The notes under the pieces were generated by a model. The model saw only the letters and a program-made list of their open reading frames with translations, was not told where the DNA came from and did no database searches. From Octopus sinensis (lineage: Eukaryota), in NCBI RefSeq assembly GCF_006345805.1, contig NC_043020.1, forward strand, positions 30,628,001 to 30,692,000: a stretch of DNA of 64,000 bases, in the 5' to 3' direction. The number at the start of each line of letters is the position of its first letter. Position 1 is the first letter of the stretch. A program made the position numbers and the translations under genes. Shown here piece by piece: positions 1-64,000 of this stretch.

Positions 1-299
1 GAGAAACAATTGGGGGCAACAGAAGCCACCACAAGTTTCCCCAGAATGCTGAGGTTACCACCCTTTGATCATAAAATGCAAGCCAACTGACCTGATCTCA
101 TTGCGAAAAATCCTGTTAAAAAGACTTCTGATTGACATTGCTGCTCCAGCTGAGAAAAACACATCTCTGAAGAATGTTTGAATAAACTAAGCAAATATAT
201 ATATACAAGAAACTCACAGCAAGGCAAGTGCACAGCAGGAGAGCTCTTCAAAGGGACAACTCCCATCCAACAAGTGTTTCAGCCCTTATACCTCACACA

Positions 300-2320
300 C
301 TATAGGGGCCGGCTTCACCCAAATCATGACTCCTAGGTGTCCTCCTGCTGCATTCCAAAATCCTGTCTCCAGCAGGATTTGAACCTGGGTCATTCCTTTG
401 TTCCCAAGTCTGTGTTTCAACCCACCAGGCCACTCTAACTGATGAAGGGACCAGTTCTCTTCTTCCTTCTATTCCTGTAAATAACCAACAAGATCCATAA
501 CTAGGTCCATTGGTCATTTCTCTTCATCCATATCCACATTGAGCTCTTTTCAACAACATCAGACAGGCATTTAATCACGGTAGTTCTTCTGCAGCCTTTG
601 ATGCCCAGCTGCCTGAGTAGCCGACAAGTTGATGCAGTCACAAATTCACGTGATCCAACTTCAACTGGCTTCACAGTACATTGGTAACACTCAATCCCTA
701 GCTGCTTTGCCAGTTCACCATATTTTCTCATCTCAAAGATGTGTTGCTCTTCTATGTGGCTCTTGTATGGTACTGACAATTCAATAAGAATCACTTTGGT
801 ACCCTGTTCAGACCATAAGACGATGTCTGGTTGCAAGCCATTCTTGGTGACAAACTCTGGGTAGTTCTTGTGCTTCTCACTGATATCTGCAGCTATTTCC
901 CAGGAATCTCATGTCCAAGTAGTCTCCCTCCTGCCACGATTTCATATCCAGTTATCTTCTTCACTTTGGTCCACTCCTTTCCTTCTTTGGTTACGAAGGA
1001 CACATTGGATTTGGTTGTGTCCCACTGCATTTGATTCCAGATTGAAGTGGTCAATTCTTCCAGCAATCTGTTGTGCTTCCATGTGTATCTGCCATCAGAA
1101 AGAGCAGTCTTGCAGGAACTCAGGACAGGGTCCATTGACTGCGGTTCGCTTGTCCTTGCACAGGGGTCATATTGACATGTTTTCCATACCCCACTTTACA
1201 AAGTTGGTGCTTGATGAAGGTCATAAGTTGCTCTTATTATGAAACTCAATCTGAGTGGTGCCATGTGCCACACATCATTCCATGTTAGAGATTTCTGCAT
1301 TGCAGCATCCCAGGTTGTCCATCACCCCCACTGAGACTGCCGGATGGCTTTCACATACCTCTTTCTTTCCTCTTCACTCCTAACCTCCTGAATTGCAAGA
1401 TCCCTTTGGACTTTGCCGCTTTTAACCGCCATTGCACCTTGGTATTGCCCAATCCTTGCCTTCCTCTCTCAGTGACATCCATCATCTCTTTTGCTCTTCA
1501 GATTCTTTTCAGCATCATCAGTTGCATCCATGACCCGACACTTCATTCCTGTCTTTAGGCTTGGCTGCACCCATCTAACCATCTAACCATCTTTGGGGTC
1601 TTTCAGCATAAACTGCAGTTTTGTTTTCCCCACCTTATACTCTTTGACTAAGGATTTGAGAGACAGTCTCAGTTTTGCCCTCTTGCAAGAAAGAGCAACC
1701 CCAGTCAGACTGGGGGGGGGGGGTACACCAAGCCATTTTCTTGTGTACCTATTTATTTTTGTCTCCATTGCTTCCACTGCCAAAGTTGCCATTTCATACA
1801 ATATTAGGGGTCATAGGGGCCATAGATATCAGCATATGCTGAAGACACCTTGTATTTGAATGCTTGTCAACTTTGAGTAGATGCTCCTCTACTGTCTTGG
1901 CCATTTCCTTGGAGTCTTTCAGGGTCTTGTCGTACCATCTGCCAAGACTTTTCACTGGCTGCTCCAATACAGTGGGAATCTTGTGGCCACCAACTTTGAA
2001 GCTAATATCTTCCTTCATTTTCCCTTTCCTTAAGGAGAGGCTCCTAGATTTCTTCAGTTTGAAAGCCATTCTGCACCAGACCATCAGCTAGTCCAGTTGG
2101 TTGAGAAGATTCCAGAATTCTGACTCTCTTGATGCAAGGATAGTAGTGTCATCCAAGGAGGCTTTCAGGGCTGTCATCTTGCATCCACCACCAAGGTCTG
2201 CTGCACTTTCTTTGTTTTCTACTGCTCTCAGAAGTTCCAGCATCATCATCATGAAGAGTATTGGTGACACTGCACAACCCATCGCAATTCCAACCCCCCA
2301 ATCTAGCCCAGGCAGTTGTG
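300..2320 (-). mobile_element. 5'-truncated, frameshifted RLE-type non-LTR retrotransposon (HERO-like clade)
   Basis: Collinear minus-strand ORF fragments: RT (GIAMGCAVSPILF...DDTTIL), AFKxKKSRSLSLRKGK...PVKSLGRWY, CCHC-type CPLC...LSSCKTALSDGRYTWKHN, and a restriction-like endonuclease (PDIVLWS...VILIELSVP...GSREF). Clade assignment is from recalled motifs. Confidence 0.8.
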
Positions 2321-2904
2321 CATCTCTTGGTGATAAAAAGAATTGGAAATTGAAATAAGAAAAAACAACATTACCTCTTGTTATTACTAAAGGCACAAGG
2401 CGTGAAATTTTGGGGGAAGGGACCAGTCGATTTCAGCAAGTCCAGGGCATAACAACCCCGAAATGATGAAAGGCAAACTCAACTTAAAAAGCGGAATTTG
2501 AACTTAGAACATAAAGAGGGATGAAATGCAGCTAAACATTTTGTCTGGCAAGCTAAGGATTCTGTCATCCTGCTGCCTTAATAGTAGTCATGACGATGAT
2601 GATGATGATAACAATAATGATAACAATAATGATGATGATGATGATAATTCTTTCTTCTGTAGGCACAAAGTCCAAAATTTTGTAGGTGTGGTCTAGTCAA
2701 TTACATCAACCCCAGTACTCAACTGGTATCTATTTTATCAACCCTGAAAGGATGAAAGGTGAAACTGGCCTTAGTGGTATTTGAACTCAGAACATAAAGA
2801 ACTGGAAGAAATGCTTCTAAGCATTTCATTCGACATGCTAACGCTTCTGCCAGCTCACTAGCTTGATGATGATGATGACGATGATGATGTGATGAACTTC
2901 ATAC

Positions 2905-3006
2905 CTCAATATCTATCTCCTTGAGAACACCGTTATACTCCTCTGGCAGATTTTCTGGAGACACAAATTCATGCAGAGCACTGACATTCTGTCCATGGAA
3001 ATGTAA
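2905..3006 (-). CDS. TTPAL: TTPAL-like exon 6 (LHFHGQNVSALHEFVSPENLPEEYNGVLKEIDIE); terminal exon off-window
   Basis: TTTGCAG acceptor and GAG|GTATG donor; 102 nt, phase 0; HFHG...LH...LPEEYxG motif. No stop codon before the donor. Confidence 0.93.
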
Positions 3007-3438
3007 CTGCAAAGAGAAACACATAGCATTAAAAACAGTGGGGAGGGGGGGTATGTGTGTGTGTGTGTATGTAAGTGTATGTGTGTGTGTGCGTGTGTGT
3101 GCATGGAGGAATCAGGGTGAGTGATGAGGATCATGGTATTCAGAAATAAAATATACATACATGCATGCATGCGCACATACATACATACTTACATACACAT
3201 GGGATATATACACACACACATACATACACACACATACATGCCCATACACATGTACACAGTCAATTAGGGTAGAAGTAAACACAATATACAGACATCCGTA
3301 CACAAACCTACCCATCCATACATCTATGTATACATACCCTTATGTACAATGTTAGTGTAGGGCAGTTCTTGACAGTAAGGCAAACACAATATAAGTGATA
3401 CATACACACAAAATAATACACATACACACACACATATT

Positions 3439-3488
<50 letters not shown>

Positions 3489-5484
3489 AAGGAAAGAAAG
3501 GATTAAAATATCCAGACAGATATCAATAAATGAATCTGGTTCCCTCTCTCCAACAATCAGACTCGAATCAATGCAAGTGGAGTAAAGAGCCCAGGTAATT
3601 CCTCATTTATGACAAGTAGATCCAAATAGCATTTAGAAGAATTTTGAGGAATTCAGAGTATTAGATAATGAAAGTACGGATAGAGAAAATCACATCTTTA
3701 ATTGTAGAATTCACCTTACAAAGCTGACAATTGTTTCTATTGTATTAACATATTCAGATATAGAAAATATTCAGATTAATACATCCAAAAATACATATTA
3801 ACATAACATTTTGAAGGCGATCCAAAATTAATTAAATTCAAAATGAACTAAGAAAATATTTCTTGTACACAAAGGCACGCAAAAAAGAACGTTAAGAAGA
3901 AATACAATATTCTAAGAAAAGGTATTTTAGTATTCAACTTTTGGTCATGGATAATGAAAGAATAAAAAATAAACATAAGAATTCTATGTCACAACAATTA
4001 GAAACATAGAGATTCTATGACATGTCAATTAGTTATCTATTTATTAAATTTGCTAAATATTTTTTAGAAAAATTATGCTTATATGAAAGGCAATTATAAT
4101 TAAGAATTGAAATTTTTAAATACCTTCTGAAATTTGCAACAACATTTCATTGAAAAATTCCCATTAAAATTTAATAAAATTAATTTAGATATAATTATAT
4201 AATATATTTCTTCAAGGCAAAGATCACATGTAGAATTGCCAATATTGTCCTTTAGAAAATCAGTGTTTAAGGAAAAATAAAGTCTATCAATGTAAGGTAA
4301 TAACAGAGGATCATAAGTATTATTACCTAGGTTCATCTGCTACAGTTTGGAAATCTAGATTTTATAATCATTCTCATTCATTTAAGTATAAAAGAAAAGG
4401 TAATTCTACAAATCTTAGTAAATGCATTTGGGATTTAAAGGATAGGAACAGAAAATATTATTTAAAGTGGTCCATTATTAGTTTTGCACCATCCATACTA
4501 CACTCTCAGAGTGGTTGGCATTAGGAAGGGCATCCAGCTGTAGAAACACTGCCAGATCAAGATTGGAGTCTGGTGCAGCCATCTGGCTCACCAGCCCTCA
4601 GTCAAAATCGTCCAACCCATACTAGCATGGAAAGCAGACGTTAAACGATGATGATATAATATTGGCAATTTTCCGTGTGAGCCCTGCTACACTTAACTCA
4701 GTAGAACAGTCAGGATGTGATGGCTAGAGAAAGAGACGAACGCACCTAGGAGTCAGCCAGAACACATTTTCAGATACATAAACAGGAACTTGTCCTGGGT
4801 ATGACACTGAACTGCATTCAGTGGGGGCGGGGATGCTCCAGTTGGGTAGTTCTGGAGTTGGTGGGAGCATGATGTCACCCCTTAATTACCATTACTCCCA
4901 GGTCCATTCTGACCTGGAAAGTAGTACCTGTCAGGGACCCATCTATAGGTTGTATAGAAAGAGTGAGCTCCTTAGCTGTGTTGAAAGCAGTCAATTTCGG
5001 AGAAGGAAAACTCCAAAACGAAGACCCTCTTCCAATATGTCCTAAGCCAGCAATGGAAGTGTATGGCTGATGAAACTAACATGAGGGGAATGTCCAATAA
5101 CATAAATTCATACTATGGAGGCAATCAGTTCATGTTAGTACACATTCTGTTGCATGCAGAAATTGAGGGAATTGGAGCAACACGAAATGAAGTGCTTTGC
5201 TGAAAGACACACGGCACCGTGGAGTCCAGGAATTGAATCTAAAACTGTATAATTACGAGGCCAACACACTAATAATTAGGATGTATGCTTACACACACAC
5301 ACACACACACACTCTCTCTCTCTCTCTCTTTCTTGCTTTGACATACTGGTTTAGAATGAGAGTTCCTGACAGTAGGAGACACACAATAGCCATGATATAC
5401 ACAACACCTGTACATGTATATTTACACACAAACGCATGCTCATACTCTCACAGTATTTAGTTATCTTTGTGATGCATTTCTTAC

Positions 5485-5595
5485 CCTTTTGACGATCTTC
5501 TCCTTGAGAAAAGGGCGAACAATGGAGAACAGAATATCAAACATGCTTGGTTCATGGATATAATGTATGCCCTTCAGACGTAATGGGAAGCACTC
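5485..5595 (-). CDS. TTPAL: TTPAL-like exon 5 (ECFPLRLKGIHYIHEPSMFDILFSIVRPFLKEKIVKR)
   Basis: TTTGCAG acceptor and AGG|GTAAG donor; 111 nt, phase 0; FPxRxKxxH and PFLKEKI motifs. Not in the ORF track. Confidence 0.95.
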
Positions 5596-5674
5596 CTGCA
5601 AATAAGTAGTAGTAGCAGTAGTCGTAAAGATTAACGAGTTTAATTACACATTTACATACTATGTATTATATAGC

Positions 5675-5734
<60 letters not shown>

Positions 5735-5743
<9 letters not shown>

Positions 5744-6520
5744 GGAACAAAAAGGCAATAGAGTGCATTGAAACGTTTGGACAGATCGACAATACAAAGG
5801 CAGACATGAGAAACAACAATCAGAAGGACAGGCAAAAAAACAATGGTCATTCTTGGCTTTCTTTCACTGATCAAGTCCCAGGAGTCATGACCATTTCGGG
5901 CAGTTACACTTGAGATGGTTCGATCAAGTTGCCCCCCAAAAAGTCTAAGCTAAGAGCATTAGACCCCTTTGTAAGGAAGCTATCGAATGTGTATGGCTTT
6001 AAAGGCAAAAAAACAAATAAACAAAAAGAACAGAGAACATGGTACACAATTATGAAAGCAAACAACAAGAAATAACAACAGGTGTCTTTCGACTGAGAAC
6101 GAATCAAATTGAGTTGGTGTGTATGAAGTGAAAGCCTAAAGGCAGGAACATGGGAGACGGACACAAGAGGTGTTGATGGTCGGCAATCAGGCCAAGAAAG
6201 AAAGATCATAGCTGGGTGGACACTGGTCACGTGGAAGGAAGAGAGATGGGTAGGGGGTGCAAGAAAAAGGAAGGAAAATGAGAGGGGGAATAAAAGATAG
6301 AGTAAGAGCCATGCAAAATTTAGATACATGCTTTCTATAAGGTAAGCACAAGGGTGTATATACGCCACTATATATATATATATAAATGGAACAAAAATGC
6401 AATAGAGTGCATTAAAACATTCAGACAGATAGATGATACAAAGGCGGAGAAGAGAAACAACAATTAGGACAGGTAAAAAAAGACAGGTCATTCTCGGCTT
6501 TCTTTCATCAGTCAAGTCCC
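5735..6520 (-). repeat. ~150-bp diverged direct repeats (5735-5880, 6375-6520) flanking ~490 bp; possibly a Penelope pseudo-LTR remnant
   Basis: Both copies run ATATAAATGGAACAAAAA...GCTTTCTTTCA...TCAAGTCCCA. The repeat is visible; the Penelope origin is inference. Confidence 0.55.
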
Positions 6521-6526
6521 ATGTAT

Positions 6527-6563
<37 letters not shown>

Positions 6564-8114
6564 CTAGCAGCAGCTAATCCTGGTTTCCCCCGGTCTGCTT
6601 GGTTGATGTGGCTGTGATCATTTTTGGTCAGGCACAATCTATAACAGCGTTTCTCAACCTTATTATTTCGGGTCCTCTTTTTCGATTGGAGACTCCAGCT
6701 GTATGAAAATTTCCTGACTCCCACCTTGTCAGAAAACAGCTTCAGGAGTCATGAAGAACGAATTTGTACATAGTCTGTTTCTGAGAGTTATTCTATTGGA
6801 CCTCTGTTTAATCATTAAAACATTAGGCAATCTTTCAATACGGGAACACATGACTGTCACTTACAAACCACGTGTGTTTATTTGCATTTCTTAATATGGG
6901 ATTGGGTGGAAAGGGGATCTTTTGAAGTCAGCATGAAAGCGAAAGTGACAGAGAGAGCGCGATTGTATAAGTGAAGTTCTTTTGAAGTTGGTGTGAAGTG
7001 GAAGAATTGATGTGCATGTGTGTGCGTGTATGTGTGTGAGAGAGAGCGCGAGGGACAAAGAGAGAGAGAGAGAGTGAGGGACAAAGAGAGAGAGAGAGAG
7101 ATAACTAAAATTTTTTATTCACTTTTTGTAGTGAGTGAATGATAGAGAAAAAGTGAGAGAGAGAGGTTATGTATGTATGTATGTATGTATGTATGAATGG
7201 CTTCAGTCACATACACACGCAGGTTGTTATGTATGTATGTATACATACATAGATGTATGTATGTATACATAGATGTATGTATCTATGTATGGCCAAGAGA
7301 GAGTTAACTGAAATTTTTCAATTCACTTTTGTAGTGAGTGAATGTGTGAGTGACTGACAGAGAAAAGGAGAGAGAGGTTATGTAATGTATGTATGGATAG
7401 CTTTGGCTGACTGTCATCCTGTACTCCCCTTGTTGCTAGCGAAATGGTATATGCCGGCTGTGTGAGCAACTGGTTGTTTTAATGGCAGGGGAATTCCATT
7501 AGAAAAAGTTTTAATCAATTTTCTCGGTAACTATGGGGGCTAGGAAAAAAATACCAACCGCATTCCAATTTATGCACCCGTCTCCACATGTGTGCCATTT
7601 TTCATGCAAATCCACCCAGCCATTTGGCTGTGAATCTCAAGACAAGAAAGAATGCAACAATCGCCCATATCTAATTTATATTATAGAAATATATATATAA
7701 TCATCATCATTGTCATCGTGTAACGTCCACTTGCCATGCTGGCATGGGTGGGACGGTTTGACAAGAGCTGGCCAGGCAGAAACCTGCACCAAGCTTCTGG
7801 TTTGGGCAGGAATTTTACAGTTGGATGTCCTTCCTAACACCAATCACTCAGCAGAGTGGACTTAGACTTTTTACATGGTACAAGCACAGGGGAGGTCAGT
7901 TTTGGCAAGGTTTTTACAGCTGGGCGCCCTTCCAAATACCAGCCACTTAACAGCATGGACTGGGTGCTTTTAAGTGACACCTGCTCTGACAGGGTCACCA
8001 AGTTCTTTCAAGACACTAAAAAAAATCTCTTTTGAGAGGGGAGGTTATAGTGAGACAGAGAGACAGAAACAGGTGTCTTGCTGTAAAGGGGTACAAGATT
8101 ACCTGGAGGGAGGA

Positions 8115-8167
<53 letters not shown>

Positions 8168-8984
8168 TCAGGAATGAAGACAGGAACATGTACTGCCACA
8201 AGGGAAATACATGGTTACTCTACTTGAGGGAAGTGCAGGAGAAGGAGTGAGAGAGTGGGAGGCAGCAGGATGGAGATGGTGGCAAAGTGCCGGGGATACT
8301 CACAAGAGACGGATGAGAATATAAATGGCTGAGTAAAGGAAGAGAGAAATAAGTGGTGGCAAGTGCCAGGGGATACTCTTGAGGTTCGAATGCCATAATA
8401 TAAGTGGTGGGATATTGCAAAGGAAGTGTGATTAAAGAGTGCAGAGGGAGAGACTGGCAAAAACCTGGGTATATATAGAGTTGGAGGAGGCGGGTGGCTA
8501 CTGGATAGCAATGATACAAAGGAGCAGGGGTATGAGACAAGGACTGGGGAGTGAGAGTTAGGCAGAGGGTATGAAGGAAGAAATGTGTGGAAGAGATGTA
8601 AAAATGTAAATTGGTTTGTTGGGGTAGGGTGAGGGGAAAGTTTTCTTGTTAGGAGCAGAGAGGTCGGAGGGTAGCAGATAGCAATGATACAGTGAGACAG
8701 GACGTGTGGGTGGAACACACAGGTCAGGGGCTAGCGGAGAGCAATGATACAAGAGGACAAGTTTGGGGACTAAGAGGTAAGCATAATGCATGAAGTGGAA
8801 ATGTAAGAAAAAGAAGATATGTAGAGATGTAGTTTCATTTGCTGTGGTAGAACGTGTGAGAAGTTTTTGGTATGTGTGGGTGGGGGACACAGTGCTTCTA
8901 GAACTCAGTTTCACTAATGTGGGTGGGTCTTCTCAAGAACTTCATATCACCAGACATCTTGGTCCATTGATCCAATATCCTGAG

Positions 8985-9400
8985 ATCAGTCTTTACCACT
9001 TCATCCCACGTCTCCCTGGGTCTCTCTCTTCTGTGGGTTCCATCCACTTTCAGTGATCAGCACTTCTTCATGCAACTCTCCTCATCCATACGCATCACAT
9101 GTCCAAGCCAATGTAGTCTTCTCTCTTGCATGCTACATTTGATTCCTCTTCTGCCCAAATTTTCTCTCAATACATTTGCATTGATGAAATAAGAGAAGTA
9201 AAGAAAGAAAGTAGCTGTTCAGCCCATGTTGCAAACCAACAGTCAACCAATGGAACAAACCTCGATTCTCCCTCTTCTTTATCTTGTCTGATCATTTTTT
9301 ATACATTCTCACCACCACTGTGATTCCATGATCTTCAAAATGATGTTGAGATTACACTGTAACCTTAAACACAGTCTCTCTTGATAGCCATGCACCAGGC
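8985..9400 (-). mobile_element. RTE-clade LINE 3' fragment
   Basis: Minus strand reads RRLHWLGHVMRMDEESCMKKC...ERPRETWDEVV, the RTE C-terminal motif (WLGHVxRM...GRPRxxW). Confidence 0.65.
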
Positions 9401-9643
9401 AAAGAGCTTTGTCCCTCTTTTCATATATATATTATCAGTAAAATGAAACGTGGAGTAATGATCCAAAAAGAATCAGTTTCTAATGAAATACACAACCGCT
9501 GTTCTCTATAATGAGTGACTTTTTTTCTTCATTTGTACCATGCAGAACCATCAGCCCCGTGCTAACATGGAATACAGACGTAGAAAGGTGTTGATGATGA
9601 CGATGACATTTCTAACATAAGCACAAAGTTTGACATTTCAGAG

Positions 9644-10157
9644 CAGTGTTTCTCAACCTTTTTACCCTTAAATAAATTACATGTCTCAAGGAACCCTTGC
9701 ACAAAAAATTTGTATACCATATCTTTCTCATACTTTTTTCATCATAGTTCATCTGGTAAATGTCATATATATATATATATATATACTAGCAGTATCGCCC
9801 GGTGTTGCTCGGGTTTGTTTCGACCCTTTAGAATTGGAATTTTTGAAAAGTAAAAATTTTGCATTATGTAGCTTGTTATTCTCTTTAAGTGAACATTTTT
9901 CTGGTTGAAATACACCGAAAAATGGCAACACAGCAGTCAAAAACTCGTAAAATATACGAATTTTCATAGAAAAAAGGCACCTTTTTGATGTAAATAATTT
10001 TTGGTGTTAACATGGTCTGATTCGAATTTTTTCTTTTACAGAAGGAAGAGCAAGCCTTCTATCATACTCTCAATTTTGGTCAACTTGCGCCACAGGGTCT
10101 CGGAGGAGATAGTGTTAGTTGAAAGCTACCAAACCTGCCATACACAGACAACTTCAG

Positions 10158-10188
<31 letters not shown>

Positions 10189-10275
10189 ATGATCATGAAA
10201 TTAGCATTAGCTTATCTCACTCTTTCTTGCGGAACCCCTAGGAACTTTTTGCAGAACCCCAGTTGAGAAACATTG
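9644..10275. mobile_element. hAT (Charlie-type) MITE containing a nested Helitron-like insert
   Basis: TIRs CAGTGTTTCTCAAC and GTTGAGAAACATTG; degenerate 8-bp TSD TTTCAGAG/TTTTAGAA (6 of 8 match). Confidence 0.7.
9783..10170 (+). mobile_element. Non-autonomous Helitron/Helentron-like element (DINE-1/Lep1-type architecture)
   Basis: Starts ATACTAGC followed by a short hairpin (CCCGG...CTCGGG); ends ...ACAGACAACTTCAGCTTTATATA; inserted in (TA)n. The same start occurs at ~6560 and ~62510. Confidence 0.55.
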
Positions 10276-10578
10276 TTTTAGAAATTAGTCAATGAAATGA
10301 AACCCAGTGCTTCAGCGATCCTATGTTTTATGAATCCTGAAGGGATGAGGATAGGTGACGTTGACTTTCAGTGCAGGTTCAACCTGGAATGTAAAAAGCA
10401 GGAGCAAATGTTACATTGACGATAAGGAGGTGGGAAAAGAGGGGGATAGGGAGAGGAAGGGAAGGAGAGGAGGAGATGAGGGAGGGGCAGAAAGTGGCGG
10501 TGGGGAAGGGGAAGCAGGAGAGGAGGGTGAGAGGGAGGAGGAGGAGGAAGAAGAGGCTACAAAGCTGATATACATTAC

Positions 10579-10695
10579 TTGTATCATTGAAGTGACTTTC
10601 TTGGCATAAAACGGACTCAGAGCCCTCACTTGGACCCAACCCACATCCTTTAGGTCCATTATTGTTATGATACCATTCACTTGGGTTTCTTCATC
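10579..10695 (-). CDS. TTPAL: TTPAL-like exon 4 (DEETQVNGIITIMDLKDVGWVQVRALSPFYAKKVTSMIQ)
   Basis: TTTCAG acceptor and CAA|GTAATG donor; 117 nt, phase 0; EETQVNG motif of Sec14-type lipid-binding domains. Confidence 0.95.
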
Positions 10696-10749
10696 CTGAA
10701 ACAGACAGAGTGTGAAAGTCAGGATGAGGGCGGTGATGTTGGAGGACAT

Positions 10750-10773
10750 GCAGTAGTAGTAGTAGTAGTAGCT

Positions 10774-10827
<54 letters not shown>

Positions 10828-11140
10828 ATGTTGGTGGTGGTCTGGGTGAGGATAGTTGTGATTGTGGTGTGGTGTTGGAGGTGGTAGTAGAAGTGGTGGT
10901 GGTGGAAAACATGTGCAGCAGCAGTAGTAGTAGTAGTAGTATGAGCAGGTGTGGTGGTGGTGGTGACTGAAGGTGATGTTAGTAGTAGTGCTTGTGGTGG
11001 CAGTGTGGTTGTCATGTTTATGTTGCTGGTGATGTAGTGATGTTCATTGTAGTGATGGTAGTGAAAGTCCTGATAGTGGCAGTAGTAGTGGTGGTGGTGG
11101 TGGTAGTGATGGTGGTGGTGGTAGTGATGGTGGTGGTTGT
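10750..11140. repeat. (AGT)n/(GGT)n trinucleotide-rich tract next to TTPAL exon 4
   Basis: Visible; it explains the poly-T, poly-V and poly-L ORFs. Confidence 0.9.
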
Positions 11141-12030
11141 AGTACCGTTGGTACTTAGCTCAAAATTAGCTCTGATTGAACAAGAATGAGCAGCATGTTC
11201 CAGTAGTGACCTTCCCATCTTATTCCATGACACAGTATACCTAAGACTACATTATTCAATGTGGCCTTCTCTGGCAGTAGGAATGATGGTAGTGGTATCA
11301 TTGTTAGTTGTGGTAGTAGCAGTTGTAGCAGTAAGGGAAGATGTGATGATGGTGGTGGTTAGTTGTAGATGGTTGTCATAGTGATGTCGTTTTTGGTGAA
11401 GGGAGGGGGTGGAGGCAGCAGCAGTGGTAGAAATGAAAGCAGTATTAAGGGTAGTACATACACATGAACCCACATACAACCAACAAGAATGCTACTGTAG
11501 TTGGCCAACTTACAAGAAGCACCAGTCACTCACACCCTACTCTCTGATCTAACAAATAAAAAGTAATAATAATAATAATAATAATATAATAATAATAATA
11601 ATAAAACAGGCACGTTGGATAATGGAATCCTAAACAATGTCTGCAAAACAATAAGAAGTGAAGGTCAGGAATGGAAAGCTTTTTTCGATCATAAATCGAC
11701 TTCATCCAAGCATGACCTGTAGCTAAACAGTAACCCCACATATCTCTTTAAGAAGCCATTTACTGATTTTATAATAGGGACCAAATGCTGAAAAACCCTA
11801 CATTTAAGAAAAGCCTCCCACATTTGCATTTAAATATGGGATAGTAAAGTATACAAAGAACCCAAACATCCATTGTAATTCTTGAGAGCTTTGAGATACA
11901 GATGTTGTCTCTTCGTGAATTCTAAAACATTTTGGATGAGGACATCATTCTTCAGAACTTCAGAAATTAACAGATATTATATTTACATTTATTTTTGTAT
12001 GAGATTGCATAATTTATTCAGCAGCTTTAA

Positions 12031-12248
12031 CCCTTTAGCATTTAAGCTGGCCACATCAGGCCCAAATATTCTATTCATTTTATGTTCAAACCAACCAGAT
12101 CTAACCTTTTGCACCTACCCTACAATGTCATTCTAAAGATATACAACCACATCATTGAAATCTTGAAGCTAAGAAATGGTAAAATATGATTAATTCAAAA
12201 CAATGTGGATAAATATGCATTTCTTTTGACAGAGTAATCTAAAAAGGT
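12031..12248. mobile_element. piggyBac-like MITE (TTAA|CCCTTTAGCA terminus)
   Basis: TTAA at 12027-12030 followed by CCCTTTAGCATT; degraded right end ...AAAGGT followed by TTAA at 12249-12252. Confidence 0.45.
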
Positions 12249-12772
12249 TTAAGAAATTTGAAAATTTGGTATCATTCCCTGATTGTGTTTCACCAGAAAC
12301 AAGAGTTACCCAAATGTGAATAAGTGGCTCGAATCCTTAACTTAAAATTCTTACCTCATTGAAGAGGATTTGTTGGAATATGAAATTCCTCTGGTCTACC
12401 AATCCCATCCATTTTGATTTAGAGATTGATGATAACTTTTAAACTGATTAAACGGCTGTAATTAGGAAAATTCCAGATATATATTCCTTCAAAGTTAATG
12501 TTAATTAATGGCAGTCTCTCATAATCCAAGAGCATGATGCTTCTGCAATTTCTTGCTGAACGAACTTCACAAATGGTTTGCTTATCGTGACCCAATATTT
12601 GTGCCATGCATCTGCTCATTCCCTCCATACAACCGACATTACCTGAACAGGTGCAAGTGTACCAAAGTGCATCAGGTGTCGAAGTGATCACAGAGCTACG
12701 TAAGATGAAGTGTTTTGTCTCAAGAACAATAAAAAATTTCAAGATAATACATGGTATCACATAAACACTTAC

Positions 12773-12849
12773 TTCAATCAATTTTGAAAGGATGACAAAC
12801 CAAGTTTTGTACATATCAAAAAGTGGAAATGTCTCTGGGTTCCATCTGC
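12773..12849 (-). CDS. TTPAL: TTPAL-like exon 3 (GRWNPETFPLFDMYKTWFVILSKLIE)
   Basis: TTGCAG acceptor and GAA|GTAAG donor; 77 nt, phase 1 to phase 0; joins exon 2 to exon 4 in frame and gives the conserved GRWxP motif. Confidence 0.92.
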
Positions 12850-13381
12850 CTGCAACAGATGAAAAATATCTCTCACTTGTATATACACATTAAGTAACTT
12901 TGAAACTAACAAGGATTGACAGGTTTCTCTGTTTGCATAAACCAACCATATTCATTATATTGAGTGCTATGCACTTTGACACACACCTCAGTGTGTGTGT
13001 GTCTATATAAACATATATGTATGTTGACGTGTATGTGTGTGTGTATCTAAAAAACATGAAAGAATAAACATGGGTTGTAAACTTGGAATTCCTTTATCAC
13101 ATCTGTTAAACATGTTTTGGGATTCAGTAATTAGATGATGCCACCCATCAGTGCAGTACATAAATATGTGTGTGTATTGTATTAATATATATCTATTATA
13201 CAATATATATTGCATATATATATATATATATATATAATATAATATATATATATATATTATATATACATATGCATATATATATATGCATATATATATACAT
13301 ATATATACATATAATCATATATTATATATATATATTATATATATATATATTTAGATACATCTATATATATATATTATATAG

Positions 13382-14949
13382 TCTTTTACTTGTTTCAGTC
13401 ATTTGACTGCGGCCATGCTGGAGCACCGCCTTTAATCGAGCAACTCGACCCCGGGACTTATTCTATCGAAATCTTTTGCCGAACCGCTAAGTAACGGGGA
13501 CATAAATACACCAGCATCGGTTGTCAAGCAATGCTAGGGGGACAAACACAGACACACAAACACACACACACACATATATGTATATACATATATACGACGG
13601 GCTTCTTTCAGTTTCCTCTACCAAATCCACTCACAAGGCTTTGGTCGGCCCGAGGCTATAGTAGAAGACACTTGCCCAAGGTGCCACGCAGTGGGACTGA
13701 ACCCGGAACCATGTGGTTAGTAAGCAATCATCATTTCATTGTTCGACTGTGGTCGAGACAATGGAATTTACCATGCTACGCCAGACTTTACGGTCCATCA
13801 TAGCATTACGGAGGTCCTGTTGCTGGATGCCTGTATCCCTGGAGATTACATCAGGGTAGGAGAGTGTGCGCCCTCTGGTATTGCGAGTAGATGACTTCCA
13901 GAGGAGAAAGTAGAAAATTACTTCTTTTTCAGCTCTACAACAATTGTCCAGCAAACTGGACTCTCCTACCTTTCACAAGAGATGACACAGGTGGTAGTTT
14001 CCCATATATTTGCATTTTGGTTGGGATGGCGCTTCCACGAGAGATTTTGAGCTCTCATAAGGAGGCGAGTGTAGGTTCCATCCAACTGCCTCTCAAGCTT
14101 CTTTGATAACGTCCAGTTTCTGAGCATATGTAGAATTGGTTCGACTGTGGCTTTGATATTTCAAGTTTGAAGTCTCGACTTAGATTTGATGACCAGATCT
14201 TATGCATGTCATTACAAGCTGACCAGGCCATACCCTTTCTAGTTAGAAAGTCTTTTCCAGATGATGATATGTATGACCCAAAGATATTTATAATCAGAAA
14301 CCATATTTAAGGGTGCATTGTTGAGAGTATGGATGATGTGCAATCGCGGGCAGCAGGGGGGTTTTTACAGGCACTGTTTATGTATTCAGTTTTGGCCTCA
14401 TTGAGGTAAAGACCATACACAATTTGAGGCCTTGTTCAAGAGATTGTAAAAGAGACTGGGCAATTGGAGAGAGAATCACTGATAAGAGCGAGTCGTCAGC
14501 AAAGTCAGTGTCTGTCAAGTACTCAGTCTGGGTGTCTGGAACTTCTTGGTTTTATTTCAAAGCCCTTGCCAGAAGATGGTATCAACTGGCTTGTTCAAGA
14601 GATTGTAAAAGAGACTGGGCATGGAGAGAGAATCACTGATAAGAGCGATGTCGTCAGCAAAGTCAGTGTCTGTCTCAAGTACTCAGCTGGGTGTCTGGAA
14701 CTTCTTGGTTTATTTCAAAGCCCTTGCCAGAGATGGTATCAACTGACATTACGTAGCACATAATCAACAACAATGATGAAAAGAAATGGGGCGAGTGTGT
14801 CTCCCTGCAGTATTCCGGCTTTGATAGAAAGATGATGTTTCTCCATCAGGGTTTAGATGGTTGAAGAGGTATCTGTGTAGAGGACCTTGATGGCAGAAAT
14901 AATTTTGTCTGGTATCCCAAGCTACTTACCACACAGCCACTCCTGCGCC
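13382..14949 (-). mobile_element. tRNA-derived SINE family B (GGCGCAGGAGTGGCTGTGTGGTAAG head), split by an RTE insertion
   Basis: Body at 13382-13727 and head at 14921-14949. Intact relatives at 15008-15398 (-) and 48612-49016 (+). Probably one of the published octopus OK/OR1/OR2 SINEs; assignment not verified. Confidence 0.8.
13728..14920 (-). mobile_element. 5'-truncated RTE-clade LINE with an internal 159-bp tandem duplication
   Basis: Minus strand encodes RT (LQGDTLAP...DFADDIALISDSL), MAWSACNDMHKIWSSNL and RGRTLSYPDVISRDTG...AMMDRKVWRS, followed by a short TGA-repeat tail. Confidence 0.85.
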
Positions 14950-15007
14950 TGTATATATATATATTTATATACATCTATATATTTTTGAAAAATAAAAAAT
15001 AACCAGT

Positions 15008-15398
15008 TACTCTTTTACTTGTTTCAGTCATTTGACTGCGGCCATGCTGGAGCACCGCCTTTAGTTGAGCAAATCGACCCCGGGACTTATTCTTTGTAAG
15101 CCCAGTACTTATTCTATCGGTCTCTTTTGCCGAACCGCTAAGTGACGGGGACGTAAACACACACCAGCATCGGTTGTCAAGCAATGCTAGGGAGACAAAC
15201 ACAGACACACATCAATATTATATATATACATATATACGACGGGCTTCTTCAGTTTCGGTCTACCAAATCCACTCACAAGGCATTGGTCGCCCGGGGCTAT
15301 AGCAGAAGACACTTGACCCAAGATGCCACGCAGTGGGATTGAACCCAGAAACCATGTGGTTGGTTAGCAAGCTACTTACCACACAGCCATGCTGCGCC
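15008..15398 (-). mobile_element. SINE family B, full length
   Basis: Collinear with the 48612-49016 copy, including the internal TA/TG microsatellite; flanked by (TA)n. Confidence 0.8.
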
Positions 15399-15415
15399 CT
15401 GCATATATAAATATA

Positions 15416-15447
<32 letters not shown>

Positions 15448-16009
15448 TATATATATGTATATATATTTATATACATACATAGTTTGTAGGCATGATGGGG
15501 GTGAGTGAGGGATGGTTAGAGATGAGGGTTGAGTGAGGGAGTGAATATAATGAATGAAGAAGAAGGGTTGAGGGATGGTTGGAGAGAAATGTATGTTAGA
15601 AGGAAAGTAGGGAAAGGTAGGTGATAACTGTAGAGGCTGGGTAGGAGTGAGAGCTGGAGGTAGTGACTGGTAGACAAGTGAGAGGAGTGAGTGATGAGAC
15701 ATATGAGTTGGGAGGCAGGGGAGAGCAAGTGATGACTGTCGGTACAGAAAGGAGAGCGAAAAGTAGGGGAATGCTAATGATAATACAGTATATGGGGGGG
15801 GGTGAGGGAAATGATATGAGGGTGAAATACTGGAGAAGACAAAGTGGGGGTATGATCTGAGAAGTGGTAAGAGAAAACTTAACCACCTGCTATTGCTCAA
15901 TGGCTTGAAGATGTTCACCAAAAATAAGGCAGAACTGACAGTCTAGTCCAGTCTGTGTGGATTTTCTTCTTGTGTGAGGTTTTCAAGAAAGTATTTGAAC
16001 TCTCAAAAT

Positions 16010-16920
16010 GTGCTGCAATGGTGATGAGACAAGGAAAGCTTGTTAGGCCCGAAGGCATTTGTATGCCAAGTGATGAAATGATGAAAGCAATTGAACCTCA
16101 AACCAGTTAAAAATACCTGGGAATACTTGAAGAAGATGGAATTAAGCACAACGATACAAAAGAAAAGACAAAGAAAGAGTACCTGTGGTGAGTGAGAAAA
16201 ATATTGGCTTCAAAGCTCAATTCCAGAAACATAATTTTTGCAATAAACTCACACACAGTCATAGTAGTTCAGTATGATGCTGGAATTCTAGAGTGAGAGA
16301 AGATGAGCTAAAGGGGTTGGACGAGAAGACAAGAAAGCTCCTAACGATGCACGGAGCCCATCATCCACGTGCAGACACTGATTGCCTAAACATGAAAAAG
16401 AGCAAATGGAGGAAGGAGACTGACAAGTGTGGAATGTTGCATACATATCAAACTTGGGAGCTTATTGAGATTCCAGTCCCAAAGTAAGGAAACCCAAAGT
16501 ATGGTTGGTGCCATGAACTAAACATGCTTCAGATACACTCGTTTATTCTTACAAACCTGACTGTGGGATTTCCCAATCCAAACAGATCAGGTGCTTGAAT
16601 ATAACAAACCAGACCTATTGGTCATAGAGAAAGTGAAGCATGTGCTATATAATTGATGTTGTGTGCCCCTTTGACGCACGAATAGTCAAGAAAGAAGGTA
16701 AAAAAAAATAGACATATACAATCGTCTTAAGTACAAAATAGCCCAGCTATGGAAAATGAAGGAAGTGAAGACAGTGCCAATTATCATTGGATCCTTGGGG
16801 ACAGTATCTGAAAGCATCAAGAGGAATATAAAGAAAACCAGAACAGAATTCCCAACAGAACTATTACAAAAGTTTTGGCTCCTTGGCACAGCCAGAATAA
16901 TCAGGAAAGTATCAGATAGA
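16010..16920 (+). mobile_element. Degraded R4/Dong-clade RLE LINE fragment
   Basis: KYLGILE, KLNSRNIIFAIN and KPDLLV...IIDVVCPFD remnants, then YNRLKYKIAQLWKMKEVKTVPIIIGSLG...LLGTARIIRKV (RLE C-terminus). Confidence 0.7.
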
Positions 16921-17199
16921 AAATTGCTATTTTTAAATCTCACAACGAGAGATATTCAGCAACAGTACTTTGTAGTAAAGTTTGTTTGCCAACATAACAT
17001 GGTAGTGCAGGTTTAGGACAAATGTTGCTGTAATTTAGCTCCAGGAAACATCGTCTGCAGCTGGCTATACAACACAATCTGTGTGCTTATATTTTCGAAC
17101 AAGGGAATCTAGCATACCCCTCTCAGCTCAAAATAGCAATACACTATCACGGTGCATGCCCCCGTACTACTACTACATGTTTCATATATGATATACATT

Positions 17200-17239
<40 letters not shown>

Positions 17240-17471
17240 AAAGCGGACGTTAAACGATGATGATGATGATGATGATATATATGTATATATACATGCATAT
17301 ATGGGTACAGGACATCAAAAAAACGTTGAACACAATGAAAGACGAAAACATAGAAACAAAATTTTTTTCAAACAACAAAAAAAAGCAGAGTACAAGACAT
17401 ACAACACAAGGAATATTCCCCTTCTTCAGTTGTCCCTGTTTCATCTACTCCATGTCTCGAAGGTGTGTATG

Positions 17472-17502
<31 letters not shown>

Positions 17503-17732
17503 CTGTGTGTGTGTTGTATGTACATGTGTTATGCATATATATTCCTTTATTCTTTTATTCGTTTCAGTCGTTGCAGCCATGCTAGAGCATCACCATTAGT
17601 TAAACAAATCAACCCCAGGACTTCTTTGTGTTTTGCCGAACTGCTAAGTTATGGCAACATAAATACACCAAACATTGGTTGTCAAGCAATGATGGTGGGA
17701 CAAACATAGATACACAAACATATGCACACATG

Positions 17733-17768
<36 letters not shown>

Positions 17769-17777
17769 CATATACCT

Positions 17778-17824
<47 letters not shown>

Positions 17825-18167
17825 CATTAGAGTAATTTGGGACTTATGAAAGGAAAGCTTTATATTATTAAGAACATATGAAATAAGGGCTAGCTGTAAG
17901 TCTGAAAAACATGCATGGTCATATAGAGGAAACTTATGAAAATGCTTTTGATAGGCAAAGGGTTAAGAACCACTAATTTAGAAGAAAGTGAGGCAGGCAG
18001 AGGGATGTAATTAGCTCAGTGGGAGGAACAAAAAAAACACAGTAGTTGTAGCACTAACAAGGTTTGAAACCCAAACCCTTGATCTTATGTTTTAATAGTC
18101 TGCCAATTGCTAGAATCACTTGACCAACCAAGGGAAGATCGTCAGAATCCCCTTTTATACAACTTAC

Positions 18168-18401
18168 CTGGTTTGAGAACAATCACTTTACGTCCTTCAC
18201 GATCTCTGTGCTCCAGAGCTGTGAGCAGGCCTGACCTCAGCACATGCTGTATTGTCGAGGGTTTCAGGTCAACAAACAAGTCTTTGTTCTCAGCCTTCAT
18301 TCGGTAAAAATTCAAAAGTAGGCTAAATGCTCGATCATAGTCAAATTTCCTGGCACGGAGAAATCTGAGTAGAAATGCGTCATCTGTTCGGGCAAAGAGA
18401 T
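18168..18401 (-). CDS. TTPAL: TTPAL-like exon 2 (CRAL-TRIO N domain: DLFARTDDAFLLRFLRARKFDYDRAF...RKVIVLKPG)
   Basis: TTGACAG acceptor and CCAG|GTAAG donor; 234 nt, phase 1 to phase 1; hallmark DDAFLLRFLRARKFD motif. Confidence 0.95.
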
Positions 18402-18411
18402 CTGTCAATGA

Positions 18412-18416
18412 TATTA

Positions 18417-18470
<54 letters not shown>

Positions 18471-18509
18471 TTAATAATAATAGTAATAATAGTAATAATA
18501 ATAGTAATA

Positions 18510-18563
<54 letters not shown>

Positions 18564-18580
18564 TTAATAATAATAATAAT
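18412..18580. repeat. (AAT)n microsatellite
   Basis: Visible; it abuts the exon 2 acceptor and a Dong-like insertion. Confidence 0.95.
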
Positions 18581-18589
18581 AACTGAACT

Positions 18590-19425
18590 TGATATAGTTA
18601 GTTCTTAGAGTTTGTTCCTGGGTGCTGCATATCATTGCCTCAGTGTATCCTTTCAGATCACTTTTTCTTAGCCATCTCCAAGGACTTAAGAATGAATGAA
18701 TAAGAAAATAGGTGGATAAAGAAAAGAATGCATGGAGAATTTCATAGGGATGTTGAAGATGAGACAGACAGAGAAAAAAGATGGCTGTGGATAACTAAAA
18801 GTGATTTAAAACTGGAAATGGAGGCTCTACTCTGTGCTGCCCAAGAGCAAGCATTAAGAACCAATTACATCAAATACAGAATAGACAACACATTGGAAAG
18901 TGCAAAATTTGTGGACAAAATGGTGAAACCCTATGGCATATTACCAGTCAATGTACACCAGGAGCCCAGAAGGAATATAAGAGATGTCATGATAATATAG
19001 CAAGGATTGTCCATTGGACACTTTGCAACAAGTATGGACTTGACAGAACAAAAAAAGTAGTATGAACATAAACCCGAAAGCATCATCGAAAATGATAATG
19101 CAAAGATCCTATGGGTATTTTATGATTCAGTGCGACCATGAGATAGAGAATAGGAAGCCAGACATAGTGTTAATTGGGAAAGAAAGCAAACGATGCTGGA
19201 TCACAGATATAGCATGCCCAGTTGGCAACAAGGTATGTAGGAAGAAAGAAAAGTCGAGAGATATGACAGGTTAGCTTGTGGGGTTAAGCAGTTGTGGTCG
19301 ATGAAAAAGGTGGTAGTAGAACCAATAATTGTCAGAGCCCTGGGAACAGTGAGTAAAAATCTTGAGAAGTACATGGAACAAATAGGGGCTGCAATAAGGG
19401 TGGGGACTTGCAGAAAAGAGCACTG
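18590..19425 (+). mobile_element. R4/Dong-clade LINE fragment directly after a (AAT)n tract
   Basis: LEMEALLCAAQEQALRTNYIKYRID, CCHC remnant, and DHEIENRKPDIVLIGKESKRCWITDIACP (RLE PD-D motif). Confidence 0.8.
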
Positions 19426-19896
19426 CTTGTAAATTATATCATCATGACTGTTGTCATGACGATATAATTTACATTAAGTAACAAAAAACCACTTTGTGTA
19501 TGTTTAGTAAAATGGTGTCACTAAATCTAAACAAGTTCTCATGCTTTTATTGTGCAGGATGTGTGGTGAGAAGTTTGCTCCTTAAATGCACAGATTCAGG
19601 TTCAGTCTGATTGCATGGCACCAGGCAGAAGTGTCTTCTGCTATAAGCTCGAGCCAGCCAAAGCCTTGTGAGTTGATTTTGTAGACGGAAACTGAAAGCA
19701 GCCTCTTGTATATATATATATATATATATGTACATGTTTGTGTGTGTTTATGGGAGTCTGTGTGTGTTTGTCCCCCACCAACACTTGTCAGTCAGTGTTG
19801 GTTTGTCTATGTCCCCATAACTTACCAGTTTAACAAAAGAGACCAATAGAATAAAAGAGAGAGAGAGACAGACAGATGGAATCAGAAATATCAAAC

Positions 19897-20038
19897 CTTG
19901 CTGTTTGTTCACCATATCTCTGAGAGCTTGAATATCTCTTTCCCGCCATTGAGGTTTCTCGTTTAACTCCTTCTCAGCCTTCTTTATGAGTTCAGGAGTC
20001 AGGGTGCACAAATATTCTTTTTCTGGAGAAGATTCCAT
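19897..20038 (-). CDS. TTPAL: TTPAL-like CRAL-TRIO protein, coding exon 1 (MESSPEKEYLCTLTPELIKKAEKELNEKPQWRERDIQALRDMVNKQQ)
   Basis: ATG at 20038-20036; 142 nt ending in a phase-1 GT donor (G|GTTTGA). The peptide closely resembles the TTPAL/alpha-TTP N-terminus as recalled (ELxEKPxWRxRDxQALRDMV). A candidate 3' splice site lies upstream at 20191, so the true first exon is probably non-coding. Exact orthology within the TTPA/TTPAL/clavesin family is not verified. Confidence 0.9.
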
Positions 20039-20434
20039 AACCAAACTACATTCACCTCCAAATATAACAATGTTTTCTTTTGTTTTTCTTTTTTTTCTTC
20101 TTTTAAGGGTTCCCTCTCTGTTGTTTTTGTTTATCTTTTCTTTTATTATTTCTTCATGTGTATTAAACTCGTTCCTTTCATCTATATGAACTGGGAGTAG
20201 AAATAAATAAATAAAAATGTAAATGAAAAATAATAACAAATAAGTAAATAAGAAAATTTATAAGGAGTTAAAAACAACTATTTTAAAAGCCTTTTGATAC
20301 TGACTGCCATTAGATTGCCCCTAGTTCTATAATACAAACTTTTTATTTTAAAGTTTTCATCAAAATATCGTAGTTTTTGCTCCAAGCACCTGCTTAATAA
20401 TATATGTATATATATATATATATAAACATTATAT

Positions 20435-21057
20435 ATCATCATCATCGTCGTTTAACGTCCGTTCTCCATGCTAGCATGGGTTGGGCGGTTCGACCGGGGA
20501 TCTGGGAAGCCAGAAGGCTGCACCAGGCTCCAGTCTTATCTGGCAGTGTTTCTACAGCTGGATGCCCTTCCTAACGCCAACCACTCCGTGAGTGTAGTGG
20601 GTGCTTTTTACGTGCCACCTGCATAGGTGCCAGGCGAGGCTGGCAACGGCCACGGTCGGATTGGTGTATTTTATGTGCCACCGGCACGGAAGCCAGACAA
20701 GGCGGTGCTGGCATCGGCTACGAGTCGGATGGTGCTTTTTACGTACCACCAGACCAGGGATCCTGGCTGGTTCAATTCGATTTCGATTTCGCTTGCCCCA
20801 ACATGTCTTCGCAAGCAAGGGGGTTGGCATGGGTGCCTGTTGTACGGTCAGATTGGTGTATTTTATGTGCCACCGGCACGGAAGCCAGTGGAGGCGGCAG
20901 TGGCATCGGCCACGAGTCAGATAGTGCTTTTTACGTACCACCAGACCAGGGAACCTGGCTGGTTCGATTCGATTTCGCTTGCCCCAACATGTCTTCGCAA
21001 GCAAGGGGGTTGGCATGGGTGCCTGTCGTACGGTCAGATTGGTGTATTTACGTGCCA
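20435..21057 (-). mobile_element. Family C retroposon (RTE-type GAT tail) with internal ~200-bp tandem duplication
   Basis: Core GGCGTTAGGAAGGGCATCCAGCTGTAGAAAC and 3' CCATGCTAGCATGG...ACGTTAAACGA(TGA)n; 20629-20834 is repeated at ~20835-21030. Confidence 0.8.
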
Positions 21058-21099
21058 TATATATATATATATATATATATAAACATTATATATATAAGC

Positions 21100-21190
<91 letters not shown>

Positions 21191-21210
21191 ATATGCATGT
21201 ATGTATGTAT

Positions 21211-21408
21211 AACGTCATTTACTGCATCACCTGCTCTTTTTGTCCTTCTCTGTACATCAGTTAAATGGGACACTACTTGGCTGACCAGTTCGCGGAACAC
21301 TTCCGAGACATCAGACTTGGCAATGACACCCTAGTCTCATGCCATTTCCACTCTACTGGTCATTCATTACAACACCTGTCTGTGTTTGGATTGTCTTTGC
21401 ACAGGGGC
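21211..21408 (+). mobile_element. Penelope-like element GIY-YIG endonuclease fragment
   Basis: NVIYCITCSFCPSLYI...GHYLADQFAEHFRDIRLGNDTLVSCHFHSTGHS matches the PLE NVIYxxxC..C...YIG.TGR.L..RF.EH pattern; it has a stop and a frameshift. Confidence 0.8.
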
Positions 21409-21409
21409 C

Positions 21410-21449
<40 letters not shown>

Positions 21450-22189
21450 TGCATATATATATTATATCTATAATATATATGCAAATATGCCCCACTGAGT
21501 TTGTTTCACCATAACCTCCAGAAGAATGTGTAGTTTTTAAGGAATTTTTTAACAAATAAGCTTCAGATGGAGTAGGTTCCAATTATAGCTGAATTGTTGT
21601 GAATAAAATATACTCAGTGGAGTGGAGAGAGGAGTTTCAGAAAATTCACATGAGTTAGCTTTGTTTCCTGATAACTTTCTGAAAAATAGGCATTTTTAAA
21701 TGAAAACTGTGAGAAATACCTTTCAAAATGAGTAAATTACAATTATATCAGAATTTAATATGAGAATAGTAAAAACTGGTCAGATTTCACACATACAGAC
21801 ATGCATTACATCTTCTTGTTTTTGAAAAATTTATCACAAAACAAACTCTGATACATTCAGAATCAACACCATCTGAAACATACTTGTAGAGAATTTGATT
21901 GACAAATATCCAGTTTTCTGAAAGTTATGAGGAAACAAAGACAGCAGTGCACACATGTGTAGGTAAAGTGCAGCAAACTCAGGCTGGTTACTCTATATCG
22001 TTGGCTATACAATACCAGAAATCTATAGTAAACGTGGATTATTTTAAATATGTGATGTATGTATGTATGTATGTATGTATGTATATATATGTACACACAC
22101 ACATTTACATATAGTAATTATTTTAAATATGTGGATTATTTTAAATATGTGATGTATGCATGCATGTATGGTATGTATGTATGTATTAA

Positions 22190-22425
22190 GGCGGCGAGCT
22201 GGCAGAAACATTAGCACGCCGGGCGAAATGCCTGGCGGTATTTCACCTGCCGTTACGTTCTAAGTTGAATTTCCGCCGAGGTCGACTTTGCCTTTCATCC
22301 TTTCGGGGTCGATTAAATAAGTACCAGCTATGCGTTGGGTTCGATTTAATTGACTTAATCTGTTTGTCTGTCCTTGTTTGTCCCTTCTGTGTTTAGCCCC
22401 TTGTGGGTAGTAAAGAAATAGGTAT
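22190..22425 (+). mobile_element. tRNA-derived SINE family A (GGCGGCGAGCTGGCAGAA head; CCTTTCATCCTTTCGGGGTCGAT core), young copy
   Basis: Full head, core and tail. Many more copies occur, approximately at 2385-2580, 2655-2865, 27782-27990, 30030-30200, 32185-32710 (three), 34410-34970, 36985-37150, 39172-39395, 40180-40400, 41590-41790, 43550-43765, 44000-44150, 54680-54800, 57005-57185, 58450-58590 and 62040-62230. Confidence 0.85.
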
Positions 22426-23052
22426 GTATGTATGGTAAGTATGTTTGTATGAATGTATGTATGTATGGTATGTGTGTGTGTATGTATTAGACATAGAAAG
22501 AGGCACAGTGCCCAGAACAGAAATTTTAGTTGGTGCTCCCACCCTAGGTAGAGTGACAGCATTGATGAATTGATGAACATCTGGAAATGATTGCCAGTGA
22601 AGTAAAGGAGAATCAATATTATCAACCATTAAATCTGCCAGCATTTGTCACCTTACTTCAGCATGCTAGCAATCAATACCAGGGTGTTAGTATTAACAGA
22701 GTTAGTACTTCTGTATTGAAATTTCATTACCGTCCAGTGTACCCAAGATTAGATTTTTTCAATTTGTCATGTTTTAAAATAAAAATTAGTAGGTTTTGAG
22801 TTGAGGATGATTTGGGTGCTATTTCTAGCAGGTTGAGTGACTCCATATTAGCATGATTTTTGTCAAGAGTTTGGACAGTGCTCCTAATTCAAACAAGCCC
22901 TCCCAATCTCTTTTATGCTTTTATTGTTTTACTTCTTTCAGTCAATGGATTGTGGCCATGCAGGGACATTGCCAAATGGGTTATAGACCATCGAATTCAA
23001 TGCTCAATATTTATCGTTTTGGCTGACCCAGTGCCAAAATTTACATACATAC

Positions 23053-23150
<98 letters not shown>

Positions 23151-23155
23151 TATAC

Positions 23156-23227
<72 letters not shown>

Positions 23228-23271
23228 ATATACATATATATATATACATACATGTATATACATATACATAC

Positions 23272-23322
<51 letters not shown>

Positions 23323-23327
<5 letters not shown>

Positions 23328-23738
23328 CCCATGCCAACCCCCTTGCTTGCGAAGACATGTTGGGGCAAGCGAAATCGAAATCGAAATCGAATTGAACCAG
23401 CCAGGATCCCTGGTCTGGTGGTATGTAAAAAGCACTATCCGATTCGTGGCCGATGCCAGCACCGCCTCGTCTGGCTTCCGTGCCGGTGGCACATAAAATA
23501 CACCAATCCGACCGTGGCCGTTGCCAGCCTCGCCTAGCACCTGTGCAGGTGGCACGTAAAAAGCACCCACTACACTCACGGAGTGGTTGGCGTTAGGAAG
23601 GGCATCCAGCTGTAGAAACACTGCCAGATAAGACTGGAGCCTGGTGCAGCCTTCTGGCTTCCCAGATCCCCCGGTCGAACCATCCAACCCATGCTAGCAT
23701 GGAGAACGGACGTTAAACGATGATGATGATGATGATGA
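23323..23738 (+). mobile_element. Family C retroposon, near-identical inverted partner of 20446-20834
   Basis: Same subfamily-specific internal segment (GCTTGCGAAGACATGTTGGGGCAAGCGAAATCG); (GAT)n tail. Confidence 0.85.
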
Positions 23739-23825
23739 TATACATACATATATATTTTTATTTTATTTTATTTAGTTTCAGCTCACGATCTGTGGCCATG
23801 CTGGGGCACTGCCATGTGGTGTTGC

Positions 23826-24030
23826 TACATGATTTTACTTCACGAGTGCTTATTAGCAATTGCCATTTGGTGCATGAGAGAGTTCGATGCAGCTGCCCTC
23901 ATCTGCACCTCCTGCCGTGAAGTTGGTTCATCTGGGACACCTGACAGGAAGACATCCAGTTTTATTTTAAAGACATCTGCATCCACCCCATGCAGGTCTC
24001 TCAGCTTCTTTGGGAAGATATTGAAGAGCT
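23826..24030 (-). mobile_element. CR1/L2-group LINE 3' end
   Basis: [36 protein letters not shown], the LFNxLP...FKxKLDxFL terminal motif. Confidence 0.65.
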
Positions 24031-24066
24031 CTCTCTCACTCTCTCTCTCTATATATATATACACAC

Positions 24067-24106
<40 letters not shown>

Positions 24107-24214
24107 GCATACATACATATATATCTACACACACACACACACACATATATATGTATATATATATGGAGAGAGAGAGAGAGAGAGAGACAGAGATACACAT
24201 AGACATATATATAT

Positions 24215-24600
24215 ATGCATGACCTTCAAACGTTGGGCCACACAGAGGCAATGACGAAAGACCAAGACCTCTGGAGATATGCTGTGACTGCGAAGACCCA
24301 ACAAATAACGTGAGTTCATGGCTGTTTCCTGCACCAGCTTCACATAGCAGCCCCAGCCCATCCAAAGTGCCTTGGGTCGCAGGACAGCCTGCAGTGCTTA
24401 CCTTGGATCGTGGGGTGACCTGCTGTGCTTGAGGAGACCTATTGAGTCAGGTACATCAACATCAAAATAAAAATCAAATGGAATTGTAGCTGTGATACCC
24501 GTGCCAGTGACACGTAAAAAGTAACATCCAAACGTGGCCGATGCCAGTGCTAGCCTCCCCTGGCACCTGTGCCGGTGGCACATAAAAAGCACCCACTGCA
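24215..24600 (+). mobile_element. RTE LINE C-terminus and 3'UTR running into the family-C internal repeat
   Basis: TLGHTEAMTKDQDLWRYAV, followed by a UTR containing GTGCCAGTGACACGTAAAAAG and GGCACATAAAAAGCACCCAC. Confidence 0.55.
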
Positions 24601-24639
24601 CTCAATATTTCTATGCCTGAGAACAAATTTGTTAGGGTT

Positions 24640-24990
24640 GTTTCCCCTTGACTGTTGATTCTCCTGTCAGCATTTTCCCCTTATCTCAGGGTAGGCTACT
24701 ACACTCTCATTGCCTATGTCCCTTCTGTTGTCACTTATTTCTTCCCTACAATTCAGAATTGTTTATTTGCATTATGAGCCACTATTATTTGTGCCAGGTT
24801 GCAGCTATTGGAAAAGGTGAGGTGTACATTATGTTTATTAGATATTTTGTGGTACCTGTTATTTTTAGGAAAGTGTTTTTCTATCGATCTATAGAACAGT
24901 TTAGGGATGTTGGAAATTATCTGTTCCACGAGTGGATCAGTATACCACAATGTGGTCCTAGAAGTTTTAATCATTTTGGTATTTATATAT
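24640..24990 (-). mobile_element. Penelope-like element fragment (RT-EN linker)
   Basis: TTLWYTDP...ISNIPKLFYRSIEKHFPKNNRYHKISNKHNVHLTFSNSCNLAQIIVAHN resembles the PLE IIWFNPP...LIxKHFP...YSCxxN...IxxHN motif. Confidence 0.7.
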
Positions 24991-26157
24991 ACATTTATCT
25001 CAGGCGGTCAGATAGACAGATGGGTCGAGGGAAAGAGAGAGAGAGAAAGGGTTCCCACCTTCCTATTCACCATTCATTTATTTATTTATTTATTTACTTA
25101 GTCCTTTACCATTGTATTGGAACGGGTTTAATGATGGTGACCTCTTCAAAACTGCATCCTTCAAAACTTCCATGCTTCCTGAGATTCACCAACACTACAC
25201 CTAACTCCGGACAGCAACTAGTTGAGGTCAGTAGCATATACTTATAAATGACAATACCCTCCACCTCCCACACAACACTACCAAAAATTTACTTCAGTCA
25301 GTTTGCTTCAAAGATGACCAAATGAATGGACCCTGATGAAGTTGCGCTGACAATATTGCAAAGCTGCATTTGCAATATTTGGGTAGTTGTTGCAGTGAAA
25401 ACATGTATAAAGTAGGGCATTATAATATGCTGTACAGAACTATAAATTTTGTGGATCTACAAGTTTCCATACTGTTTATTCTTTTATATATAGACACACA
25501 AGTGTTATGGAATGGAGTAGGGGAAACCCCGGCTCATAGTGAGTGGAACCTCAGAAGTGGTAAAATCCAAGTGAGGTGTATACCGTTGGCTACTCTTCAG
25601 GCCCAGGATATCTTGATTAGATTAAAGCTACATTTTCGCAAAGAGGTACATGTTGACACAATGATTCATTCCCCATATTCCATTCCATAACTCTTGTATT
25701 CTTTTTCGCACACTTGGCAACCCTGGTTACCTACCAAGAAATATAATAGGAAGATTTTTCAGCTCATTGTTTTTTTATAAAAGAAAGAAAAAAAAGTCTA
25801 CAACCATCTGTCTCAATAAACCACTGAAAGTTGTTTTTCTGTATTCATTACTACTTGCTCGGAGCTAACTATTTTCCTACACCATGCCAGTGGCACGTAA
25901 TATGCATCATCCGAACATGGCTGATGCCAGCACCGCCTTGACTGGCTTCCATGCCGGTGGTACGTAAAAAGCACCAACCGATCGTGGCCGTTGCCAACCT
26001 CCCTTAGCACCTGTGATGGTGGCACATAAAAAGCACCCACTACACTCATGGAGTGGTTGGTGTTAGGAAGGGCATCCAGCAGTAGAAACACTGCCAGATC
26101 AGACTGGAGCCTGGTGCAGCCTCCTGGTGCATGGAAAACGGACGTTAAACGATGATG

Positions 26158-26195
<38 letters not shown>

Positions 26196-27725
26196 GACTT
26201 CTTTCAGTTTCCATCTACCAAATCCACTCAAGACTTTAGTCAGTGCTATACAATGGGATTGAACCCACATGCACACATATACACAATGGGCTTTCACAGT
26301 TTCCATCAACTAATTTCACTCATAAGACATTAATCCTACCTGGAAGAAATCAGCTGTGGACAAGCCTGGAGAGGGAAGGATTCCACCAGCTTAGAAAGAA
26401 ATGTGATTCCATCCATCCCAAGACATGCCATACATCATGACAGCACTCTACGACTCAAAAGTTAAGAGCTCGAGGAAGGACATGGAATGTCTATGATCAA
26501 ACCGCAACAGTTACAGCTGAAAAGCCTTTGCTCATGATAGGTTTGCTCAATCAGAGTTGATCTGGAGCTACAAAATAAAACTACAACAGTACAATATAAT
26601 ATTAATTTCTAATATAGGCAGAAGGACATATATTTAGTAGAAGGTGGATGTAATCAATTACATCAATTCCAATCCTTGACTGGCATTTATATTTAGCAAT
26701 TCTGGAAAGGATGAAAGGTCATCGCAACCCAGTCTAGATTTGAACTCAGAACCAAACACAGTCAAATGCCTGATGCTGAACCAATTTTACCAGCTGCCTC
26801 TTCTTTAAATATGATGCTGCACAATGACAAAAGGCCAATGTGAGAGTCTATGCATGGTCACTCGATTTGCTAGAAATACCAACGGCAGTTGAAATTCCTT
26901 CATATCACACCACAATGTATTCCAACAGAAAACAGCCATAACATGTGTACAAGTGTACACATAAAAATACTGAAAGAATAAAAGACCGGCTGGACACAGT
27001 TGGAATGCTTTTGATCATGGACTGGTTAGATAAAAATAGGCCTGGGGCTAAACTACTAGGACAGCATATTGAATTAGACAGTGGAACTAATGATCTCTGT
27101 ATTATGAGAATGGCTGAAGGAATGAGAGTGATTTGATGGGAGATTAGTTGAAATGGTGGGTGGTTATGATAATCAACATCTGTGCAGTGGGGAGTTGGAA
27201 AATGCAAAAGAAAAGAGAAATAATAAGCAGCCTACAATCAGTGATGGGTGGCCGTGGTGGTGGGCAGAGGATAGATTGGCTTGGTTCTAGAGTTTCATTG
27301 AGCAGTCTGACAGGTTGAACTACTAGCAGAGACTGGGAAGGTGGATGGGCATGGGGAAAAGATGGACAGAAAAAATTAGAAGGAAAAGAAGGAAAAAATG
27401 GAGAGAAGAGATGAAGAACAGGATGGTGGTGGTGGAAGTGAAGAAAAGGAGAATGAGAAGAAGGACAATGATGATAACAACATCATCATGATGGACACTA
27501 GTAACAAAAGTAAACAACAACAACAACAAAGACCTTATCTTCTACAAGAGCCACATCAACAGAACTGAAGATACTTCAGCTGGCTAAGAATAGCTTCATT
27601 TTACATCACATGTCCTCATTTGAGGCTGGTATTTGCTAGAGACAGGCAGACAGTCTCTGGCTAATCATTGAGAGGACATTGGTGTTGCTTTGACAGAGGT
27701 TTGTGCTCTCTGAGTACTCAAATTA

Positions 27726-27781
<56 letters not shown>

Positions 27782-28015
27782 GAGGCAGCCAACTGGCAGA
27801 ATCGTTAGCACACCAGGTGAAATGCTTAGCGGTATTTCATCTGCCACTACGTTCTGAGTTCAAATTCTACTGAGGTTGATTTTGCCTTTCATCCTTTCAG
27901 GGTCTATAAATTAAGTACCAGTGAAACACTGGGGTCGATGTAATCGACTTAATTCCCTCCCACAAGCTGCCCTTGTGGCAAAAATTTGTAATCATTATTA
28001 TTACTATTATTATTA

Positions 28016-28052
<37 letters not shown>

Positions 28053-28074
28053 TATCATCATTATTATTATTGCC

Positions 28075-29345
28075 TTTGCACAGCTTCTAACGCTGGAGAT
28101 GTACTACAGTGTCAGCTGTTCACTACCAATGAACTAAGGTAACACCTCTTATTTTTCGAGCACCTTCCAGAGTATTCGAGCGGTTCCAAGTAGTGCTGTT
28201 TTCTGCAAGTGCTCCACCCTTATTGCAGCCCCTATTTGTTCCATGTACTTCTCGAGATATTTGCTCACTATTCCCAGGGCTCTGACAATTATTGGTACTA
28301 CTGCTACCTTTTTCATCGACCACAACTACTTAACTTCCCAAGCTAACCTGTCATATCTCTCGACTTTTCTTTCTTCCTTATCGCATACCTTGTTGTCAGC
28401 AGGGCATGCTATGTCTATGATCCAGCATAGTTTTTCTTCCTCAATTAAGACTATGTCTGGCTTCCTATTCTTTATCTCATAGTCGCACTGAATCACAAAA
28501 TACCCATAGGATCTTTGCATTCCTATTTTCGACAATGCCTTCAGGTTTGTGGTTGTACCAATTTTTTTCTCAGTCAAGTCCATACTTGTTGTGGAGTGTC
28601 CAATGGACAAGCCTGGCTATATTGTCATGGCATTTCTAATATTCCTTCTGGGCTAGAGGCATACATTAGCTGGTAATATGCCATATGGTTTCACCGTTTT
28701 GTCCACAGATTCTGCACTTATCACTTTCTGCCGTGTTCTCAATTCTGTATTTTATGTAGCTTGTTCTTAGTGCTTGCTCTTGGGCAGCACATTAGATCCT
28801 CCGTTTCCGGTTTTAAATCCCTTTTAGTCATCCACAGCCATCTTCTTTCTCTGTCTTATCTTCAATATCCCCATGAAATTGACCATGCATTCTTTTCTTT
28901 ACCCACCTATTTTCAGTTCCATTCGTTTTCAATTTCTTGTACGGTGCTTTATCTTTGCAGTCTTTCATCCTACACAAGCCCGACCTTCTTACTTCTAATA
29001 ATAGGGGTTCTGTGGCATTTTTTACATACCATATTATGCTGTTTTCTTCTGCTCTAATGCTGTGTTCGCATCCAATAAGTCCTCTTCCCCTCTTTTTCTT
29101 GGTACATACAGTCTGTCTGTGTCACTTTTTGGGTAGAGTGACCCATATCTAGTTAGCAATTCCTTGTCTTTCTGTCTAAGCTGTTTAGTTCGTCTACTGT
29201 CCATGCGATTATCCCTGCTCCATATCTAAGGAGTGAAACCGCTCAGGTGTTGATAGCTTCAATCTTATTCCATCCATTTAATTTCGACTTAATGATCAGT
29301 CTCAGTCTGCACAAGTACTCCACCTTAAATTTTTCTGTCATTTCT
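28075..29345 (-). mobile_element. R4/Dong-clade LINE, 5'-truncated, embedded in (AAT)n on both sides
   Basis: EYLCRLRLIIKSKLNGWNKIEAINT, AAQEQALRT, RKPDIVLIEEEKLCWIIDIACPAD...RLAWEVK, LLGTART; (ATT)n at ~27990-28070 and ~29355-29390. Confidence 0.85.
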
Positions 29346-29355
29346 TTCTCCATCA

Positions 29356-29392
<37 letters not shown>

Positions 29393-29946
29393 GAGTGAGA
29401 GAGCAGTGCATGCCATCAAAGTGACACTGGGGTAAAATATATGAAACCCAGTATACCCATCATGACTACCCATTTGATAAGGGTACACTAGGCACATGCA
29501 TCACAACCATGTGTGTGCGACATGGTGATCTCATATCAAGATAAATAGCACTTGACCTTGCAGGTGGGGCCCAGTTAGAATTTTCTTCTGGTCGAGTAAC
29601 CCATCCCGCTCAAAAGGTCCCTGAATAAGGGCTGTTTAAGGATGTTGAACGAAGCACCCATGTTTCCAGAGGCATATTATTCAAACCCCAAAGAATCCCC
29701 CTCAATACATGGCTTTGATGCTCCCCCACTACTTCTGCTCATGATCAGAGATGCACATATCGTCAGCCACTAAGGGACATGCTCAACTGGTTAAGGTCAA
29801 ACAACTGACAAGCAAATCTGTGGTATTGAGCAGAATATTTGCTGTAGCCCATCTTTTATACCAAGACAAAACAATGTACATGATGACACTTCCAATCAGT
29901 TAAGATCAGAAGCCACGAGAGCCACTGCCTGGTACTGAATCAGGGC
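29393..29946 (-). repeat. Unclassified ~550-bp interspersed element bracketed by (AAT)n
   Basis: Non-coding, high-complexity block between two ATT microsatellites; the minus strand ends CTCTCTCACTC(AAT)n. Only one copy in the window. Confidence 0.4.
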
Positions 29947-29971
29947 ATTAACATTATTATTATCATTATTA

Positions 29972-30011
<40 letters not shown>

Positions 30012-30794
30012 CATCATTATTATTATTCTTAAGGCAGTAAGCTGGTAGAATTGTTAGCAAGCTTGGCAAAATGTTTAGTGGCATTTAGTTTGGCTTTACA
30101 TTCTGAGTTCAACTTTGCTTTCATACTTTCAGAGTTGATGAAATGAGTACTAGAATAGATATGATTGACCGTCCCCCTTCCCACAACATTTCAGGCCTCA
30201 TGCTTATTGTAGGAAGGATAGATGTGTGTTTATCTACGTGTGTATATGTGTGCACATATATATATATAAATATACAAGTGTGTGTGTATGCATTTATATA
30301 CATATATGTATATGTTTATATATGTATATACATATGAGCATATATTTATGTCTATCAATATGTGTGTGTGCACGTGTGTGTGTGTGTGTGAGTGTACGTG
30401 TGTGTGTGTGAGTGCACGTGTGTGTGTGTGTGTGTGTGTGTGAGTGCACGTGTGTGTGTGTGTTAAAAAGAAGGACAAGTAAGAAGTTTTCATTGTTTTA
30501 AGAGTTAAAGAATAACTAACAGAATAAAGATTTTTGGATACTAACCTGGAAGTAGTTTCAGCAAGGAGAAAAACAAACAACTTTTGGTCTAACACAACAA
30601 CAACAGCAACAACAACACGAATCCCTTGAGTTTGTCAAATGATTGAAAATTGCAAATGATTTTAAAGCAAGAAGTCAACTCTAAAACAAACCCTCTCTTT
30701 GCTTTCCACAACTTATGTAATGATAAAATGTGGAGTGTTACGCATCATTCTACACATTTCTCATTCACAGGTATTTTCACACACAAATCTGTAA

Positions 30795-30875
<81 letters not shown>

Positions 30876-31001
30876 TTCTCTTTTTCTCAATCTGTTCAGC
30901 ACAGATTGATTGCACACAAATGGATGTATTCTCTCTCTCTCTCTCTCTCTTACTAAATATCACATTCCCATTCATTCACCCACACCTATACACATAGTTG
31001 C

Positions 31002-31050
<49 letters not shown>

Positions 31051-31432
31051 CATATAAACACATACATTATTTCACATCAGGAAACTTGAAAACAAGTTCA
31101 CACACACACACACACATATATATATATGAACTTGTTTACAAGATTGTTGATGTGAAATAGTGCATGTGTTTACTTGGCAAAAAAATATAAAAATAAAAAA
31201 ATTACCATCCCGAAATACAATATATATATATATATATACATACATACACACAAACACTGCACTGTTTAAGATGTGTGTAGACAATTCATTCAAGGTTGAT
31301 GTAGAACTTGGATAAATTTAAGTTGCAGATAGTATTAGCCAGGGCCATATATATTTTAGTAGAAAAAGAGACTGATAGAAGAAGTACTTGACTCAGAAAA
31401 AAAAAGTATTGGTGTTGTTTGTTCAACTAAAT

Positions 31433-31511
31433 CAGTGGTTCCCAACCTGCAGTCCGCAGAACCCTGGTAGTCCACAAAAATAGTACTGGAGGTCCGTGAA
31501 CTGAATTCAGA

Positions 31512-31553
<42 letters not shown>

Positions 31554-31590
31554 TAAGCATATTAAAACTCCTTTAAATAAAAGGGTTGGG
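31433..31590. mobile_element. Short hAT (Charlie-type) MITE
   Basis: CAGTGGTTCCCAACC left TIR and partial GGTTGGG right TIR; perfect 8-bp TSD AACTAAAT at 31425-31432 and 31591-31598. Confidence 0.7.
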
Positions 31591-32514
31591 AACTAAATAT
31601 TTCAAGCAATGCCCCAGTATGGCCATAGTTGAATGACTGAAACAAGTAAAAGATAAATAAATGGATACTTAAATAAACAACTATACAATATGCAAGCCAA
31701 CAGGGAGGAAGGAGTCCACTATGTGGTCACTCGACCTCCTAAAAATAATAGCAAAATCCCCCATAAGTCTTACCCTGTCTTCTCTAAAAAAATGCAAAAT
31801 ATTTGAAATGTGATCCTAGATATATAAAAAGCAAACAAATGAAAAGATTGGATGGTCAGAGTTGGAATGCCTTTTAATAAGAGATATAGGTTTAAACAAC
31901 AAATATGAATTATGGGATAAAAACTGAAAAAGGCAATACAATAAGGATGAGGTGAAAGAAGCAAAGAAAATAAAAGAGATCAGAAGAAAAGAATGTTGAC
32001 AAATATTTGTGTGTTTTTCTTCAATTTAACACCAAGCTTTTCTGGGTCAATGCACAAGAAGAGACAGATTGAAATGTTTTCAGGTCAGTTTACGTCAAGT
32101 CATTATCAATCAGGTAAGTGTATATGAGAAATAAGGCCTTCCTTGAGAAGATATTTATATAATCATAATAATATTAATCCTTTCTACTACAGGCACATGG
32201 AGGGGGCAGTCGATTAGATCGACCCCAGTATGCAACTGGTACTTAATTTATCGACCCTGAAAGGATGAAAGGCAAAGTCAACCTTGGCAGAATTTGAACT
32301 CAGAACGTAAAGACAGACGAAATATCGCAAAGCAAATTTGGGGGAAGGGATTAAGTAGATTACATCAACCCCAGTGCATCACTGGTACTTATTTAATCAA
32401 TCCAAAAAGGATGAAAGGCAAAACCGACCTTAGTGAAATTTGAACTCAGTATGTAGTAGTAGTAGTAGGAGGAGGAGTAGTAGTAGTAGTAGCAGCAGCA
32501 GTAGCAGCAGCAGC

Positions 32515-32554
<40 letters not shown>

Positions 32555-32723
32555 ATGATTTCAAATTCTGGTACAAAGTCAGCCAGTTCAGGAGAGAAGA
32601 TATGTTGATTATATTGACCCCAGTATGCAACTAGGCAAAGTTGACCTTAGTGGAATTTGAACTTAGAACATAAAGTCATATGCTAAGGATTTTGTCCAGG
32701 ATGCTACATAATGATCCTTTCTA

Positions 32724-33539
32724 CATGGTGTTGAGGCTAAATTTAATGATTTTTTTTTTATGTTTCCTCTAAGGAACCACTTGATGTTTTAGTGAATATT
32801 GAACGGCTTTGGTGAGCATTAAGATTAAAGTTGTAGTTGAGAAAAAGTTAGCTGACATTGAAAACTGGAAGCCATCTGAGTATTGGAAAAGAGTTGCCTG
32901 CATCCTGATGATTCACATAAGGTATCAAAATGCTGACATCCTGACTGTTGTTCCAATGCTCTGTGAAGGCTGTAAGATGTGACATAGATAACTGCAATGG
33001 ATACTATAAAGTCATGGTATGGAGAAAGGGAAACAGCAGGTACTCCGACTGCATCTACATAACTCAATTCATCCCCACATCTTTGAACATGGCCTTAGGC
33101 TCAATTCAGATGGTTATGGGAAGCTGCTGGAAAAGGTTACTACTGGAGGGACTTGAGTGTGGCAGCAGGACTTGGCTCCTTCCATACCTACAGAAAAAAT
33201 CAGAAGTAGTTGTCAAAGAATCTCTATGACTTCACCAGCCCCAATTTTTGGCCCCTTAATTCCCCTGATTGTAATCTCATGGATTACTATGTGTGGGGCT
33301 TGGTCGAGAAAGACACAAATCTCTCTGTCTGAAACAGCAAGGCCAAGCTGGTGGTCAAGATCAAAGAGGTATTCAAAGATTTTGCCAGGGTGCAGTGAGG
33401 ATTGCATGTACCAGGTTCCAGTGCTGCCTTGAAGCCATGGAGGAACTCTTGTCATCCCAGCCATAATCTTCTATTTTGGGATCAAATAGGGCTTTCTTTT
33501 TCTTTTATGCAAACTGTCAAATATAACCCAAACATCCTG
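32724..33539 (+). mobile_element. Internally deleted Tc1/mariner (maT-like) transposon relic
   Basis: Degenerate TIRs CATGGTGTTGAGG and CCCAAACATCCTG, each flanked by TA; frameshifted WQQD.AP and WPLNSPDCNLMDYYVWG (WPPxSPDLNPxDY) motifs. Confidence 0.75.
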
Positions 33540-33714
33540 TACTACAGAGCTAAGGCCTAAAATCTGAGGTGAGGGATCAATCCAGGGTTCAGCTGGTTCT
33601 TATTTCATCAACCCGAAAAGGATGACCTCAGTGGAATTAATAGTCTCCAATATTAAATACATCAACACCAATTAGCTATTTTTCTTTCAATTCTACTTTT
33701 TTTTTTCTAGTGTG

Positions 33715-33795
<81 letters not shown>

Positions 33796-35009
33796 CTATC
33801 ATCATTGTCATCATCATCCTTTAACATCTGTTTTCCATGTTGGCATGGGTTGGACGGTTTGACCAGAGCTGGCCAGCTAAAGAGCTGCACAGGCTTCATG
33901 AAGTACAGTGGGAAAATGATTGATGAGGTTGTGAATGGCAACAAAAGGACTATGACTAACCTAGCTGATTGATTGATTGATAGTGAATGATTAATCAAAC
34001 AATCAGTTAGTTAATTAGTTAACTGATTAACCAATTGGCAAATAAAAAATAAAGAAATGAAACTGAACCAGTCAGCTAGACCAGAAGCAAAGCTGGAATA
34101 GAGAGAGCATGTTATTAATGAGGTTGCATGTGATGACAAAAAAAAAAAACTTTGAGTGACCTGGCTGATTGATTGATCAACAAAATGAATAATCAAGCAA
34201 TCAGTTCATTTGTTTAAAAAGTAAACCAATTCACTAATAAAAATAAAGAGGTGAAACAGAAACCATGTGTGTGATTATTATTGACATAATGACCCTCCCA
34301 AGATACAGTAAAATATGTTTCAACACGGGAGTTCACATCAAGAATCTTGCAAGCCAAAAACAAAAATGACAAATAACTTCATTACAAATAGTAATAACAA
34401 TTCCTTCTACTATAGACACAAAGTCTAAAATGTTAGGAGAGGGGTTAGTTGATTACATTGACCCCAATACTTCACTGGTACTTCTTTTACCAAGCCCAAA
34501 AGGATGAAAGATTAAGCTGACCTCAGTGAAATTTGAATTTGGAACATAAAGATGGGTGAAATATTTGTTTTGGTGTACTAACAATTCTGCCAGCTTACCG
34601 CCTTATGAATAATAATAATGATGATGATGGTTTCTGATATAGACATAAGTCTAGTAATTTTGAGAGGCTAAGGTTAGTTAAATACATCAACCTTAATACT
34701 TGATTGGCTCCTCATTGACCATGAAAGAATGAAAGGCAAAGTTGTCCATGACAGGATTTGAACCCAGAACATAAAGAGCTGGAACAAATACCACAAAGTA
34801 TATTTTTTCTAAAAATCTACCAATTCTGCCAATCTATTGCCTTCATTCTTCATGAATGAAAATAATGTTACAAATTTTGTCACAAGGCCAGTATCTTTAA
34901 GGGAAGGGGATTAGTCAATTACACTGAGCCCAGCACTTGGCTGATAACCTTATTTTATGAAGGCTGAAGGGTAAAGTTAATAAAAGTGAAGTTACCTTCA
35001 CAAGTCAAG

Positions 35010-35232
35010 CCAACTCATAAGGGCTAGTTTCCCAGTTTCATGACATTTAAATCCCCTCACCCCCTTGGATGGGATGTCAGTCTATAGCAGGATTACTCAT
35101 TTTTGCCAGCTGAGTGTACTGGAGCCACGTGAAATGAAATGCCTTGCTCAAGATCACAATGCATCATCTGGTGCAGGAATCGAAACTTATGATCTTATGA
35201 TCACGAGTCCAACACCCTAACCACTAAGCCTC
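35010..35232 (-). mobile_element. tRNA-derived SINE family D
   Basis: Minus strand: GGCTTAGTGGTTAGGGTGTTGGACTC (A box)...GTTTCGATTCC (B box)...CTTGAGCAAGGCATTTC...GACTGACATCCCATCCAAGGG. Confidence 0.6.
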
Positions 35233-37841
35233 CTACCTCCATGAACTCAGATTGCAGAGTCCAAAGAAATGTGCTGCTCAGCCTTTTGTTCAATATGCTG
35301 ATGATTCCACCAGCCTCTCACCTTATGAATAACAATAATGCCAGCATGCGAATAATTCTGCAAGCTCACCACCTTTGATATAGACACTTAAGGCTAATAC
35401 ATACATTCTTAGATAAGCTTTCAAGCCAGCTATTCATCATCATCATCATTGTTTAACGTCCATTTTCTATGCTAGCATGGGTTGGACGATTTTGACTGAG
35501 GGCTGGTGAATCAAGGCTCCATTCTTGATCTGGCAGAGTTTCTACAGTGGGATGCCCTTCCTAACACCAACCACACCGAGAGTGTAGTGGTTGCTTTTTA
35601 CGTGCCACCGGCACGGGGGCCAGTCAGGCAGTACTAGTAATGACCTTGCTCGAATCTTTTTACACATGCCACCGGCACAGGTACCAGTAAGGCAACGTTG
35701 GTAACAATCACGCTTGAATGGTGCCCTTTTACGTGCCACAGCACAGAGCAATATGAAATAGTATATTCGTATAAGATGAAACATTATTATCATCACTTAA
35801 TGACCATCTTCCAATCTAGCATGGATCGAATAAGTCAGAAGACTATGTCGTGCTCCAGTGTCTGTTTTGGCATGGTTTCTATAGATGGATACCCTTCTTC
35901 ATGCCAACCACTTGATATATTTCTGGTGACACTGGCACGAGTGAGATCACTGAGTAACTTGCAAGACAAAGTAAAGATCTTTAACCAAATGGGGAATGTA
36001 GTAGGGAGGGAGGTGCCATTATGCCAGGTTTTGAGAAGCTAAAGTATAATAGAGACAGATGGGCATAAGTGTCATGCTCTACAAGAGATAAGGGGCTAGT
36101 CTACATTATATAAGAGTAGCTGGAAAGAAATCAACAATGGTAGCGATAAGGTGTCAGAGCACACTCACAAGGTACATGAAGGTGAATATAGGAGAGAAAA
36201 CAAAGAATTGGGAAGGGTGGGTGGATAAAATGCAATATCTATGACAGGACTTTAACCCATATTCTTTAAATACCATTAGTCTAAGCACATGTCTCTTCAC
36301 ACTAGCATCTGGGATATGTTGCTGATGCCAAGAGAACTGAAAGCCAAACTCAGCTCAACAAGTAAGAGTTGGACATGAAATGTGAAAGTGACATAATTGA
36401 TTGGAATAAAATCACTCACCAACACCCCAGCCCCCACCTCTAGTCCACAGAAATTCTGTGTCCTCCCTCGACTTTTTTTCAACAGCTACTGCAATAGCCT
36501 CTGCTTCTCGGAACCAACTTATGCCTTATACCACCTCTACTTCATTACTTCGGACCTTCTTGCCTCTCCCCACTTTATTCCCCAGTATTAGATCCACTCC
36601 CAGCAAAGCCCTTCACCAACAACTTCACCCAATCCTTTCTTGCTAGAACGACACCCAACTGAAATTCCTGCTTGCCCAGATTTTTAATGAAGCTATCAAA
36701 GGAATATTATCACATTCATACCACTGGTATCCAACGGTTTACATATGCAGAGTTGTCTGTAGTAGTAGTAGTTGGAGATGCAGAAGAGGGTGGGGTCGTT
36801 GTGGTGGTGACGGTGATGGTAGTCAGACTAGTTGTTATTGTTATTTTAATTAGGGCACACAGCTACAAAAATTTTGGAAAAGGGTATACAAATTGATTAA
36901 ATCGAACCATGTACTTAATTCCTGTTGCTCTACTGATTTCTACCCAGCCACTGCCATCAATATTTATAATAATTAATATTGATTTCAAATTCTGGCACAA
37001 GGTCAGCAATTTGGGGGCAGAGGATGAGTCGATTACATTGACCCCGGTGTTCAACTGATCCTTATTTTATCAACCCCGAAAGGATGAAAGGCAAAGTAGG
37101 CCTTGGCAGTATTTGAACTCAGGAAGTAAAGACAATTCTGCCAGCTTGCTGCCTCCACTATAATAATTAATATTAATAATAATTAATTATCTGGAGAAAT
37201 GATGTTTGCTATGACTAAATTCTCTCGCCAACAGACAATGTCGTTAATATTCCAGCTGACAAAAATTAAAAACAAAAGCCCATAATCCTGCTCTTATCCA
37301 ATTAAGTTAAACTGCAGCTGAAGGATGACAAAGTGCAGATTAACAGATTGTTATAAATGTAGATGTTGTTTCGCTGAGTCTCAAAGTAAAGTTATGATCT
37401 ATGACCAAAACACACTCCAGCCATGACTATTCTAAATTTTTTTTTTAGGTGTACTCTATCTAGGACTTGACTATCTGACATCTTTCCATCTATTTTAAGA
37501 CAATAAGGAGTTCTATAAGTGAGATTTGGCTGCTATTTATAGCGAGTTAAACAACCACGTTAAGACTTCCTAGTTGGTTCACAACAGGTTTTTCTTGCCT
37601 GGAGTGGGACAAATTTAATGAAAAGAGTAATGTAAGAGTGTTTTCTATGTTCATAAAAACAGTTGGGAATTGAGGCAAGCATAGCTGATAATGTTTTCTT
37701 TTGCCTATATATGTATATATACTAATAATAATAATACTAATAATTAGACAACAAAATAATGAATGAGACCTTGATATTATGTAAATAGAGGAATTTATCT
37801 ATAATATATGTGACAATTAGTCGGTTTCCATAATAAAACTC

Positions 37842-37944
<103 letters not shown>

Positions 37945-39772
37945 GTGGTTTTACAAATGGGAGATAGAACTCAATACACAAAGTAGAGTTTATATTCCTT
38001 AGTATGAGTTTATATTACACATATAGAGAGAGACAGATCGAGAGAGGCTATATAATCAATGCAATACACTCCATTCTCTCACTGGTAACGCATTTTATGG
38101 AAACATTCGTCTTGTTTAACACCAACACCCGATCCTTGGACACTTTTAGCCGAAACCACCCGGTTTCAAGCATCCGGGTGTCAGTGCAATTTTTCTGAGG
38201 CTCTGAAGCAGGTCATGGGCGTTGGCCTCCCTTTTGTGATTGAGTTTTAGTATCGGCATAGCCAAATATTAAAATAAGGATTCCGTATAGGATAATTAAA
38301 GAAAAGGGAGAAGAGCGAAATACCTACATACACTTTAGAATCATATTTTCATTTGAAAGGTATCGAGTTAAAAACATTCCACCCGGTCTGAGCTTTCTTT
38401 CCAAATATTTAAAATACAATAATTCTAACTGGGTATTAACGACAACACCAAACAACACTTTTTAGCTTCACCCGTATCTAAACCCTTAAATCACAGCCGG
38501 CAATGGCATGTCCTTAGTTGTCATGCTGGTTATTATTATTATTATTATTATTATTGGTTACATAAACAAAAATCTAATACTCTTCTGCGAAACGGTTATA
38601 CGGAGAGCTTGAAACCGGATCGGGGACTCGGTTCACAAAAATCTTGTCCCTAAATCTTGTCGTTGTGTTGCGATGCCGACTACTTTTGGCCCAAAATATA
38701 ACTGTGCCAAGTCAGAGGAGTTATGGACACCAGTGAATGACTGGTACCTATTTTATCGACTCTGCATGGGTGAATGGCAAGGTCAGTTCTTGTTCGGCTA
38801 ATAATAATAACAAATAATAATAATAATAATATTTATTTGCCACAAGGTCAACAACGGAACAACACAACATAATTATTTTACTCACAATCTTGTTCGTTTC
38901 TTTTGTTTGTTTGTTTCGAAGCGAGCTATTCGTCCCTTTTTCTGTTCTTTGTGCAGTCGTTTCGCTTCTTGTCTTTATATGTCTATGGCTAGTCTTATGA
39001 GTCGGTGTAATCAATCCATAATTGCGATCCTGCTTCGCTGCTTCGTTTAGCAGTCGACGTCAACCGACATCTTTTACTGGTGCAAACAGGCAAAAGAGCG
39101 CCGAAACAAAGGCCCGTAACTCACAACCATTTCGGCTTTTCCTTTCGAAGCATTCGGGTTGTTGCTTCTTCGGGCGGCGGGCTGGCAGAACCGTTAACAC
39201 GCCGGGCGAAATGCCTAGCGGTATTTCGTCTGTCTTTCTGAGTTCAAATTCCGCGCAGGTCGACTTTCATCCTTTCGGGGTCGATAAATTAAGTGCCAGT
39301 TACGCACTGGGGTCGATATAATCAACTTAATCCCTTTGTCTGTCTTTGCCCTCTCCGTGTTTAGCCTCTTGTGGGTAGTAAAGAAATATGTTTCTTTGAT
39401 TGGATTCCTCGGTCCTAGAATCAGCGACATTCCAATCCTGACCCCTACTCAAAACTGCCTTAGCAGCATTATAGTTCTCCGGGTAAATCAATGCCCTTGA
39501 CACTACAGTATTTGTTTATTAACAGCCGACCACAACTGGGCCCAGGACTAAGGTTGCCAAATCTGAACTATCAGAACCCACGACCACCTCAACTGACATT
39601 CTTCACCTCGATACTCGGTGAACCTGCAAAACACATTTTGATGTTACATATAGACCCCTGAGGCCCCTGGGCAAGTGCCCACTGCATGATACTCGAGTTT
39701 TTTGTATTTTTATGCTCTTCATTATCATTATCATTATTATTATTATAATTATTATTATTATTGCTTATTATT

Positions 39773-39916
39773 ATTCAGTAGTTTTATTTTTATAGCGTGC
39801 TTTCACTTCACTACCGAGCGCAGCTCTATGTGCCTTGGGTATGTGCTGTGATTTGTTGTGCTCTGATGGTTATTGTATTGAAAGTGTTTTGCGTAGGATG
39901 TGGGCAGTGCCCAGTA

Positions 39917-39920
<4 letters not shown>
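39773..39920 (-). mobile_element. Extremely 5'-truncated R4/Dong LINE inside (AAT)n
   Basis: Minus strand reads LLGTAHILRKTLSIQ* plus a short 3'UTR; (AAT)n on both sides. Confidence 0.75.
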
Positions 39921-39985
<65 letters not shown>

Positions 39986-42344
39986 TTGTGTAACTAGGGA
40001 TCTTTTCGTTCGAAGCCTAAAAATCAAAACAAATTTTTTAAAATTGAATTAGTCGATTGACTTCGTCTTTTGAGTTTTATTGACTGAAAAATTAATTCTT
40101 GTCCTTAGTGAGGTCGAATTCAAAGACAACTGTTTCTTTACGAATACAGATTTGTAACATTGGTACAAAGACTTCATCATATTTATTTACTTTGTACTTG
40201 TGTGTGGAGGGAGGTATATTAGTCAATTATATTGTTGAATCTAAATACTTAACTGGTGCTTTATTTACTCGGCCTTGAAAGTATAAAAGCCAAAGCTGGT
40301 CTTGACAAGATTTGAGCTCAGTACGTAATGGGACATACCTAAATACTGCTAGGCATTTAGTCCTACGTTCTAATGATTCTGTCAATCCACTGTCCTTTCA
40401 ACAAGAATCAACATTGTGTATAGATAAAAGTCAAAACAATATCAGTAATTAATGGTGGTGGATTGGTTAGACACGATGAAATGTCGGACAAGTACTTTGT
40501 AGTATTTATAAATGCGTATTTTTTTCGCTCTACGTTCGAATTCTACCTGTTTGAAGTTATCTGCCAATCGTTCTGAAGGTGAGAAATTTCATTATAGTCA
40601 AGTATTATGGTCGATTAAATCGATACTTTTAGAAATCGATTTTATTGATTAACGGGAAGAGGAATGTAGTCATGTTTAAAATAACTATGTAGTTGTACAA
40701 AGAAATTTTTACCATAGTCTATTTTTATTTTGATGTGATGGCAATTATGCATTTATAGATTGGTGAAATTTCTCATCTTCGTTTTGTTTTTCTCTGAGAT
40801 ATAAAGAATCTATTAAAGTGCTTCCTACACCACACACACACACACTTTCTTAATATTAACATTCTCATTATCTACGGAAGCTTTCGAGTGTTTTTGTCTT
40901 TTAAGTTTATAAGCGCTGGATCTTGTCAAACGTTCGCCCAGAGATGGAAGTCATAAATAAAGTCATTCGAAATAATATCGCAATATTTCAGGCCCAAGAC
41001 TATATTTGGGAAGAGGGAGTATGGTCAATAAAATCTTAGTACTTTACTGGTACTTTATTTTGTCGATTCTGAAAGGACGAACGGCTAAGTTGACATCTGT
41101 GAGATTTGAAATGAGAATGGTAAAGTATTTTCTCCGTTCTTCAAACGATAAACTAGAAATACCAAATATTTTCGTTAACTTTCTAAGTAGGTGCGCAGTT
41201 TTTTCAGAAAAACTATATAAAAAAAAGTATTTCGCTTTTATATTTGTTTGCGAGATCCTCGATGTGAAATCGTTTGTGTAGCAGATGCAGTTGTACTTTG
41301 GGTGGGCCATTTTGCCCACAAACCCACACACTCTAGTCATATTTCATTTGCTTTTGCTGTTTACTAGTGAACAAGTGAACTAATTGACAAATTGTTTGGT
41401 CAGTCAATTGCTTCTTCAGAGCCCTTTCGTCGTAGCCTGTGACCTTATCGATGATGTGTCCTCATCTAATCAACTTCTGTCGCAAGTTTGTGCACGATAC
41501 CTTTAAGGTCGCAAGCAGCCACGAAACGGCTGGCGACTAGTTGATTGATCGAAAAACTAAGATATTAAGTTAAATGATGACGATTTCCGATTTAGGCACA
41601 AGGCCAGCAATTTTTACACAGAGGCATTTTGTCGAATTCATCGACCCTAGTACTTTATTTTATCGACCCCGAGGGATGAAAGGCAAGGCTGGCCTCGGCC
41701 GAATTTGAACTCAGAAGATAAAGAACCGAAACAAATGCCACAAAGCATTTTCTTTCGATGCTCTGAACATCTGGTCAATCTTTCACCCTTAGTTGACTGA
41801 TAATAATAATACAAAAAAAAAAACACAAACAATACGTATGTCCTTATTGACAAAAAGAACTTTTCAATATACAGTGACAAATATAGAAATATTAAATAAT
41901 GGAATTCATTATAGGAAACAACTCCAAAATTGACGAAACATCATAAATGCCCTGTGCTAAGTTGCATATGTTTCCTACAACAGCGAGTCGAAAATTGAAA
42001 TGGCTCAAAAATTATCCCTTGGTACTTATCGTATAAAAACATAGCCAGTAATTGAGTGGTGATTTTATTGTATCGAATCCAGGAGTATGATCGGTAAAGC
42101 TGACGTTAGAACGTAATCGGCTGTAACAATTATTTCTATAGCGATTATTCGTTTTGATGGAGGCAAGACAGTGTTATTTGTTGAGAATTAGATCAGCTTT
42201 ATTGAGGAGACCCATGATCAAAGATGCTTCAGCCGTTACTACTTTTTAAAGTGTATTCTACGGTTACACTGTCTTACTCTAAATAACGAATTGAAGTGCG
42301 TCTGAAGACTATACAATCAGCTCATTTAGCAAACGAACAGCGTG

Positions 42345-42710
42345 CATACATACATACACACACACACACACATACATACATAAATGCATACAAACATACA
42401 TACATACATGCATACATACATACATGCATACATACACACACACACATACATACACACACACACACATACATACATACACACACACATACATACATACATG
42501 CATACATACACACACACACACACATACATACATACATAGATGCATGCATGCATACATACACACACATATATACATACATAAATGCATACAAACATACATG
42601 CATACATACACACACACACACACACATACATACATACATACATAGATGCATGCATGCATACATACATACATAGATGCATGCATGCATACATACATACATA
42701 CATAGATGCA
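42345..42710. repeat. Compound (CA)n/(TACA)n/(TGCA)n microsatellite
   Basis: Visible; source of the HTHT and VCMY ORFs. Confidence 0.9.
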
Positions 42711-44249
42711 TGACATTTGACTGCTATTTCTTTTAGATAGACCACTGGTATTTTGTGTCCTGGGCCCAGTTTTGTCACAAAACACCGATAACACAACTGT
42801 TCGGATGTCTGCATATGACCCACAGATTCTGTTCCCTAGGCATACCATTACCTCTTTCATTCCGTCTTCCTCTTCTCTTTTCTTCCTCATCATTTTCTTA
42901 TTCCTCCTCCTTGTCTTTCTTCTCTCTCTCATCTTTTCTTCTCTTCCTCCTTTTTTCTCCTTCTCTGGACCCTGGTCAGTCCTGATTGAATACGAAGAGA
43001 GGCATTCCAGTTTTAGCTATCCCTCACTTTTTTAAAAATACGTTTGACACACAGTGTATCTAGAACTGCTTTATTTTATGCATCCTTCTTTAAAAAAACA
43101 ACAATTGATTGAAAAGAAAAACAGTGGTGTCTTATTGAATGAACTTTAACTGCTATTTTCTAATATGCCAGATTCTCAGCCAGTTTTGCCTAAAGACGTC
43201 TTTGATTTTCAGTTTACTCATGTGGACCCTCATAACCATTCCAGCTTTTAAAAAAATCCTATTAGGTTTTTATAAATAAATAAATATTAGGAATTGTATT
43301 TCAAAAATCTGTTGAAACACATTGTGTATTGCAGAAGTATAACCAATTTATTGCACAAATTTTAACAATAAAATCTTCCATGGTGCGCCACCCCGCTCCC
43401 AAGGGTTACGTGGATTCTGGTTCAGAACCGGTGGTGTAGAATCTCCTTCCTTGCAGAGAGACTCTCCCGTACGTTGCCAGCATACTGCAGAAGTGCGTGA
43501 AATTAAATAAAAAGTGTACCAATGTCGCTTAGAATGACTGGATAAATCCTTTCCTACTCTAGGGTCAAGGCCCGAAACTTTGTGGGGGAGGGACCAGTCG
43601 ATTAGATAGATCCCAGTATGCAACAGGTACTTTATTTATCGACCCCGAAAGGATGAAATGCAAAGTCGACCTCGACGGAATTTGAACTTAAAACGTAAAG
43701 ACAGACGAAATAGCACTGAGTACTTCGCCCGGCGTGCTAACAATTCTGCCAGCTCGCCGCCTTTTCTCTGGACGTATTCGTAGGATGTTATAGCGTACTT
43801 CATTAGCATATAGAGTTACATATCATAGAAATGTGATATGAAAGCTATGGCTGTTATAGCCTACAATGCTTCAGTTCTGATCTAGCATGCACATTAATAC
43901 CATGCATGTAGGAGTTTTTTTTAAAAAAGCAATCTATCAGTTGGTTGATGTTATTTTTACTTTTTTTCTCCAAATGTGGTCGTCGTGATTACCTTGTATT
44001 AATCATTAGTTAAGTGCCATTCTGCCGTGGTGGACTTTGCTTTTCATCCCTTCGAGATCGATAAATTAAGTACCAGTTGCGTATTGGGGTCGATCTACTC
44101 GACTGGCCCTCTCCACCAAAATTTCGGGATTTGTGCCTAGAGTAGAAAAGATTAGTTCCACTACATCTTTGAGTTGCCTCCCTTTAATTGTATATATAAG
44201 TTACTTCCCGTTTTAGCTTTAGTTTGACTAAGCTTTATTTTGCAACATT

Positions 44250-44405
44250 GATATAAATACTCGGATCTATTTCGAGTTGTCATCTTATGACAGCTCAATA
44301 AAGAAGATAGAAACAAACGTTGGCTTGGCCTCATCTGCTATATCGAAGCTGGACATCATAAAGAAAAACAATTCCATTTGTTTTCTCACGAAACCCAAAC
44401 TGATA
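44250..44405 (+). mobile_element. Old RTE-type RT fragment
   Basis: KYSDLF...IKKIETNVGLASSAISKLDII...LTKPKL resembles YLGS...EIxxRIGxAxxAFxKL...TKxKL. Confidence 0.5.
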
Positions 44406-44425
44406 TATCGTCTGTTCGAAGATTT

Positions 44426-45301
44426 GGTAAAATTACAGATTATCACCCCCACGATTTTCACTAAAAAAAAAAAAAAAAAACTCGGATTTTTTGCGTGGAA
44501 TCAAATACCCTGACCTCCTAATATGCTGCAAATCCCATATTTTGGTCCGGAATTCCTCCGGAAAAGGGGGGGGGGGGTATTACCCCCCCCCCCGGAATTT
44601 TCACAGGGAAAAAAAAAAAAAATCAGATTTCTAGCGTGGAATCAAGTACCCTGACCTCCTAATATGCTGCAAATCCCATATTTTGGTCCGGAAAGGGGGG
44701 TAACACCCCCCCCCCCCCGGAATTTTCACAAGAAAAAAAAAATCAGATTTTTTGCGTGGAATCAAGTACCCTGACCTCCTAATATGCTGCAAATCCCATA
44801 TTTTGGTCCGGAAAGGGGGGGGGGTAACCCCCTCCCCCGGAATTTTCACAAGGAAAAAAAAATAACATATCAATAATTTAGAAAAGAAACATTTCTAGAA
44901 AATAGTAAATTGAAGTGTCAACAAATTATTGGGCAAAATTGAAGTGTGAACAAATCATTGGGCAAAAGAAGATTTGGCATACTGTCATGCTTTTAGCTGT
45001 CAGAAGTGAAAGTCGTCAACTTCGTGTATTTGCGTCAGGTTCGCCGTTAGGCTTATAAAACAATTGAAGTTCAGTTTAAAGTTTATAAATAAATACATTT
45101 CATTCCATGTTCTGTTTAAACTTTATAAATAAATATATTCTTGCAGTGTGTGTATATGTGGCTATATGTCTGACTAATGTGTGTGTCTGTATTTATTGTA
45201 TGTGTGTATAAGTAGTTATATGCTTATATTATCCATTATAGTAATATTTGTCTGTTGAAACCTGTTTTAAGGCGGTCAATAGTTTAATTAAAGATGTATC
45301 T

Positions 45302-45341
<40 letters not shown>

Positions 45342-45359
45342 GTGTATATATACATGTGT

Positions 45360-45398
<39 letters not shown>

Positions 45399-46522
45399 TA
45401 TATATATACACATGTCTATATATATACACATGTATATATAAATATATATATATACATGTATAGACACATCTTTAATTAAACTATTGACTGCCTTAAAACG
45501 GCTTTCAACAGACAAATATTACTATAATGGATAATGTAATGGATAAAATTCAGACAAACTTACCTCTTGCTGTCAAAAAAGTGGATTAATTCTCAGCAAA
45601 ACATACTGTTATGCTAGACCAGTGGTTTTCAACCAGGGTTCCGCAAGAAGTTGCAAAACTGCTAAAATCGGCAGTAATTTTTAATTCTCCTGTGCAGATA
45701 TGTGTGCATAAGACTATTAAATTATTGTACAGGGGTTCCTCGAGCCAGTGGAATGTTTGAATTACGCTGTGTGGTTTCAGTTTCTAATTTTTGCTTCTGA
45801 TCTCTCTTTGCCCCCCCCCCCACCTCTCTATCTCAGTTGTTCATTCTGCTGATATTTAGAAAAGTTTTCGCGCCAAGTTTTGTTGTGGGTGGGAAAAGAT
45901 GAACGATTTAAAATAAATATACCTTAATTGTAGTGTGAGAAAGTATATATATTCTGATGATAAAATATATTATCTTTCAAAAACATCCCAAATTTATAGA
46001 CTATATCGTGTATGTTTAAGAAATGGTTCATGAGACATTGTTCATCTGTCTCCCCACCACACCTCCACCTACACAAAAATTAGTTTGAGATAGAGAGGGT
46101 GGCACAGAGAGAGATCAGAAGCAAAAATTAGAACCTGACACTATCACAGAGCGTAATTCAAACATTCCACTGGCTCGAGGAACCCCTGTACAATAATTTA
46201 ATAGTCTTATGCACACATATCTGCACAGGAGAATTAAAAATTACTGCCGATTTTAGCAGTTTTGCAACTTCTTGCGGAACCCTGGTTGAAAACCACTGGT
46301 CTAGCATAACAGTATGTTTTGCTGAGAATTAATCCACTTTTTTTGACAGCAAGAGGTAAGTTTGTCTGAATTTTATCCATTATAGTAATATTTGTCTGTT
46401 GAAACCCGTTTTAAGGCGGTCAATAGTTTAATTAAAGATGTGTCTATACATGTATATATATATACATGTGTATATATATATATTTATATATACATGTGTA
46501 TATATATAGACATGTGTATATA

Positions 46523-46576
<54 letters not shown>

Positions 46577-46594
46577 ACACATGTATATATACAC

Positions 46595-46632
<38 letters not shown>

Positions 46633-47510
46633 AGATACATCTTTAATTAAACTATTGACCGCCTTAAAACAGGTTTCAACAGACAAATATTACTATAATG
46701 GATAATATAAGCATATAACTACTTATACACACATACAATAAATACAGACACACACATTAGTCAGACATATAGCCACATATACACACACTGCAAGAATATA
46801 TTTATTTATAAAGTTTAAACAGAACATGGAATGAAATGTATTTATTTATAAACTTTAAACTGAACTTCAATTGTTTTATAAGCCTAACGGCGAACCTGAC
46901 GCAAATACACGAAGTTGACGACTTTCACTTCTGACAGCTAAAAGCATGACAGTATGCCAAATCTTCTTTTGCCCAATGATTTGTTCACACTTCAATTTTG
47001 CCCAATAATTTGTTGACACTTCAATTTACTATTTTCTAGAAATGTTTCTTTTCTAAATTATTGATATGTTATTTTTTTTTTCCTTGTGAAAATTCCGGGG
47101 GAGGGGGTTACCCCCCCCCCTTTCCGGAGCAATTCCGGACCAAAATATGGGATTTGCAGCATATTAGGAGGTCAGGGTACTTGATTCCACGCAAAAAATC
47201 TGATTTTTTTTTTCTTGTGAAAATTCCGGGGGGGGGTGTTACCCCCCTTTCCGGACCAAAATATGGGATTTGCAGCATATTAGGAGGTCAGGGTACTTGA
47301 TTCCACGCTAGAAATCTGATTTTTTTTTTTTCCTCGTGAAAATTCCGGGGGGGGGGTAACCCCCCCCCCCCTTTCCGGAGGAATTCCGGACCAAAATATG
47401 GGATTTGCAGCATATTAGGAGGTCAGGGTATTTGATTCCACGCAAAAAATCCGAGTTTTTTTTTTTTTTTCTTAGTGAAAATCGTGGGGGTGATAATCTG
47501 TAATTTTACC
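44426..47510. mobile_element. 3,085-bp foldback DNA element, Merlin/IS1016-like termini, non-autonomous
   Basis: Inverted arms 44426-45835 and 46086-47510 with a 250-bp spacer; termini GGTAAAATT...AATTTTACC; direct repeat GAAGATTT at 44418-44425 and 47511-47518; no transposase ORF. Confidence 0.85.
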
Positions 47511-47620
47511 GAAGATTTTATTTACCTAGTTTCATTGGAATACATCCGCTTGTTTTCAGTAATAGAAATATTAAAATTACTAAGTCTCTCTAAAGGAGAT
47601 CACGGCAGCGTTACTGGATA

Positions 47621-48024
47621 TTAATAGTTATCGCCAAACTAATATGGCAGTCCATAAATATAAGACTAAAGCTGTCGCTGATTAGCTCCAAGAGGCCATC
47701 GCCTCTAGCTAGCTATTTGACACACGAACCTGTGTCCATTACAACCTTCGAAACTAGGTAAATAAAATCTTCGAACAGACGATCGGCAGCGACACCTGCT
47801 GGGTCTGACTACTCTGCATTGATAAAGTGCAACAACCCTGAAACATGTATGCAGATGTCTGACCAGCAAGGTGAAGCGGCTGACCTCCCCTGTTTGAAGG
47901 TTGTATTGGACGCAGGTTCGTGTGTCATATAGCTAGCTAGAGGCGATGGCCTCTTGGAGCTAATCAGCGACAGCTTTAGTCTTATATTTATGGACTGCCA
48001 TATTAGTTTGGCGATAACTATTAA
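47621..48024. mobile_element. MITE with ~130-bp TIRs, TTAA/TA-flanked
   Basis: 47621-47749 is the reverse complement of 47896-48024 (about 3 mismatches); both ends carry TTAA. Confidence 0.8.
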
Positions 48025-48026
48025 TA

Positions 48027-48062
<36 letters not shown>

Positions 48063-48611
48063 GGCGTAGGAGTGACGGTGTGGTAAGAAGTTTGCTTCTG
48101 GTTACTGCGCATGCGTTGATTCAATTGCTGGTTTGTTTTTTTGAGAGTCGGACGGGATTTTTGTGCTGCTTGCCAGCAGTTTAAAGAAAATGTATTCAGA
48201 CCTTAGGTGGTCTGAGTTGTCTTCAGCAGAGGAGAAGCTGGTGAAGGTGGTGAGAAGAATGGACGGAATATTGGAGAGAACAAGAAGTTTTTCTGAGGCG
48301 GTGGAGGTGAAGAGAAAGGCTGTAGACGTAGCTGGACTAGAGGAATATGGAAAAATGAGGCAGAAGATTGGCGGCAACATGAAGTTGTCGTCCCTAAAAG
48401 AATCATGGAGCAAATGGAGAAGAAAAGTATCACATATAGGGTGCACTTGCTGAAGAACAAAAAGACTGAACAGACCATACATGACCATACCAGCAGAAAC
48501 GTCTCCCTTGCATACCACATCCGATGCTTCTTATAGCCAAGATTTCTCTCAGGGCACTTATACTCTGTTGTGTGTGCACACTGACATTATATATATGTAT
48601 ATATATATATA

Positions 48612-49319
<708 letters not shown>

Positions 49320-50151
49320 GCACAGGTGTGGCTCTGTGGTAAGAAGACTGCTTCACAACCACATGATTCCAGGTTCAGTTTCACTGCAGGGCACCTTGCA
49401 CAAGCATCTTATGCTATTGGCTTTGGTAGGTTGAAACTGAAAGAAGCCCACCGTATTGCTGCTCACTACACCTCCAACACCCACACTCTATTTTTCTAAC
49501 CAGGTTCTATGCTCATATTCTTGTTACTTGTGAGTATACCCCAGCACTACACCATCTCTCTTCCACTTTTGCTGTTTCCTGCTCTCTCTTTTTCCCTTTG
49601 GTCACTCTCTCCTCTTGTTTTTCTTCTGACCAGGTAACCAAGTATCAGCCTTACATTAGCACACTTGTCTCTGGCCTCTTTCTTGTACCTCTCTCTCTCT
49701 CTCTGAATAACCATGTACCTCCCCTATAGCAAGATGTCTATTTCTTCCTCTCTATTTCTCTGTTACACTCTAACCTTTCATCATTTGATACTGGATCACC
49801 TACACTGATGCCCCCTCTGTTGTGGCAAGACCCCTACTTCTGTCTCTCTGTCATACTCTAACCTTTCATCCTCTGACACAAGTTCCCCTCCTCAAATGCT
49901 CTGCCCCTCTCATAATTCCTTGTCCTGTGAGTTACTTGGTTACCCTGCCAGTGCTGGTGCCACATTAAAAGCAGCCAGCCCACATTGTAAAGTGGTTGGC
50001 ATTTGGAAGGGCATCCAGCTGTAAAAACACTGCCAGATCCGATTGGAGCCTGGGGCAGCCACTGGCTTTTCAGACTTCAGTCAAACCGTCCAATCCATGC
50101 CAGCATAGAAAATGGATGTTAACCGATGATGATGATGATGACAATGATATA

Positions 50152-51060
50152 TACGAGAGGATACTCAGAAGAAACTGGAATTTTGCAATGTTATTATTTT
50201 ATTCACTTAGTTTAACATGTTTACACTTTTATTGCCTTCAAAGAATTCTCCATTTGAAGCAGCGCATTGGTCTTGACACATTTTCCATTGTTCGAAGCAG
50301 TGCTGGAACTCTTGCGAAGTGATGTTTGTAATGCCTCTATCGATTTATTCTTCACCTCTTCTACATCTGCAAAGACTGTAGCACCAAATTTTGACACCAG
50401 TGATGACCTTTGAAAAAACGGTTCAGATCAATTTCCAATTATCCTTTCAGTTCACGACACGCATTCACTCATGTCTGCTTCTGATCTTCCATAAGCAAGC
50501 GATGCACAAGTTTTGCTGTGACTCTTTTCATTTGCAATTCGTTGCATAAAATTCTTTGACAGCAGCTCCAGGATACACCAGTCATATCAACAAGTTCGTC
50601 AATTGTTCAGTGACAGTCCTCCAAGATCACTTCATGAATTTTCTGGATGTTTTTATTTGTTCAGGATATTCACAGTCACCTTGAATGAGATTGGTCTTCA
50701 AGTGACAAGTGACCATTCCTAAAGTATAAAAACCATTCGTAAACTTGTGTTTTGCTCATGAAGTATCTTTGTAAGCCATTTAAAGCATGACAACTGCTTT
50801 GGCTGCCATTTTCCCCAGCAAAAAACAGAATTTTAGGGAAGCATGCTGTTTCTTCATTTCAACCATTGCAAAAATTGACAAACAGGGGAGAAGCACTATA
50901 AAAGAAAGATGCAGCACATAGCAGTACAACCTCACTTGACAATGCCAGTCAGCTGACTGATGCCTGAAGGTTGCATAAAGTGGCTTCTAGTGGAGGAAGC
51001 TCAAACTACAATGGGCTTGTCCCACAGAGAACGTTTCAGGTTACTTTTGGGTACCTACAT
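50152..51060 (-). mobile_element. Degraded mariner transposon with internal deletion
   Basis: Minus-strand C-terminus FEQWKMCQDQCAASNGEFFEG (W..RW..C....GxYFE type); degenerate TIRs TACGAGAGGATACTCAGAAGAAACTGG and CAGGTTACTTTTGGGTACCTACATA. Confidence 0.65.
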
Positions 51061-53548
51061 ATGTTGGTATGTTTACATTCCCATAACTTAGCAGTTTGGA
51101 AAAAGTGTTCAATAGGATAAGAACCGGGCTTAAAAAAAGAAAATGAAGTACAGGGGTTGATTCGTTCCACTAAAACTGCACAGCGCATTGCCCCAGCATG
51201 GCCACAATCTAATGAGTGAAAATAGGGCTGGAGTAGGGCTGTGAAATTAGAAAAAAGGGAGATTAAATAGGGCTGGAGTAGGACTATGAGATTAGAAAAA
51301 AGGGAGATTAAATCTTTTTGGTTGTTACTTGTAATTTAGTACAACATTGGCAGGAATTTTTTTTTTAACTATGTTACAGGCACTAGTGTAGCTAGAGTGA
51401 GTGCCACCCGGAGTGGCCCTTCCGTATGCCTCCCCCAGACCCCACACAAAACAAATATTGCCTACAGCAGATCCAAAAGTGCTTCCTTTGGATGGACTAC
51501 TCTTACTGCCCCACCCCCCTTAGCTATGCTAGTGGTTACAAGGTTTGTAAAAATACCAAGACCAGTTGTGAAGCAGTGGTAGAGGACAAACACGGATACA
51601 AAGGCACACACAAACACACAAAATTAAAGCCAGTCAACTGATTGGCAAAATCTTGTTCACCAGCTCACTGCAACCTCTAGCCTGCAAATGTAACATCTGC
51701 TCTCACCACCTGTTCTACCAACACTACAAGGACTTCCTTGAAAGTCAAATGTAAAGAGGGGTCTGTTAGAAGGAGACATCAAAAGAGAGAAACCAGCCAA
51801 TACCTGAGGACTTTGAACCCAGCTGGGCTTCAATTCTGATGTACTTGCAGCCAGAGTTCCTTTAAGTCTAAAACAGACTTACACGTCCATCTTAAAACAC
51901 ACAGATAAATTCAATGGAATCAAAATCTCAACACTGAGATATTAACGATGATGATGATGATGATGATGATAAATGATGACAATGACTTCTGCTCCTGTGA
52001 ACTAGCCAGTTACTCAACCCTTCCACCCAGGACCATCAGTTGCACCTGTCTCGCCTCCTCTCATTGAGCCAACTTTATCTTAATCCCTTCCTCCTCTCAG
52101 GCCCTAAACAAACCACTATCCAGTCATTCCTTCCTTTTTAAAGTTAATAATGAATGAGCAAAAGCAAGAGAAAAAAATACACAAAAGGAACAAGTATTCC
52201 TTTTGTTATTAGTCTTACACTTGAAAAAGAAGAGGAATGGGGTTTATGACGTTTTGGATATTAGTTTTTCATCAGAAAAAGAAAGAAGGTTGGCAGAAAA
52301 GAGGGAAGAAGAAAAATGTTTAGGTACGGACCTGATGGAAATGCGGTTCTATGGGGAGGAGTTAAGAGATGAAGAGGCAGCATGTTATGTGCATAAGAGA
52401 TTCTCTGTGTAAAGAGATGGGTAGAAGGGAAGATGCATGAGCGGTTTGGGTACAGGTCTTTAGTTGGGGCTGAGTGGATGTGGTGAAGGTGAGAGTGTGT
52501 GGATAGAGATAAAATAGCGGGATGGGGGGGGGGGGAGAACGGTGGAGAAAACGATGTGATGGATAAAAGAAAATAAAACTGGTACAAGTTCGGAGAAAAA
52601 GGTACAAAGTCGACGAAAAGTGGAGAAATACAAAGGCTAGATATGATATCCGAAAAATAAGTTGAGCGTGAAAGAGTATGTAAAAAGGCAAAGAGGAAAG
52701 GAACAGAATGGTTTTAAAAATATTCAAAGCACATAGAATGGTTAATGCGAATGGGAGAGTTGATTAAAAGTTGCAAAACTAGGGATTTGTGATATTAGAG
52801 TTTTTTATTTTTTTCATGCAATTTGTCCCAGGTCCCCCCAAATTTCGCCCCTCGTGGAAGCTCTTTCGTTTAGTCAAGCGTCCGGCCTCCTGCTTCAACC
52901 GCCTCTCAACAATAATTCACAGATCGGCAGATTTTTCTCCAGTTTTCACTCCTTTACCACACAAACCTTCTTGCTTTCAATACAAATCACAATTCAAGCA
53001 ACTACTGTAAATACCTGGTTAAGAAACAACAGGTTTTAAACGACCGTCTTACATTTTACTGTAGGAATTAGATATAAAAAAAGTAAAGGAAAAATAATGA
53101 GATCAACGAACGAAGTGGGAAAGCAACGAATCCTGCGGCCTTTCTATTCGAGACGAACCACACAATGACACGGAAAGCGAAATACTTTTAGGCCAAATAT
53201 TTAAAAATATATTACTAATGACTAAATAAATTAAAGATTAAGACCGTTCATTTAAATATTGATGATTATAACATTATTCCCGTCTTTAAAATATGTATAT
53301 ATTTTTTTTGCGTCTAACATTCATTATTGTTTAGTATTAATTATTTTCTCGCATTGTGAAAATGCTTTGATGATGTTATCATGCTGAGAAAATATTCTTT
53401 CTGAAGTTTGATTTTGAAAGATGAGTCGAGGTCGAAATCAATCAAGCTGATGATGACGACGTCGATTATGATGCAGGGATTGGCATGGGTGTAGTGTCGG
53501 ATACACACACACACACATATATATATAATATAAATATAATATATACAT

Positions 53549-53642
<94 letters not shown>

Positions 53643-53879
53643 GTACACGCACACACACAGCTCTCGCTCTCTCTCTCTTTATATATATACACGACTCATA
53701 TATATATATATATGCTTATATGAGTCGTGTGTGTCTATGAGAACATGTGTATTTCCTTGGATTCCAGATCATCCATATGTGTGTGTGTGTGTGTGTGTAC
53801 ATATATAAATACACACATACAAACGAATGGACATATCAAGTACACACACACACACACACACACGTATACATCTACAGTG

Positions 53880-53990
53880 CATTTGCAATTTAAACCAATG
53901 ATAGGCACGGATAACATTTGGTGCGTTATTCAATGGCAAGCCCGCAGCGAGGGACGTAGCAGTGGTGTTACGTCAGCACTTGACGAACGT
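53880..53990 (+). promoter_or_regulatory. Putative ARFGAP proximal promoter with CCAAT box and CRE/ATF-like site
   Basis: Unique CpG-containing island between microsatellites, 110-220 nt upstream of the ATG; CCAAT at 53895-53899 and TTACGTCA at 53968-53975. Confidence 0.35.
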
Positions 53991-54101
53991 ACACACACAC
54001 GCACACACATACACACACATACACAGCTCTCGCTCTCTATATATATTTATACACACACACACACACACATACATATCTACACGTACACACGCACCAAAGA
54101 G

Positions 54102-54173
54102 ATGGCGGAGCAACCGTCTAAGACAGATATTTCGGCTGTCTTCAAGCGACTTAAATCTATTCCATGTAACAAG
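54102..54173 (+). CDS. ARFGAP2: ADP-ribosylation factor GTPase-activating protein 2/3, coding exon 1 (MAEQPSKTDISAVFKRLKSIPCNK)
   Basis: AAGAGATGG Kozak-like start; 24 codons then AAG|GTAACA donor. Resembles the ARFGAP2/3 N-terminus (xxxPxKxEIxxxFKRLRxxPTNK) that precedes the CFDC zinc finger. No CFDC exon was found in 54174-64000, so intron 1 would be >9.8 kb. Probably a co-orthologue of ARFGAP2 and ARFGAP3. Confidence 0.85.
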
Positions 54174-54356
54174 GTAACACCACTTCACAGCTTCTCTTCT
54201 CTTCTTTATCCGCTGACATTTCCTAATATTTATTTTGCTTCTCTCCACCATTCTACAGCCAGTCCTCTCATCTCTGCGCTGCTTACATACGTATCTCTTG
54301 TATATAGAGATTTTATATATATATGTTATATATGTTATGTATATATGTTTATATAC

Positions 54357-54408
<52 letters not shown>

Positions 54409-55392
54409 GTATATGTTATATATATATATTCGTGGCTACTGTCAATCGAAGCTGTCCAAATTTGTGCTTTGCCCTCTTCCCTGTCTCCAGCTGTTGTCAG
54501 TTTATAATGGATTTGTATTTAATAAGAATAATAATAATTTCTTTTGCTTTCACACCTTGACGAGTAAATCAGTTTTCATAGATTGAAATAATTATAAATA
54601 TACAGAAAAAAAATATATATGAAATCAACCCAGATGTGATTCGAACTGGAGATCCTAAATAGAAATGGGTCTTATAATCATAGTAAAGACCTGACATTTG
54701 GGAGTAGGGTCCAGTCAGTGACCTCGACCCCCAGTGCTCACCTTATTTTATCGAACCCGAAAGGATGACAGTTGACCTCGGTAGGATTCGAACCCCAGAA
54801 CACAATGTTTATTGTAATAATAATTATTGTTATTCTGGAATTTGTGAGAGCGGATTAGTGGTTGCCTCGACCCAGTATATGACTGGTACATAATTCAATT
54901 GATCCCTTCGCTTGGAGTATAATTGATTCAGTCGGTCCCAGGATATAATTGCTTCTTAATTAAACAACAACGGACTGTCAGAAAGAAACAAAGAAATCCA
55001 GATTGAAAGACGAATTTGGATTTGGACACAAAATGTTGAGAAGGGAATTCAGTCGAGGAATATTGATAAGGCTTTCTTTTCATGTGTCACGATGCCAAAT
55101 TTTCAAAGGTTTTCTGTGAGTTTTGGGGAAATGGTTGAGTGAAAGGACATCAGTGTCTTTCTCTACTGTTTACAGAGTCAAACGAGAGAAGGTTTTTATG
55201 TGGCCGCTCGATATGCTAGAAATAACAGCTAAATCTCCCTAAAAATCACACCCTAGGGTCTTAAAATAAAGGACAGCTGGATAATGTTATCCTTGGTGTG
55301 CCACTGAAAAGACGGTGGAATTCCTTCGATCACAGATCTGCTTGGTTAAGTTTTGAACTGGGCAACACAGCAACGACTGTGAACGATTGGTT

Positions 55393-55458
<66 letters not shown>

Positions 55459-55684
55459 AATTTTAAATTAGGGTATCTCCGAGATACCACCATCCTGAAA
55501 TAGCCGTGAACCGACTCTAAAACCACCTTCAGTTGAGTCAGTTCACGGCTGCTATTTTCAGCATGGTGGTATCTCGTAGATACCCTAATTTATAATTTTA
55601 ATAATTATTACCTTTGAAGGTTATTTTTTCCATGCTGACCACTTGATAAGATCGTTATTTTATTTTAAATTAACGATCTTATCC

Positions 55685-55721
<37 letters not shown>

Positions 55722-56299
55722 AGCAACATACACACACACACATGAACTGTTTACAATCACCATAACTTAATAGGATGGGATAAGCAAGGGATGGTTAGGA
55801 AAATAAGAGTAAATAAACTACATCAAAAACCAAATCTTCATACAGTTATCTCCTATCGATTCAAGGTAAGAAAACAGTGGAAAAAACACTGGCGAAGCTT
55901 TGGAGAATTCTATTATTATTATTTTTATATAAAGCTCAAACCTAGCTTGACTTGATCTGCTCCTTCTGGGCAGGTTCTTGAATGTAGGTTGTTTTTCTCT
56001 CCTTATTAAATATACATCTTATAGTGGTTGGGGGGGGGGGGTTATGGCTACGATTAACCTATTCTGAAAAATTCTATTTCATGTGTGTGTGAATTTATAT
56101 ACGGTAAAACTCAATGCGTAAATTAAGAGTGTGTGTATGTATATATATATGTGTGTGTGTATGTATGTATATATATAACCTTTTACTCAAAGCACTAAAT
56201 TCAAGATCCTAGTGTTTCGGCCAAAGGAGCCTGTCAGTTTGACAAGTACCCAGGATTTGAGAATCTAATTGACAACTAGTGAAAATATTTTACAGACAT

Positions 56300-56363
<64 letters not shown>

Positions 56364-57908
56364 GCGTGTGTGGTTGCCATTAATTTTGCCCAATTTGGGG
56401 CGAAGCTTATAATAATATTAAACAAACAACAAAATATTGGACCCACTAATTTGGGTGTCAATACTGTTTGATAACATTGCTCGTGTCCCAGTCAAAACCT
56501 ATTTTTATAATAAATGAGTGTTTTTTGTATTGAATTTCTCCATACACTGATATTTCGTTCTTAAAACTCTTTCAAAATAACAACCCCCAACAAAATGAAC
56601 TTCTGTACTGAACAATTGATCAAGCTTTGTTGTTTGGATTTGGCTACACCTCTTCACTGCCTGCTCACCTTCTCTTCCTGCTCGGTCCGTTTGTTAATCG
56701 CAACCACTTGTAGCTATTCTCACTCCTCCAACCTCTCATATTTATTCTCTTATTTACCACTCTCCGACTGATGACTTGGCACTACGTGTGAATGCGCGTG
56801 CTGCTGCTGCTGGTGGAAAACTATCAATCATTCTCAACAGCTGTGTAATAGGTTTTATTGTGTGGCTTCATTATTAAAACACTAATCGCCACCGACAGCT
56901 CAACACCTCCGCCTATTTACGCAATCGTTGACCTGTTGGATATAACAGCCAAACCGCCCTCAAATCCAACCGTATTATCTCCATAATGATAATAATCCTT
57001 TCTATTATAAGCACAAGATTCGAAATTGTGACGGATGGGGTCTAGTTGATTACTTCGACCCCAGTGTGTCACTAGTACTTAATTTATCGACTCCGAAAGG
57101 ATGAAAGGCAAAGTCTACCTCGACGGAATTGAACTAAGCCTTTTGCCCGGCGTGCTAACGATTCTTCCAGCTCGCCGTCTTAATGATATTATTAATAATT
57201 ATTATTATATTAATTTAAGATATGGAGAGGTCGTATTGTAGTCTCGATAAAAAGAAAAAAGATGCTTACGGCTAGAACTCCTTTGGTTATAAAAACAGAA
57301 TTTTCCTTTTCCTCTTAATTTTTTTTTTTCCTAATTTTAGTCCTGTACACAGAGGGATTAGCCAAGTACTGACACCCTACCAATTAACTCATAAACGTGA
57401 AGAGAGGGGTGGGTGGCGTTTGAGGTATTGTTTAATCAATTTAACCCCCAAGTATTATTATATGTTTAGTGGTATTTAGCTTGGAAGGTTAACGTGATCG
57501 CTTGATCTACCAGAAATCACCACCGGAGTTTCCCCGAAATCATATCCGAGCATCTTAAAACAAAACAAGGACGCAAACTGATAATGTAAAGCCCTAAAAA
57601 GGACGTCGCACACAAGCAGGCGCGGGCGGGCGGGCACTGCTGGAAACGTCTTTGATCATAGGTTTACCTGTCTGGATCTCAGTAAGAACCACCACTACCA
57701 CCGGCCCTTGTTTTATCGACCTCTGGTGGGACTTTAGCAGAAAAATGCAGGAAGGGCTGAAATGAAAACCTTAATGCTTTAGCTTTCTAACCCTGTCTGT
57801 CCCCGTTAATACTTTTGTTTGGGTTTGAAGAGAATATTTCACGCTATAAACATGGTTGGATATCGAAATGGAAGTTCATTTCATTTAGTATCCTCGACTG
57901 ATTCATCA

Positions 57909-57944
<36 letters not shown>

Positions 57945-58849
57945 GTCACATGATCCATTTTTTCCATTCAGTGAGTTTTCATTATATTCCAAATGACAGA
58001 ATTGATTTTTCTCTCTATTTTCTCAATTGTCAGTAAATACATTCACCTTCATTTTCGATTACCATTTTCGATTATACAATTCTTGCCACTTATCACACTT
58101 CGATGTTACTCTTGTTGTCTAACCCCGATCGGCTCTGCTCAAACAAACCTACAATCAAAAGCATTTCAACCATAATCAAATCTGGGTTTATATTTTTGTA
58201 GATGGATACAAACAGAGTGTATCTAACACTATCCAGAGTTCCCCTTTTCTTACGGTAGAGCTGTATTTCTTAGACTCTGTGTTGTTTATTCGAAAAGTGA
58301 CAAAATCTGTGGTTTGATGTGTTTAGTTACCTCCCCCTTTACCTTGTGTCTGTGTGTGTGTGAAATAATGTTTAAAATGAAGATTTTCCGGAATCGTAAC
58401 ACCATCTTTAGAGAGTAATGTTTACAATATAAATATTGGTTCCCTATTTTTGGTACAAGGCCAGCGATTTCGAGGAAGGGGCTGAAAAGCAAAGTCGACC
58501 TTGGCGGAATTTGAACTCAGAGCGTAATTACCGAGGAAATGCTAAGCATTTTGTTCCACGTACTAATTATTCTGCCAGCTCGCCGCCTTATTGACAATAT
58601 AAATATTAGACGATCGGTTAGCGGAATCAGAAAATATCAGACAAAACTCCTTATAGTATTTGGCTTTCTTTTTACGAACTGAGTTCAAATGAGGCCTGTA
58701 GTTTGTTGCTGCTAGAAATCAAACTGGGACTTGACTAACTCCGGCTGAGTCAGATGGGCGAGAGAGTCTGATGTTGAACATAAGACGCCACCCCCACCCA
58801 CCAAGAACATCACTAACGATGCATCGGAACCTGATCATCAAAAACAATC

Positions 58850-59160
58850 ATTCTCCTGTCATATCATTCTTGGTCTACCCCTATGTCTCCTGCCAGTTGG
58901 CTCCGCTTGAAGAATCTTGCAATCCTTTCCTGTAACATTTTAACCCCATGTCCATAGTACAGCAAATAGACAACATATTTTTCAGGATGTAAGACACTTA
59001 ATGAACTCTATCAATTTCCCCATTCTTCAAGAAATTATAACGTCTTTGAAAAGCAATAAAAATTGACATAAGAAAACACTTGCCTCCTAGCTGCTCTCTA
59101 CTCCATCAGTTAAGATCAACACGATGTTGTTCTACTGACATTAACACAAAGAGGATGTCC
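58850..59160 (-). mobile_element. RTE-type LINE 3' fragment
   Basis: Minus strand has YYGHGVKM (WxGHVxRM-like) and GDIGVDQE (GRPR-like) remnants. Confidence 0.4.
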
Positions 59161-62100
59161 CTGTGTGCTTTCTTTTCTCTGCTCCCTTCCTTAAAGTGAA
59201 TTTTTATGTCCTATTACAGACCAACAAAGCATTCATAATATTTTTGATTAAACCTCAAGGCAAAATAATGACTGTGTGAAGAAAGTGCACTCCTTTAATG
59301 TAATGTATATATTCTGATAAAATATCTAACAATATTGAAAAGAGAATTATCTCGGCTCAAATGTCTCTCTTTGTAACCATGTGGTTTTAGGTTCAATTCC
59401 ACTGCACAACACTTGGGGCAAGAGATTCTATAACTCTGAAGTTTACCAGTGCCTTGCATGTGAATTTGGTAAACAGAAACTGTGTGGCAGTTCTGTGTGT
59501 GTTTGTCCTCACTACTACTTGACAGTTGGTGTTAGGGTTGTTTATATCTCAGTAACTTAATCATCTAGCGAAAGATTTAGATAAATTACATATGACACTT
59601 GGAAAAAAAAAAGTGCTGAAGTTAATTTGTTTCACTAAACAGTTTAAGAGAGTGTCCTATCAATGCCATAGTCCAATAACTGAAACCAGAAACAGAAAAG
59701 ATAGACATCCACACCAAATTGTGTCCTCCACATACGAGAAGGTTGTTGCAGTTTATAATAGAAACAAAAAAGTTTTTTTTTAATCTGTTAGGATTATTGG
59801 ATATGTTCTGAGCCAAAACCTAAATTCAGAATGCATTTCATTAGGTTTCATTGGACCTAATGAGTTACTATCTCTAAACAAATGTTTCTTCAGTAGCAGT
59901 TGATGACCATTCACTTGTATCCTTTTGATTTTCTTTATACGGATATCATCTCTCAAATCCTTGTCTCGAAAAGATATTTTTCTTGTTAGAACTCCTGTTG
60001 CTGCCCACAGTGACACAGGAGCTTAATTCATGTTTACATAAGTGAATTGTTTTTTGTTTTTTGAACAAGGGCTTATGCACACAAGAATTAACCCTAGAGG
60101 AAATGGGCAATGTGAACATGCCACTTGGACAAAAGTTGGTATTGTTAGCTTTGAAGTCCTGGACTCTTTCAGGATCTCACTGGGAAGATATTCTTTTTGG
60201 AATACTTCATTTAGTCTGGTCTCTGCTCTCAGCTGGTTGTCTTTCTTTAAATAAACATGTATACACTTAAAAAGGTGATCCTTTATTTGAAGAAACTCAA
60301 CTACTAGATTTTAAATGACAACTTTATCTTCATTCAGAAAAATGATAATAAACACTGTCTCACTTCTAATTCCTCATGATGCCCCACATATCCAAGTGAA
60401 ATAGTTACTTACAGGGTCTGAATTTTCTAATTGCTGATTCAGTTCTACATCTTAGTATCACTCAGGGTTACTCAGCCTTCCTCCCATGATACTATTTCTC
60501 AAACAGTAGACCTCTTGGAGTAACAGAAATATTTTATTTATGGATGAATTTCTTTTAAACAGAACCATTAGATTTATTATTATGTGCAATTGTACAAACA
60601 TAAAATTTAATTCCAGAACAGAATTGTAACATTACTATTACATTTAAAGTTGCATAAGTTTTCTTTTTTTTTTTTGGTTTTTCTTTTTGTGCTTTTCCTT
60701 AATGAAGGGTAAATGTTGTGATTCTATGTTCTTTTAACAAGTGATGTCTCATGTAATGGTTGAGGGCAATGTTGAGCCGTAGTAAGATTCCTTAAAGTCT
60801 TTCATGTGCAGTTATGTTATTAGGAAGTAAAATAAAGAATAGATCTGATCTGTTTCAATCAATTTAATTTCCACTTCTGTCATTGGATGTTGTATTCCTG
60901 TGGGTGTATAATATAATCGACATCATCATTTTAACTCCCACATTTCCATGCTTGCAAGAGTCAGATGAAATTTGTTGAGGCAGATTTTCTACCGCTGGAT
61001 GTTCTTCCTGTCTCCAAATCTCCACTGTTTCTAAAGCTAATATTTCCCCTAGTCTAGACATGTTTTCACTTAAGATTACAAACAAACACCATCACTTATA
61101 AGTTTCGTTTATAATTAGCATGTTTCTAAACATGGTGCCAATATATATATACACTCTTGTGTATATTTACAATAGATGACCTTGTGCCTATGTTAGAGAT
61201 CAGTGTTGCCGTTGCTTAACCCAAAGCCGACTCTGAATGAGACAGTCTGTGATCGAAGTGATGTATCGTAATGTGTCCTTTTATTGTCTCAAAGGTATTT
61301 GGTAAATTCAACTGTCATTCCTTGTAGGTCATGTGACCAAATAGAAGCTTCCTTACCTTTTTTGACGACTTCTGGACACCTCATTTCTCTTATCTATCTC
61401 TCACAGCTCCCACTGAACTTTTATCTCCCTTCCCCACTTGTAAGTAACTGTGCAGTTCTTCTACAACAACCGGCATTCCTCCCCCTTCATTCCCTAGCAT
61501 AAAGCTAACCCCTATCCTCTTGGGGGTTTGTTGTCTTGCAAGTTGCATAGCAACATTCATAGTTCTGGTGGCATGAAAAATGCACCCTGTACACCCTGTA
61601 AAGTGGTTAGTATTAGGAAGGGCATCAAGCCATAGAAACCATGCTATAGCAGACGTTAGAGCATGATGCAGTCTGTGGACCCATCAGATCCTCTCAGATC
61701 CTGTTCAAATTGTTAATTTATGATGACAAATGTTGGATAAAATGTATAACAATATTTAGTTCCAACCGATTACATTCTGAATTCAAATCTCACCAAGGTC
61801 AGTTTGCCATTCAACTTCCCAGGGTCACTAAAATAAAGTACCAGCCACATACTGAGATCAATATAGTCTGTTGCACTCTGCTCCAAATATCTGACCTTGT
61901 GCTTGTATAAGAAATCATTCTAGCCTTGTAGTATTTAGTGGCTCTGGTAAAGACTTCAGGTTTCTTAGTATTGAATCCAACATCTTATAGCACTTAAAAT
62001 GAAACGATGATTGTAATGATGGCAATAATTATTTCCGATTCTAGCACACAACCAGAAATTTTTAGCGGGGAGGGTTAGTTTGATACCATCAACCCCAGTA

Positions 62101-62507
62101 CATGATTAGTGCTTTATTTTATCAGCCCTTGAGGTATGAAAGGGCTAGTTGACATCAGCAGGATTTGAACTCAGAATGTAAAGAACTAGAACAGATATCA
62201 CAAGGCATCTTCTCACAGAATTTTGAATATGAGTGACACTGTTTCCTTGATAGTGACACTCACTTCTGTCAACACAATGTCACAACTGTCAACAGAATAT
62301 CAATACAAAGCGATGAGCACACACACGCACACACGCACACACACAGACACACACACACACAAAACAGGCTTCTTTTATCAAGGCTTTATTCAACACAGTG
62401 CTATAAGAGAAGACAGTTAACTCAGGTGCCACACTGTGGGACTGAACTTGAAACCATGTGGTTTGGAAGCAAAATAGTTAAAAGAAAAAAGTCCACCAAA
62501 ATATGTG

Positions 62508-63350
62508 TATACTAGCTGACGTACCCGGTAGTTCCCAGGAAAGCAGAGCTTATCCCTTGGTTCCGTTCTCATAATTGTTTCGTTAATCTAATAACAACAA
62601 TACAAAGTATGTAGCCTTTAAAATGGGTTTTTGTGCATTTACAGAGAATATCGAACTGTCTTACACAGGATCTTGTTTTTAAGAATACCCAATAAGTTAT
62701 GAATACCCAAATTGTGAAGTCAGTTATGTAATAATTTGAAATTAGTTACCCTATAGTAAGAATTCAAATAGAGTAGCTCCGAAAAGGGCTTTAATGCATT
62801 CCTAGAATATATAGAACATAGGAGGAAATACTGATTAGGTATGTATACTAAAATTGTGAAGCATGTTACGTAATAACAGGCTAATCAGATATGAGATAAT
62901 AACAATTCAAAGTAAATTACTCTGAAAAGGGCTTTTGTGCATTCCCAGAGAATATTACCCTCAGTGGTGCTAGTGTTGGTATACTTGTGAATAAGTGATT
63001 GTATTGTTTAGGAAAATACTATTTACTTGTTTAAGGGTTGTACTGGATAAATTGCCAAAATAACTCTAACAGTTCAAATACTAAGAAATAAGTTTGATTT
63101 ATAAGTTTGATTTATACCAAATAATTTAGGAAAATGAATGGGTTATTTCGCTTGACTTTTAAAATAAAATGTATTGGATATATACAAGGATCCCTTCCAG
63201 GAGCCCTATTATCGATATTTTTTCAACAATCTGAATATGCTCTACATGAGTTCTTTTCATGTGTCAAGTTTCATCAAAATTGATTGAACGATGTAGAAGT
63301 TAGCGAACTACTCCACAAACGCACCCACAGACACAATTTTCCGCATATGT
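62508..63350 (+). mobile_element. Larger Helitron/Helentron-like non-autonomous element with internal ~150-bp degenerate repeats
   Basis: TATACTAGCTGACGTACCCGGTAGTTCCCAGG start; three GCATT..AGAATAT-bearing units (~62630, 62790, 62930); AAGTTTCATCAAAATTGATTGAACG...CACAAACGCACCCACAGACAC end. Confidence 0.55.
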
Positions 63351-64000
63351 GCCCAGAAAAATAAAATTCCTGTCCATGAACACCTCTCTCTCCCACACCC
63401 CATCTATCCTCACCACTGATGTGTACCTCCTCTATTCTCCTTCACATGTCCATCTACCTAACTGTTAAATCCTTCCCCTCACCTAACTCCCACTTGTTTC
63501 AAAACCTTATGAACTCACCCACCTACCCACCCTCTCTACTCCCTGCTACATTCCACTATATACATCACCTTTTAACTCACCCCCTTCTCCCTCTCTGTCA
63601 CATCATCACCCTCTTTCTCTCCCCTCTTTCATCTAAGGAAACCATATCTCTCTCCTACATTTTCTGTCCCTCAGTACTATTCCCTCTATTTGAGAGGTCT
63701 TGTCCTGCCAGTTACTTTCTGACCTCACAGCTGGTGCCACAAAAATAGCACCCAGTCCACACTCTGTAAAGTGATTGGCATTAGGAAGGGCATCCAGCCA
63801 GAGAATCCATGCCAAAACAGACAGCAGAACTTGGTGTAGCCTTCTAACTTACCTGTTCCTGTCAAACTGTCCAACCCATGCCTGCATGGAAAATGAACAT
63901 TAAATGATGATGTATGTATGTTGTGTGTGTGTGTGTATGAGTCAATGGACAAATGAAAGAAAAGGGTGCTTAAAACATTTAGCATTCCAGAAGCCTGAAG

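What the first reader, a model, noticed from the sequence alone, without database searches (positions are those of the whole stretch)
44418..47518. 3.1-kb foldback transposon made almost entirely of ~1.4-kb inverted arms, with Merlin-like ends and an 8-bp TSD
Seen: 44426-45835 is the reverse complement of 46086-47510. Differences are mostly homopolymer and TA-tract lengths, and the spacer is only 250 bp. The termini are GGTAAAATT...AATTTTACC, flanked by the direct repeat GAAGATTT. There is no ORF. Established: GGNRM termini with 8-9-bp TSDs characterise Merlin/IS1016 elements, whereas hAT and P elements start with CA/TA. A 9-bp reading (CGAAGATTT, MULE-like) would leave one G unpaired. Inference: this is a young, trans-mobilised foldback family that moved as a unit, possibly undescribed in cephalopods. 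It could extrude a cruciform or yield ~1.4 kb of dsRNA.
Basis: partly seen in the sequence, partly recalled or inferred. Interest (0 to 1): 0.85.

Follow-up and report, generated by a model that had tools for sequence, protein, structure and literature searches.

The report
Octopus foldback transposon carrying Merlin fragments
This is a real 3.1-kb insertion of a non-coding "foldback" DNA transposon in an octopus genome; its two 1.4-kb mirror-image arms carry dead pieces of a Merlin transposon, so it is an ordinary kind of mobile element in an unusually extreme shape.

Summary
Window 44426-47510 is a 3,085-bp palindrome: arms of 1,410 and 1,425 nt around a 250-bp middle, ends GGTAAAATT...AATTTTACC, flanked by GAAGATTT on both sides. 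A 34-bp uninterrupted copy of the target, with one GAAGATTT, lies 240 bp downstream, so this is an insertion with an 8-bp target-site duplication (9 bp is not strictly excluded).

The window is octopus DNA. Each arm is a mosaic:
- a 37-bp terminus and about 3.3 tandem ~120-bp repeats that reiterate a terminal motif;
- a dead fragment of a Merlin transposase gene (aa 75-104);
- the 5' terminus plus about 170 bp of the same Merlin family;
- a nested 316-bp palindrome and a truncated MITE.

Four octopus Merlin insertions fetched here all have GG...CC ends and 8-bp duplications. Merlin affiliation is therefore likely but unproven: no autonomous partner with these outer ends was found. No second copy was found either, though almost no octopus DNA could be searched.

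Arm divergence is two-tiered: 0.2% over the outer 1,340 bp and about 10% over the innermost 70 bp. This suggests a recent inverted duplication outward from an older short inverted repeat.

One oddity is unexplained. The 8-mer beside the internal Merlin end is identical to the outer duplication.

Verdict: a new member of a known kind, of modest interest.

The parts
44418..44425 (+). Left target-site duplication GAAGATTT
   Evidence: Sequence. Present once in the empty-site paralogue.
44426..47510 (.). Whole foldback element (3,085 bp), ends GGTAAAATT...AATTTTACC
44426..45835 (+). Left arm (1,410 nt)
   Evidence: Global alignment to the reverse complement of the right arm
44426..44462 (+). Outer terminal domain (37 bp). 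Its motif CCCCCACGATTTTCAC recurs once in each subterminal repeat. Mirror copy at 47474-47510.
   Evidence: Families D7 and D8; terminus unique in the window
44463..44870 (+). About 3.3 subterminal tandem repeats of ~120-143 bp. Each holds a G-run/C-run hairpin, an A-run and the motif CCGGAATTTTCAC. Mirror copy at 47066-47473.
   Evidence: D4-D8; TRF period 120/116
44877..44975 (+). Dead fragment of a Merlin (DDE_Tnp_IS1595-type) transposase gene, equal to aa 75-104 of O. sinensis LOC115231130. It has a 29-bp tandem duplication and a 15-bp deletion, and ends in the native codons GAAGATTT. Mirror copy at 46959-47057.
   Evidence: blastn 94% over 52 bp to L005 6224-6275; alignment; tblastn; TRF 29-bp repeat
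44968..44975 (+). Internal GAAGATTT, identical to the outer TSD, immediately before the internal Merlin terminus. Its complement lies at 46959-46966.
44976..45145 (+). 5' terminus (GGCATACTGTCATGC...) and subterminal ~170 bp of the same Merlin family, with internal deletions. Mirror copy at 46789-46958.
   Evidence: Alignment to L005 5576-5813. The same terminus is seen in L005 and L006.
45224..45539 (.). Nested 316-bp palindrome with a (TA)n core inside the left arm. Its mirror in the right arm is 46370-46708.
   Evidence: I6/I8 and I5/I7; TRF
45614..45758 (+). Truncated copy of a dispersed octopus MITE (termini CAGTGGTTTTCAACC). Mirror copy at 46160-46304.
   Evidence: 94-96% to two copies in O. 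sinensis locus L001
45769..45835 (+). Innermost, about 10% diverged part of the left arm (the older inverted repeat). Its partner is 46086-46149.
   Evidence: 7 of the 10 substitutions and 2 indels fall here
45836..46085 (.). Middle domain (250 bp): unique, non-coding, not self-complementary
46086..47510 (-). Right arm (1,425 nt)
47511..47518 (+). Right target-site duplication GAAGATTT
47750..47783 (-). Empty-site paralogue: 34 bp identical to the joined flanks (ATCGTCTGTTC-GAAGATTT-TATTTACCTAGTTTC)
   Evidence: 100% over 34 bp, E=1.7e-13

Best explanation
This is a non-autonomous, foldback-type cut-and-paste (class II, TIR) transposon inserted in an intergenic stretch of an octopus genome. 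It lies 6.6 kb upstream of exon 1 of an ArfGAP2/3-like gene.

**Shown**
- Its two ends joined a target with an 8-bp stagger, duplicating GAAGATTT.
- It encodes nothing.
- Each arm is a patchwork: a terminal domain, tandem ~120-bp repeats that reiterate a terminal motif, a dead piece of a Merlin transposase gene, a Merlin 5' end, a nested palindrome and a MITE fragment.

**Inferred**
- The 1.4-kb arms were made by one inverted duplication, through fold-back priming or a template switch during double-strand-break or gap repair. Arm-to-arm gene conversion may have kept them so.
- The reiterated terminal motif marks transposase-binding sites.
- Movement depends on a transposase supplied in trans. 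The most likely source is the Merlin/IS1595-like superfamily, which is abundant and recently active in Octopus.

Whether the palindrome formed before or after arrival at this site is open.
For: - **Structure and significance:**
- **Insertion with an exact duplication:** the empty-site paralogue.
- **No coding capacity:**
- **Foldback anatomy (outer domain, tandem repeats, inner domain, middle):**. This matches the scheme described for foldback elements in PMC4079207.
- **Octopus origin:**
- **Merlin content of the arms:**. The reference proteins carry PF12762.
- **Octopus Merlins have GG...CC ends and 8-bp TSDs in 4 of 4 insertions:**
- **Literature on Merlin:** terminal 5'-GG and 8-9-bp TSDs. 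There are 191 Merlin sequences in O. bimaculoides (PMC8101967). There are 11 recently active Merlin insertions in O. vulgaris (PMC13282606).
- **Two-tier arm divergence:** 3 substitutions in ~1,340 bp against 7 in ~70 bp.
- **Junction between tandem repeats and gene fragment:** it falls in an A-run shared by both, as expected of template switching.
Against: - Only one copy is known.
- The outer 450 bp (terminus plus repeats) has no homology to any of the three octopus Merlin families fetched. Its resemblance to one Merlin TIR is weak (p 0.01-0.04, inflated by an A-run).
- The Merlin pieces carry their own, different terminus inside the arm, so they may be captured or nested passengers.
- A 9-bp duplication cannot be excluded from this one copy.
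- The divergence step could instead reflect erosion of conversion near the spacer.
- The identity between the internal 8-mer and the outer TSD is not explained by this model.
Confidence: 0.6

Rival explanations
1. The locus was remodelled in place. A Merlin-family element with the GGCATACTGTCATGC terminus first inserted at GAAGATTT here. Later template switches or unequal exchanges used the 8-nt identity between this TSD and the transposase gene's own GAAGATTT. These events interposed the outer segments and built the palindrome. On this reading the outer 'ends' were never used for transposition and there is no foldback family.
For: - The 8-mer beside the internal Merlin terminus equals the outer TSD. 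Both are native to their own contexts. The position-specific chance is about 3e-5.
- Other octopus Merlin TSDs are unrelated 8-mers, and no TSD consensus is reported (PMC8101967), so a target preference is unsupported.
- No other copy of the outer part was found.
Against: - Both outer junctions are exact, symmetric, GG...CC-ended and flanked by a clean 8-bp direct duplication. That is the signature of a transposase joining two ends to a staggered target.
- I could not derive the whole structure from any simple series of in-place events.
- Almost no octopus DNA could be searched, so the absence of other copies carries little weight.
Confidence: 0.2
2. It is a foldback element of the Mutator/MULE-Foldback superfamily with a 9-bp duplication (CGAAGATTT), like most described foldback elements. 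The Merlin fragments are unrelated nested debris.
For: - Most foldback elements have been assigned to Mutator (PMC4079207).
- A 9-bp reading fits both the filled site and the empty site.
- The Merlin pieces have their own internal terminus.
Against: - The 9-bp reading leaves one G unpaired at the ends, whereas the 8-bp reading gives perfect GG...CC ends.
- Octopus Merlins show exactly this end and TSD pattern.
- No MULE-like sequence was seen in the element.
Confidence: 0.12
3. It is a local inverted duplication or an assembly artefact (a chimeric fold-back read), not a mobile element.
For: - Many arm differences are homopolymer lengths, typical of long-read errors.
- Only one copy is known.
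Against: - The 250-bp middle is unique and a ~10% diverged inner repeat is present. The arms also differ by 11-18-bp indels and substitutions.
- The boundaries are exact, with an 8-bp direct repeat.
- An uninterrupted paralogue of the target lies in the same window.
- The sequence continues normally on both sides.
Confidence: 0.04

Closest known systems
Merlin superfamily (IS1016/IS1595-like) non-autonomous derivatives
   Same: - Terminal 5'-GG...CC-3' and an 8-bp target-site duplication.
- Internal remnants of a DDE_Tnp_IS1595-type transposase gene and of a Merlin end.
- Subterminal short repeats, as in the octopus Merlin TIRs seen here.
- Merlin is abundant and recently active in Octopus.
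   Different: - The arms are 1.4 kb, against the 24-462 bp reported for Merlin TIRs (PMC8101967).
- The outer terminus matches no Merlin family examined.
- The Merlin remnants belong to a family with another terminus.
Drosophila foldback-like elements: FB, Tetris, and Galileo (P superfamily)
   Same: - The element is almost entirely long TIRs, organised as outer domain, tandem repeats and inner domain, around a short non-coding middle.
- It is non-autonomous.
- The TIRs were lengthened by recruiting internal sequence and expanding tandem repeats. In Galileo the longest TIRs (up to 1,250 bp) are also found in non-autonomous copies (PMC3573991).
   Different: - FB and Tetris have 8-10-bp TSDs and are assigned to Mutator.
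- Galileo has 7-bp TSDs and a P-type transposase.
- Here the TSD, the ends and the internal relics point to Merlin, and the host is a cephalopod.
Palindromes made by fold-back priming at short inverted repeats next to a DNA break (described in yeast, Tetrahymena and mammalian cells; from my own knowledge, not checked here)
   Same: An older, diverged short inverted repeat at the centre, with nearly perfect newly copied arms extending outward.
   Different: Here the duplication stops exactly at a transposon-like terminus, and the product sits between target-site duplications.

Membership tests
Merlin superfamily | 8- or 9-bp target-site duplication | tested here: met
   GAAGATTT on both sides and a single copy in the 34-bp empty-site paralogue. 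8 bp with perfect ends; a 9-bp reading is possible.
Merlin superfamily | TIRs with a conserved terminal 5'-GG | tested here: met
   GGTAAAATT.../...AATTTTACC. The octopus Merlins in L002, L004 and L005, and the L005 MITE, also start with GG.
Merlin superfamily | Encodes a DDE_Tnp_IS1595 transposase, or shares its TIRs with an element that does | tested here: inconclusive
   No domain in six frames. The outer ends match none of three octopus Merlin families. The genome could not be searched.
Merlin superfamily | Sequence homology to Merlin elements | tested here: met
   Transposase-gene fragment aa 75-104 and 170 bp of a Merlin 5' end in each arm. These are internal, and come from a family with different termini.
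Foldback elements (structural class) | Long TIRs making up most of the element, with internal tandem repeats and a short non-coding middle | tested here: met
   The arms make up 92% of the element. There are 3.3 tandem ~120-bp repeats per arm. The middle is 250 bp with no ORF or domain.
Foldback elements (structural class) | A dispersed family of copies | not testable with these tools
   No further copy in the window, in 94 kb of other octopus loci, among annotated proteins or in JGI metagenomes. No octopus genome was searchable by DNA.
Mutator/MULE-Foldback superfamily | 9-10-bp TSD and a MULE transposase partner | tested here: inconclusive
   The 9-bp reading needs an unpaired terminal G. 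No MULE domain in the element. A partner was not searchable.
hAT superfamily | 8-bp TSD with termini of the YARNG type | tested here: not met
   The TSD length fits, but the termini are GGTAA. The terminal consensus is from my own knowledge.
P superfamily (Galileo-like) | 7-8-bp TSD, CA-type termini, THAP/P transposase partner | tested here: not met
   Termini are GG...CC. Galileo has 7-bp TSDs (PMC3573991).

The most novel reading that the evidence does not exclude
The locus may preserve the birth of a foldback transposon. A resident Merlin insertion would have been rebuilt in place by microhomology-guided template switching. The switch used the chance identity between its own 8-bp target-site duplication and an 8-mer in the transposase gene. 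Fold-back priming at a short inner inverted repeat would then have produced a new element with new, perfectly matched 1.4-kb ends.
Probability: 0.15. Interest if true: 0.55.

Novelty: new member of a known kind. Interest (0 to 1): 0.33.

Why it matters
Foldback elements are known to drive inversions and other rearrangements and to seed satellite DNA. Most have been tied to Mutator, or in one case to P. A Merlin-linked foldback with 1.4-kb arms would extend that list to another superfamily and to cephalopods, whose genomes are very repeat-rich.

The two-tier arm divergence and the mosaic of junctions also give a readable record of how such long inverted ends are built.

In practice, a 3-kb near-perfect palindrome is a likely site of assembly error, replication stalling and hairpin RNA. 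It sits 6.6 kb upstream of an ArfGAP2/3-like gene.

Tried and rejected
**Searches for other copies or the same locus**
- Exact look-ups of two ORFs, one spanning the left junction and one from the repeats: not on record.
- A chimeric protein query made of seven element ORFs found only a gene model containing the MITE fragment.
- I tried to reach the orthologous locus through the ArfGAP exon-1 peptide. The search returned only short non-octopus fragments, so one search was wasted.
- Two UniRef-only O. bimaculoides Merlin proteins were not on record.
- A scan of JGI metagenome contigs for the repeat core gave 0 hits.
- A full-text search for the terminal sequences found nothing relevant, and no paper combines foldback with octopus.

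**Other negative results**
- Rfam found nothing in the window.
- Pfam did not recognise the short flanking exons.

**Ideas rejected**
- I first called the MITE fragment Tc1-like. I withdrew that, because its ends and flanks do not settle a superfamily.
- The resemblance of the outer terminus to the L002 Merlin TIR is too weak to use.
- I tried to derive the four GAAGATTT copies from standard schemes: nested insertion, autointegration circles, duplicative inversion, sister-chromatid exchange. None fits all four junctions.
- An early note misplaced the internal 8-mer by 2 bp. The correct positions are 44968-44975 and 46959-46966.
Full report
**1. The observation**

The inverted repeat is real.
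- A gapped alignment pairs 44426-45835 with the reverse complement of 46086-47510. The arms are 1,410 and 1,425 nt and differ by 10 substitutions and 15 indels.
- The middle, 45836-46085, is 250 bp and has no significant self-complementarity.
- The ends read GGTAAAATT...AATTTTACC and are flanked by GAAGATTT at 44418-44425 and 47511-47518.
- The 22-nt terminus occurs only at these two places in the window, with 0 matches expected by chance.
- Folded as one DNA strand, 1,371 of 1,410 left-arm bases pair with the right arm. The energy is -1613 kcal/mol, against about -280 for shuffles; with RNA parameters it is -2422.
- The longest ORF is 80 aa, inside tandem repeats. No Pfam domain is found in any frame of one arm plus the middle.
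- It is by far the longest inverted repeat in the window.

**2. It is an insertion**

When the two flanks are joined, 34 bp (44407-44425 plus 47519-47533, ATCGTCTGTTC-GAAGATTT-TATTTACCTAGTTTC) match 47783-47750 on the other strand at 100%. This paralogue carries GAAGATTT once. The 3,085 bp were therefore inserted into a pre-existing sequence, and 8 bp were duplicated.

A 9-bp reading (CGAAGATTT) fits both sites as well but leaves one terminal G unpaired.

These features, together with the unique middle and the real differences between the arms, make a fold-back read artefact or a simple local inverted duplication very unlikely.

**3. Organism and setting**

A protein query built from the element's ORFs hit one O. 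sinensis gene model. The 34-kb O. sinensis locus around it shares many dispersed repeats with the window at 85-97%. The window is therefore octopus DNA; the species was not determined.

The element lies between divergent genes:
- An ArfGAP2/3-like first exon at 54103-54174 on the plus strand.
- CRAL-TRIO/CRALBP-like exons near 20 kb and 10.5 kb on the minus strand (partly my own reading).

**4. Anatomy of an arm, from outside in**

a. A 37-bp terminal domain.

b. About 3.3 tandem repeats of ~120-143 bp at 44463-44870. Each has a G-run/C-run hairpin, an A-run and the motif CCGGAATTTTCAC. That motif echoes CCCCCACGATTTTCAC in the terminal domain. I infer, but did not test, that this is an array of transposase-binding sites, as in other long-TIR elements (PMC3688188, abstract as listed).

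c. At 44877-44975, a fragment of a Merlin transposase gene. It is 94% identical over 52 bp to the ORF of O. sinensis LOC115231130 (L005) and 85% to O. bimaculoides LOC106883699 (L006).
- It translates as FRKETFLENSKLKCQQII...HWAKEDLA, equal to aa 75-104.
- It has a 29-bp tandem duplication and a 15-bp deletion.
- Both reference proteins carry PF12762 DDE_Tnp_IS1595. The fragment lies upstream of that domain.
- The junction with the tandem repeats falls in an A-run shared by both partners.

d. At 44976-45145, the 5' terminus (GGCATACTGTCATGCTTTTAGCTGTCAGAAGTGAAAGT) and subterminal region of the same Merlin family, aligned to L005 5576-5813 with deletions. Homology among the window, L005 and L006 starts exactly at GG.

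e. A TG-rich stretch, then a nested 316-bp palindrome with a (TA)n core.

f. A truncated copy of a dispersed octopus MITE, 94-96% identical to two copies in L001.

g. The innermost ~70 bp, which are about 10% diverged between the arms.

No non-microsatellite part recurs elsewhere in the window.

**5. Octopus Merlins**

I used an O. bimaculoides Merlin protein printed in the supplement of PMC8101967 to fetch three Merlin families. Every insertion that could be delimited has GG...CC ends and an 8-bp duplication.

| Insertion | Ends | TSD |
|---|---|---|
| L005 Merlin | GG(A)ACAGTCATGCC / GGCAGTCATGCC | AAACAAAG |
| L002, 8.7-kb Merlin with ~354-bp TIRs | GG...CC | GCAAATCT |
| L004, same family | GG...CC | CAAGGCTT |
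| 472-bp Merlin MITE inside L005 | GG...CC | CAAAAGAG / CAGAAGAG |

The literature agrees:
- Merlin has terminal 5'-GG, 8-9-bp TSDs and TIRs of 24-462 bp, with 191 Merlin sequences in O. bimaculoides (PMC8101967).
- O. vulgaris has 11 recently active Merlin insertions (PMC13282606).

**6. Classification**

The ends, the duplication length and the internal relics all point to Merlin.

It is still not proof:
- The relics belong to a family whose own terminus lies inside the arm.
- The outer 450 bp match none of the three families.
- The resemblance to one Merlin TIR is weak.
- Other passengers, namely the MITE and the nested palindrome, show that the arms collect foreign pieces.

I put Merlin-type mobilisation at roughly 0.55-0.6 and a MULE/Foldback affiliation near 0.1. 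hAT and P are disfavoured by the termini.

**7. How the arms arose**

Substitutions are 3 in the outer ~1,340 bp (0.2%) and 7, plus 2 indels, in the innermost ~70 bp.

The simplest reading is that an older short inverted repeat flanked the middle. One inverted duplication then copied one side outward to the terminus, by fold-back priming or by a template switch during break or gap repair. This gave two identical ends. Loss of the transposase gene together with TIR elongation is the route proposed for foldback elements generally (PMC4079207; PMC3573991).

Continuing arm-to-arm conversion that fades near the spacer would give a similar pattern. The data cannot separate the two. They also cannot say whether the duplication preceded the insertion.

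**8. An unexplained coincidence**

The 8-mer just before the internal Merlin terminus (44968-44975) is GAAGATTT, identical to the outer duplication.
- Inside the arm it is native transposase-gene sequence, the codons for E-D-L. L005 reads GAAGATTTAGCC.
- Outside the element it is native genomic sequence.
- By base composition, the position-specific chance is about 3e-5.
- The other octopus Merlin TSDs are unrelated, and no consensus is reported.

Either Merlin integration has a hidden preference, or a Merlin end once abutted this very duplication. In the second case the 8-nt identity would have guided a rearrangement in place. I could not derive the whole structure from any simple scheme. I list this in-place origin as a rival explanation (0.2) and as the basis of the novel reading.

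**9. Limits**

No octopus genome could be searched by DNA, so copy number, other TSDs, an autonomous partner and presence/absence at the orthologous site all remain open.

Cruciform or dsRNA formation is thermodynamically possible. No transcription or structure data exist here. From general knowledge, a 250-nt spacer disfavours cruciform extrusion from duplex DNA.

**10. Verdict**

This is a real, well-delimited foldback transposon insertion, probably Merlin-related. It is a new member of a known kind and of modest interest. It carries a curious internal record of how it was built.

Noticed in passing
window 47618-48027 (arms 47618-47752 and 47893-48027): A 410-bp palindrome (135-nt arms, 97%) lies 100 bp downstream of the foldback. 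Its loop begins with the inverted 34-bp copy of the foldback's uninterrupted target. This gives two interleaved inverted-repeat systems, possibly a templated insertion from an old break repair.
   Followed up: partly
window 44968-44975 and 46959-46966, against 44418-44425 and 47511-47518: The 8-mer next to the internal Merlin terminus is identical to the outer target-site duplication, although each is native to its own context. The position-specific chance is about 3e-5. Unexplained.
   Followed up: partly
L005 (O. sinensis VCDQ01004827.1) 5415-7751: Three-level nesting. A 472-bp Merlin MITE (6778-7249) interrupts the transposase ORF of a ~2.1-kb Merlin (about 5576-7650). That Merlin sits between outer inverted repeats (5415-5456 and 7710-7751), for which no matching TSD was found.
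   Followed up: partly
L002 and L004 (O. sinensis chromosomes), L003 (O. vulgaris): An ~8.7-kb Merlin with ~354-bp TIRs and an intact 305-aa DDE_Tnp_IS1595 ORF. Copies are 98-99.6% identical, at different sites with different 8-bp TSDs. It looks recently active.
   Followed up: partly
L001 10001-24436 (O. sinensis LOC118761090): This 'uncharacterized protein' gene model contains a peptide translated from the dispersed MITE that is also present in the foldback arms. It is probably an annotation built on repeats.
   Followed up: no
window 54103-54174 (+); about 19.9-20.1 kb and 10.5-10.7 kb (-): A likely first exon of an ArfGAP2/3-like gene (MAEQPSKTDISAVFKRLKSIPCNK, then a GT donor), and exons of a CRAL-TRIO/CRALBP-like gene. 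The foldback lies between these divergent genes.
   Followed up: partly
window 20496-20794 and 23373-23671: Two 299-nt copies (97%) of a dispersed octopus repeat in inverted orientation, 2.6 kb apart. More copies lie near 25.9 kb and in L001.
   Followed up: no
window 49016-49320: A roughly 300-bp (TA)n microsatellite, similar to the (TA)n cores of the nested palindromes inside the foldback arms.
   Followed up: no
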